Assembly: GCA_951406725.2 (NCBI GenBank) | Contig: OX597827.1 | Location: 59,086,001 to 59,150,000, forward strand | DNA length: 64,000 nt | Reading direction: 5' to 3' | From: Octopus vulgaris | Taxonomy: Eukaryota | Part shown: in pieces, positions 1-64,000 of the stretch | How the letters are laid out: each line of letters starts with the position of its first letter | How positions within the stretch are numbered: the stretch's first letter is position 1 | The notes under the pieces: generated by a model | Databases searched by the model: none | What the model saw: only the letters and a program-made list of their open reading frames with translations | What the model was told of the DNA's origin: nothing | Translations under genes and position numbers: made by a program

Positions 1-138
1 CCCAGGACTTATTCTTTGTAAGCCCAGTACTTATTCTATCGGTCTCTTTTGCCGAACCGCTAGGTGATGGGGACGTAAACACACCAGCATCGGTTGTCAA
101 GCAATGCTAGAGGGACAAACACAGACACACAAACATAT

Positions 139-171
<33 letters not shown>

Positions 172-343
172 CCCATATATACGACAGGCTTCTTTCAGTT
201 TCCGTCTACCAAATCCACTCACAAGGCATTGGTCGGCCCGAGGCTATAGCAGAAGACACTTACCCAAGATGCCACGCAGTGGGACTGAACCCGGAACCAT
301 GTGGTTGTAGGCAAGCTACTTACCACACAGCCACTCCTGCGCC
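1..343 (-). mobile_element. tRNA-derived SINE (family A, head GGCGCAGGAGTGGCTGTGTGGTAAG) with internal TA/CA microsatellite; truncated by window edge
   Basis: Same sequence recurs at ~8075-8452(-), 19673-20056(+), 26699-26860(-), 33463-33630(-), 39412-39845(+), 50586-51051(+), 60290-60664(-); Pol III A/B-box-like head. Confidence 0.85.
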
Positions 344-1509
344 TATAAAAATAGGCGCTTATCTGAAAATAAGAATTAAATCTTTTTTTGCTGAAAAGGC
401 TCTGCCCATGGTTTTGAAATGCAAAAAAATTGGCCAAAATCTGTCTGGAGTGGAATGATGAGGGTGGGGTGGGGTAGGTTGTTCAAAAAAATTTTTTTTA
501 ACCTTTTTTTTTCATAAAAGGATGTTCCTTGTCCACATCATTTCGAAGGTTGTGGTTAAGAAGAAATGGGGAAAATCCCCATCAAAACGGAGTAGTTCCA
601 CCTTATTTGGTCTTCCTGATCCGAAATTCCGTTTTTCGAAACTCGTCTCCTCAACCCTCTGAAAAGAATTCTCCCCACAGATTTCTTTACAATTGTAATC
701 TATGCCGTTTGAAAGGTATTTGTATGAAATCTCATTAAAAAATATCCATTTTCCTGAAAGTTACGAGGGAAAAAGTCAGATCGTGTAAATTTTCCGAAAC
801 TCCTCTCTCTACCTACTCAAAAAAATTCTTTCCCATAAATCCTTATATACTGTAAATCCACAGCATTTAAGCGGTATTTGTTGAAAACTTCGTTAAAAAG
901 TATCCATTTTTCTGGAAGTTATAACACAATAAACCTGGTGGTGGGGTACACATCTGTAGTGTGGTAGTTTTGTTTGTATGCTTGCTTGCTTGCATGCGTG
1001 CTTGTCTGTTATTTGATACAGCCAAACAGGGACATAATGGGAAAATACTCTAAAAGTAAGTTACCCCTGAAATACAAATGGAATAAAACATGTTTCGCGT
1101 AAATTGAACCACGGATTCCGGATATACACGGTTTTTGAAGGTACCTCCATAGATAGCCAAAACGGTACATAATGGGAAAATACTCCGAAAGTATCATAAT
1201 CTTGAAATGGAAAAATTGTTTCCATTAATTTTATGTTTACGTTGTATAACAATTCCTTTTCCATTTTTTGTAGAAGTGCCATAAATAAATTCTGTTGCTG
1301 GAGTTCAAGTTTATCCCGGAAGTTCTGTTTCTATTAGTCCTACTGCATGACATCTTGGGCAAGTGTCATCTGAGATAGCCTCGGGCTGACCAAAGCCTTG
1401 TGAGTAGATTCGGAGGACAGAAACTGAAAGAAGCTCCTTGTATACATGTGTATGTATGTGTGTATATATGTATATGTGTGTCTTTGTCTCTGTATTTGAA
1501 CCTACACTC

Positions 1510-1850
1510 GCCTCCTTATGAGAGCTCAAAATCTCTCGTGGAAGCGTCATCCAACCAAAATGCAAATATATGGGGAAACTACCACCTGTGTCATCTCTTG
1601 TGAAAGGTAGGAGAGTCCAGTTTGCAGGACATTGTTGTAGAGCTGAAAACGAGGCAATTTCTACTCTTCTCCTCAGGAAGCCATCTACTCACAATACCAG
1701 AGGGTGCACACTCTCCTACCATGATGTAATCTCCAGGGATACAGGCATCCAGCAACAGGACCTCCGTAATGCTATGATGGACCGTGAAGTCTGGCGGAGC
1801 ATGGTAAATTCCATTGTCTCGACCACGGTCGAACAATGATGATGATGATT
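1510..1850 (+). mobile_element. 3' fragment of RTE-like non-LTR retrotransposon with (TGA)n tail
   Basis: ORF 1570-1839 'RRVQFAGHCCR...AMMDREVWRSMV' resembles RTE C-termini; followed by tgatgatgatga. Confidence 0.6.
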
Positions 1851-2354
1851 TGTCATCCTCCACTGCTTGACAACCAGTGCTGGCGTGTTTACATCCCAGT
1901 AAGCAAGCGGTTTGGCAAAAGGAACCGACAGATTAAGTACCACATTTAAAAAGTAAGTTCTGCGGTCGATACATTTCACTAAAAACTCTTCGAGGCGGTG
2001 TTCCTGCGTGGTCGCAGTCTAATGACTGAAACGAATAAAAGATAAAAGCTGCGATCTAGGATACGTCCCTTCATGACACCGAGTGGTAAAAAAGCACTGG
2101 ATATTTCAGACCAGGCGAGGATAACTCACTTCGCAGGCGAACGAGAACGTGGATATCGATATTTCGCTGTATTTCAGCTTGTCAACGCTATACACTTGAC
2201 TCAACTGGAAACGAAGTGAATCGCTGGTCTAAGATATAGAAGCAAATAGCGTAAAGTCTATTTGCCGATATGCTAAAGCGTAGCACAAGTGAAACAAAAG
2301 AAAATGAAATTTATATATACAAACATACATATGTGCACACGCGTACGCACATGC

Positions 2355-2390
<36 letters not shown>

Positions 2391-2479
2391 ATAGATAGAT
2401 TAATACATAGATATAGATATAAATGTACACTCAAATGTTGTATTGTATGAATAAGGAATTTTTGAAATTAATCTTTCAG

Positions 2480-2524
2480 ACAGGAAAAATGGCGATGTCT
2501 GTGGCGCTTTATCATCAGAGACAG
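2480..2524 (+). CDS. Candidate upstream coding exon of ferritin gene A (xRKNGDVCGALSSET-G, phase 1-1)
   Basis: ttaatctttcag acceptor, 45 nt open, phase matches the phase-1 start of exon 6229; donor AG|gtgata is weak and no counterpart was found in gene B. Confidence 0.35.
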
Positions 2525-2802
2525 GTGATAGGAAAGGAGGGAGCGAGTGAGGTATCTCCAAACTGGAAACTGGATACCTGGTTCAAACGCTTGCAACACC
2601 GAGGTCTCCGTTACATTCAATCAAGGATAAGGTGGTGGTACATTTTGTAGGGCGTATGGTGTATTTAACCTGAATATTTACCTTACGAATGCGATCTTAA
2701 GGCAATGTATGTGCATATATATATAATCTATCTATCTATCTTCATATATATATATATATATATGTGTGTGTGTATCTGTGTATGTGTGTGTGTGTGTGTG
2801 AA

Positions 2803-3030
2803 GGCGCATGGCTCAGTGGTTAGAGCGTCGAGCTTACGATCGTGAGGGCGTGAGTTCGATTCTCGGACCGGGGTGCGTGTTGTGCTCTAGAGCAAAACAC
2901 TATATTTCACGTTGCTCCAGTTCACTCAACTGTAGAAATAAGTGGCGACATCACCGATGTCAAGCTGTATCGGCCTTTGCCTTCCCCATGAATAATATTG
3001 GTGGCGTGGAGAGGGGAGGCTGGTATACAT
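2803..3030 (+). mobile_element. tRNA-derived SINE (related copy at ~63652-63905)
   Basis: TGGCTCAGTGG A-box and GTTCGATTC B-box followed by a non-tRNA body shared with the 63652 copy. Confidence 0.7.
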
Positions 3031-3319
3031 AGTATTTAAAATTGGTACTATTGGAACTTATACACAAAGTACAGGAATCTTAAATGTATACCATTCTACT
3101 GCAGCTACCATATCCCTGCGTATCTCAAGTCTATTTTCATTCCTCCACTTCCCTCTCTATTTCATATCTTCTCTAGAATAACTATTGCTTAACCATTTTC
3201 TCGCACCGTCTCCGATGAAGGGATATATAAAATATCCCGGAAACAGGTGTAAGACTATCTCTTTATAAATGATCTGAAATCTTTCACAGCCTTGGATTTT
3301 TATCTCATTCTGTTAATTT

Positions 3320-3415
<96 letters not shown>

Positions 3416-3416
3416 A

Positions 3417-3518
<102 letters not shown>

Positions 3519-3532
3519 CTCTATATCTATAA

Positions 3533-3570
<38 letters not shown>

Positions 3571-4626
3571 AATTAGAGATAAAACCACTGTTATGCAAGT
3601 CAAACATTGATAGACATAAACCAATACATAAATAACAAATAATATATATTTTTTATAAAACATATAACTTATAACTAGACCTCAAAAAGTATAAAAATGA
3701 ATGATCAATATATATATTAATAAAAAAAAACTACATACGTTTCATGGGTACAATTAAATTCGAATTACAATTAAGTTTAAATTCAATTGAAATAAATTCG
3801 ATTTAAAATTATAGTCAATCTTCAGGTTAATGATAATAGTTAAATAAAAAAGCAAATAGAGTTAAACAATATTTATTTAAGAAATAAATAAAATAATTTT
3901 TCTTATTGAAAAAAACTCCATTAACTAAATTAGAAACTTAAAACATTAGGATTATTTCCTACAACACATCTATTATGTTAAATATTTAATTTTTTAGGTT
4001 AAAAAATAGATAGAAATATGTATTTATCTTTGAATATATAATTTGGCTTTAAAAAACATAATAAACTATCGAATATCTTTAACTCAGTTATACTCCAATA
4101 TTTAATTACCAAATTATTTAACAAAATCACTATTAATATTTTTAGATTTAAGTTGATATCTAATAATTGTAAAATAATCAATACATAAAAATAAGTATCT
4201 AAATTATAATCAACAAATATAGTAATTAAAAATATAATACATTAAATTTTTTCTATCAATAAATATATAAACATATAACCAAAAATAAATAAATTAGTCC
4301 ATTATTACTTATATAAATATTATAAATATCTATAGAATATATTCATGAAATACAATTTAAAAATTAAAAATCAAATTAAAAACGTATAACCTATCTTTAA
4401 AAAATCATATGACTATTTTACGATTTATATACCACAGTGACTAACTAACATCTTAAAATTTACGTACAGTTATAATAATCATATACTAATAATAATAAAA
4501 TAAATATATACATATCTAAATTATCATTAACATCTAAAATAATTATAGATTCAAATTTAACAATCAATAGTTATATAGAATACGATACGATAAAATTTCT
4601 TAAATAAAAAAGTTTATTTAACTCTC

Positions 4627-4671
<45 letters not shown>

Positions 4672-4675
4672 CATA

Positions 4676-6142
<1,467 letters not shown>

Positions 6143-6228
6143 ATATATATATCAAGAAACAAATTACAATAGTAACAACAATAACAACGTCAAGTTTACT
6201 CGATCTAATGATCTCATTTTTTTTTCAG

Positions 6229-6308
6229 TTGATAAAGTTACCGACGTTCCCAACTTGAACGAGCAGATACAGAAAGAGTTACAAGCGAGCACCTTTTACC
6301 TGGCGGCG
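6229..6308 (+). CDS. Ferritin gene A, helix-A exon (V)[26 protein letters not shown]
   Basis: ttttttcag acceptor and gtaagt donor; aligns to ferritin INRQINLELYASYVYLSM (E27, Y34 kept); paralogous to gene B exon 48885-48961. Confidence 0.9.
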
Positions 6309-6475
6309 GTAAGTATCCAGTGAAATAATTATAATGCTAATTCATGGGATGAACGCAGAACAGGGAATCGAAATAATTACGTATCAATTCATTCTGAATA
6401 CATTCTTGCTGGTTCGAATATAAATATCTGACGGTTGGTGTTTTTCCCCGCCGGGGAAACCTCTTTCCTTTGGAC

Positions 6476-6569
<94 letters not shown>

Positions 6570-8681
6570 ATGTGTGTGTGCATAACACATGATTCACTGA
6601 TTCAGCAGTGTAAGATATCACGGTGCTTCGACCTCGTTCTGTGACTCATCAGTTGCACCTAGCTCCCGGATTATTGAACGTCACAGGAGCATGAACATTT
6701 ATTTATTACAATCAACACACAATTTTTCTGCTGATGAGTGCAGCTGACTACCAAAGAGCAATGATGAATGGAATGCACACAGAACAGAACTCAAACAATA
6801 ATGTTTATAATCATTCTTTTTAAGTTCTGGCAGTTTAACTCGTGAATATTTGATCGTTGTTTTTCACCATCGGAGAACACCTCTTTCCTTTATGTCATAA
6901 CACACGCGATTCATTGGTTCAACTGTGTAAAGGTACTTCAAGACACACCGCCTTGTATCGACCACGTCGTCTGTCTTCTCAGTCAACGTTACCCCACCGC
7001 ACCGATGAATCTCACAAGAGCATGAAATCTTGTATACAGGAATCATCAAGCAAACTATTTGCTGGTGCGTGGAGATGTCTTGCCAAACATATAATACTTT
7101 GTGACAAAATTTACAATTTTTTTTGTCTTTGGTTAGTAAGGATTATTTCCCATTTGCTTCTATCTAGAAATCAAAGGAAACTATTCCCTTTAAACTTACC
7201 TTCTATGTCTTGGGCATCAATGTTTTCAAACTGGTCTATTCTCCATTACATTCCAGACAAATTCAGCGCTGAGTTGCTGAAGCAGAAATATCGTGATAGC
7301 AAATGCTCTGCCTAATACCATATAATTGCTTGACATTTGCTGGACCTTAACCACTTGAGCTCCTCCCTTGGTGGCTGACAATATGTGCATTTCTGATCAT
7401 AAACAGAAGTAAAGGGGGAGCATCATAACCACGTGTTGAGAGGGATTCTTTGAAAATCAAAGATTGAAAGAAATACTAACCATTTTCCGTACTTTCTAGG
7501 GGTAAGCAAATAGAAAATAAGAATTGCTACTGAAGGACAAAAAATCGTGTTACACAGTGTAATTGATTGAGTGCGCACAGAACAATGAGAATTCAAACAA
7601 TAATTTAGCTATCAATTCTTATGAATAGATACGTTATTGTTACGACATTCATTTTTAAAACATAAGCTCAACGCCACTTGTTTTGGAGAAGGAAAGTAAA
7701 CTTTTATCTCTTCATAATTTTTAATCAATGAAGTAGATTGATTATCCTGTGATTGTTGAAAATTTTTATTGTCATCATTTTTGCGGTGATACTTTAAAAT
7801 CAGGTTAGTTTTAGCTCAAGAGATACATATAGTTTTGAGGGCAGCATGCGGCTTGCGAGGTGCAGTTTTGGCCAGTGTTAGTATAAATTGCTTTCAAATT
7901 TTGGCACAAGGCCAGCAGTTTCAAGGTAGAGGTAAGTCGGTTGTATCCACCCCCAGAGTTCAACTGGTACTTATTTCATCGACCCCAAAAGAGGATGAAA
8001 GGTAAAGTCGACCTCGACAGAATTTGAATTCAGAACGTAGCGAATAGCAAAATACCACTAAGAATTTTTGTCCATCGCCGCCCAAATAATAATAATAAGT
8101 CGAACAAATGACCCCAGGACTTACTCTTTGCGTGCCTAGTACTTATTCTATTGGTTTCCCTTGCCGAACCGCTAAGTTACAGGGACCTAAACACACCAAC
8201 ATCGGTTGTCAAGCGATGGTGGAAGGACAAACACAGACACACCAATATACAGACAAACATATACGTATATATATACATACATATACACATACAACGGGCT
8301 TCTTTCAGTTTCCGTATACTGAATCCACTCACAAGGCTTTGGTCGAACCGAGGCTATAGAAGACACTTGTCCAAGGTGCCACTCAGTGGGACTGAACTCA
8401 GAACCATGTGGTTGCTAAGTAAGCTATTTACCACACAGCCACTCCTGCGCCTAATAATAATAATCCTTTCAACTGAAAGCACAAGGCCTCAAATTTGGGG
8501 GAATGGATTTAGTCGATTACATCAATTCCAGTGCATAACTGGTACATATTTAAATGACCCGAAAAGATGAAAGGGAAAGTCGACCCCGGCGGAATTTAAA
8601 CTCAGAACGTAGCGACGAGCGAAATACCGCTAAGCATCTCGTCCAGCGCGCTAACGATTCTGTCAGCTCGCTGCCCTAATG

Positions 8682-8742
<61 letters not shown>

Positions 8743-8776
8743 TAACAATAACAATAATAATAACAATAACAATAAC

Positions 8777-8826
<50 letters not shown>

Positions 8827-9145
8827 CGCTAAGCATTTTGCCCAGTGTGCTAACAATTTTGTCAGCTCACCGCCTTAACGTTATACTGATTTCCTATACG
8901 TCGCTGCAAGTAATTAAATGGCACTCATTCAAGCTAACGAAGGATCATCTATGTGGGCCTTTGATCAGCTAGAATTAACAACCGAATATACATTGAATTA
9001 AACCATACAGTCTTAAATAACTAAAGGACAGATAAGATAATATAGTCTCTGATACTTCTAAAAAAAGATAAGACAATCATGGAGGAAAATTTTTCTTTGA
9101 TCATAGATCTGCTTATTCAGGATTGACATGAGGGCTGAGTACCAA

Positions 9146-9539
9146 CAAGAGCTTTGGAAGCACTCCCTCGGTTACGACGACGAGGGTTCCGGTTGATCCG
9201 AATCAACGGAACAGCCTGTTCGTGAAATTAACGTGTAAGTGGCTGAGCACTCCACAAACACGTGTACCCTTAACGTAGTTGTCGGGGATATTCATCGTGA
9301 CACAGAGAGTGACAAGGCCGGCCCTTTGAAATACAGGTACAACAGAAACAGGAAGTAAGAGTGAGAGAAAGTTGTGGTGAAAGAGTACAGCAGGGATCAC
9401 CACCATCCCCTGTCGGAGCCTCGTGGAGCTTTAGGTGTTTTCGCTCAATAAACACTCACAACGCCCGGTCTGGGAATCGAAACCGCGATCCTATGACCGC
9501 GAGTCCGCTGCCCTAACCACTGGGCCATTGCGCCTCCAC
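9146..9539 (-). mobile_element. Young tRNA-derived SINE (family B, head GGAGGCGCAATGGCCCAGTGGTTAG)
   Basis: Near-identical ~390-bp copy at 49723-50105; head-only copy at 43757; A-box TGGCCCAGTGG, B-box GTTTCGATTCC. Confidence 0.88.
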
Positions 9540-10205
9540 GCCAACAAGAGCTATAACAAAAACAACAACTGAAGTATAAAAATGCTAGTTAACAACAATC
9601 AAAGACATAAATTACAAAAATAGTGATTAAAAACGTATTATTTTTATAATTGTTTACTTCAGAAAAAACTGAAGGACCGCTGCAATAAGTGTGTGAATCT
9701 GCGAGGGGAAATATGTTGAATAAAACCATAGTTAACTGATCCTCCTGTATTTTCTTTTATCCAAAGCCAGGAACTTCTCAGCACTCCCTCATACCTGTGC
9801 ACTTTGGGTATGTGCAGTGTTTTATTTTGATTTTGTATTTTGCTCTTCTATTTACTCTGTCCCACAGAAGTGTTTTTAGTCGTATTTTCTGTGTGCTGTG
9901 CATCTGTACAAGTCCCGACATCTTAATTATGCATTTGTCCACATCCTTTTTAATCAGTCCCGAGTTACCTGTTACTGGTGGGGTACTTTCTGCTTTCAGT
10001 CCCCACATTTTCTGTCTTCAGTTCCCACATTTCTATTTGCATATTTTTGCATTTCATTCTTTTGTCCTTTTATTTCATTTACTTGTTTCAGTCTTCAGAC
10101 TGCGGCCTTGCTGGAGCACCGCTCTGACGATTTTTAGTCCATATACTTGACCCCAGTAGTTATTTTAAAGCCTGCTACTTTATCTATCGGGATCCCTTAC
10201 AGTAA

Positions 10206-12460
10206 TTACAGGGGCATAAACAAACCAACACTGGTTTCCAGTCCATATTCATGTGGGATCGTAGTGTAAAGGTTTATTACATCAAAGGAGACGATTAAAG
10301 TGTCTTTATCGGTATGTTTAGGGAGATGATTTAATAGGTCCAGGTCATCTCTTACAATACTTGGAATGTGTTTCAGTATTGATTTTAGGATGATATCGAT
10401 AAAGTTGCTAAGTCTGTGTCTTTCACAGCTTGGGCCTGCCACTATTAGTCTCAGTTTGAGATCAGTGGGATGTGGTATAGTGATGCAGGTTGAAGTGGAC
10501 TTTTTGCAAGCTTCTGTGATAATTTTACTCTTGTGTATCTTTGGAAGCCCATAGAGCGTGCTGGTTTTGCAATTAAAGTTTGTTATGTAGTCGCATTCCT
10601 TTGCTGTTAAGTCATTCCGGTGTTGGTAAATGAGTGCCTTCAATTTGGTCATTGTTTTGGATTGTTGGTAGTTAACTACTCTTTCATAGTAGGCAGTATC
10701 TTGTAAAAGGTGAGATACAGAGTTTTTATATTGTTCAGTATTCATAATAACGACAGTACTACCCTTATCTGCTTCCTTTATTGTGACGTCATGATTATCT
10801 CGTGGCGTATGGATGATTTCCCATTCTCTTTTACTGGTGTTGGGTTTGGGTTTAGGTTGTGGGAGTTCACCATAAGGGAAGTTTGAGATGTAGTCGCAAA
10901 AATTTGTCTAAGGTTTTGTTTCTGCCTTTTATGGGATTATAGCTGCTTTTGTTACGAACCATTGATTCGTCGTTATTAGTTTCTATGTCAAAAAATTCCT
11001 CTGTGAAGCGTAATTTTCTGCAAAAGTGTGAGATGTCATCCTGTATTTCCCTCAGGTTAGGGTATTGCGGAGTTGGGGTGAATCTTAGTCCTTTTGAAAG
11101 GATTTTTATTTGTGGTGTCGACAGGTTTAGGTTTGAGAGATTCACTACTTTTGGTTTTTCGGGGTTGGTATCTACCATCTGGTGTCGTGGAAACTGATGC
11201 CCTTGCCTAAAAAATGATTCCTGGGGGTTCTTCTAACTGCCGTATTTTGATGTGTGTGGTTCTTTCCCCCGTTGATATGTTGTCTGCTGAAGGGGTTTTG
11301 GTTGTTCCAGAGTCTGGGTTGTTGGTGTGGCCTACTGGAAGCGTTTTGGATATTCCAGGTTCTGGGTTTTTCGTACTGGGTGTAATATTGGTTCCTTAGA
11401 CTGGGTTGGAAACCCCATTCATGGTTTAGAGGTGAATTCTTATATATTGGGAGGGAACTCCGAGTTTGGAACGATTTGGGTTGGGATCTACAATCATAGT
11501 CTAGAGGTAGGTTTCTAAGTGATGGGTAGGATCTCCGATTCTGGAACGGTTCTAGTGTGGGTTGGGGTCTACATTGTCTGGTAAAGTTTTGTCTTGTGTT
11601 GGTGGGTGTCTGGGTTCTTTTGATGGGATTGTAGAGCTGTCTGTAAGTTCTGTTATTGTTGTCATTGTTAGGGGTGGTACGTGTTCGGTGTTTTGTGATA
11701 TGTTTTCTTTGTTTTTGGTGAGGGGTGTGAGTTGAAGTTAATATTTTAAAATATGGGTTGCTTGTACGGTGTTCGTTTTTGAACTCTGTTTCATAACTGG
11801 CGAACCAGCTGTTTTTTTCTATTCGTTGGAGGGATGTTAGTTCTTCATCCTCGCAGTTTTTTCTCCAGAGTTTGGTGGTTTTATCAAGGAGTGCTCCTTC
11901 ACAGTGTTTTGAGATTTCAATCTGCATTTCATTGTCAAGGGTCTTGAATTTTTCTTCACTAGCATTGGCTCTGAGCCGCAATAGTTCTATTTCTGTTTTG
12001 AATTTTTCGCTCCCTGAGGTTTTGTTGATTTTCTGGTTCATTTTGGATGGGCTTTATTTGCAGTTTTTTGGGTGGGATGATAGGGTTGGAGTTGATCCAC
12101 TTTTCATAAATGTCTGCTTTGTTATTATTTTTTATGAAGTTCCAGAAAGCAAACTTGCGTGCTTTGAGATTTTTAATCCAGATGTTGTTAAGAGTGTTTT
12201 TAACTGAGTAGCAGTCTTTAGTTTGTTCATGCTTTGGGAGTATTGTCGTCTCTATAGATTTGATTAGATTTTGTAATGTTGGGATGATGTCAGGGGTTTG
12301 ATTGGCTGTTTTAGCCTCCAGGAGTCCATTTAGGTATAAGTGCGATTGTTCGACTTTGTTGATTAGGGTTGAAAGTTTCGAGGAGATTTCTTGTAATTCT
12401 TTTAGGATATTTTGGTTCATTAAAGTTTCTGCTTGTTGTGACTTAGGTGGCATTTTCGGG
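10206..12460 (-). mobile_element. Penelope-like retroelement, N-terminal region plus start of RT, frameshifted and 3'-truncated
   Basis: Overlapping ORFs 11959-12453, 11172-12041, 10867-11178, 10206-10745 with VVNLS..ILSKGLRFTPTP, ADKGSTVVIMN, LYGLPKIHK, SFDVINLYTTIP. Confidence 0.85.
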
Positions 12461-13090
12461 ACATATATATTTGAAAAATTGAAATTTTACTGACCAATTT
12501 TCTTCAGAATCGTAATCTTAGTATTTTTCTACGTATTTCGCAAAAGAAAAAAAATTTCTGGGACAAGTGAAAAATAAGGAGGGGGTGAAGGGGGGGGGGG
12601 GGATTGAAATTTTGAAAATGCGATTTAAAAAATTTTTTTTTTCAGAATCGGATCATCCATCACCAAAAACGTGGGATTCGGTAAAAAAAAATCAATATAT
12701 ATATATATATATATCCATTTTACCGGAAATTATGACGGAAAAATCGGATCTTGTGAATTTTCCGAAAGTCCCCTCCCCACCTCCACCCCAGGGTCGTCTT
12801 CGCGCATTTTTTTTCATATTCCTTTTTCACATACTTGTTAACAGCCCCCCCCCTTGTTTTTCCTTGTGGGATATTGTATAGTATCAGTATTTCGTCTGTC
12901 GTTACGTTCCGAGTTCAAATTCCGCCGAGGTCGACTTTGCCTTTCATCCTCTCGAGGTCGATAAATTAAGTACCAGTTACGCACTGGGGTCGATATAATC
13001 GACTTAATCCCTTTGACTGTCCTTGTTTGTCCCCTCTATGTTTAACCCCTTGTGGGTAGTAAAGAAATAAATTATTATTATTATTATTAC

Positions 13091-13851
<761 letters not shown>

Positions 13852-14026
13852 TTGAAGTAGTACATTACCCGTACATATTTTACTGATACAGAAGGATGAA
13901 AGCTGGTGATGTCTTCAGCGAGATTTAAGCTAAAAAAAATTAAGGAACATCATTAAATACTTGATGCTGCTGAAGTTTTATCGCTTCTGTAAAATAATAT
14001 CAACGAAAACTTTATATTCATTTCAG

Positions 14027-14173
14027 TCTCATTATTTCGAAAGAAGTGATATGGCTTTGCATGGCATTTCTAAATTCTTCCATAAAATGTCCTCTGAAGA
14101 GAAAGGTCATGCCGATAAACTGATGACCTACATGAACATGAGGAAATCTCCACCTAAAACCCCAAATATTTCG
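14027..14173 (+). CDS. Ferritin gene A, helix-B exon SHYFERSDMALHGISKFFHKMSSEEKGHADKLMTYMNMRKSPPKTPNIS
   Basis: tttcag / gtaggt boundaries, 147 nt, phase 0-0; EExxH ferroxidase motif; same length as gene B exon 46679-46825. Confidence 0.95.
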
Positions 14174-14386
14174 GTAGGTACATTTATTGATTATTTTTCT
14201 TAAGATGCTGTTATTTTATTCTTTATTTTAATTAACTATATATCCATTGTCTTGCACATATTATGTCAGCCTTGTAAAGCAGAAAGGGCAAAGGCAAAGT
14301 CGATCTAAGATTAAAGTATGTAACGAGAATATAACGTGCGACAGGGTTTGTATAATTCTGCCATCTTTCACCGACACGCAAACACA

Positions 14387-14470
<84 letters not shown>

Positions 14471-14859
14471 CAGATACACACATAAAAATATCCAAACGAG
14501 AAGATGGATTGAATAGACTTTATTACATGTCACTACAATTGTTTCAGTGCATCATTACCACCTGTTCCTTAGTGAATGTTACATATATTATAAAAGAAAA
14601 ATATGGCTAATATCGCTCAGCAATAGTAGCATATGCGCTTCTTTGGGTGAATACATTCAGCAGCTCTGTTAGATCACGCTCAGATTCTCCATATTCTATA
14701 CCTAGAGTGAAATGTTGTTTTTAGCATACCACAGACAAAGAAAGGCAAACAACAAAAGCCAGTTGCACACTCATTCACCTTAAGCCACAAACACATCCTC
14801 ACCAGCTGAAATTTTAAAAACGATAAACTAGAATATTTAAGCATAAGAAGATCAATAAG

Positions 14860-15550
14860 ACCGGCTGACCGGATGGATTCTTAGAACCTTTAGAACAAGA
14901 GACCAGGAAACCATGATGGTCCTCTGGAGGACACTTGTCCTAAGCCACTTTGACTATTGCTCTCAGCTATGGTCGCAATCCAGTGTCAAGTTAATCACAG
15001 AACTTGAGGCGATCCAACGAAGCTACACGAAGAAGATAGCCTCTGTGCAGCATATAAGCTATTGGGAAAGACTCAAGAGATTGAGACTCTATTCCTTAGA
15101 GCGTAGGCGAGAAAGATATGCCATAATATACATCTGGAAGATCCTAGAAGGACTTGTCCCAAACTTTGGCATCGTGAGCTACATAAATGCCAGAACTGGG
15201 CGCCACTGCATAGTTCCAAGGACTCCAAATTTGCCATCAAGATGTAGGACAAGATACTGTGATAGCCTGGGTTCCGAGGTCCACAGCTCTTCAATATCCT
15301 CCCGAAGAACCTAAGAGACCTGCATGGGGTGGATGCAGATGTCTTTAAAATGAAACTGGATCTCTTCTTTCAGGTGTCCCAGATGAACCAACTTCACGGC
15401 AGGAGGTGCAGATGAGGGCGGCTGCATCGAACTCTCTCATGCACCAAATGGCAATTGCTAAAAAGCATTCGTGAAGTAAAATCATGTAGCAACACCAAAT
15501 GGCGGTGCCCCAGCATGGCCACAGCTTGTGAGCCGAAACTAGATAAAAAT
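14860..15550 (+). mobile_element. CR1-group LINE 3' fragment
   Basis: ORF 14913-15314 'LVLSHFDYCSQLWS...RLKRLRLYSLERRRERY'. Confidence 0.8.
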
Positions 15551-16237
15551 AAATAAAAATAAAATAAAAGAGATAAACATCATCAATTGAAGATTTCTTG
15601 TCACTTTTCCACTTCAAAGCAATCCCTGCAGCATCTGTTGCAAACCCTGGTAACACGGAGGAGAGAAAAGTCAATGAAAATAGTGGGGCCTGGCCAGCCG
15701 CTATCAGTTTGTGTCGCTCACCGTCGAGACGTCGGGTGTTCTCTGACCTTGTACTACCACTTTCATCTGCAAAATACAGATAGCGGCGGTCCGTCGGAGA
15801 AATGAGCCTTAGGAAGAGGATAACTGCTGTAGCGATTGTCGTTGTCCATTTTCGATGGCAATGTCACTGCGGCCATTACCGAGGGGTGCGGCTGAGCACC
15901 CACCTTGTTCTGGGATATGTAGCCTATATCCCCTCCACCTTCCGCTGATTTACTCCATCACCATCACCACCACCACCACCTTCTTTTTCCTTCTTTTTCT
16001 TTTTTAACTCGCTTCTTTACTGTTTCTTTGTATTCGATTCCCAGCATAGGAAACTGTTACTTCCCGTTCCATGGTGTCAGGCCCCTTATTCTGGAATGCC
16101 ACAGCAACTAGATGTAACCCGACAGTAAATCAAAATTCCATAAATACTCTACGTAATTTTCTATTGATTCGAATGGAAAAATGTGTGGCTCGTGGACTTC
16201 AGTTTGAACAGTTTTCATTACTTGGAAAAATGCGAGC

Positions 16238-17050
16238 AAGAGAAATAATATTCTTAAGATTATAAACCTGGAAAATTACAGGACAAGTTATTACAATTTC
16301 AGGACAACTTTCAGGACAATTTATTACACCTGGTAAAGTACAGAACAAGAAAATTTTTACTTCAAATATTGCAGCTAAAGATAAAATTTCAAATAAAATA
16401 TTTAGATTTAGTAAATATTAGCTTTTATAGAAACAAAAAATTTTATTACAAGTCATTACTTCTATTTGTTATTACTTGTTACTTCTATTTAAAATTAAAA
16501 TAACTCAAGATATTTTTGCACTTTAAAAAAATTCCTTTCTTTAATTATGAATTAATAATTAGAAATTTGAAAATAACAGTAGTACATAATTAGTTAACAC
16601 AATAAGTAGAATAATACAAAAATCAATTATATATTACAGTAAAATCTACCTAAAACAACAAATTCACTGTAAAATTTATAGCCTAAGTTCTTGCCAAGTC
16701 TTCCCATTTTTAGTCTTGACCCAATGCCTATTTTTTATATAATTAATTTACCTACCATTTATACTATTCTACTTTGCATAAAACTTTAGCTATATTGCTA
16801 CTTCTGGCTCTCATTTGTGTGTCAATATTTTAACAAAATGATGGTACCTTCTTTAATTATAATGTTACTTTGTAAATTAAAATCAAATAATTTTTGATAT
16901 TCAAATTTTATCCTAAGCTGCAATATTTTAAGTAAAAATTTTCTTCTTCTGTACTTTATCAAATGTAATTAGATATCCTGAACTTTTCCAAGTGGAATAA
17001 TTGTCGTGTAATTTTCCAGATTTATAATCTTAACAATATTATTTCTCTTG
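16238..17050. mobile_element. AT-rich foldback/MITE-like element with long imperfect terminal inverted repeats
   Basis: caagagaaataatattcttaagattataaacctggaaaattac ... gtaattttccagatttataatcttaacaatattatttctcttg. Confidence 0.6.
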
Positions 17051-17212
17051 TTTTCATTTTTGCATGAAATCCATGTTTTTTTTCCAGGCTATGCTATTAT
17101 GCTAATTAATAACGAGTCAAATATGTCAATTAGCAGTGTCATTGATAATTTTTTCCTTACCTCAATGACGCTGGTGACATATATTAAAAGCCCCCTTATA
17201 GAACGATATTCA

Positions 17213-17706
17213 TTAAAAAATGTATAGAACTATATCATCAACCATAAATTTGAGAAACAAACACTCATAACTTCTTTCTTTTAAGACTTGATTGCGTGAG
17301 ATTGATACCATGAAATTCCTCGAATTGAGCTCTATTCCAGGACGAGGCTCGTCTTTTAGGCTGCAGTTTCCGCTTCGGAATTTCTGGAACCACCGCTGAC
17401 ACTGGCTTACGCTTATTATCCGATCCCTATATACTACATTAATATTCCTCACACTTTCCGTTTTGTTGTTGCCTTTATTGGACTCATAAAGCAAAATATG
17501 CCGAATATGCTCCTTTCTCACTTCCATTATAGTATTGAAAAATTAACTGTTAAAATTGAAATGCACTCTTCAAAATTTGCACTAAGGTAAAATTACTACC
17601 TGATTTTGCAGCAAGTTGGTGCAGATAGATTGTTTACCCTGTCCCCCTCCAACCTTTAGTCCTTGCTATTGAAAAAACCGCATTATTTATGGGTTGACCC
17701 AATATA
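17213..17706 (-). mobile_element. Mariner transposon 5' fragment (TIR + HTH region)
   Basis: MEVRKEHIRHILLYESNKG...QCQRWFQKFRSGNCSLKDEPRPG; terminus TATATTGGGTCAACCCATAAATAATGCGG, copied at ~20810-20846 and ~21690-21727. Confidence 0.85.
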
Positions 17707-17804
17707 TCAGTGGTCAGATGCCGCATCATATATACTTCTTAGTTTCCGAAATTACATCTACTAAATTATTTATCCCACCTACTATCTTATTTTCTCTGTT
17801 GCAG

Positions 17805-17840
17805 ATTAAGGATATTTGCGACCTATTCAGCAAAGATGAT
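17805..17840 (+). CDS. Ferritin gene A, B-C loop microexon a1 (IKDICDLFSKDD, 36 nt)
   Basis: tttctctgttgcag / gtaagt; phase 0-0; same length and xxxICxxxS pattern as gene B microexon 45058-45093. Confidence 0.85.
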
Positions 17841-17926
17841 GTAAGTATTGTTGATATAGTAAATATATTTTACCAGACATGACGAAATTCCATGACTGTC
17901 TGTGAGTTTACTGAGAATATCACACA

Positions 17927-17982
<56 letters not shown>

Positions 17983-18879
17983 ACACACACATACACATAC
18001 ACACCCATACACACATACACACACTCACACGAACATGCACACACACATATATATATATGTGTACGGGTGTGTACGTATGCGTATATTCTTTGACTTTATT
18101 CTTTTATTTGTTTCAATACTTATGTACATACACATACATACATACATACATACATACATACATACATACATACATGTATGTGTAAACTCTTATGAAGTAA
18201 CTGATTGGTTTGAATAAATTCCAAATTGATATATCTAATTATTATCCCTCCATAAACCCTATTTTACTAAATAAGGGGCTCGTCTTTGTGATGAACAACT
18301 CAAATTAATTTAGAAAAGAGGTAAATATTATTTTAGCAGCCAAGACGCTTTTAATTAATTTGAGGGTAAATATTGGACAAAAAACGGCAGACCGAACAAC
18401 TTTCATACTACAAAGGAGTCCAATTTTATATTAAAAATTATATTAAAACTATGTAAAGTGTGTATATTTTCCTTTTTTAATTTCTGATATATATTGGATA
18501 ATAAAACGAATGGTTTACACCTGGTAGCTTACTGGGAAAGCACGGTCACTTTCAGTGATTAATAATAAATTCTCGTATATTCCATCATCCGTCTTTCATT
18601 TGCCATATATATATATATATATATATATAAAGCGATGAATAGATTTTTGCCGAAATCATGGTTCACTTTGTTCTCTTACTTTATTATCATCTTATAATCA
18701 TCTCATAATAATGACTTTTATGACTTTTATTACTACCTCAGTTCATCTAAATGTATATATTTGTCGTTACCTGTCATAAAAAGCCTTTTTTCATTTGCAA
18801 TGTGCATTTTCGTTGATTTTTCATATTTTACCCTTACATTTCCACGTGTATTTTATATTTTCTTTTGGTAACATATTTC

Positions 18880-18917
<38 letters not shown>

Positions 18918-18925
18918 GCATCTAT

Positions 18926-18961
<36 letters not shown>

Positions 18962-19151
18962 CGCGTGCATGCATGCATGTATTTATGTATGTATGCATGT
19001 ACGTATGAATGTATGTATGTATGTATATGCATACATACGTTTGCGTAAAAGAATTGTTAAATTACCTTTAAAATATTGCATGCATCTACTCGGCAGCATT
19101 AATGTGAAAACTGCAAACTGATGTTTTTTTATTCTTCTTTTTTTTGTCTAG

Positions 19152-19169
19152 ATTTGCTCGGATAAAAAT
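19152..19169 (+). CDS. Ferritin gene A, microexon b1 (ICSDKN, 18 nt)
   Basis: Long T-rich tract + gtctag acceptor, gtaagt donor, phase 0-0; flanks homologous to microexon b2 at 27058. Confidence 0.65.
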
Positions 19170-20943
19170 GTAAGTAACCTTCCCACACTAAGTATTTAAA
19201 CTGTGTTTTCTTTTGTGTTCTTCGTATGTATAGTATCGTCTAATGATTATGCTATGATAGATCAATGAAGATTTTGTAAGTATCTCTATCCTGCTTATAG
19301 CACTTCCCTAATAATTTGCAAGAGATTTTGGGTGGCCGTCATTCTCCAATCAGGATGTAGCCAGTCTCCAGCAGCTTCACATAGTCGTCTGAACTGAGCC
19401 TAAGGCCCTGTTCAAAGATGAGTGGATGAAGCCTGGTGTGCGGACGTAGTCAGAACGCCTTCTGTTTAGTTAGTCACGGCTTCGTAGTCTGCATCTGTCC
19501 ATGTCTTGTCTTACAGCCTTTGTTGTGTTCACAGAGTTGTGATCTGCAGTCAGGACGGCAATTTATTACCCGGCCCGAATCATCATGATACAGGTAATTA
19601 TTTTCCAGTATTCAGATGGCTAGCAGGGCTCCATGTCAACTAACTGCTTCTCAATTACAACTTTAATCTTTATGCAGGAGTGGCTGTGTGGTAAGTAGCT
19701 TGCTAACCAACCACATGGTTCCGGGTTCAGTCCCACTGCGTGGCATCTTGGGCAAGTGTCTTCTGCTATAGCTCCGGGCCGACCAATGCCTTGTGAGTGG
19801 ATTTGGTAGACGGAAACTGAAAGAAGCCTGTCGTATATATGTATATGTATATATATGTGTTTGTGTGTCTGTGTTTGTCCCCCTAGCATTGCTTGACAAC
19901 CGATGCTGGTGTGTTTACGTCCCCGTTACTTAGCGGTTCGGCAAAAAGAGACCGATAGAATAAGTACTGGGCTTACAAAGAATAAGTCCCGACTAAAGGT
20001 GGTGCTCCAGCATGGCCGCAGTCAAATGACTGAAACAAGTAAAGGAGTAAAAGAGTATACCCTTGAATGTTCAATAATACATCAAACTGTTTTTGAAAAA
20101 AAAGGAGGCTTAATGAAGTCATCACATTCGACCTGAAACCATTTAGCTGAATAGATTTGAATGTGATATCGAAGCACCCTGCCCGTTGGACTCATGCCGC
20201 CCGGTGCAGGAATCGAGCCCACTTCGTGGTTCCAACACATTAACCACTTGGTGACCTGCATTTACATGGCAGTGTAGAGACGTGGCGTGAGTAAGAAAAG
20301 AAAATACTTTTGGGACATAAAAACTCATCTTATTATTGTTCATGTTATCTTGTAGGCAAAGTTGAATGAGAAGAGACTTAAGGCATTCAAGAACTACAAA
20401 AATATGACTCTACTACTGTTGTTCTAAGAACTACTGCTGCTGTTGTTGTTGTTGTTGTTGTTAAGCAACAAGACGGGTAAGGGTGATTAGGTGATGGTCT
20501 AGGGTTTAGGGGCGGGAGATCCCAGACCTTGGAAAAAAAAAACTTTGGTCGTCTTGTTGTTTCGAGGGCTCTTCGTTGACGCCCGACACCACTGAAAGGT
20601 GGCCCTCGAAGTCGCTGGAAATGGAGATCTCCAGGTCCAAAATCTTGAACGGCTACTGCTGCTGTTGGTATTGCTGCAACAGCTTCTTTTCCTCAACAAG
20701 CACAGCCCTGTTTATCATTGTTTATCCCAAAACAGATCAAAGAGGTAAAAGATCCCATCACCTTTAAACGGAATTTGGACAAATTTCTCCGAGTTTTAGT
20801 TCATGCAATTGAAAAACCCGCATTATTTATGGGATGACCCAATATATAGTGGACAGATGCAACATTAAATATACTTAATAGTTTATGAATTTATATGTAC
20901 TAAATTCTTTATCAAACCTACTATCTTATTTTCTCTATTGCAG

Positions 20944-20976
20944 AGTGACGATTGCAAACATTTGTACTCAGCAAAG
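20944..20976 (+). CDS. Ferritin gene A, microexon a2 (SDDCKHLYSAK, 33 nt)
   Basis: ttttctctattgcag / AAG|gtaagt; phase 0-0; duplicated flanks. Confidence 0.8.
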
Positions 20977-21824
20977 GTAAGTATTAATGATACAGTAAAC
21001 ATATCTTACCAGACATGACAAAATTTCATGACTGTGAGTTTGCAGAGAATATCACACAAAGAAAACACACACGCTCACACACACACACACGCACACACAC
21101 GCACACATACACATACACACTCTCACACACGCACACGCACAAACACACGCATACATGCACACACAGGCACACTCACGTGTATACACATACATGCACACGT
21201 ACACATATATATATACGTATGTGTACGTGTATGTGCGCGAACCTTGGAAGCAATCTTGGTAAGAATAAGACCATTATAACAACCAATCAACCTAAGAATT
21301 TTAAGAGGGATAATAATAATAGTGATAATGAAAATAATTATAGTAATGCTGGTAAAGATGATGTAAGTAAGAAAAGAAAATACTTTAGGGACATAAAAAC
21401 TCATCTTGTTATTGTTCATGTTATCTTGTAGGCAAAGTTGGATGAGAAGAGGTTTAAGGCATTCAAGAACTATAAAAGTATGGGTTTACTACTGTTGTTC
21501 TAAGAATTGTTGTTGTTGTTGCAAGTATTGCTGCTGCTGCTGGCATTGTTGGTATTGTTGCAACAGCTTCTTTTCCTCAACAAGCACAGCCCTGTTTATC
21601 ATTATTCCAAAACAGATCAAAGATGTAAAGAAACCCATCACCTTTAAACGGAATCTGGACAAACTTCTCCGACTTTTAAGTTCATGCAATTGAAAAACCC
21701 GCATTATTTATGGGATGACCCAATATATAGTGGACAGATGCAACATTGAATATACTTAATAGTTTATGAATTTACATGTACTAAATTCTTTATCAATCCT
21801 ACTATCTTATTTTCTCTATTGCAG

Positions 21825-21857
21825 AGTGACGATTGCAAACATTCGTGCCCCGCAAAA
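21825..21857 (+). CDS. Ferritin gene A, microexon a3 (SDDCKHSCPAK, 33 nt)
   Basis: ttttctctattgcag / gtaagt; phase 0-0; duplicated flanks. Confidence 0.8.
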
Positions 21858-22094
21858 GTAAGTATTAATGATACAGTAAACATATTTTATTTATTTATTT
21901 TTTTATTTTTATTTTATCTAGTTTCAGCTCACTAGCTGTGGCCATCTTACTAGACATTATAAAATTTAATGACTGTGAGTTTACTGAGAATATAACACAC
22001 AGAAAACACACACGCATACACACTCAGACACATACACATAGAAACACACACACACATACACACACTGCACACACATACACACACACACACGCAT

Positions 22095-22140
<46 letters not shown>

Positions 22141-22168
22141 GAAAAAAGCAACAAGAATGGATTAAAAT

Positions 22169-22253
22169 CTCGGTACGATCGTTTCGTACGAGGACATCTT
22201 TAATAAGCTACAAAAAATGCAGTGAATACAGATGGCTCGTACTCGTCAGCCGA
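22169..22253 (-). ncRNA. Type I hammerhead ribozyme motif, Penelope-associated type
   Basis: Minus strand: tcgg-CTGACGA-GTACGAG..CTCGTAC-GAAA-CGATCG-TA-ccga; complete core, stems I and II, palindromic stem III, GUA cleavage triplet. Confidence 0.75.
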
Positions 22254-23951
22254 AAAAACATCAGAGAATTCCCAAACATCAAAAGGGGTAGATACAAAAG
22301 AGGTTGTAAGATTAACTGCATTGAAGAAAGTTTAATCCATTCTTGTTGCTTTTTTCCTATTTGTAATCACCCCACTTGTCGTATGGTTAACACCATATAG
22401 ATTTCCGGTGCATCCTAGTTAAGGACCATATTCATGTGAATTCTTTAGAATTCACTTGAATCTCAATTACTTAACCGAGTATATCTATATATATATATAT
22501 ATATACGTATGTCTAAACATAATAAAATAGGGTAATAATAAATTATTATTACCATTGGCCTAGCACAAAAAACGAATTAGTCATTAGACTATATATTATT
22601 CATATAGAAATATAATAAGAGGCTTCCAAATAGGAAAGCGTTGTGCTAGAAAGAGCAGTAGAAATCTCAAAAACCAGTAAAAAAGGATAAATTCCCGAAA
22701 GGAATGAAAATTAAAAACGTTTACGATAAACGTTTTTAATTTTCATTCCTTTCGTGAATTTATCCTTTTTTGTGTTCTAGCACAACGCTTTCCTATTTGG
22801 AAACCACTTATTGTATATATATATATATACGTATGTGTATGTGTCTGTAAGTATGCGTATATTTTTGACTTAACTCTTTTACTTGTTTCAGTACTTTGCA
22901 CATACACACATATGCATACATGCATGTATGATGGCACGTCGGACACCATCCCAGAATTTCTGCGTACCCGTGCTATTGCTAGATAGCCGTTGAGCCTGCG
23001 CTAGGTTAATCCTACATTCCAGCAGGTCTTGTTTTTAATCCAGGCTAGCCTGGTGGGGGTACCGGTTTATTCGCCGACAACCGGACCATGCAACAGGTTG
23101 TACTGGATTCCATGTCACGAGTAGCACTTGTGAGAGCTTCATAAGTGACCCGACATAACATACATACATACATATATACATACATATATACATACATACA
23201 CACTACATACATGTATGTGTAAACTCTTATGAAGTAACTGATTGATTTGAATAAATTACGGATAAAATATAAAGTTTATCCAAATTGATATATCTAATTT
23301 TTATCCCTCTATTAACCCTATTTTACTGAATAAGGAGCTCATCTTTGTGATGAACAACTCAAATTTATTTAGAAAAGGGGTAAATATTATTTTAACAGGT
23401 AAGAAGCTTATAAATTTGAAGGTAAATAATGGACAAAAAACGGCAGACAGAACAACATTCATATCACAAAGGAGTCCAACGATTCCGCACAAATTACTGA
23501 TTTAGTAAGCGTTCATATATTTCAGTGTTTAAATAGGCAATATCCTGAACTAATGAAGGGATTATATACGGATGGCGCTTTATTTGCTGTTTATATGTGA
23601 AGTAAGATTAACTGAGAAAGGTGTAGAATAAACGCTTTGAATTTTTAAAGGCCTTAGCACTATGAACCTTCCTGGAGAATGCATGTGTATATGTACATTT
23701 TCTAGATTTTACTTTGGATCGTAATACGGGGCTTTTTAATCAGTATCAGAAACCAACTGAAAACTTCAGATATATGAGTCGAAAATCCAACCATCCAAAG
23801 CAATTACAAATTCTATAATTGGAAGTGTCTCCTTTAGAATTTCTATATTTTCAGCTATTGACAGATGCAGCATTAGATATACTTAATAGTTTACGAATTT
23901 ACATGTACTAAATTCTTTATCAATCCTACTATCTTATTTTCTCTATTGCAG

Positions 23952-23984
23952 ACTGGCGATTGCACAATTTCGAGCCCCCAAAAA
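23952..23984 (+). CDS. Ferritin gene A, microexon a4 (TGDCTISSPQK, 33 nt)
   Basis: ttttctctattgcag / gtaagt; phase 0-0; duplicated flanks. Confidence 0.8.
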
Positions 23985-24103
23985 GTAAGTATTAATGATA
24001 CAGTAAACATATCTTACTAGACATTACAAAATTTCATGACTGTGAGTTTGCTGAGAATATCACGCAAAGAAAACACACACGCTCACACACACACACACAC
24101 ACT

Positions 24104-24160
<57 letters not shown>

Positions 24161-24474
24161 AGACACATACACACACACAGACGTGCACACACGCACACAC
24201 ACATACACATATATATATATGTATCTGTATATGTATGTATGTACGAGTATATTCTTTGACTTAATTTTTTTACTTCTTTCATTACTTGTGCACATACATA
24301 CATTTACATACATCCATATACATACATACATACATACATGCATGCATGCATACATTCATACATACATACATACATACATACATACATACATACATACATA
24401 CAAACATACATACATACATACATACATACATACATACATACATACATACATACATACATACATACATACATACG

Positions 24475-26450
24475 TGATGGCCACCCTTTACAAACATTAT
24501 GCGCTCTATGACTGACTTATATTTTGCATTTGCGGCTCCGTTGGTGGCTAATGAAACCTGCTCTTGACAAGCATACACGACTGCAAACATTGCAAACTAA
24601 GCTTTCCCCATTCACTACACTAGCAGTGCGCTTTCGAGCAGTACGCTTAAATTCTTCGTGCAGAATACGTGCTCTCTCAAAGGTGTTGATCCCCTCCTTA
24701 ACCTGCTCCCTCCATCTGTGCCAATGACAGTCATTGCTCTCCCATTTCATCTCCTGCGTATCACAGGCCTTTAATGAGGACTTGACAAAATCCTTAATTC
24801 GTAGCCTCGGTTTCTGCCGAGGTCTCTTTCCACTAACAAGTTCTCCATATAGCATCTGTTTAGCGATCCGGCTATCCTTCATTCTAATAAGGCGTCCAGT
24901 CCAAAATAACCAGTGCTTGTGCGCCATCCCTGCAATACTCAAGATATAAGCTTTCCTCAGGACCTGTTTGTCTTGTGTTTTTAAGATCCAGCCAAAATTC
25001 AGAATGTGTCTCAGACATCTCTGATGAAAGCGTTCAATGACCTTTACATGACGTGTGTAAAGGGTCCATGTCTCACATGAGTAAAGAGGCGATGTCAGCA
25101 CACATGCACGGTACACAACAATTTTTGTTTCCCTTGTGATGCCATGCTGGGACCAGATACGAGACTCAAGAGACCGGAAGGAATCAGTTGTTCTCAGCAG
25201 CATGAAAGATATTTCATCATCCAGAGATCAAGAACGGCTGAGTGTGCTGCCCAGGTAGACAAACTTGTCTTGCAATTTCAGTATTGTTCCTTCAACCAAG
25301 ATAGCTGATTCCACATACGGATTTCCTGGTGCAGGCTGCAATATAACAATTGTCTTCTCCAGACTAATGCTGAGTCCAAATGCCTTGCAAGAAACAACAA
25401 TACGATTCATAAGTATTTGCATGTCATCCACTGTATGAGTGACGAAGTCACAGTCATCTGCATAAAAGGTGTCACGAATAAGAGACTGGAAACTTTTGAA
25501 TTGGCCGCAAATCGGCGCAGATTAAAGAGGGGGCCAGAAGATCGATTCCTGACATATATTCCCATAGTCCTAACCTTGGCAAAGCATGAGTAAAAACAGC
25601 AGCAAAGTACAAAGAAAAGAGAGTTGGGGCAAGGATGTTACCCAGCTTGACACCATTCTCTACAGGAATGGGTCCCGCCATACCACCACCACCATTGATC
25701 CAAGCATCCATTCCATCATGAAATGATTTAATTATAGATATAAAGTGATACGGACATCCAAGCTTGCCTAGCATTTTCCATAGCAGGGTCTTATCCACAG
25801 TATCAAAGGCATTTGTTAAATCAGTGGACAAGATCCATATCCTGCTCATAACACTTCTGCAAGTCCTACTGTGAAAATTATATCCATCGCCCCTCTACCA
25901 AATCGGATTCCACGTTAAGATTCAGATGGGACATCATTTACGAGACACCCATTCAGGCTGATAAGAAGAATATTTGCCAGAACCTTGCCAGCAGATGATA
26001 GTTGAGCAATAGCTCTGTAGTTACCACACGTTATTCTGGCCTCTTTTCCTTTATAGAGAGGAAGAATAATTGCATCCTTCTAGTCTGTAGGCATTGCACC
26101 ATTCCCTCAGACTATACTAATAAGTTCATGAAGTGGCTGTATGATTTAATCACCACTAAATCGTAAGAGCTCAGCACAAATTCCATCCCTTCCGGGTGCC
26201 CTAACAAGATTCAATTTTCTTGTTGCTGTCATTACCTCATCTATTGAGGATGTTGAATTTACGGAACCAATGATAGGTCTCTCTTGCATAGTATCAATCA
26301 CTGTTTCATCCACTGTTTCATTCACTGTTTCATAGTATCAATCACTGTTTCATCATGGTTCAGGAGTTAAAAGAAGTGTTCAATCCAGCGACCTGTGATT
26401 TCTGTTGCTTTAGTAAATAGAGTAGCAAACCCCTTGGAAAACAAAGGAGC
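24475..26450 (-). mobile_element. RTE-clade LINE, 5'-truncated, degraded RT
   Basis: DLTNAFDTVD, GVKLGNILAPTLFSLYF, FYADDCDF, KFVYLGS, LYSCETWT, C-terminal CNVCSRVC..H; tail abuts (TACA)n. Confidence 0.9.
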
Positions 26451-27057
26451 TGATGCCTTATAATGTAACACACTCACCGGTAAAATTTCCACTTATTTCT
26501 TATTTTTATTTTCCTAAAATTTTCGTTGGTCTTGCAACCTTTTTACCGGTGAGTGTGTTACATTATGAGGCACAAAAAGAAAATGACTCTCCCCAGACAC
26601 AACAGAATATGCTTCAACACACGAACTCATGTAAAGAATCTTGCAAACCAAATCCAAAACGAAACATATATATATATACACGCATATATACATATATATG
26701 ACGAGCTTCTTTTGAGTTTTCGTGTACCAAATCCACTCACAAGGCTTTGGTCGGCCCGAGGCTATAGAAGAAGACACTTGCCCAATGTGCCATGCAGTGG
26801 GACTGAACCCGGAACCATGTGGTTGGTAAGCAAGCTACTTACCACACAGCCACTTCTGCGTATGTATATACGTATGAATGTATGTATGTATGTATGTATG
26901 TATGTATGTATGTATGTATGTATGTATGTATGTATGTATGTGTGTATGTATATGCACACATACATTTGCGTAAAAGCATTATTGAATTACCTTTGAAATA
27001 TTGCATGTATCTACACAGCAGCATTAACATGAAAGCCGTTAATTTCTTTTTGTCTAG

Positions 27058-27093
27058 GTTTGCACTGAGATAACAGGAACAGAGCATACCCAA
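27058..27093 (+). CDS. Ferritin gene A, microexon b2 (VCTEITGTEHTQ, 36 nt)
   Basis: tttctttttgtctag / gtaagt; phase 0-0; starts [LIV]C like gene B microexon 43327-43371. Confidence 0.8.
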
Positions 27094-27244
27094 GTAAGTA
27101 TTTAAATTGTTTTTGTTTGTTTGTTTTTTTGTTTTTTGTATGTATATTATCACTACGATTGTTTTGAACTGCATGCAATAGTTTCCATTCTCCATGTGCA
27201 GTGTTGTATACAATGTCTTTATAATGAAGTCTTACGGGAGGGGG

Positions 27245-27248
<4 letters not shown>

Positions 27249-27319
<71 letters not shown>

Positions 27320-27423
27320 GAGGCGCGATGGCCCAGTGGTTAGTCTTATGGCATTGGGGTGTGTTCATAGTACCGTTTACTCGATCGACCAATTGAGCAA
27401 GCGAAACTATGAACGCACCTATA

Positions 27424-27460
<37 letters not shown>

Positions 27461-27580
27461 TGTGTGTGTATGTGTGGAGGCGCGATGGCCCAGTGGTTAG
27501 TCTTATAGCATTGGGGTGTGTTCATAGTACCGTTTACTCGATCGACCAATTGAGCAAGCGGAACTATGAACGCACCTATA

Positions 27581-27615
<35 letters not shown>

Positions 27616-27622
27616 CGTGTGC

Positions 27623-27665
<43 letters not shown>

Positions 27666-27781
27666 TGTGTGTGTATGGAGGCGCGATGGCCCAGTGGTTA
27701 GTCTTATAGCATTGGGGTGTGTTCATAGTACCGTTTACTCGATCGACCAATTGAGCAAGCGGAACTATGAACGCACCTATA

Positions 27782-27834
<53 letters not shown>

Positions 27835-28146
27835 TGTGTGGAGGCGCGATGGCCCAGTGGTTAGTCTTATAGCATTGGGGTGTGTTCATAGTACCGTTTA
27901 CTCGATCGACCAATTGAGCAAGCGGAACTATGAACGCACCTATGTGTGTGTGTGTGTGTGTGTGTGCGTGCGTGTGCGTGCGTGTGCGTGCGTGTGTGTG
28001 GGTGTGTGTGTGTGTGTATGTGTGTGTGTGTGTGTGTGTGTGGAGGCGCGATGGCCCAGTGGTTAGTCTTATAGCATTGGGGTGTGTTCATAGTACCGTT
28101 TACTCGATCGACCAATTGAGCAAGCGGAACTATGAACGCACCTATA

Positions 28147-28191
<45 letters not shown>

Positions 28192-28301
28192 TGTGTGGAG
28201 GCGCGATGGCCCAGTGGTTAGTCTTATAGCATTGGGGTGTGTTCATAGTACCGTTTACTCGATCGACCAATTGAGCAAGCGAAACTATGAACGCACCTAT
28301 A

Positions 28302-28366
<65 letters not shown>

Positions 28367-28486
28367 TGTGTGTGTATGTGTGGAGGCGCGATGGCCCAGT
28401 GGTTAGTCTTATAGCATTGGGGTGTGTTCATAGTACCGTTTACTCGATCGACCAATTGAGCAAGCGGAACTATGAACGCACCTATA

Positions 28487-28567
<81 letters not shown>

Positions 28568-28683
28568 TGTGTGTGTGTGGAGGCGCGATGGCCCAGTGGT
28601 TAGTCTTATAGCATTGGGGTGTGTTCATAGTACCGTTTACTCGATCGACCAATTGAGCAAGCGGAACTATGAACGCACCTATA

Positions 28684-28761
<78 letters not shown>

Positions 28762-28910
28762 AGGCGCGATGGCCCAGTGGTTAGTCTTATAGCATTGGGG
28801 TGTGTTCATAGTACCGTTTACTCGATCGACCAATTGAGCAAGCGGAACTATGAACGCACCTATAATGTGTGTGTGTGTGTGTGTGTGCGTGCGTGTGCGT
28901 GCGTGTGTGT

Positions 28911-28952
<42 letters not shown>

Positions 28953-29055
28953 AGGCGCGATGGCCCAGTGGTTAGTCTTATAGCATTGGGGTGTGTTCAT
29001 AGTACCGTTTACTCGATCGACCAATTGAGCAAGCGGAACTATGAACGCACCTATA

Positions 29056-29110
<55 letters not shown>

Positions 29111-29240
29111 TGTGTGGAGGCGCGATGGCCCAGTGGTTAGTCTTATAGCATTGGGGTGTGTTCATAGTACCGTTTACTCGATCGACCAATTGAGCAAGCG
29201 GAACTATGAACGCACCTATAATGTCTGTGTGTGTGTGTGT
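27249..29240 (+). repeat. Tandem array of 11 copies of a ~105-bp core (SINE head + hairpin) separated by variable (GT)n spacers
   Basis: Cores start near 27319, 27476, 27677, 27840, 28042, 28197, 28382, 28579, 28760, 28951, 29116. Confidence 0.97.
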
Positions 29241-29365
29241 GGGGGGGTGAATATATGTATGGTCTGTTTCGGCGATTCACACGATCCGAAAATAAAGATA
29301 CGCTTATTTACTATAGTTATAATATAGAACTAACTACCTCTAATCTTTTCTGTCTTTTTTTATAG

Positions 29366-29479
29366 GACATATGTAAGAAAGACAACATTCCCCTATACGT
29401 GATGAAATTAGCGCATAAATTGGAATTACTGGTCTATGATAAACTGGTTAACATAGTTAAAGAATCAAACGACGAGGAG
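29366..29479 (+). CDS. Ferritin gene A, helix-C exon DICKKDNIPLYVMKLAHKLELLVYDKLVNIVKESNDEE
   Basis: ctttttttatag / GAG|gtaagt; 114 nt phase 0-0, same length as gene B exon 42311-42424; E107-equivalent kept; absent from ORF track. Confidence 0.9.
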
Positions 29480-29789
29480 GTAAGTAAATGAACATTGGAC
29501 CAAACAGCAAAGTACAACACGAGCGCGTGCACACGCACACGCACATAAATATATGTAGTGCACAGTCTGTTCGTTTCTTTGTATACTTCCCTTTCTGCAG
29601 TTGTCCCTTTTTTCCTGGACAGAGACATTTTTTTTTTTTTTTGCTGACCTTGACATTGTACACAACTTTGATACTTTCCTTCTAGGCATGATTATATACG
29701 TATAGAGAAATACATGGGTGCAGAAGATAGTAAACAATGAAAATAACCGGTAAAGGAAATTATATTTCTTAATACGACGGGCAGAAAGT

Positions 29790-30151
29790 GAATTAGGATT
29801 TTTTACAGAGCGTCGCCCCGACTGGCCTCGTGCCGGTGGCACGTAAAAAGCACCATCCGTTCGTGTCCGTTGCCAGCCTCGCCTGGCCCCCGTGCCGGTG
29901 GCACTTAAAAGCACCATCCGTTCGTGGCCGTTTGCCAGCTCCGTCTGGCACCTGTGCGGGTGGCACGTAAAAAGCACCCACTACACTCACGGAGTGGTTG
30001 GCGTTAGGAAGGGCATCCAGCCGTAGAAACACTGCCAGATCAGACTGGGCCTGATGCAGCCTTCTGGCTTCACAGACCCCAGTTGAACCGTCCAACCCAT
30101 GCTAGCATGGAAAGCGGACGCTAAATGATGATGATGATGATGATGAAGATA

Positions 30152-30183
<32 letters not shown>

Positions 30184-30185
30184 AA
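29790..30185 (+). mobile_element. SINE or LINE-tail element with internal ~55-bp direct repeats and (TGA)n tail
   Basis: Repeated GGTGGCACGTAAAAAGCACC, then GGCGTTAGGAAGGGCATCCAGC; degraded relative at ~36030-36210. Confidence 0.65.
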
Positions 30186-30658
30186 AGAATTGTACGGGTT
30201 GAAGCGAAATTTGTCAGTGAACCAAAGAGCCAGTATCGAAGGAAGCAGAAAAAAGCCGTTAACAACAGAAAAACACAAAACAGTTGCAAAAGTAAAAAAG
30301 AAATTTTTAAGGAAATTAGCTAAGTGTACGGATTTGAGTGAAATTTTTGTAGTTACATCTATCAGTAAATTATGAACTTACTTGTATCCGTAATTCCGTC
30401 AACAACAACAAAAAAAAACCCCACAAAACGTTGCAAACTAAATAACGAAGTGTACGGATTGAAGTGAAATTTCTGAAGTTATTTCTGTCAGTAAATTATG
30501 CATCAAATTACTTCCTTCACTAAGTGAAAGTGAAAACAATAGAGAGTGAGTGATATATAGAGGGAGGGGGAGAGAGAGAGAGAGCTAGTTAGACAAGTAA
30601 GATAGCTAAATAAAATATAGACAGATAGATACAGACAGACTGACAGACAGATAGATAA

Positions 30659-30743
<85 letters not shown>

Positions 30744-31184
30744 GAACGAGAGAGAGAGAGATAGACGTCACTGACGCTAGAAAGCCCGGAAGTAAATATT
30801 TTAAAAAAGATTCTAAGACGTGAATCTGATATAAAAAGCAATATTTTTGTTTTTGACCAATGGATGTAAGGGAGACAATCAATTTGTGAAAGTTACTTTG
30901 CAAAGAGTTACCTCCCTTCTTGCACGTAACCCAGGAACGGGTATTTTCTGCCCCAATGTATCCCGTTACTTATTATGCAAAATATTTTAGGAGTCTAATA
31001 ACCATCCAGGGAACATAAGTAATGTATGCTCCCAGTTTGGAGAAAATCATTTAAAAAATACGGCCATTTACAGACACACAGACAGAACGGCATTTATATT
31101 ATAGATACATGTATATATATATACATAAATATAGATATATAAATATATATATGAATATATATATAAATATATATATATAACTAA

Positions 31185-31281
<97 letters not shown>

Positions 31282-31329
31282 TATATATAAATATATAAAT
31301 ATAGATAAATATAAAACAGATAAAACTTA

Positions 31330-32700
31330 GATATGTTTCGACCAAAGATTGGTCCAGGCCATGTCTAACTTAATAGCACCACCTGATAGGATTATCTAAA
31401 TCCTGTTTAAGTCAAGTTTTGTTTATGGTCCATTCAAGTAGTAAGTTTTTGTTGGGTGAGTTGTATCCAATTATGGGTGGCTTATCTGGTATTCCATGAA
31501 GGAATCTATCCAGACTTCGTTTAAAGTTGGTTGGATCCTTTTCCTCTTTGATCTTTTCGGGACAATGTTAAATAGGGCAGGGCCTGTTGAGGAAAAGAAA
31601 TTATGTTGCAGTGTACATGTATGCTGTGATCTTGAATTGGGCAGGGGACGTATGGCCCGTGGTCCCAGTCTTGGATGAACCGTGAAGCTAATGTTCAGGT
31701 CGTTTGGGCAAAGTTGGCGGTATATTCTCCACATCGTACAATGACGTACCGCTCACGGCGACGCTGGAGAGAGTAGAGTTTCAAGGCTTTAAGGCGGTCC
31801 CAATAATCGAGAGCAGCCATGCCTTCAATTCGTTTAGTGAGTGCCCTCTGGGGTGATTCAATACTCGAAATGTTTTGTCTTGTATGGGGAGATCACAGTG
31901 GGCAGCAGTATTCGAGATGTGGCCGTATAAAGGAGGAGAAAAGTGGTATGATGACACCTTGTTCTCTGGACCGAAAAGTTCTTAAGATCCAGGAACTCAT
32001 CCTACGAGCTATATCGACCTTCTTGTTGATGTGTGCACTCCAACTGTGATCGTCATCAACAATTACACCCAGGTCTCAGATATTGTTAGAGGCTGTGAGC
32101 GGTTCCCCTGAAGGAAGAGAGTATGGCTGTTTTAGTGAGGAATTTCTTCCAAAATGCATCAGCTCAAATTTTCCCTCGTTCAGTTGCATTTTGTTTCTGT
32201 CTGCCCATTGACTCACAGCATATAGATCAGACTGGAGTTGAGTTCGGTCTGCTTCTTCATTGATGATTTGCTGGAGCTTAGTGTCATCAGCAAATATTTT
32301 CACTTTGCAGTAATGTACGACACTGGAAAGGTCGTTTATGTAAATTATAAAGAGTTGCGGGCCCAAGACAGTCCTCTGGGGGACACCGCTGGTGACTTTT
32401 GCTGGGCTTGAGTGGACTCCATCAACTACAACATGTTGTGTTCTATTCGCCAAGAAATACTTAATCCAGTGTAGAAGTTTTCCACGGATTCCAACATTTG
32501 CCAATTTTGAGAGTAGGATATTATGGTCAACCCTGTCGAACGCTTTACTGAAGTCAAGATATATGACATCAGAGTTTGAACCTGTTCCCAAGGCTTTGAG
32601 TATATCTTCAATATGGTGTAAGAGCTGTGTTAGACAGTCCCTGCCACAGCGAAAGCCATGTTAATTTGCATTTAGGAGTTTGTGGGTCTCCAGGAAGTCA
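31330..32700 (-). mobile_element. CR1-group LINE RT fragment with 3' end
   Basis: YLDFSKAFDRVDH, SGVPQRTVLGP, IYINDL, IFADDTK in ORF 32076-32591. Confidence 0.9.
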
Positions 32701-32744
32701 GCTGTCCTTGATCTTAACACTATTTCAAACACTTTATCAAACGC

Positions 32745-32832
<88 letters not shown>

Positions 32833-32899
32833 ATAATAATATATATATATATATATATATATAAACATATAAATATATATATATATATTACAATGCAGG

Positions 32900-33380
32900 A
32901 ACTAACTCAAGCTCTGTCTAAAATTTAGAAGCGTATGGATATAAGGACCAGGAAACTGATGACACTAAACAGAATGCATCACCCAAAATTAGACATCCAT
33001 GGGCTCTATCTCCTACGAAAGGAAGGCGGTTGAGGCCTAATCCAACTTGAAACGTCCTATAAAACCTTATGGAATATAAAACCAGACATAATCAAGAGCC
33101 AGTCACTGACGTAAAGAATGTTACCATCCTATGGACTGTAGGATACATACAGACAGGCAAATAAATGCTAACAGACCAGACATCATCAATAAACCTAAAA
33201 CAAAAAACATATTAGTTGATATGACAGTGTCACTTAGAAACATCTCAGCAAAAGCATTTGAAAAACTGTTGAAATATAAGGACCTTGAGATTGAGATATC
33301 TAGGACGTGGTAATTAAAAACCAAAGCCATCCCTGCTTTTGTAGATGCCCTGGGAATGTTCAAGAAATTTAGAGAATATC
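32900..33380 (+). mobile_element. R4/Dong-like (REL endonuclease) LINE fragment
   Basis: IHTDRQINANRPDI...EKLLKYKDLEIEISRTW. Confidence 0.75.
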
Positions 33381-33381
33381 A

Positions 33382-33461
<80 letters not shown>

Positions 33462-33750
33462 TACGACGGGCTTCTTTCAGTTTCTGTCTACCAAATCCAT
33501 TCACAAGGCTTTGGTCAGCCCCGAGGCTATAGTAGATGACACTTGCCCAAGGTTCCACACAGTGGGACTGAACCTGAAACCATGTGGCTGGTAAGCAAGC
33601 TAACTTACCACACAGCCACTCCTGCCGCTTAACATTTTGCTCGGTATGCACCGTGAGCAAGTGTCTTTTACTATAACTTCGGGCCAGCCAAATCCTTGTA
33701 AATGGATTTAGTAAACGGAAATTGAAAAAAAGCCTGTCGTGTGTGTGTGT

Positions 33751-33819
<69 letters not shown>

Positions 33820-34281
33820 GATGCGTGTGTGTTTGTCCCCCACCACCGCTTGACAACAGGTGCTGGTGCGTTTACTTCCCTGTAACTTAGCGGTTCGACA
33901 AAGGAGACCGATAGAATAAATACTAGGCTTAGAAAAAAGCCCTAGAGTCGGTTTGTTCGACTAAAATCCACCGAGAGAGAGAGAGAAAGAGAGAGAGAAG
34001 AAGTAATGTATTTTCCAATATATCCTTCCTAGACAGTAGATATGTGGTTTAAAGAGGATTTCGCTGTTGTTTCTAGCCGATGAGTGATCACGAAGAAGCT
34101 CCGTCGCCGTTACACAGTTCATGGTTGAGCTCAGTTGGGGGTCGAAACTTTAAAGAGATTGACTTAATTAATGACGTTGGCCACCAATAGGAAGATCATG
34201 TCTTTTAAGTATTTTGTATGTCTTGTTTATATAATAACCCTAAGAAGTATTTACGAATTTCATATATTTTGCTTATTTCAG

Positions 34282-34434
34282 TTGAAACATTTTATTGAAC
34301 ATGAATATCTAGACGAGCAAATTGAGTCCATCAAACAAATCTCCGACTACGAAATACAAATGGCGAGATTGGGATGTGGTTTGGGCTTCTACATTTTCGA
34401 CCAGCAGTTTCTTCAGAATGACGCAAAGAGTTAA
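34282..34434 (+). CDS. Ferritin gene A, last exon (helices D/E) LKHFIEHEYLDEQIESIKQISDYEIQMARLGCGLGFYIFDQQFLQNDAKS*
   Basis: ttatttcag acceptor; matches ferritin signature DFIExxYLxEQVxxIK and GLGEYxFD; stop at 34432-34434. Confidence 0.96.
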   Translation: MKHFIEHEYLDEQIESIKQISDYEIQMARLGCGLGFYIFDQQFLQNDAKS

Positions 34435-34732
34435 AGCCACAGATATTCACATAATATACAATATATAACGTCATAAACACTTTCTCTTTCCTCCTCTCCT
34501 ACTTTTCTTCTTTCTTTCTTTCACTCTTTCTGTCTCTCTATCTTTCTTCCTTTCTCTCCGGTTTCCGTATTTACTTTAAACTGAAACATAAAGATCGATC
34601 CTACTTTCCTAAACAGTTATAAATGGATGAAAACAACATCCTTTTCACTAACACTAGTAGCCAGATAAAAGAACGATCTAACTATATTTTTACTTAACTT
34701 TCTATATATGTGTATATATACATATACACATT

Positions 34733-34799
<67 letters not shown>

Positions 34800-34857
34800 G
34801 TATGTATGTTTGTATGTATAACATAAAGGTGTCAGATCATGTTTACACATAGTTGTA

Positions 34858-35240
34858 GATATTTAAGAAAGAAAAATATGTAAAATCTCACAGGAGGTTT
34901 GTATGATAAAATTTATGCTTATACTAAGACAAAGAGTTGCATTACAACATTATATAATAATATAATAAACTGGTAGCACGGTTTCGCGTTTTACGCATAT
35001 AAAACTTCCAAGGTCTTAGATTTCAGTACAGAGAGAATTTATGTTAAGTGATGGGGACGCCATTTTTGTTGACAACAAAAATGGCGTCCCCATGGAAGTT
35101 TGATAAGCGTAAGACGCGAAACTGGTACTCCCAGTTTATTATTTGATGTTGTAATGCAACTCTTTGCTTCAATATGATCTTAATATTAGCATGAATTTTA
35201 TTATACAAACCTCCTGTGCGTTTTTACATATTTTCTTTCT

Positions 35241-35248
<8 letters not shown>
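34858..35248. repeat. Foldback element with nested perfect hairpin
   Basis: Arms ~34858-35010 and ~35091-35248 are reverse complements; ATGGGGACGCCATTTTTGTTG-A-CAACAAAAATGGCGTCCCCAT at ~35050-35092. Confidence 0.85.
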
Positions 35249-35310
<62 letters not shown>

Positions 35311-35325
35311 CATTTATTATAATAA

Positions 35326-35372
<47 letters not shown>

Positions 35373-37240
35373 ATCTGTGTATGTATTTATAAATATGCTC
35401 ATAGGTATGCTTATAATTATGTATATCTTCATAAACAAATATATATATGCATACAAAGAAATATACATGCGTATATGTGTGTACGTTTGTATGTATGTAT
35501 ACATGTATGTATATGATATAATGTGATGTTTGATTCTAATCACTAGATCTCGCACACCTGACCCCGTCACCCATATTCCTTACACTTTCATACCGCAATA
35601 AAACAGCAATTATGCTCGATAACCATATACTCAGAAACTCTCTCACAGCTTTACTCGTCCCCTAAAACAAAAGGGCCTAAGCAAACGCATGCAAAAGAAA
35701 TGTATACCAACAATAGGAAACGACTTTACTATACTATTTAAACCAAATAAATTCATTGTTTTTTTCCAAAGCAACAAAGAAGACCCAACGCTTGTCGACG
35801 GTGTGTAAAATTTGTAGAACAACAATAAAAGTTTTTAATAAAAAGACAACAAAAAAAACGTACTCTTGCTTTTGTGTTCATTCTATTATGTTTTGTTAGC
35901 TTTTATCTCTCTCTTTATCCCACTCTACAAGAGGAAATATTTCTTCTCGCTTCTCTCATGCGTCCATCATACTCCTACGAAAAGTCGCCTACCACTCACG
36001 GTTCGTAGTCTTGCGTGAACTGTGTGGCGACCAAAACTCGTGCTGGTGGCGCGAAGTAAAAAAAGTGCCTACTACATGCTGTGAAATGGTTAGCGTTAGG
36101 AACGGAATCGAGCTGTAGAGAACAAACCAAAGTAGAAACTGGAGTATGATGCAGTCCATTTAGATCATCGGATCCTGTCAACTCTTAGCATGGAACACAG
36201 ACGGTGAATGCTGCTACTGTGGCCGCCGCCGCTGCTGCCGTCGCCGCCACTGCTGCCGCCGCCGCCGCTGCTGCTGCTGCTGCTGCTACACTGCTAATGC
36301 TGCTGCTACTGCTGCTGATATATGAAACAAAGCCTCCATTAACTTTATAAACACCCTCTATAAGTTTAACCAATTCAAGAACGAGAATCTCAGTGTAGGA
36401 CAATTCCGAAACAATGAAAATCAAAAGATACAAAACGTTCAGTGAGAAACACATATAAATAAACATATATGTCCCATCACCATCTGCTTATATCTAGGCA
36501 TGTGTGCATGCATGTACACACACACATATACACACGCATACACACACTCACATATACTGATTGGTTGGTTCAATCATTCATTCAGTCATTGTTTGAGTGA
36601 AAGGGATCTACTTAAAGACTGAGGCATATTAACATGTAATACACCACACTTGATGGCTAGACAGTATGACACAATGCGTTCCATTTGTGAAGAGTTCATC
36701 AAGGAAAGGGAGTTTACTGGCGTTTGGTAATCCGCAAATCCAAAAGTATCCAAAATGGTGGATCTTTCAGTATGACGTAATAATAAAAGACAAACCAATG
36801 GATTACACTGTGTAACAATTTAATTTTTTTTTTGTCTTTGGTCAGTAAGTGTTATTTTACAGTAGATGCAAGATTTAGCTGATCATCTTTCTGAACAGTT
36901 AAAAAGGCAGTGTCGTCTGCCTATCTACATTTGTCGATGTTCATAGCTCCTACTGGCTTAAATTTTCATCTGCATATCAAGTGTCGTCTGCATATCTATG
37001 ATTGTCGATGTTCATAACTAGTATTGGTTTCAAATTTTTACACAAAGTCAGCAATTTCGGGGAAGGAGATAAGTCGATTACATCGACCTCAGTACTCAAC
37101 TGATACTTATTTTATCAATCCCGAAAGGATGAAAGTCAAAGCTGACCTCGGTGGAATTTGAACTGAGAACGTAAAAACGGACGAGATGCTACTAAGCATT
37201 TTACCCGGCGTGCAAACGATCCTGGTAGCTCGCCGCCTTA

Positions 37241-37317
<77 letters not shown>

Positions 37318-37343
37318 TAATAATAATAAATATAATAATAATG

Positions 37344-37375
<32 letters not shown>

Positions 37376-38504
37376 AATAATAATAATTATTATTATTATT
37401 AGTGGGATGAATTGAAGTGAAGTAGAGTGCAGTGAGTGGAGATGGTAAAGTGGTATTAAGCTGCTTGAGTGGAATTGATTGAGTAGAATTAGCGGAGTAA
37501 CTGGATTGAGTGAAAAGGCATGAATGAAGTGGAGTATAGTAGAGTTTGTGGAGTTAAGTGAGTGAGAGGGAGAGAGAGAGGAAGAGAAAAAGAGACGTAA
37601 CAATTTTATTTGATATAAAGCTGTTTTATTATTACATAAGCAGAAAATTTTCGCATTTTCAAGAAATATAAAATGAGTTTGGAAATTCATTTCCAAATAT
37701 CCCAGTAAACTTAAACAAGATAAAAAAAAGAAAGACAAAGAAAAATTATAAAAGTAAACTAAACAATTAGTTGAATGTCAACTGGAATTTTGGAAAGGGC
37801 CTTTATAGTGATCACAATTGATTTTAACCAGGCACAAATTCCTTACTTTCGAAATTGTAAAGTTATATCTTAGGAGGGTCGTTATGCCAATAAACATACG
37901 CACTGGTTTCAAGTTCACTTCTTTATTATTCGTCAATTGGCTAGCTGTTTAACCAAGTAACCAATGTAGTGTTTAATTAATTATTTAGTTAATCAATCCA
38001 GCTGACCTGGAGCAGACAGAGAATGTCATTGGAGGGATCACAGGTGGCAGTGAAAGGACTTTGGTAAACATAACTGGTTGATTGCTTAAGCGAATAATAA
38101 TCAATCAAACAATCGATTTCTTTTTGTTGGTTAAATATCAAACCAATTGACGAACGATAAAGAAGTTAAATATAATTAGTGCGTGTGTTTATTATTGGCA
38201 TAATGATCTCCCAAGTTACAAAAACAAATCTGTTTCAACACACGAGTTCACATCAAGAATCTTGTAAAACCAAATACAAAAACGAAATAAAAAGTTATTG
38301 AAATAACTTTTATGATAAATGGATTGTAATGCTACAAACTAATCCACTACACTTCAATCTTAAGATATTTACGTTCACTCAACTCTTCCATCTTTCTGAT
38401 CTCTGGTCAGCTTCAGGTGTCTTTTACTTGCATAAATACGTATCCTAGATGTATTTCGAAGCAGGAACCCTTATTTCTAAGGCATTTGTCTACTTATCTA
38501 AGTA

Positions 38505-39021
38505 CCGTAAATCCTCGAGTATAGTCCGCCCTTGAGTATAACACGCAGGGGATTTTTAGGGGGTTGTACTTCTGAAAAACCTGAACCTTGTGTATAATAC
38601 GTACCCCTTCTCTAACTTGAGTCGAGCGTAATTAAGCCAGAAGCACCTAGTCGAACAAACACTTCCGCGCATGCGTAATACAATAACGGTAATGTTCTTA
38701 ACTGTTACATGGGAATGTAAATATGTTTGCAAATTGTTTTTGTTACATGTTATTCTGTGTTCTGAATACTTTTATTTTAATAAATGTTCCTTACTGCAAG
38801 TTATGGATGGTTCTTTTATGACTTCATTGCTTTCAGGCTTAAGGTATTTTCGCGCCCGATATCACAAAATGCGTTTGAATAAACATTGCCGGACAGCAAA
38901 TAGAGACTCGGACATTGCTTAGAAAATATTTTTCATTTTTAACCTCGTATATAGTACGCACTATGGATTTTGACCGTTAAATTTTGGGGAAAAAATGCGG
39001 ATTATACTCCAGGATTTACGG
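38505..39021. mobile_element. Tc1/mariner-superfamily (pogo/Tc2-like) MITE
   Basis: TA|CCGTAAATCCTCGAGTATAGTCCGC ... GCGGATTATACTCCAGGATTTACGG|TA; TA target duplication; no ORF. Confidence 0.85.
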
Positions 39022-39609
39022 TATTTGCTTTCCGGTAATTTCAATATTTACATAACTACACTCCCTTTCCATTGGCTTGATCTCCAATCGGATTCAAGCA
39101 TATTATTTCATGGCTAAGTACATCGCCTAAGGTTGAATTCGAAGTAGGTATTTTTATTTCTAAACTACGGTTAGCAACCTGCTTCCATTAGATTTAAGAT
39201 TTACGACATTTTTTTAAATATTTACACTACACTTCGTTCGGTTTGATTGCCGATGATCTTCAGGTGTTTTATTCACTTGTTTAACCTAAATTCATACGAT
39301 GCTCGAAAAGCTAACACACCGAAATATATGTTAGAAGTAAATATTGCTGGACCTTTCATCTTTAAAGATGAGTATAGCATCGGACAAAATGCTTAGCGGT
39401 GTTTGTTTATAGGCGCAGGCGTGGCTGTGTGATAAGAAGCTTGCTTCCCAATCACATGGTTCTAGGTTCAGTCCCACTATGTGGCACCTCGGGGAAGAAT
39501 CTTCTACTAAAGCATCGGGCCGACCAATGGATTTGATAAACAAAAACTTTAAAAAGCCAGTCGCGTGAGTGTTTTTGTGTGTGTGTATGTGTGTGTGTGT
39601 GTGTGTGCA

Positions 39610-39654
<45 letters not shown>

Positions 39655-40142
39655 GCATGCGTGTGTATGTGTGTGTGTGTGTTTGTCCCCCACCATCGCT
39701 TGATAAACGATGGTCGAAAAGCTAACACATCGCTTGATAACCGACGTTGGTGTGTTTGCATCCCCGTAATTGAGCGGTTTGGGAAAAGACACCGATAAAA
39801 TAAGTACCAGTCCTTAAAAAAATAAAAATTGGGGTCGATTCATTCGGAAGAAATACCGATAAGTATTTTGTTTGACGTGCTAGCGATTTTTGCCCGCTCG
39901 TCGCCTTTGAAACGGTTATAATATAACGAAGATAGAATAATATATTTTGTTAGACAGAATAAGATATAGGCTAAAATATAATGAATATATTACCATGTCA
40001 CGATATTATACTATAAAATAATCGAAAACAACCTAAAAGATTTCATCTCTATTACTTACTGGTTGGATAATAGTGAAAGCGTTTAGGGGAAAAGAGCTGA
40101 ATACTATCGCACTAGTTTTCATTAAAGAGGATATTCGTTGCC

Positions 40143-40148
40143 TTTATT
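40143..40148 (-). promoter_or_regulatory. Candidate polyadenylation signal (AATAAA) of ferritin gene B
   Basis: tttatt on + strand ~50 nt past the gene B stop codon. Confidence 0.5.
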
Positions 40149-40198
40149 TATCACTTCAGAACAGCGAAGTATTAAAATATAAAATTAGGCTAACTGAT

Positions 40199-40369
40199 TT
40201 AATGTTTGTCTTGCATGTTTGAATTACTCCCACTCAAGAAACGATTATCCATCATATATTGTCCCACGTAGGATTGATTGAACCTTGAAAGTTGGGTAAC
40301 GTAGTCTGACAGCTGTTTGATGGATTCCACTTGTTCATCCAAATATTCATGTTCAAGGAAATGTTGCAA
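40199..40369 (-). CDS. Ferritin gene B, last exon LQHFLEHEYLDEQVESIKQLSDYVTQLSRFNQSYVGQYMMDNRFLSGSNSNMQDKH*
   Basis: ttttgtttcag acceptor; ferritin helix D signature with Q141; 171 nt including stop. Confidence 0.96.
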   Translation of the reverse strand: MQHFLEHEYLDEQVESIKQLSDYVTQLSRFNQSYVGQYMMDNRFLSGSNSNMQDKH

Positions 40370-41425
40370 CTGAAACAAAATAAAAAAAGAAAACATTGTA
40401 AAAAGAAATATATATAAAAAGCAAATAAGTAACAAGGATGTTCATGGGTCAGTGCATTACAGCCGTTTCAAGCGGCTCCATTTAATCGATCAATGCAAAC
40501 ATTATACAAATTTGAAATAAACCACGCTCCCCAGACACATACGACCATATAGATTTCCAACATGCAGAATATAACTCCATTATAATTTTATAATAAATAG
40601 TTAATAAATTGTATCGTATTTATTATTCTATTTTTTTATTTAAACAAGAATATATTTGTTAAGATATTTCGTGTTTTACAAGATTGATTACGTATATTTA
40701 TTAATTTATCTAATTAATTATATTATTGTTTTTATCTTTAACCTGAAGAGTGGCTATATTTATACTGAAGTGGTTTTACTATTATTATTACTATTATCAT
40801 TTCTTAAATATAGCCATGAAACACGTTATTCTACTAAATATAAACGTTTTATTTACTATTTTTCACATTACTTAATCATTGTTATATGTTTTATCTTATA
40901 TTTAATCTTTCTATAATATGTAATTTTTCTAAATGTTATAATTTTTCATTATTGAATTGATAAAAGGTGTTTTTTTCTAATATATATATATAAAAGAAGT
41001 GTGTATAATTGTAAATAAATCACAATTATAATGGAGGGGGTTGGTAAAACCCTTACATGTCTAGAATTATACACAGTTCTTTTACGAAAAAATTTTGGGG
41101 TTCCTAACTTTGAAATTGCAATATAGGACTAACCTTTTATATAAGTTTTGAATTTTATGTCATGTCGCCCTCCGACGGCTTTATTGCGAAGAGATATAAT
41201 ATGAGTGGTTATGATGGCTTTATAGCGGTTTTGACTGCTATTTCTAGACATGTAAGGGATTTTGCAACCCTCTCCGTTATAATTGTGATTCATTCACAAT
41301 TATACACATTTCTTTTATGAAAAAAATTCTTTGATTGCATGTTCTGGCCAGTAATATATTCATAAATAATTTTGAATTGTTTACGATATATCCTTCGTAA
41401 TGTATTTTTACATTCTTCTTTAATT

Positions 41426-41494
<69 letters not shown>

Positions 41495-42107
41495 TACATA
41501 CACACACACACTCACACACACATATGTAATGTATATGTAGATATACACACACACCCACAAGGTCTTCTTTCAGAATTTCGGGAAAGCTATTTGTCACATC
41601 CCTGGCCAGCCACTTGTAGCGCCTCAAACATGAAGGGAACGGCCGGGACCCTAGGATAATGGAAGCAAACGCTGTGAGCTTTGTATGCCGAACGCACAAG
41701 GATACTCAGACATCCCCTGAAACCTGGATCGCCGAACACACGCCAAGAAATCTATAGTCCTTGCATCCATTTCAAACGCTACCTGCTGCAAGCATGGAAT
41801 TCCCTGTTCTCCGATTAGACCCGGAAGGGTCCTTACGATCTAAAAGCAGCCCAAGGGAAAAATCCCATGTTCCCCTTCTTTTGGCCCACAAAATTTGGTC
41901 TAAGGGATATAACCCGTCCTCACTGACTCCAGACAATTAATTTTTTTGTTGATATACTGACCAAATGACCATAACGGATTCCTGCCTCCCAGAGGTGAAG
42001 AGTTACATTTGTCTTCGACTTCAGAGTTTCACGAGACGTTCGCGGGATAAAGCTCTTTGTGAATGCGAAACCATTGGTCACTCTGTTACTGGACATAGAC
42101 TTAAATG

Positions 42108-42151
<44 letters not shown>

Positions 42152-42310
42152 AGAAAAGAGGGAAATGATGTCCTGTGACGTAAGGAAGAAAAGGCAAAGA
42201 GAAAGAGATATGTTTAGGATACAATATTTAACAAAGGGTGATATTCTAGTGGCAGTGGTGTGTGTTTGTGTGTATGTAATATATATATATATACAGTTCA
42301 TATTGTTCAC

Positions 42311-42424
42311 CTGTGGGTCCATACTGATATCAACAATATTTCGAAGGGAATTATAGACAGCTTTTTCTAGGCCTACGGCATCTTCCATAGCAAGCAAGGG
42401 GACATCTTCTGCATGGATCTTTAC
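42311..42424 (-). CDS. Ferritin gene B, helix-C exon VKIHAEDVPLLAMEDAVGLEKAVYNSLRNIVDISMDPQ
   Basis: tttttcag / CAG|gtgaac; 114 nt phase 0-0; matches ferritin AMExALxLEKxVNQSL...DPQ. Confidence 0.95.
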
Positions 42425-43326
42425 CTGAAAAAGTAGAACAAACCAAAGTGATCATGAAATTGAACATTGAAAGCTGAATATAGTGTTCGTGAATGTAAAA
42501 GAAAACAAAAGAACTACTTAATCACAGATGTTGCATGGCCCAATGATGATAGTATCGGGAAGAGAAGCTACTGTCTTAAGACTAATCTTCCTCCGAGTCG
42601 TATTTGCTTTATGGATGATGGTAGTCTCTCTCGAGCTGCTACCTCGTGGCGCATCTCCGCTATACTTGAACGGGCAAGATTGACTCACTCCACTGGACTA
42701 CTGCCGATAAGCTCCTAGGTTGCCGATTCGCCCAGAGGAAGGAAATGTTTGTATTGCGAATCAAAGAATAAATATTTATACTGTTGAAGTTAACGGAAAA
42801 TCTTGACTCTTTCTTCAATTAATATTAAATGTAAAGGATGCAAGCAGTACCCATCCAGTGCGGGAATCCCTCATCTTGTTACAGGCTATTCGGTAGATTA
42901 CATTCATATACATCGCCGGGCAGGTAATTATAACAGTTGAGCAGCACACACTCATCAGCATGATTTAACGTCCGTTTACCATGCTAGCATGAATGGGACG
43001 GAAGCCCAGGAATCGCATTAGGACTAAAGGATTTCAGTAAATAAGAACTGTCATGGGCAGTTGACAGTGTTGATCGACCGTATTGGTTAGTGTTAGTGCG
43101 ACGTGTGTTGGTTTAATACCGTACCTACGTTTGAATAGTACGAAGTGCGTTCTGTATGAACATAGTAATTCTGTGATAGGTTATTCTAGATAACCACATT
43201 CCAAATATTGATGCTATTTTACACCCGGCGTGTACACGCACGTTATAACACAAACCATGTACAAATAGTAAGTAAAGAAGAGAAGAAATAAAATACAGTT
43301 TAGTATTAATAAAAAGTTTGACTCAC

Positions 43327-43371
43327 CCCAGAACATCCAGAAATTGTTGCTGGCATCACAATAGCACATAG
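43327..43371 (-). CDS. Ferritin gene B, B-C loop microexon b (LCAIVMPATISGCSG, 45 nt)
   Basis: ctttttttcttttataaatttccag / GGG|gtgagt; phase 0-0. Confidence 0.8.
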
Positions 43372-43454
43372 CTGGAAATTTATAAAAGAAAAAAAAGAGG
43401 CTAATACATAGGACAAAAAATATGCCCTACATACATACATACATACATACATAC

Positions 43455-43485
<31 letters not shown>

Positions 43486-43702
43486 CATACATACATACAT
43501 ACATACATACATGCTGACAGACAGACAGACAGGCACGCAGTCCAGTGGCTGATACAGGTAAGCGATAAAAGATATATCTTTTGCCAACCTTTTACGGAGA
43601 CGTAAACCAAAATGTTGGAGAATGGGTAGATACACGCATATATACACACATGTATGCATACATACAGACAGGCAGACACACATACACACACACATATACA
43701 TG

Positions 43703-43743
<41 letters not shown>

Positions 43744-44273
43744 ATATATATATGTAGAGGCGCAATGGCCCAGTGGTTAGGGCAGCAGACTCGCAGTCGT
43801 AGAATCGCGGTTTCGATTCCCAGACCGGCGTAGTGTTTATTGAGGTTGCACCTGCTGAGGAAGGTCCCTTTGATATGATTAAATACTGTAAGTTTTTGGA
43901 TAATTTTCGGTTAAAAGTTGGCGGTTTTTTTACTGTAGCCAGCGAAGGACTGCGTCTGCGCAGTAAAATTTGAAAAGTTAGTTCGTATAAACACGAGACA
44001 AGTAGTCTTGTTTGTCTCGTGTGGATATGTTTAACCCTATGTTGGACCTGCTGAGGAAAGTCAGACCTTGTGAGTTCCCCTTGACTCGCTAAAAGAAGAT
44101 TAGAAACCAATTGGTCCAGGAAACTAGATGGTAAATGATTTTCATTTCCAAATTTATTCCTGTCGAATTTTATCCCCAATTTTTGTGGTTATAGAACCGA
44201 GCTGTTCTTTCTAGCGTGTAGAATCCCTATAAGTGGTTTCCTTGTGTGTTTAAATATACACTATATCGTATGA

Positions 44274-44347
<74 letters not shown>

Positions 44348-44692
44348 CATTATATTAAGGGTTATTACTACACGTAATGCTTCACATAGTAATAAATAGA
44401 CACGGGACCGAAAGTGGGGGAATTAAACTTGGCAGCCACCTCTTAAAAACAGATTTAGTCGCAAATCATTAATGATTTCAGGGTTAGCGTACATAATAAG
44501 TCTCCAAGCATCAGTGCAAACATAATCAGCACACATAAAAATGAACATCTGTACATACCAAGCTAACAGCAAGCGTATCCTATACGTAGTATATTTAACG
44601 AGAAACAATATATGTTTTGTATTAATTTTTGTTCCTGAACTGGTTTTTCATGCTGGCTACTTGATGAATTCTTATTTAAATTTCATCCTTAT

Positions 44693-44733
<41 letters not shown>

Positions 44734-45057
44734 TTTTCAGATTTCATCAGTATTTTACTGACTCATGTATAATCTAAAAGGTAAAAGAGAGAGTGAAAGA
44801 GGCTGAAGAGGAGAGAGGAAGAATGGCGGACATAGAAAGGAAGTAAGAGAGAATAATCGACCCTATTTATGGACTGGTATTTTGTTTATTAATTCCGGAA
44901 GAAATTGGCCTCAAAGTTGATCTCAGCTAGATTAGAACTCAGAATAGAGAGAGCCGAAACGAATACCGCAAGGCGCTCCACTTGACGTTCTAACGCCCTT
45001 GTTAACTCACTGTCTTTTGGGTTTTACGAATTTGAAGAAAACTGGAATGCTGCTTAC

Positions 45058-45093
45058 ACATTTGTAGGAGAGATGTTTACAAATGGCATCAAC
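45058..45093 (-). CDS. Ferritin gene B, B-C loop microexon a (VDAICKHLSYKC, 36 nt)
   Basis: ttttctctctctctacag / gtaagc; phase 0-0; similar to gene A a1 (IKDICDLFS) and a2 (DCKHL). Confidence 0.85.
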
Positions 45094-46119
45094 CTGTAGA
45101 GAGAGAGAAAAAAAGTATAATTGCGTTAACATCAGAGTATGACAAACATAATCATTTTAACTTAAGTATAATCACGTTAATGTAAATGTTAAACTGGGTC
45201 ATGTTAACATAGGTATTAAACTCAGCCATATTAGCATTAGTGTATAAGCATAATCTCTTGAACAGAAATTTTCTAACGGACTAGTTTCCTAGTTGCAAAA
45301 TCAGTGATGGTATAGCACTGTATTTTCTATATATTGCAAGCGAGGTTGAACTGCGGCCATGCAGCTTAATCGCGCTCTGTATTGGATCTCTTCGATGGTG
45401 AGTACTCACCACTGACGAGATCCAATACAAATCGAAACCACGTGGGCTGGTGGTCTCATAGCTAGGGTGGCAGGAGTTATCTACCGCTTGCAATATATAG
45501 AGAGAGTGCGAGAAGCGCACTAAATAAACCAGCAGGAGGAGTTGTCTTCCTGGGGTTAAATGACAATGTCGTCATCATTAAGGTGGCCATAAACAATACC
45601 ATAATGATTTTAAACCTAAATAAAATCACGTTAACGTGTTATGTGCATCATGCTAACATTAGTGCGTATAGACAATTAAGTTAACGTAAGTTCATTAAAC
45701 ATGATTACTACAACGTAAGTACATAAACAGTCACATTAACATAAGTGCGCCACACATAGACACACTAACATAAGCATAATCAAGAAGACACATTAACTTT
45801 AGTACATAAATAACTGTTAACATAAGTGCATAAGTATAACTGTGTTAAGATAGGTGCATAAACATAATTCTGTAAATAAACAGAATCGGGTTAACATAAA
45901 TTGGTTAACATAATCGTGTACATAAACATAATTGCGTTAACATGAACCACAAGGATTAAAACAATTAACAATTAACACTTGTCTTTTTGTTAATTTTGTA
46001 ATTTCAGTTGCACAGCAGTTTACAGAAGGTGTTACAGGAGTTAGGTAGGAAAAGAGAAGGTGGGGCGCTGTCAGATGTGTTTCTTCTAGAAATACTGTCA
46101 ATATTATAGATAGCACAAT

Positions 46120-46570
46120 GGCGGTGAGCTGGCAGAGTCGTTAGCACGCCGGACAAAGTGCTTAGCAGTATTTCGTCTGCCGCTACGTTCTGAGTTCAAA
46201 TTCCGCCGAGGTCGACTTTGCCTTTCATCCTTTCGGAGTCGATAAATAAAGTACCAGTTGAGTATTGGGGTCGATATGTAAGGCGGTGAGCTGGCAGAAA
46301 CGTTAGCACGCCGGGTGAAATGCTTAGCGGTATTTCGTCTGCCGTTACGTTCTGAGTTCAAATTCCGCTGAGGTCGACTTTGCCTTTCATCCTTTCGGGG
46401 TCGATAAATTAAGTACCAGTTACGCACTGGGGTCGATATAATCGACTTAGTACCTATGTCTGTCCTTGTTTGTCCCCTCTATGTTTAGCCCCTTGTGGGT
46501 AATAAAGAAATAGATATAATCGACTTGCTCTCTTCCTCAAAATTTCTTGCCTTGTGCCCAAATTTTAAAC
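46120..46570 (+). mobile_element. Tandem copies of SINE family C (GGCGGTGAGCTGGCAGAAACGTTAGC head)
   Basis: Same family in tandem at ~55930-56483(-) and 57490-57910(-); single copies near 8470-8675, 12885-13070, 37030-37237, 53840-54005. Confidence 0.8.
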
Positions 46571-46678
46571 CAGTCGATAAAGAGGTATGCAAATCTCAAT
46601 TGTAACTTGGACCTAAGTTCATTGCTATTCTAGCCTTCCTGCTTTCATATAAAAATTCAGTGGGGTAATTTAACTTGC

Positions 46679-46825
46679 CTGGATATTCCTCACTTCCGGT
46701 GTAGTCAGTCGCTTGTTCATGTAAGTCATCAGTTTGTCCGCATGTTCCTTCTCTTCAAGAGACATTTCCATAAAAAATTTGCCGAAACCGCGGAGTGCAA
46801 TTTTGCTGCTTTCGAAAAAATGGCC
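46679..46825 (-). CDS. Ferritin gene B, helix-B exon GHFFESSKIALRGFGKFFMEMSLEEKEHADKLMTYMNKRLTTPEVRNIQ (GC donor)
   Basis: tactttcag acceptor; CAG|GCAAGT donor gives 147 nt, identical to the paralogous exon; EEKEH motif. Confidence 0.93.
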
Positions 46826-47410
46826 CTGAAAGTATATATTTATAAATAAATACATACATACATACATACATACATACATACATACATACATACATACATA
46901 CACACATACACACATACATGCATACATACATGTTTTAATCTTTTCTGCCCATTTTTTCAATGAGCTTGTTAAACTTTTTTATATTCTCAACATACTGTTG
47001 TCACCAAAGACTGTATATTTATATGGATTATAGTACTCTGTGTCAACCAATATTCTGTGCATGTTTGAATATACAGATACAATACCAATATCAATTCCTT
47101 CTGGAAACTATCTTAAGTATGTCCTTGAGAACGATTATTTATGTAATCTTTTTTGCCCAATATTTTAAGGAACTTGTTGAACTTTTTTATGTCCTTAACA
47201 TGTCCCTGTTACCAAAGACTGTATATATATATGTAATGTAGCAATTTGCAACAACCAATAATTAACGCAACCAAACTTCCACATGTTACTTTTGACAATC
47301 TTTTTCCAAAGAGTGAAACCGGTAAAGTAAATAAACATCTTTTAAATTGCATTTTCAAACCTTCTTTCGTATATAATTCCACTCGTGCGGTACCCCACAA
47401 CTCCACTTTG

Positions 47411-47464
<54 letters not shown>

Positions 47465-47489
47465 TTATTTATTTATTTATATATATACC

Positions 47490-47795
47490 CATCATCGACC
47501 CTGTCGCATCATCGACTCCTTCACCTGCACCTCCAGCAATATCATCTATTACATCTCCTGCTCTTTCTCTGCCATTCCCTGTACATCGGACAAACGGGAC
47601 GCCGCTTGGCTGACCGGTTCGCGGAACACCTCCGAGACATCCGCCTCGCCAATGACACACCAGTCTCACGCCATTTCCGCTCCACCGGTCACTCCTTGCA
47701 ACACCTGTCAGTGTTCGGATTCTCCTTGCACAGAGGCCATCCGGATTCCTGCTTGCGCCGTGAACAGGGATTAATCTTCTCTCTTCGCTCTTTTA
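47490..47795 (+). mobile_element. Penelope-like GIY-YIG endonuclease fragment
   Basis: FTCTSSNIIYYISCS / LYIGQTGRRLADRFAEHLRDI...VSRHF across a frameshift. Confidence 0.85.
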
Positions 47796-48284
47796 CGTCC
47801 TTCGTCTTTTCACCCCTACTCTCTTTCCCTCCTCATCCCATCTTTTCCTTCTTCTCCCTTCTTCCCTCTTCTTTTTTCTTCTTTTCAAATTTTGGGTTGG
47901 TAGATACATAGACTCCAAATAGGCACCGCAATTGCTTTTAGCTGTTATTAATGCTGACCAACCTCATAGTGTATTTACTAACCTCACTCAATCTCACATC
48001 AGTAAATTCATGTCTCTATAGAGACTGCATGCTTCCAGTGGAGAAAGTAATGAATTTATAATAAAGGGGAACAGAGATTTATATCCAGTTTTATTCAGCA
48101 GTTAATTACGTTTTTTCATTGAGTATTAGTATTAATGCTTCATGTCAGGCTATCTTAAGTATGTTTTTTACTGTTATTATCATCCCCCTCCCCAACATTG
48201 CTACTTGTACTGCTCTTATTATTGATAATATTGTTAATGATGAGCTATAAGTATATTATTTAATTTGCTAATTTTATTATTAAA

Positions 48285-48680
48285 CTAGCAGTATCGCCCG
48301 GCGTTGCTCGGGTTTGTTTCGACCCTTTAGAATTGAAATTTTTGAAAAGTAAAAATTTTGCATTATGTAGCTTGTTATTCTCTTTAAGTGAACATTTTTC
48401 TGGTTGAAATACACCGAAAAATGGCGACACAGCAGTCAAAAAAATCGTAAAAAATAGGGATTTTCATAGAAAAAAGCACCTTTTTGATGTAAATAATTTT
48501 TGGTCTTAACATGGTCCGATTTGAATTTTATATTCTACGGAATAAAGAGCAAGCCTTCTTCTATCATACTCTCAATTTTTGTCAACTTGCGCCGCAGGGT
48601 CTCGGAGGAGATAGTGTTAGTTGAAGGCTAACAAACCTGACACACACAGACAACTTCAGCTTTATATATATACAGATTAG
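48285..48680 (-). mobile_element. Non-autonomous Helitron-like element
   Basis: Minus-strand 3' end GAGCAACGCCGGGCGATACTGCTAG|T; the same terminus on + at ~63448-63474. Confidence 0.7.
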
Positions 48681-48884
48681 ATTTAAGATTTGTAATGTAC
48701 AAAAGTATAGAGTGACCCATCAGATTAATGTAAATTTTTTATTATAATTGAACATAAAAACAGAATTAAAAGTTATGTATGTATGTATGTATGTATGTAT
48801 GTACGTGCAAGCAAAAACTCGACGTATTCATTGGAAACAGAAATTTGGCGAATCATTTACAACATGCAAAAAGGTGATACTTAC

Positions 48885-48961
48885 ATATGCCTGATAAAAC
48901 AAGCTAGCTTGATTCTCCATTGTTATTTGTTCATTAAGATTTTCACGGTCTGTGCTGGTTA
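48885..48961 (-). CDS. Ferritin gene B, helix-A exon (L)TSTDRENLNEQITMENQASLFYQAY
   Basis: tttgttgttatag / gtaagt; 77 nt phase 1-0; NLNEQI..E.QAS.FY shared with gene A; absent from ORF track. Confidence 0.9.
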
Positions 48962-49006
48962 CTATAACAACAAATACATTCTTTTATTTTACGAAATGAC
49001 AAAAAG

Positions 49007-49330
49007 GGTACTACTTAAGAAGAGTGGTCCCGGTGCGCGTACTCGCGTACTCGCGCAGCCCCGCTAGCTAGTCGGGACTAGTCGATCCTTACTTTGCGTT
49101 TTCGTTTTATTCACTTTGTTTAAAAAAAATTTTTAATTATTTACTTTGTGTTTTTGTGTTTTATTTACTTTGTTTTTTAAAAAAAATTATTTACTTTGTG
49201 TAAAAAAATTATTTTGTGCTTTATTTACTTTGCTAGGTAGTCGTTGTAGGATCGACTAGTAACGACTAGCTAGTGCGGATGCGCGAGTACGCGAGTGCGC
49301 GCACCGGGACCACTATTCTTAAGTAGTACC
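49007..49330. mobile_element. MITE with ~65-bp GC-rich terminal inverted repeats
   Basis: GGTACTACTTAAGAAGAGTGGTCCCGGTGCGCG... / ...CGCGCACCGGGACCACTATTCTTAAGTAGTACC; internal TTATTTACTTTG subrepeats. Confidence 0.85.
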
Positions 49331-49722
49331 GGCAAAAAGCATCGAAAACGTGATTTTAATTTAACAAGAGGACACAAAGGACTTAAAATAAGGGTCAAAC
49401 GAAACGGGAGTTTCCACGTGGCCGCCCGATCTGTCAGAAACAGCAACCAATTCTCAATCAGATAACACAATATACTATTTCAATCAAAGATTGTATTAAG
49501 ATAATCTACCTTTCGATACTCAGTAATGTTTGCTGACTCAGTGATGTACATCAAACCATCACTCGCGATCGTGTGTGGCACGAACATGCTTTTTCTAACT
49601 GTTTCTGTATTCGCAAGTAGACGCAAATATCTTCAAGGCCACCCTCACTCTCGACTCATAGAACAGCCAAGATGGAACAGACAAGATAGAACAGCCAAGA
49701 TGGAACAGCCAGTCCATCAGAT

Positions 49723-50105
49723 GGAAGCACTCCGTCGGTTACGACGATGAGGGTTCCGGTTGATCCGAATCAACGGAACAGCCTGCTCGTGAAACTAACG
49801 TGTAAGTGGCTGAGCACTCCACAGACACGTGTACCCTTAACGTAGTTCTCGGGGATATTCAGCGTGACACAGAGAGTGACAAGGCCGGCCCTTTGAAATA
49901 CAGGTACAACAGAAACAGGAAGTAAGAGTGAGAGAAAGTTGTGGTGAAGAGTACAGCAGGGATCACCACCATCCCCTGCCGGAGCCTCGTGGAGCTTTAG
50001 GTGTTTTCGCTCAATAAACACTCACAACGCCCGGTCTGGGAATCGAAACCGCGATCCTATGACCGCGAGTCCGCTGCCCTAACCACTGGGCCATTGCGCC
50101 TCCAC
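49723..50105 (-). mobile_element. Young SINE family B copy
   Basis: Near-identical to 9146-9539. Confidence 0.88.
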
Positions 50106-50750
50106 AGTCCATCAGAGAGGTATTCATTTACACATGAGTTTGCCTATAACAACAAAAAGTTAAAAATTTTTCTCTTCGCCTGCTCCAGGAACCGAAACCA
50201 CGACCTTGCGATGGTGAATGCAATACCCTGACCACTAAGCCACTTGCCTTTATTGGTGTAAGCAGCCATTTATTTACATGTTAAATCAATGAGCATGTGA
50301 TTCAGTTCATCTAACAAATTAATACTTAATCGTCGGATGTGACGGAGGTCCAATCAGTTTTTTACTTTTGTCACGGGCCTTGGTGTGGCTGTGTGGTTTC
50401 AGGTCTAGGGTTCAGTTCCACTGCACGTCGCCTTGGGCAATTGTTTACTAGTATAGCCCGGGGCCGACCACACCTCTAGAATGAATTTGGTGAACAGAAA
50501 TTTAAACAAGCGCTTTGCATATACGTGTGGGTACTGCGTGTGTTGTGAGTGTGTGCTTTTTGTGTGTGTTTTGTGCGTGTCTGTAGGCGCAGGAGTGGCT
50601 ATGTGGTAGGTAGCTTGCTTACCAACCGCATGGTTCCGGGTTCAGTCTCACTGCGTGGCACATTGGGCAAGTGTCCTCTACTATAGCCTCGGGCCGATTA
50701 AAGCTTTGTGAGTGGATTTGGTAGACGGAAACCAAAAGAAGCCCGTCGTA

Positions 50751-50851
<101 letters not shown>

Positions 50852-51051
50852 ATGTATGTATGTATGTATGTATGTATGTATGTGTGTGTATCGATGATTG
50901 TCCCCCCAACATCGCTTGACAACCGATGCTGGTGTGTTTACGTCCCCGATAGCATTAGTACAAGGCTTACGAAGAATAAGTCCTGGGGTCGATTTGCTCG
51001 ATCGACTAAAGCCGGTGCTCCAGCGTGGCTGCAGTCAAATGACTGAAACAA

Positions 51052-51668
51052 GTATGTGTTTGTTGCTTGTGATGTGTGTGTCTGTTGTGTGTGTATGTAT
51101 GTATGTATGTATGTATGTAAGTGCTGTGTGTGTGTGTGTGTGTGTTGTGTGTGTTTGTTGTGTGTGTGTTTGTTGCGTGTGTATTCTTTTATTCTTTTAC
51201 TTGTTTCAGTCATCTGACTGCGGCCATGCCGGAGCACTACTTTTAGTTGAACAGACCGACCCCAGGACTTATTCTTTGTAAGCCTTGTACTATCAGTCTC
51301 TTTATCCAAACTGCTAAGTTACGGGAGCTTAAACACACCAACACTGGTGTTGAGCGATGCTCACCATCGCTCAACACCAGTGTTGGTGTGTTTAAGCTCC
51401 CGTAACTTAGCAGTTTGGATAAAGAGACTGATAGTACAAGGCTTACAAAGAATAAGTCCTGGGGTCGGTCTGTTCAACTAAAAGTAGTGCTCCGGCATGG
51501 CCGCAGTCAGATGACTGAAACAAGTAAAAGAATAAAAGAATACACACGCAACAAACACACACACAACAAACACACACAACACACACACACACACAGCACT
51601 TACATACATACATACATACATACATACACACACAACAGACACACACATCACACGCAACAAACACATAC
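51052..51668. repeat. ~300-bp-arm near-perfect palindrome (SINE 3' half + microsatellite), 5-nt spacer at 51360-51364
   Basis: ...GGTGTTGAGCGATG-CTCAC-CATCGCTCAACACC...; arms differ by about one substitution and microsatellite length. Confidence 0.92.
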
Positions 51669-51759
51669 ACACAAGCACACACACACGCACGCACACACAC
51701 ACACACACACACAAACTCACAGAAACTCACACACACACACACACAAACTCACAGAAACT

Positions 51760-51803
<44 letters not shown>

Positions 51804-52340
51804 CGAGCAAACCCCCCCACCCGTCCAATAGACGGTGCTGAGTTGTCAAACATTTAAACCAAATTTTCTCAAAACAACTTGTCCGACCGTCCCATAGGCC
51901 TAAATTTGAGACACCAGCAAAAGAAGAAATAAAGATAGACTTTTTTTCTATTCCAAAGGAAAACGATTTTATTCACACAAATATGCAACCGAAGAGTTTA
52001 AAGTACCAGTAATGATAAGGCTGTTGACTGGGAGAATACAAACATGGTTTAAACAGTAAGCTTGGCAGGAAAGAAACGTGCCTTTAAGCAGTACAAAAAC
52101 AACAAAAATGGAAGGTGCAGTTTGTACAGATTGACGAAAGAAAAGCAGGACAAAAACGATGCATACAAATGGGTTAGCTGGAGGTAAATCTAGATGGAAA
52201 AGCATGAATTTGAGAACGTACCTGGGACAATAATAAGTTTATCCGATAAAACATGTAGGAAATCAATTGGGGACGATTTTTGACGAAAAGCAACAACCTA
52301 GGGAACTAAGTAACTAATTTTAAGCTAACTTACTTTACGT

Positions 52341-52685
52341 TCAAGGGCATGGAAAAGCTAGTGGAGCGCAGCCTTGTAAACCACATTCCTTGTTACTCCG
52401 TCTAGAGCGTAGTAGAAAAGGTTTGTCGAACAGCCAACCCTCGAACAGCCCACATACAGTTGTCCGTGCAAAAAGCAGGGAGTGCTGAGGTCCAACCCCA
52501 CGACTTTCAATGACTGCCCCTGTGATTTGGCGAATAGGGAATTGAACGCGTTTCATCGGGTAAGCACAGCCCGATGGAATCAATGGCACGCGGGAAATAA
52601 AAACAACATCCCCTGCTCCTTGACCCGTGATAACTTTTACCTCGAGAACGTCAGCCAAAAGTTGGGTGAGAACCAACAGCTGGGG
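52341..52685 (-). mobile_element. Helitron/PIF1 helicase C-terminal fragment (pseudogenised)
   Basis: GDVVFISRVPLIPS..PMKRVQFPIR, then after a frameshift HGQLYVGCSRVG. Confidence 0.8.
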
Positions 52686-52941
52686 TAGATTTGCTCGACT
52701 AAACCTTTCGAGTCAGTTCTCCAGCATGGCCGCAGTCCAATGACTGTACCAAGTAAAAAAGATAAAAGAGTTTCCTTACATATAAATCAAGAAATAAGTG
52801 GCAGCATGGGCAAGTGTCTTCTTCTATAGCCTTGGGCCGACTAAAGCCTTTGAGTGGATTTGGTAGATGGAAACTGAATGAAACCTGTCATATATATATA
52901 TATATATATATATAATAATAATAATAGTAGTAGTAGTAGTT

Positions 52942-53011
<70 letters not shown>

Positions 53012-54044
53012 GGAAAAATTCAATTTAACAATTTTAAATCAAATTTCACAATATATAATATATGTATATATATTTAGAGAAAAACTTCTATTAAACAATT
53101 CAATAATGAAAGATGTTATTCACACCATAGGGAAAACATATACTATAAAACCCTTATTTTAAAAATCAATGTACTTTATTGATTTTTAAAATAAGGTTTT
53201 TATAGTATATGTTTTTTCTATATGGTGTGAATAACATCTTTCATTATTGAATTGTTTAATAGAGGCTTGTCTCTAAATTATATTCATACACATATGTGTG
53301 TGTGTGTGTGTGTGCTTGTTTGTTGTGTCGGTATTTGTCCCCCCCACCACCACCACCATCGCTTGACAACCGATGCTGGTGTGTTTACGTCCCTGTAACT
53401 TAGCGGTTCGGCAAGAGAGACCGATAGAATAAGTGCTAGGCTTAGAAAAGAACAAGTCCTCTGGGGTCGATTTGTTTCGACTAAAGGCGGTGCTCCAGCA
53501 TTGCCGCAGTCAAATGACTGAAACAAGTAAAAGAGTATAAGAGAAATAACCAGATAAATAAATGAATGTATAGATAAATGAATTAATGAATCAGACACTG
53601 TGGTAACGAGTAGAGATACCAGCCACCACTCCGTTGTTTGCGAAATTCCAGCAGCGCTTTAACTAGTCATTATCGATGTTCGTCCTAAATATTTTGTCGG
53701 TGATCCGTGATGACACATGAGTAACTTCAAACCTTACTTAATGTTAACAATGTGAGTGCAAGGAAAACAGCTTGCCAGCCATGCTAAATACATAGGCTGG
53801 GGCATATACTTTCGTTCCACTACCACAAAGTACGTCTGGCAAAAATGCTTAGTGGCACTTCGTCCGTCTTTTCGCTCTGAGTTCAAATTCCGCCGTGGTC
53901 GACTTTGCCTTCATCCTTTCAGTGTCGATAAATTAAGTACCAGTAAAATACTGGGGTCGATGTAATCGACTAGTCCCCTTCCACCAAATTTCATGTCTCG
54001 TGCTTACACTAGGAAGGATTATTATTATCATCATCATCATCATA

Positions 54045-54100
<56 letters not shown>

Positions 54101-54169
54101 TATTGTTATTATCATTATTATCATTATTATTATCATTATTATTATCATTATTATTATTATTATTCAGTA

Positions 54170-54738
54170 GTTTTATTTTTATAGCGTGCTTTCACTTCAC
54201 TACCGAGCGCAGCTCTGTGTGCCTTGGGTATGTGCAGTGATTTGTTGTGATGCTCTGATGGTTGCTGTATTGAAAGTGTTCTGCGTAGGATGTGTGCAGT
54301 GCCTAGTAGTGCAATTTTCTGTATGTTATATGTGTTTGTACGTCCTGGTGTTTTTGTTATGTATTTGTCTGAATATTTTTTTGTCATGCCTAATGCACAT
54401 ACTATGATAGGAATTGTTTCTGTTTTTAGATTCCACATTCTGGTTACCTCTATTTCCAGGTCTTTGTATTTTGAAAGTTTCTCCATGTCTTTTAGAGACA
54501 CGTTGTCATCTGCTGGTATTGATACATCAATTAAAAAGAATTTTTTTTTTCTTCATGATCTCTGACAACTATATCTGGTCTGTTGGCCTTAATTTCTCTA
54601 TCTGTGTGTATTGACACATCCCAGAGTATGGTTGCTTTCTCATTTTCTGCGACCTTTTCTGGTGCGCGCCTATACCATCTTTTTTCTGTTGTTATTCCAT
54701 AATGTTGGTATAGCTTCCAGTGTATGTAGCTCCCTTTA

Positions 54739-54740
<2 letters not shown>
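54170..54740 (-). mobile_element. R4/Dong-like LINE 3' fragment between (TAA)n/(CAT)n tracts
   Basis: ANRPDI..., EKLSKYKDLEIEVTRMW, IPIIVCALG, IQKIALLGTAHILRRTLS. Confidence 0.8.
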
Positions 54741-54800
<60 letters not shown>

Positions 54801-54860
54801 GTATTATCATCATCATCATCATCATTATTATTATTGCTATTATCATTATTATTATTATTA

Positions 54861-54975
<115 letters not shown>

Positions 54976-54984
54976 ATTTTAAAA

Positions 54985-55877
54985 AAGGATTGACGTAACT
55001 CTTCTGAAAGGTAAATAGTAAAGATCCATATAATGTCCTATTGCCTCCTTTGCACATAAAGCTTGGACTGATAAAACAGTTTGTAAAGACACTAGGGAAG
55101 AGACATGCCATTAGGTTTAAGTATATTGTAGACAAGTTTTCCAAAATCACACAGGTGATTTTGCCGGACCCCAAATTAGTGAAGTACACAAAGATGTCAA
55201 CTTCAAGACAATACTGGACGAACTGGAACTGCCTGCCTGGAATGCTTTCAATTGGATCTGTGAGAATTTCTTGGGCAACAACAAGGCAATTGTCAACAAG
55301 GATGGCATCAAGAATCTTCTGAAATGTTACTCAGCAATGGGTTGTCACACATCACTGAAAGTTCACTTCTTGGACTCCCATCTGGATTTCTTTGCAGATA
55401 ACCTTGGGGTAGTATCTGGTGAACATGGTGAAAGATTTCACCAGAATATTAGTGTTATGGAGAAACGGTACCAAGGCTTCTGAAATATCAGTATGCTGGC
55501 TGGCTACTGCTACACACTTTAGCATGATCAACCAGATCAGGAACACCGCAGGGAATCCAGATTACAATGTTTCCAACTCTGTTGTTCTAACTTTGCCCGT
55601 TTTGTCTGACTCATGTTTTGTGTATCCACTCTTTGTAGAATGATAATGATGATTTTTAACTCAATAAACTCACTTACTTTCTAAAAAAATGTCCTTATTT
55701 ATTACGTTAATGGTATCATATATACAAAGATGTAAATTTTTGCTTGTATCTACAGAAAAACTGATACGTGCTGCATACAAATGGAGTGAAATTTTGAAAT
55801 CAGCATAAAAAATTAGTCTAAAAATGTTGGTTTGCATTCATAATGAGTATAATACATTTAATTTTGTTGACCAGTGT
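54985..55877 (+). mobile_element. Chapaev3-like (CMC) DNA transposon 3' fragment
   Basis: LPPLHIKLGLIKQFVK, SLKVHFLDSHLDFF, SGEHGERFHQ; terminus ...GACCAGTG. Confidence 0.7.
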
Positions 55878-58028
55878 GATAAGTGGCGTTATATCGGGGT
55901 TGAAAGAATGACGCGTACAATATTATTCTCTACTCTAGGCACAAGGACCGAAATTTTGGGTGGAAGGGGCCAATCGAATTGATCGACCCCAGTACGCAAC
56001 TGGTACTTAATTTATCAACCCCGAAAGGATGAAAGGCAAAGTCATCAGAACATAAAGACAGACGAAATACCTATTTCTTTATTACCCACAAGGGGCTAAA
56101 CACAGGACAGACAAACAAGGACAGATAAACGGATTAAGTCGATTATATCAACCCCAGTAACTGGTACTTATTTAATCGACCCCGAAAGGATGGAAGGCAA
56201 AGTCAACCTCGGCGGAATTTGAACTGATAACGTAGCGGCAGACGAAATACCTATTTCTTTACTACCCACAAGGGGCTAAACACAGAGAGGACAAACAAGG
56301 ACAGACAAACGGATTAAGTCGATTATATCGACCCCAGTGCATAACTGGTACTTATTTAATCGACCCCGGAAGGATGAAAAGCAAAGTCGACCTCGGCGGA
56401 ATTTGAACTCAGAACGTAACGGCAGACGAAATACCGCTAAGCATTTCGCCCGGCGTGCTAGCGTTTCTGCCGGCTCGCCGCCTGATGCCATAAGTACAGA
56501 AATGTTTTGAAATTTTTGTCTGAATCATGTTGTCCGTATTTTTCCGCATATTTAGAAAATAAAAAATTCTTTAAAAAACATTTTACAAAGATTTTTGGAA
56601 ATTTTTTTCAGAATCATAATCTCCGTATTTTTCCGCATATTTTGAGAAAAAAAAATTATGAAAAAAGTTAAAAATTAAAAAATAGGGGTGGGGTGAGGTA
56701 ATTTAGAAATATCGATTTTTGCCAATTATTTTACAGATTCGTATTCTCCGTAGCCGAAAAGGAAGGGGTTGTGTGGAAAAAAAAGTTTTTAAAAAGGGTG
56801 GTTTGGTGGTGGGGGCGGAAGTCTTGCCTGGTCCAGTTGGAGTAAGGCTAGTCTTTATTGTACAGTCTTTGTAGTTGTCACGGGTGGAAGGCTTTTGTTC
56901 GCACGTTTGTTGGATTAGTGAGATCGAATTTCAAATGGTCGAGAAATCAAGACATTGAAAATTTGAATGATTGAAGATGCAAAACGTTTGAACAGCAACA
57001 ATAATAACAACAAAGCCGGGACCTCTGTGTTGTCATACAACCTATGCGAAGTAGCAGCCAGAATCACCCTCATATTATACTGTACTGTTTTATACACAAA
57101 GAACACATTGTTTATATTTTTAAAAAATTGACATGTCAGTCATGGCTGAATTGTCTGTGATCATGGATCAGCTTAGTAAATGGTATCTGAAGCAAAAGCA
57201 ATATAAACAAGGAACTGAGGGAACATTTATGCGATCGCCTGGCTGACTAGGAATAGCAGTTAAATAACCCTCAAACCATACGCTACCGTCCTAGAAAAGG
57301 AAGTACACATTGGATAATGTGGTGCAACACTGCTCCTGTAGGGCCCGCCAGTCAGTCACAACAGTTACTCACTGACAGCTGAGTGGAGTGGAGCAGCGTG
57401 AAATTAAGAGTTTTACTCAAAAATACCAGGAACACAACGCAGTGCCCGGTCCGAAAAGCGAAACCATGACCTTGCGATCGTGAATGAAACACCCTGTTTC
57501 TTTATTACCCACAAGGCGCTAAACAGAGAGGGGACAAACAAGGACAGACATAGGTATTAAGTTGATTACATCGACCCCAGTGTTTTACTGGTACTTAATT
57601 TATCGACCCCGAAAGGATGAAAGGCAAAGTCGACCTCGGCGAAATTTGAACTCAGAACGTAACGGCAGACGGAATACCTATTTCTTTATTACCCACAAGG
57701 GGCTAAACACAGAGGGGACAAACAAGGACAGACATGGGTATTAAGTCGATTACATCGACCCCAGTGTTTTACTGGTACTTAATTTATCGACCCCGAAAGG
57801 ATGAAAGGCAAAGTCGACCTCGGCGGAATTTGAACTCAGAACGTAACGGCACACGGAATACCGCTTAGCATTTCGCCCGGCGTGCTAACGTTTCTGCCAG
57901 CTCGCCGCCTTCTTCGTGAATGAAACATCCCATCTACTAGACCACGCGCTTTCACGTTTACACCTTGGGCTAAACAACCGTAACAGGAGAAATGTGGGCA
58001 GCAAAGATCAATAAGCTAAGTGACTTAC

Positions 58029-58104
58029 GTGAATAGGAACTTGTAGAGACGACAAAAAATGCGGTGAGAATGCTGACCAGTAAAAAGGCTCTTCTCTTCG
58101 CCAT
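58029..58104 (-). CDS. Ferritin gene B, first coding exon: signal peptide MAKRRAFLLVSILTAFFVVSTSSYS
   Basis: ATG at 58104; basic-hydrophobic-polar signal pattern; C|gtaagt phase-1 donor fits the phase-1 helix-A exon; full model 666 nt = 221 aa + stop. Confidence 0.8.
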
Positions 58105-58758
58105 ATCTATCCAATTTGAACGACAATGAGATGAGACAATAGAGCTAAGTGTGTAATTGAGGAGATTAAGTGAGCTGCGTTACTCTCAGGTTGCTGTCAT
58201 AACAAACGGATTCGTTTTGGGACAGAGAGATTGCGTATATGAAAGTATAGTAAGTGACTTTGTTTCTGCATGTATGCTTCTGTGTTTGTCTAGTTGTCAA
58301 CTCTGTATGTATGCGTTTCTGTTTGTGTTTGTGTGTGTGAGAGAGAGAAAAATAGAGAGAGAGAGAGAGAGAGACAGAGACAGAGGCAGTGACAAAGAGA
58401 GGGAGACAGAGAGATAGTTTGTGTGACTATGTGGGTGTATTTGTGTGTGTTTGTCTGTATACGTATATGTGTATGTCTGCGAGTTTGTGAGAGTGCATGT
58501 ATGAGTAATAAATTGGGTAGAGTTTATTGTGAGTGCTTCTATGGTTGTATACGTGTATGTGTGTGTATGACTATAGCTGCATGTGTGCGAGTATAGCTGT
58601 ATGTATATGTCAGTATAGCTGTATGCGTGTGCAGGTATAGCTGTATGTGCGCGAGTATAGTTGTTTATGTGAGTAAAGCTGTATATGTGTGAATGTGTAT
58701 GTATTTGCGGTGAAGATGTGTATGTGTCCGTCAGAGAACAAATGTGTTCAGGAAGTAG

Positions 58759-58795
<37 letters not shown>

Positions 58796-59035
58796 AGGTA
58801 CGTGCGTGTAAGTGAATGTGTATTCAGGCAGTGCAAAAGTGTGCTTATGTATTCATCTAGGTTTTACGTGTGAGATTGTCTGTCTGTATAACCACGTAGT
58901 GTAATGTGTGCATGCACAATTGTGTGGTCAGACAGTAAGAGTACACCTGTGTGTGTGTGTGTGTGTGAGCGTGTATGTTTATGTGTGCGTGCGTATGTAC
59001 GTGAATGAGTGTGTGTGTGTGTGTGTATGTGTGTG

Positions 59036-59072
<37 letters not shown>

Positions 59073-59249
59073 TGTGCATGTGTGTGTCTATGTGTGTACG
59101 ATTCCGTGGTCAATCTGTTTTATGCGAGTGTACTTGTATCAATGCCTATGTGTATGTGTGAATGTATTTATATGAATGAGTGGGATCAATGCAGTTTGTG
59201 TGTGTATAAGTGTGTTTGATAGGGGTGAGAGAAAGAGAGAGGGGGTGAG

Positions 59250-59690
59250 TCAAGAAAGAAAGCGAGAAAGAAAGAACGAAAGGAAGGAAGAATGGAAGAA
59301 ACAAAGAAAGAAAGGAAGGAAGGAAGGAAGGAAGAAAGAAACAAAGAAAGAAAGAAACAAACAAACAAAGAAAGAAAAGAAGGAAGGAAGGAAGGAAGGA
59401 AGAAAGAAAGGAAGGAAAGAAGGAAGGAAAGAAGGAAGGAAGGAAGAAAGGAAGGAAGAAAGAAAGAAAGGAAGGAAGAAAGAAAAGAAGGAAGGAAGGA
59501 AGGAAGGAAGGAAGGAAGAAAGAAAGAAAGAAAGAAAGAAAGGAAGGAAGGAAGAAAGAAGGAAGGAAGAAAGAAAGAAAGAAAGTAAGGAAGAAAGAAA
59601 GATAGAAAGAAAGGAAGAAAGGAAGGAAGGAAGGAAAAAAGAAAGAAAGAAAGAAAGAAAGAAAGGAAGAAAGAAAGAAAGAAAGAAACA
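59250..59690. repeat. (GAAG)n/(GAAA)n purine-rich simple repeat
   Basis: Direct inspection. Confidence 0.9.
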
Positions 59691-59931
59691 GAGAGCGAAG
59701 AATTTTAGAGTAGTGAGTGTGATACTACGTGTTTGTGTGTACGCGCGCGCGTTGGTGTAGGTGTGTGTGTGTTTGGTATGTTATGTGTGTCTCTGTGTTT
59801 GGTGTGTTGTATGTGTGTGTGTGCGTGTTTGCGTTTGGTGTATTGTATGTTTGGTGTGTCGTGTATGTGTGTGTGTGTGTGCGTGTGTGCTTGATGTGCT
59901 GTGTGTGTGATTGTGTCTGTGTGTATGTGTG

Positions 59932-59965
<34 letters not shown>

Positions 59966-60894
59966 GCATGTCTGTGTGTTGTGCGTGTGTTTGGTGTATT
60001 GTGTGTGTGTACGTGTCTGTGTGTATGTATGTGTGTGATTGGCATGTAGAATGTGTGTGTGTGTGTGTGTGTGGCCTCAGTTTATTCCTCACCAAGAGAC
60101 TCTCTATACAGTCAAATCAATACTCTAGAAATAGCTGCCAAATCTCACTCGAAGCACATAATACGGCTATAAGATAATAGAAAACTATCATAGGACGATG
60201 TAGACCAACAAATAATAAATAGAATGAAGTGGGAGCCATGGTAGGAACGCTTTTGTATTTCGTGTTTGCACATTCTTCGATTATCTCTTTTACTCTTTAC
60301 TCTTTTACTTCTTTCAGTCATTTCACTGTGGCCATGCTGGAGCACCGCCTTTAATCGAGCAAATCGACCCCAGGACTTATTCTTTGTAAGCCTAGTACTT
60401 ATTCTATAGGTCTCTTTTGCCGAACCGCTATGTTACGGGGACGTAAACACACCAGCATCGGTTGTCAAGACACACACATACATAAATACATGCATATATA
60501 CGACGGGCTTCTTTCAGTTTCTGTCTACCAAATCCACTCACAAAGCTTTGGTCAGCTCGAGGCTATAGTAGAAGACACTTGCCCAAGATGCCACGCAGTG
60601 GGTATGAACCCGGAACCATGTGGTTGGTAAGCAGGCTACTTCCCACACAGCCATTCCTACGCCTGGAGATAAACAACAAGAACAACAAAAAAAAACAATA
60701 ACATTAACCGAGGGTGTATGTGTTTGTGTGTGTGTGTGGTGTGCGTGTGTTTGGTGTGACAAAAATAAATGCAAAGAAAATTTTTAAAAACTAAAGAAAA
60801 GAAAAAGACCATGGTTTCCTTAGTGTGGGCATTGTCATCGTACATGACAATTAAAGCTGAGCTTGGTATTTAACGGTCATTAGCAACATATATA

Positions 60895-61865
60895 CAGGGT
60901 GCATAAGATATTTGAGGACAGATTTATGTTTATAAAAAAAAAGAAACAGATATATAACAGATAATGACTTTATTTATCAAAAAATTCTATGAGGATAAAA
61001 ATAAACCTTCTTTTCTATAATGTTATTCAATAAAGCCACCTTCAGCTTCAACAAATGTTTCTATATGAAATCTAAATCATCTACATGCTCGAATCAAATG
61101 GTCCTGGTTCATTTTGGACATTACTCTCATTATGGCAACTTTCAAAGAATCTTTGGTCTTATGGGTGTGTTCATTAACCTTTCTCTCAACAATGATCCAC
61201 ATGTAATAGTCCAATGGATTAAGATCTGGGGAATTAGGAAGCCAAATGTTAGGAGTTATGTGATCATGAAAATTTGGAGCCATCGATTCCTGTGTTACTA
61301 GAGCCATATATTATAGTGCAGAGTTTTACTGAAACATATATGGCCTTCCATTGCATACACTTTCTATCCAGGGCTTAACAATTATTTCCAGGACCTCAAT
61401 GTAGGTGGCAGAGTTAGCTCTAAGGCCTTGTGGAAAGAAGTAAGGAGGCATCATATGTCCTTCATATGGCAGTTGTATGCATAACACTTGGAGCTTCAGA
61501 AGGGTCTGCACATTTCTTCTGTTAACATTTTGATCTTGGTTGAAGTTTTTCTCGTTTGAGGAAAACCAAATCAAATCATCTTATGGATTTTTCAGTTTGT
61601 TTAAGAGCTTTTTAGATCTGATGTAATGATTTTCTTTTGCTTTTCTGACAAATTGACCTTTCCTCATCATATAAGACTTACATCTGATGTCTTCGTGAAC
61701 AACATTTCTGACTGTTCCTTCTGACACATGGAGATTTTTTGCAATTGACCTTGTGGGCTTTCTTGGACTGTAATCAACAGTCTGTTGTACTTGCTGGATA
61801 AATTCAGGTGTTCTAATGATTTCAGAGCGTTTAAAATGCTTTTTATGCTTTGATACTGGTGAAAC
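60895..61865 (-). mobile_element. Tc1/mariner-superfamily transposon remnant
   Basis: WFSSNEKNF, MPPYFFPQGLR, RPYMFQ, WLPNSPDLNPLDYYMW; terminus TACAGGGTG; related remnant at ~19300-19600. Confidence 0.8.
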
Positions 61866-62607
61866 CAGAAAGGAGAACGCTAATTCGAAGACTACAGATC
61901 CAATCCATCACTGGAACTGTAAAATCTGTAAAGCTTTCCAGACGCTTATCATTTAAATATATATCAGCATGTCTAGATATGTAACTATGTGCATAAAACA
62001 TACAAAATATACATAAAACATCCAAATCTGAACCTACATAATACATACATACATACATACATACATACATGCATGCATGCATGCATGCATACATACATAC
62101 ATACATACATACATACATGCATGCATACATACATACATACATGCATACATGCATACATACATACATACATACATACATACATACATACATACATACATGC
62201 ATACATACGGACACCAGCCCACATTGCCTAAGATCTAATCTTGAGAAATTAGGCCTCTCACAACCAGAAAAAGAGCAAGCTGATTCGAAGACTACAGATC
62301 CAAACAATTACTAGAACTAAAAACTAGTTAAACTTTCCAAAAGTTTTTCATTTAAGTACATACGCGCATGTCTAGACGTGTACAACAATACACATGAGAA
62401 TACATAGAAAAAACAGAACATACAAATCGGCACGTGCACTGACTCCAAATACTGTACGTACACACACATACATGCAAAAATACGTTGTTGATGTTGTTGA
62501 AATTCCAGTGAAGGAGCCATGGATCTAGGTTAGAAACCAGCTCTTTCTGCATTGGCAAGAAATCTTGAAATAAAACTGAATAGTGACACACAAACACACA
62601 CACCACA

Positions 62608-62687
<80 letters not shown>

Positions 62688-62734
62688 GATATAGATAAGA
62701 AAGTTGGTTTGTGAAAGCACGTGGTTGAATATAT

Positions 62735-63060
62735 AGAAAATAGTAAAAAGTGAAAAAACTACAGAAGGCTTGTTTTAAAAGGTTAAAGAATATATATTTA
62801 AGTCAATATGTCTGAAGAATATTATTAATTTTTTTCTTACAATGACATAATTTAGAAGAAAGACAGTTTCGCGTTTAGCTTTTCAAATTTCTTACGTAAA
62901 CATAACGACGTAAGAAATTTGAAAAGCTAAACGCGAAACCGGTTTTTCTTCTAAATTATGTCATTGTAAGAAAAAAAATTATAATATTCTTCTGACTTAA
63001 ATATATATTCCTTAACCTTTTAAAACAAGCCTTCTGTAGTTTTTTCACTTTTTACTATTT

Positions 63061-63063
<3 letters not shown>
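62735..63063. repeat. Foldback palindrome, ~160-bp arms
   Basis: AGAAAATAGTAAAAAGTGAAAAAACTACAGAAGGC ... GCCTTCTGTAGTTTTTTCACTTTTTACTATTTTCT. Confidence 0.9.
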
Positions 63064-63647
<584 letters not shown>

Positions 63648-63907
63648 GTATGGAGGTGCGTGGCTTAGTGGTTAGGGTGTCAGCATCATGATCGTAAGAT
63701 TGTGGTTTCGATTCCTGGACCGGGCAATGCATTGTGTTCTTGAGTAAAACACTTCATTTCGCGTTGCTCCAGTCCACTCAGCTGGCAAAAATGAGTAATG
63801 CTGCAATGGACTGGCGTCCTGTGCAGCTGGGGAACACATACACCATAGAAACTGGGAAACCGGTAAACCGGGCCCGTGTGCCTGGCTAGGCTTTAAAAGG
63901 GCGCATT

Positions 63908-63971
<64 letters not shown>

Positions 63972-64000
63972 GCAGCTTACTACGAACCTTCGACGTCACC

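Follow-up and report, generated by a model that had tools for sequence, protein, structure and literature searches.

Microexon coding of an expanded, Cys-rich B-C loop in a secreted-type ferritin gene of Octopus vulgaris

The window, a stretch of 64,000 nucleotides of Octopus vulgaris DNA analysed as a whole, contains a ferritin gene with six Cys-coding microexons of 18–36 nt, all phase 0-0, between its helix-B and helix-C exons, and the locus raises the question of how these exons arose, and whether they are spliced as independent modules or as parts of one enlarged loop.

Microexon array and its origin

Each of the six microexons has a pyrimidine-rich AG acceptor, a GTAAGT donor, no stop, at least one Cys and a length that is a multiple of 3, and the flanking helix-B and helix-C exons are also phase 0 (Table 1). 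The six exons were borne out with the positions, translations, Cys, phases and donors given by a first-pass annotation of the letters alone. For a chance control, both strands of the 15,192-base B-C interval were scanned with a strict pattern (acceptor, 6–51 nt, GTAAGT), which matched exactly the six microexons on the + strand and nothing on the − strand. Elsewhere in the genome, 16 matches were found in 677,094 strand-bases, six of them in B-C introns of ferritin paralogues, and the DNA stretches around three cytosolic-type ferritin loci gave none. With the other 10 matches as background, 0.22 matches are expected in the B-C interval (P(≥6) = 1.5e-7), ruling out chance splice-like motifs as the source of the array.

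When the a-type exon with its flanks was searched against the 2.8-Gb genome, full-length matches were solely to its four copies, and 21 of the 25 matches listed spanned just a 30–40-base end of the query. Because the full-length matches are these copies alone, the a-type exon is not a dispersed repeat; a transposon or pseudo-exon origin was ruled out by this search together with the use of the exons in public protein models. Alignment with the other b copies showed that b1 is a 36-nt b-type exon that a new GTAAGT donor inside it has halved in frame. The 3′ end of exon 3 codes an NIS glycosylation sequon.

Table 1. Features of the focal ferritin gene and of the neighbouring paralogue (window positions unless stated)
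Feature	Position	Strand	Evidence or remark
Putative signal-peptide exon	contig ~59071543-59071635, 14.4 kb upstream of window		exact match to CAI9733139.1 residues 1-31
Exon 2 (helix A)	6229..6308	+	exact match to CAI9733139.1 residues 33-58
Exon 3 (helix B, B-C loop start)	14027..14173	+	Pfam PF00210, 30.4 bits
Microexon a1, 36 nt	17805..17840	+	first conserved loop Cys; predicted short helix 108-112
Microexon b1, 18 nt	19152..19169	+	alignment with b2 and paralogue b exons
Dead ancestral b1 donor	19188..19193	+	CTAAGT; sister copies GTAAGT
Microexon a2, 33 nt	20944..20976	+	sole exon annotated as skippable; in XP_029645065.1
Microexon a3, 33 nt, two Cys	21825..21857	+	in public models
Microexon a4, 33 nt	23952..23984	+	in public models
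Microexon b2, 36 nt	27058..27093	+	second conserved loop Cys; predicted helix 156-163
Exon with loop end (one further Cys) and helix C	29366..29479	+	exact match to CAI9733139.1 residues 160-197
Last coding exon (helices D, E, stop)	34282..34434	+	exact match to CAI9733139.1 residues 198-247
Paralogue helix-B exon, GC donor	46679..46825	-	
Paralogue a-type microexon, 36 nt	45058..45093	-	found in three proteins
Paralogue b-type microexon, 45 nt	43327..43371	-	
Paralogue helix-C exon	42311..42424	-	

At each of the five secreted-type loci examined in the genome the B-C loop was microexon-coded, with six, two, two, at least two and one microexons; the neighbouring paralogue carries one a-type and one b-type microexon, as first proposed. 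Among these loci microexons are gained by tandem duplication and are also lost, and this exon birth and death, like the fast divergence of exon copies described below, was absent from the first-pass annotation. The paralogue at 58.82 Mb, sister to the focal gene in the tree (100/97), has two b exons whose flanks differ from each other at 13/142 positions and from those of b1 and b2 at 14/110 to 25/139; since its b flanks are closest to each other, an independent duplication fits. Conversion-like tracts of 90–96% identity were found between these sister genes. For the microexon count of orthologues, a point raised in the first-pass annotation, the comparison is at the protein level: the probable Argonauta orthologue, which adjoins by accession the orthologue of the neighbouring gene, keeps a 51-residue loop with two Cys, and its branch position is weakly supported (85/44). 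Coleoid secreted ferritins form one clade (99/95, 13 rows), and the coleoid clade (96/93) joins a Patella clade (96/80), with scallop and chiton rows across the midpoint root.

Conserved core, expanded loop and splicing

The PF00210 domain scored 64.8 bits against a curated cut-off of 24.5, the AF2 helices (37-64, 70-96, 175-203, 207-238 and 242-257) correspond to the four-helix bundle plus helix E, and all Foldseek matches among those listed were ferritins. Seven of seven ferroxidase ligands are present (E48, Y55, E82, E83, H86, E190 and Q221), which we take to be E27, Y34, E61, E62, H65, E107 and Q141 in human H numbering, and the three-fold channel position D131 is His. The N-terminus has a basic start, a hydrophobic core (mean hydropathy 2.43 over residues 12-22) and then small residues, a putative signal peptide. 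Judged from its sequence, the focal gene is a secreted-type (yolk-type-related) ferritin subunit, and by analogy with the family its protein would form a 24-subunit iron-storing cage. An Rfam scan for an iron-responsive element (IRE), which molluscan secreted ferritins lack in their 5′ UTR, gave no matches in 124 kb, and the stretches near cytosolic ferritins likewise supplied no positive control.

The B-C loop comprises 91 residues, compared with ~29 in ordinary ferritins, and holds eight Cys in the six-exon form and seven, an odd number, in the form that skips a2; the proposed secreted-type ferritin with an expanded, translated Cys-rich loop is supported. AF2 placed helices at a1 and b2, with pLDDT<50 over residues 121-153 in the middle of the loop, and gave no segment with pLDDT under 50 in the two-exon paralogue. 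The Cys pair of a1 and b2 is invariant in 21 of 21 aligned secreted mollusc-type ferritins, which argues that these two outer exons are constitutive.

Some public gene models omit the microexons or fuse adjacent genes. All six are included in the Octopus sinensis RefSeq isoform X1 (XP_029645065.1, 258 aa), and five, with a2 skipped, in O. sinensis X2 (XP_029645066.1) and O. vulgaris CAI9733139.1 (247 aa). The first-pass annotation had envisaged free skipping of any subset, up to 64 combinations; the three full-length models of the protein cluster fall into one full and two a2-skipped forms, with no other combination. No further loop variant was present among 11 matches from 109 candidates, in databases that detect minor isoforms poorly, and a loop-word search, which carries little weight, found no shorter protein fragments with alternative loop junctions. 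Combinatorial splicing is not supported by any record found, and on annotation five or six microexons enter the typical mRNA, a2 being the single likely cassette. Because a2 and a3 are identical over their first 19 nt, the a2 skip in the models could be a read-mapping artefact.

These records bear on an improbable reading in which each tissue or cell would skip the inner four exons, or all six, independently of one another, in the manner of the micro-exon genes (MEGs) of Schistosoma, giving subunits that differ in their disulfide loops and co-assemble into mosaic 24-mers for immune or gamete recognition; equally doubtful is the version in which independent skipping of inner exons yields mosaic, splice-diversified cages for multivalent display, under positive selection and serving host-microbe iron conflict or egg provisioning. 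The near-identical splice sites of six phase 0-0 exons, the one annotated skip and a rapid nonsynonymous divergence like that of MEGs (accessible text of PMC4350168) are what such a system would offer, but two forms among three full-length cluster members, the lack of other variants in the 109 candidates or the shorter proteins, the invariant outer Cys pair and a consensus GTAAGT at every donor, typical of strong inclusion, speak against it.

The added Cys could also serve as a metallothionein-like surface site for Cu, Zn or Cd, or bind cages together into granules for storage, a use that we consider very improbable. The odd Cys count of the a2-skipped form would leave one Cys free to link subunits; however, the putative signal peptide implies an oxidising secretory route, the residues between the Cys diverge fast, and the loop Cys lie ~8-11 residues apart without dense CxC clusters. 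Such clusters are borne by metallothioneins.

Divergence of exon copies and selection

Nonsynonymous differences, counted across three disjoint exon pairs, reached 35.5/80.3 (44%) compared with 38/366 (10%) in the flanking introns (p=1.5e-11). Distal introns differed at 13/246 positions for a2/a3 and 20/114 for a1/a2, with exon differences several-fold higher; the a2/a3 and a3/a4 flank counts were made on shortened flanks (an AT-rich insertion after a3 inflates longer ones). All eight differences between a3 and a4 are nonsynonymous and seven are transversions, which rules out CpG decay as the source of this divergence. That the exon copies have diverged much more than their flanking introns suggests diversifying selection on the cage surface. 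Between O. vulgaris and O. sinensis, four of six protein differences fall within the 52 microexon residues (p=0.019), and against the sister paralogue the helix A and C exons differ at 51/144 and the D/E exon at 18/112 (p=6e-4); helices A and C and the B-C loop are the outward-facing parts of ferritin in the accessible text of PMC13207978.

Inside the exon copies pN did not significantly exceed pS (0.44 vs 0.25, p=0.22), and no significant excess was seen for a2 vs a3 (p=0.13), nor for pN vs pS in exons A and C (p=0.44). Between species, the focal gene by itself did not change significantly faster than the neighbouring gene (6/247 vs 1/221, p=0.13). Because pS of the exon copies exceeds flank divergence (p=0.03), splicing constraint or gene conversion may be holding the flanks. 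The pN and pS results, the predicted disorder of the loop middle, the conversion-like tracts and the shared 19 nt, through which support for a b1-a3 junction can be ambiguous, would all suit a nearly neutral expansion, which we regard as possible but rather unlikely: symmetric exons would drift in a permissive loop, with all six constitutive and the five-exon models mapping artefacts, and it is similarly unlikely that relaxed constraint kept just Cys and frame while splicing constraint or conversion conserved the flanks. Against such drift, no copy lacks a Cys or is out of frame, b1 was rescued in frame, exon differences exceed distal intron differences several-fold, the a3/a4 changes are entirely nonsynonymous, and the same a2 skip appears in models from both species.

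Taken as a whole, the reading we hold on balance to be probable is that of a mostly constitutive, disulfide-stapled expanded loop, perhaps with one cassette exon, whose surface is under selection. The outward B-C loop of coleoid secreted ferritins has a Cys pair from two phase-0 microexons, a and b, which, being symmetric, can be duplicated, lost or trimmed with the frame unbroken. Unequal tandem duplication in the focal gene, presumably after the split from Argonauta, gave four a-type and two b-type copies, and b1 was re-trimmed in frame once its donor died. As modelled, a1 and b2 may form the ancestral disulfide-stapled helical hairpin, with b1-a2-a3-a4 as a putative flexible, Cys-cross-linked arm, 24 per cage, leaving the iron-oxidising core unaltered. 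Selection on a binding surface is the most likely cause of the rapid amino-acid divergence seen in the copies and in the other outward helices, with binding to an uptake receptor of oocytes or another tissue, or escape from microbial iron capture, as a candidate role; variation would arise mostly across evolutionary time rather than by combinatorial splicing.

The outer loop of a highly conserved protein cage here evolves by microexon gain, loss and trimming, independently in several paralogues, while the catalytic core stays constant. Paralogues with one, two and six modules offer a handle on the function of the unexplained molluscan loop insertion, and could be compared in how well they are taken up by oocytes, bind receptors and resist microbial iron capture. 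A natural ferritin gene with ~60 extra B-C loop residues is also relevant to nanocage display, provided that the protein assembles.

Comparison with known systems

To our knowledge, insect secreted ferritins have no Cys-rich B-C loop array; they carry disulfide bridges in the 24-mer (accessible text of PMC4783870). In Schistosoma, MEGs, and VAL-6 with its MEG-like part, are arrays of small symmetric exons coding secreted proteins under accelerated nonsynonymous change, according to the accessible text of PMC4350168. Unlike MEGs, in which microexons form most of the coding region and to which they have no homology, the Octopus microexons make up 189 of 774 coding bases and lie inside a conserved enzyme fold. 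Alternative splicing of MEGs makes a pool of variants, and the Octopus gene has two annotated forms.

Molluscan yolk ferritins are produced in the digestive gland and deposited in oocytes. Molluscan secreted ferritins combine a signal peptide with a B-C loop insertion, 42 aa in snails (Lymnaea stagnalis and Biomphalaria glabrata yolk ferritins) and ~40 aa in the chiton secreted type (accessible parts of PMC10799875 and PMC6351634); the Octopus gene has such an insertion and a putative signal peptide. The chiton secreted type is reported to have its ferroxidase ligands replaced, whereas the Octopus gene keeps them all; E61, E62, H65 and Q141 are likewise kept in Patella and scallop yolk ferritins. 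The two loop Cys of Patella and Ylistrum yolk ferritins align with Octopus loop Cys, and the Octopus loop has 91 residues and eight Cys, where other proteins with a Cys loop have 48-75 residues and 2-5 Cys; this comparison omits two longer apparent loops in which ferritin helices are repeated internally. Coleoid secreted ferritins (Argonauta GAB1604040.1 and GAB1604039.1, O. bimaculoides XP_052828645.1, Sepia pharaonis CAE1166471.1 and Logan proteins) share the two-Cys core and, wherever DNA was examined, the phase-0 exon plan, but have loops of 48-55 residues with two or four Cys, six microexons being confined to the Octopus gene.

A literature search outside subscription journals returned nothing on ferritin microexons in molluscs or ferritin exon duplication in cephalopods and no mention of six accession numbers, octopus papers text-searched for ferritin name it without identifying the focal gene, and the accessible parts of PMC10799875 and PMC6351634 do not mention microexon coding or expansion of the loop. 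The first-pass annotation, which knew of no description of this architecture in ferritin, overstated its novelty, as microexon coding is common to all secreted-type paralogues examined and the loop insertion has been described before. The Cys-bearing B-C loop insertion of molluscan secreted ferritins is already known; its coding by microexons, with turnover of their copies, is new.

Gene models and exon status

A search with the helix-B exon of the focal gene returned a 247-aa protein, named Octopus vulgaris ferritin by NCBI, which maps exactly to ten exons (signal, A, B, five microexons, C and D/E), the signal exon sitting upstream of the window. The focal protein scored above the Pfam ferritin cut-off, has a predicted ferritin fold, and retains 7/7 ferroxidase ligands, leaving the ferroxidase motif intact. 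Its cluster holds two O. sinensis RefSeq models, X1 at 258 aa with all six microexons and X2 at 247 aa lacking a2, plus one 51-aa fragment. Coding status is thus already annotated in two species, with a2 alone optional, and this skip is provisional because a2 and a3 are identical over their first 19 bases. Combinatorial splicing of the kind known from Schistosoma micro-exon genes (MEGs) is, with a2 as the sole optional exon in these models, improbable.

The six microexons of the first-pass annotation were rechecked, and the sequence bears out the position, splice sites, phase and translation given for each. A strict microexon pattern matched the 15.2-kb B-C interval at precisely these six places and nowhere on its opposite strand; the background was 10 matches in 677 kb, leaving out 6 matches in paralogue B-C introns, for an expectation of 0.22 in the interval. 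An a-type exon with its flanks had four full-length genome matches, every one at the focal locus. The microexons are real in gene models and arose in tandem. The phenomenon itself is undescribed in the literature searched, which took in few subscription journals and yielded nothing on ferritin and microexons in molluscs, ferritin exon duplication in cephalopods, or these accessions.

Microexon turnover among paralogues

Cys-bearing microexons were found in the B-C intron at 5/5 secreted-type loci examined in the O. vulgaris genome, exon status at the 67.65-Mb and fifth genes being based partly on a pattern scan. The paralogue earlier credited with single a-type and b-type microexons is the neighbour. 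The sister's two b exons are nearest to each other, so that either b was duplicated and a lost independently, or the copies were homogenised. Exon b1 is a 36-nt exon whose former donor now reads CTAAGT, and a new GTAAGT, 18 nt upstream of the old site, now marks its end and keeps the frame; b1 was rescued in frame, and microexons turn over across paralogues.

Ferritin loci and associated features (window, G000:C14:59086001-59150000; G000:C14 is contig OX597827.1)
Feature	Position	Strand	Content
Focal gene	window 14027-34434 (stretch compared with sister; signal exon upstream of window)	+	microexons a1 b1 a2 a3 a4 b2
Sister	G000:C14:58807010-58828977 (58.82 Mb; stretch compared with focal gene)		two b-type microexons, zero a-type
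Neighbour	window	-	one a-type, one b-type microexon
67.65-Mb gene (stretches L009-L010)	G000:C14:67644112-67650071	-	39-nt and 27-nt exons, two possible 15-nt
Fifth ferritin-like gene, right of window (L020, L021)	G000:C14 ~59151000-59170600 (window coordinates 64756-84594)	-	one 33-nt two-Cys microexon
Repeat, last B-C intron of focal gene	window 27250-29260		155-200-bp unit containing a TG microsatellite, repeated ~11 times head to tail
Match to repeat unit	window 43713-43780		68 bp
Neighbour helix-B donor	window 46679	-	non-canonical GC
Open exon-like stretch	window 61682-61855	-	174 nt, good splice sites, between both - strand ferritin genes; weak LRR_4 match (E=0.038)
L025	G000:C15:66288868-66289359	-	cytosolic-type ferritin frame without introns, possibly a retrocopy

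In a tree of 43 selected proteins, built from their helix columns, the focal gene and sister paired (100/97), and Argonauta GAB1604040.1, which has a two-Cys loop, fell outside the pair with weak support (85/44); its accession is consecutive with that of the Argonauta orthologue of the neighbour, matching the O. vulgaris adjacency. Taken together, these date the six-microexon expansion as probably younger than the Argonauta split and older than the vulgaris-sinensis split.

The repeat unit of the last B-C intron is single-copy at the equivalent place in the sister, which lies ~240 kb from the focal gene in inverted orientation. The fifth gene is highly diverged (signal, A, B of 135 nt, microexon, C of 108 nt, D/E); it shares the exon plan of the other secreted-type loci, has apparently lost its ferroxidase ligands, and its helix-B exon matches Pfam ferritin weakly (E=0.056). 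Public model P0186 (368 aa) skips that exon and fuses the gene with the window's - strand ferritin. At the 67.65-Mb locus, O. bimaculoides/O. sinensis models P0022, P0164 and P0165 apparently read the pre-C intron, not the 27-nt exon, and protein P0016 likewise runs beyond a microexon donor. One secreted ferritin has ten Logan variants (P0013, P0175-P0183) whose differences form a block mosaic, the kind of pattern that recombination among alleles, paralogues or chimeric contigs would give.

The B-C loop and its cysteines

Relatives were gathered by profile search of 1.84 billion representatives, and loop lengths were measured on proteins >150 aa from a set of 162. The B-C interval spans ~29 residues in ordinary ferritins, 48-55 in coleoid secreted forms, 61-75 in the remaining Cys-loop forms, and 91, with eight Cys, in the focal gene. 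Named relatives were Patella and Ylistrum yolk ferritins and one chiton ferritin. Loop insertion is a published hallmark of molluscan secreted ferritins, measuring 42 aa in snails, with expression highest in digestive gland (PMC10799875), and ~40 aa in a chiton (PMC6351634). The insertion may have more than one origin. Four signal-bearing ferritins (P0029, P0038, P0077, P0135) with 66-75-residue, three-Cys loops formed their own clade (99/99) outside the mollusc-type clade.

The six-exon model showed short helices at a1 (108-112) and b2 (156-163) and pLDDT <50 over 121-153, and the two-exon sister model had a helix at 114-123 and no stretch <50. One loop Cys pair was invariant in 21/21 aligned sequences; from the models, we infer that the outer pair staples an ancestral hairpin, with the extra exons contributing a flexible arm. 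Skipping a2 takes the loop Cys from eight to seven, which could free a thiol. That the added Cys serve in metal binding or cross-linking seems very improbable.

Divergence of the exon copies and known systems

Divergence of exon copies far exceeds that of their flanks: a3/a4 differ at 8/33 exon positions, all nonsynonymous (flanks 5/112), a2/a4 at 13/33 (flanks 5/112), and a1/a2 at 16/27 nonsynonymous sites (flanks 20/112); for a2/a3 the excess was not significant. Pooling three disjoint exon pairs gave pN 0.44, pS 0.25 and flanks 0.10 (pN vs flanks p=1.5e-11; pS vs flanks p=0.03; pN vs pS not significant, p=0.22). Between vulgaris and sinensis, 4/6 differences in the focal gene fell inside microexons (p=0.019), and focal and sister together changed at 14/455 residues, compared with 1/221 for the neighbour (p=0.028), the focal gene taken by itself giving p=0.13. 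Between focal and sister, outward-facing exons A and C diverged beyond D/E, helices A, C and the B-C loop being outward-facing according to PMC13207978. Upstream, signal (first) exon and helix-B tracts are 90-96% identical, exons A and C diverging strongly, and the identity tracts look patchily converted; shared regulation and co-assembly of the two proteins are possible.

Diversifying selection on the outer surface is favoured by these comparisons and unproven, since flanks may be under constraint or converted. A near-neutral expansion with constitutive microexons, which the pooled pN vs pS result would fit, appears rather unlikely. We lean modestly towards a secreted ferritin with a tandem-expanded, mostly constitutive, disulfide-stapled loop, a2 as sole likely cassette, and selection for surface binding. 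Such a protein would be secreted, display the disulfide-bonded loop on a 24-mer, and be under selection, with a putative function in delivering iron or in conflicts between host and microbe.

In exon design the focal ferritin is like schistosome MEGs, as described in PMC4350168, but unlike them it is not mostly made of microexons. In how it works, it is alike to molluscan secreted ferritin.

Follow-up and report, generated by a model that had tools for sequence, protein, structure and literature searches.

Why should short duplicated exons differ more from one another than the introns in which they lie? Three microexons, a2, a3, and a4, raise this question in a 64,000-nucleotide stretch of the Octopus vulgaris genome (GCA_951406725.2 OX597827.1:59086001-59150000, "the window"). 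An earlier note had counted the differences by hand, and our recount was identical: a2 and a3 differ at 5/33 exon nucleotides (3 residue changes) and at 3/135 nucleotides of upstream intron, while a3 and a4 differ at 8/33 exon nucleotides, every one in a residue-changing codon, and at 4/92 intron nucleotides. With these flanks, Fisher tests gave P = 0.008 for a2/a3 and P = 0.0025 for a3/a4.

A probably secreted, yolk-type ferritin and its insert

All three belong to a set of six phase-0 microexons in an Octopus gene for a probably secreted ferritin of the yolk type (Table 1). An exon scan placed the six between positions 17805 and 27093, downstream of a 147-nt exon whose product is identical to part of P0001, an NCBI protein from O. 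vulgaris named ferritin, and every exon of the gene maps within the window or the 20 kb upstream of it. The P0001 cluster holds two predicted RefSeq isoforms from Octopus sinensis, of 258 and 247 residues, that differ by exactly a2. Among these records the exon is optional, being included in isoform X1 and skipped in X2 and in P0001. The O. sinensis models carry a2-a4 in identical order; they are predictions, and RefSeq isoforms are usually backed by transcript evidence. With frame, length, and splice sites all kept, these models, with and without a2, bear out the earlier proposal that the copies are functional.

Table 1. Exons of the ferritin gene and the duplicated block around a2, in window positions except where another sequence is named
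Feature	Position	Strand	Properties
Ferritin exon 1 (signal-peptide-like)	L046:5543-5636		~14.4 kb upstream of window
Ferritin exon 2 (helix A; outer face)	6229..6308	+	Weak Pfam Ferritin match, E=0.09
Ferritin exon 3 (helix B and start of BC loop)	14027..14173	+	Pfam Ferritin, E=4e-7, 30.4 bits
Microexon a1	17805..17840	+	36 nt, phase 0; holds Cys112; flanks ~80% like a2-a4 flanks
Microexon b1	19152..19169	+	18 nt; b-type by alignment with b2 and paralog m1, m2
Duplicated block with a2	20652..21064	+	Self-BLAST 92% to a3 block
Microexon a2	20944..20976	+	33 nt, phase 0, AG..GT; one Cys
Microexon a3	21825..21857	+	33 nt, phase 0, AG..GT; two Cys
Microexon a4	23952..23984	+	33 nt, phase 0, AG..GT; one Cys
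Microexon b2	27058..27093	+	36 nt; holds Cys160
Helix C exon (outer face)	29366..29479	+	
Last exon (helices D and E, stop codon)	34282..34434	+	

The ferritin assignment is consistent across profile and structure searches. P0004 matched Pfam Ferritin (PF00210) at 64.8 bits against a curated cut-off of 24.5, and Ferritin and Rubrerythrin were the only Pfam matches of the protein. The AlphaFold model is a four-helix bundle with a short helix E (helices at residues 37-64, 70-96, 175-203, 207-238, and 242-257); the bundle is confident, and residues 121-152 have a pLDDT below 50. All listed Foldseek matches were ferritins, as were the best Atlas look-alikes. Transferred by alignment to soybean ferritin, all seven ferroxidase positions are present (E48, Y55, E82, E83, H86, E190, and Q221). 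Passages of one paper give the H-chain ligands as E27, Y34, E62, H65, E107, and Q141 (PMC7557750). E61 is a further H-chain ligand.

By its predicted anatomy, the gene would be classed as yolk-type, and its role in yolk is putative. The N terminus has a hydrophobic stretch at about residues 7 to 26 that is helical in the AlphaFold model. As to an iron-responsive element, L046, L038, and L039 had 0 Rfam matches, and the 400 nt upstream of the ATG, where the bounds of the 5' untranslated region are approximate, contain 1 loop-like hexamer that does not fold as a hairpin loop. In a 46-row, midpoint-rooted tree, the protein fell within a 13-member clade (support 100/99). The protein and the records named yolk ferritin, which come from Patella and Ylistrum, were split from 22 other ferritins on a branch supported at 99/92, and the internal link between the protein and these yolk ferritins was weak (75/79). 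When sequencing runs were searched for the last exon by word matches, 24 were listed, 20 of them with part of it and 1 recorded as RNA (0.42 of the words); we do not count these as evidence of expression.

The microexons, which follow the helix B exon and precede the helix C exon in the order a1, b1, a2, a3, a4, b2, encode a 63-residue insert; the remainder of the 258-residue protein is ferritin, and solved ferritins match it in two stretches, 40-106 and 179-254, on either side of the insert. Its position aligns with those of the inserts of P0020 and P0029/P0168, and it starts and ends with family-conserved cysteines: in 13/13 aligned relatives, including 7 named octopod records, a1 and b2 hold the pair of insert cysteines that does not vary. 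A Cys112-Cys160 disulfide would be predicted. A neighboring ferritin gene on the minus strand has two microexons, as does an inverted paralog about 280 kb away in G000 (m1 and m2). By the flanks that they have in common, a1-a4 form one type of microexon (a-type) and b1, b2, m1, and m2 another (b-type). Within the latter, b1, which is present in P0001, P0004, and P0005, appears to be a 36-nt copy cut short when its original donor (19188) disappeared and splicing moved to a new one within the former exon.

We infer that, in the simplest history, an a+b pair was duplicated, the second a was triplicated, and b1 was cut from 36 to 18 nt. The 5' part of the a2 block (20674-20788) matches 31500-31611, a LINE-type retroelement on the opposite strand of a later intron, and an RVT_1 match lies at 32079-32660. 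Both the a2 and a3 blocks begin within a retroelement fragment, which is a possible substrate for unequal crossing-over; by way of comparison, passages on schistosome micro-exon genes (MEGs) describe exon duplication beside a transposable element (PMC4350168). Among the matches listed in a DNA search of G000, a-type units numbered only four, all in the window, and the other 36 listed matches covered just the first 35 to 50 nt, the retroelement part. Orthologs carrying a2-a4 beyond the two sister species were not found among 11 near-length, 3 longer, and 1 shorter matches, and these exons were also absent from 22 other aligned sequences.

Exon and intron divergence across copies and paralogs

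Loss of the exon excess with longer flanks was named in the earlier note as a ground for refutation; for two of the three pairs the excess was kept. When all alignable flank was included, the excess remained for a3/a4 (8/33 versus 10/180, P = 0.002) and a2/a4 (13/33 versus 9/180, P = 6e-7), whereas a2/a3 fell to a borderline value (5/33 versus 22/376, P = 0.056). With a2-a4 taken jointly, variable sites numbered 13/33 in the exon versus 15/180 in the intron (P = 2e-5), a single-region value that, like the other P values for a2-a4, is uncorrected for the choice of this region out of a genome-wide scan. Leaving out the splice-signal region (40 nt upstream and 20 nt downstream of the exon), the check that the note itself had proposed, preserved the excess (13/33 versus 14/120, P = 6e-4). 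The exon was the most variable 33-nt window among the 213 aligned columns (P = 0.001, 20,000 shuffles), and 11 of its 21 non-degenerate sites were variable.

As the note had also observed, exon length, splice sites, and a TGC codon are common to all three copies; the donors are GTAAGT throughout, the last 25 intron bases are identical among copies, and the identical flank directly around the exons extends for 26-27 bases per side. The Cys codon is identical in 8/8 a- and b-type copies. It had been offered as evidence of a fixed scaffold, but the chance that 13 variable sites leave any one codon untouched is P = 0.21, so its invariance among a2-a4 is not significant, and the family-conserved cysteines lie elsewhere in the insert.

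An excess of exon differences was also found outside a2-a4. The a1 exon differed from a2, a3, and a4 at 16-18/33 nucleotides versus 14-16% of the flank, and the paralog's m1 and m2 differed from each other at 15/36 exon nucleotides versus 14/157 in the flank (P = 9e-6). The b2/m1 comparison gave P = 0.004 and the b2/m2 comparison P = 0.067; comparisons with b1 (P < 0.001) were not counted, since only half of its former 36 nt is still exonic. Nor was the excess confined to the insert, as the helix C exon differed from that of the paralog at 41/105 nucleotides (39%) versus 15/162 (9%) in flanks that were trimmed by eye ahead of microsatellites (P = 8e-9). Over the three codon positions the counts were 14, 15, and 12 of 35, third positions being changed about as often as first and second ones. 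The most diverged paralog flanks that we saw reached about 15-18%. Between the paralogs, exons A, B, and D showed no significant excess (P = 0.12, 0.51, and 0.17, respectively), and exons 1 and B were not faster than their own flanks. We also considered the cytosolic-type C22 ferritins as a control pair; their DNA alignment was limited to the helix B and helix D exons, with no shared flanks seen. CpG decay was rejected as the cause, 8/13 exon changes being transversions.

Selection, gene conversion, and alternative readings

Silent sites in the fast exons were raised as well, with 4 changes observed versus 1.07 expected (P = 0.024). With an intron clock, b2/m2 gave an omega of 2.1, and values of 6-13 were obtained for a2/a4, a1/a3, m1/m2, and the helix C exon (its last 29 codons). 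In a custom codon model with base frequencies and kappa fixed, the pooled a2/a4, m1/m2, and helix C exons needed an exon-wide rate factor (P = 0.002 with one site class and 0.005 with two). Beyond a free exon rate, omega was 1.75 with one class (P = 0.17) and 2.6 with two (P = 0.04), so that a dN/dS ratio above 1 in the fast exons is marginal. A model with an omega of 1 and a 7-fold exon rate fit better than an omega-only model.

The copies also show signs of gene conversion: with a1 as the outgroup, the informative sites favored the three alternative trees at 5/5/2, a3 has zero private exon changes among a2-a4, and the paralog flanks are uneven, with differences spanning 0/150 to 22/150. Given these signs and the silent excess, the caveat in the earlier note that conversion or splice constraint could explain part of the intron conservation has real weight. 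Selection that acts under conversion is described, for duplicated genes such as the red/green opsins, as leaving a divergence peak in an exon amid homogenized introns (PMC3924837). We would expect silent sites to rise with the peak under that model.

A comparison of orthologous proteins is largely free of the conversion objection. For the gene and its paralog, the public models of O. vulgaris and O. sinensis differ at 14/202 residues where the exons encode helix A, the insert, or helix C, and at 0/253 in the exons for the signal, B, and D (P = 9e-6), a contrast that is not blind, the outer/inner split having been noticed in the data before the review assignments. Outer surfaces are expected to be more variable in any ferritin. 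In the neighboring ferritin gene, 1/90 such outer-face residues was changed (contrast P = 0.028), and its insert was unchanged between species. For the microexons alone, 5/76 changed residues versus 0/27 in the neighboring gene was not significant (P = 0.21); against the O. sinensis model, a4 has 2 residue changes and a2 and a3 have none. Passages of two sources place the ferritin N terminus, BC loop, and helices A and C on the outward side and helices B and D on the inward side (PMC7557750, PMC13207978).

We consider it reasonably probable that the pattern reflects selection for different cage surfaces among the copies and paralogs, acting partly by resisting conversion. By unequal crossing-over, the a+b pair of the ancestor would have been duplicated and the a-type unit later raised to three copies, and every copy, being a symmetric microexon, would keep the frame and could be skipped. 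The insert, helix A, and helix C would face the outside of the 24-subunit cage, judging from known ferritin structure and assuming assembly from the family. Selection would have fixed residue changes in these outer surfaces, and conversion events that overwrote the differences would have been rejected while the flanking introns were homogenized and the iron-oxidizing core was kept. Such a variable coat would most likely serve to determine the extracellular binding partners of the iron-loaded cage. In our judgment, the partner might well be an octopus uptake receptor, though this falls a little short of an even chance; microbes that take iron from the cage are a somewhat weaker candidate, and something else a weaker one still. 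Grafting the human BC loop onto another ferritin transfers uptake properties, according to passages of PMC7557750, so by analogy recognition would be a reasonable role for the insert. As a more tentative extension, the secreted ferritin might serve as a display platform whose tandem, alternatively spliced Cys microexons form the variable coat, diversified in an arms race with microbes that rob eggs or body fluids of iron, or with a reproductive partner.

The alternative that fares best, which we regard as unlikely but worth weighing, is that the insert is a nearly unconstrained linker, with exons evolving near the neutral rate and flanks kept young by splice constraint and by conversion tracts that stop at the diverged exon edges, so that selection for difference need not be invoked. 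The better fit of the 7-fold rate model, the silent-site excess, the conflicting tree signals, and the identical bases bordering a2-a4 would all be expected of it, and the low-pLDDT insert may be a loosely constrained loop. Such a linker leaves unexplained how a 33-nt exon inside 92% identical blocks was initially protected, however, and the excess extends to helix C, a structured helix. The orthologous changes, moreover, are concentrated in the outer-face exons, and the neighboring gene's insert has not changed. On this evidence, the positive selection claimed in the earlier note draws support from the paralog microexons, the helix C exon, and the sister-species proteins, and is weakened by the raised silent sites, the signs of conversion, and the marginal dN/dS ratio.

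A locally raised mutation rate in the fast exons, which would lift silent and replacement changes alike and has been proposed for conotoxin genes, seems to us improbable. It accommodates the raised silent sites and the even spread of helix C differences over codon positions, but not the ordinary pace of exons 1 and B, the retention of the Cys codon in all eight a- and b-type copies, or the 8/13 exon changes that are transversions, and we know of no mechanism for a raised mutation rate confined to these exons. Scarcely more credible, and if anything slightly less so, is recruitment of the ferritin as a venom, mucus, or egg-coat effector with the Cys-rich insert as a toxin-like or gamete-recognition module. 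The putative secretion signal, Cys scaffold, exon-faster-than-intron pattern, and lineage-specific duplication are what such an effector would show; the family matches, however, are ferritin-like only, and the ferroxidase ligands are intact. Four ferritin accessions were not found among the octopus ink proteome supplement rows listed, where the ferritin row (places 1-2 of 57 mentions listed) is a cytosolic C22-type protein. The likeness to toxin, immune, and gamete-recognition genes drawn in the earlier note therefore holds for the pattern and not for the family, since the gene is a ferritin with no toxin or immune family match. Finally, small numbers picked post hoc from a large scan, or an assembly artifact, are a very improbable explanation even with exons of just 33 nt and a borderline a2/a3 result at long flanks, and are largely refuted by the replicate comparisons: the three exons recur, with their order kept, in a second species' models, and the excess recurs in comparisons that the earlier note had not chosen.

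Comparison with known systems

Ferritins of the yolk type are known, and so are fast-evolving microexons, but we found no report that combines both. A search for ferritin, microexon, and octopus together, sparse in subscription journals, returned no paper; among papers on octopus and yolk ferritin, none concerned this gene, judging by titles and the starts of abstracts, and the ferritin passages seen in PMC7850002, PMC9839350, PMC7551771, and PMC12046283 do not identify this paralog.

Ferritins are usually conservative proteins. If the outer face of this one changes like a venom or host-defense gene around a fixed core, conflict over iron would extend to an extracellular mollusc ferritin. If the proposed history is true, the locus would also show how symmetric microexons can give rise to a yolk-ferritin insert and extend it, and it offers matched natural variants, with 2, 5, and 6 microexons, for asking what the insert binds.

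One of the closest known systems is molluscan yolk ferritin, which is carried in the hemolymph. In passages of PMC10799875, the yolk ferritin of the snails Lymnaea stagnalis and Biomphalaria glabrata has a signal peptide, no iron-responsive element, and a 42-residue insertion without a documented homolog; it is a product of the digestive gland and is taken up by oocytes. The octopus protein is similar in its signal-peptide-like start, in having no iron-responsive element found, and in its insertion, and it aligns over its full length with Patella yolk ferritin, which has an insert at the same place, at 31% identity. It differs in that its insert has 63 residues from six microexons, one of them optional, and in its placement in a separate clade.

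The red/green opsin exon 5 (passages of PMC3924837) likewise combines high exon divergence with low flanking-intron divergence and signs of conversion, although in the octopus the duplicates include microexons within one gene. Accelerated exon evolution is also known from snake venom and conotoxin genes, a related title being PMC6062510. Such genes resemble the locus in that mature-protein exons outrun introns, the signal exon is conserved, and cysteines are kept; the octopus product, in contrast, has no toxin family match and would form an iron-storage cage, its catalytic site being intact. Schistosome MEGs (passages of PMC4350168 and PMC10526429) share with it a product that is secreted (in the octopus, putatively), short exons, duplication beside a transposable element, and fast change. 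No homology to them was found, and MEG coding sequence consists mostly of microexons, whereas in the octopus ferritin these account for 63/258 residues and decorate a conserved enzyme scaffold.

Optional and remodeled microexons

Since inclusion of the 33-nt microexon a2 moves the cysteine count of the first ferritin from 9 to 10, as comparison of the Octopus sinensis isoform models P0004 and P0005 indicates, skipping of a2 could alter the way in which disulfides pair, or the cage could be left with a free thiol. In microexon b1, the old donor has been lost and a new donor 18 nt upstream is in use; the reading frame is preserved, but half of the former exon has thereby become intronic.

Features of the first ferritin gene, its neighbor and related loci (window positions unless contig C14 of genome G000 is named)
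Feature	Position	Strand	Remarks
b1	19152-19193 (region of the donor shift)		
a2	20944-20976		
Tandem array, eleven head-to-tail units (105-nt element plus TG repeat)	27250-29240		Intron before helix C exon
Broken LINE-type element with RVT_1 domain	31470-32750	minus	Last intron of first ferritin gene
Second ferritin gene, secreted-type	40200-48960	minus	Tail to tail with first gene
Its two microexons	45058-45093; 43327-43371	minus	
Inverted paralogue (P0007)	C14, about 58.807-58.829 Mb (L039-L041)	minus	
Further ferritin gene, helix B exon	C14:67652349-67652468 (L005, L052)		Match to P0023

Intronic repeats and the inverted paralogue

The units of the tandem array each differ from a reference unit at 0 to 2 positions, and the paralogue holds just one matching stretch; the array is a recent local amplification. 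Fragments related to the LINE-type element lie upstream of both a2 and a3. Both microexons of the paralogue are b-type. The 150 nt before the start codon are identical in the first gene and the paralogue and the flanks of exon A are about 15% different, which argues for patchy conversion between the two genes across 280 kb.

Other ferritin genes

The helix B exon of the second ferritin gene is followed by a GC donor. This gene changes slowly between species, with 1 of 221 residues differing between the O. vulgaris and O. sinensis models. In O. vulgaris, the public model of this gene (P0174) starts with 147 extra N-terminal residues; they are absent from the O. sinensis model and look like an annotation error. 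Four residues around the cysteine of a2 are shared with the first microexon of this gene (45058-45093), although the match may be coincidental because other octopods have different residues there.

The further gene on C14 is a candidate for the more conventional yolk-type copy; P0023, which its helix B exon matches, bears an insert but does not belong to the 13-member clade that holds the first gene's protein.
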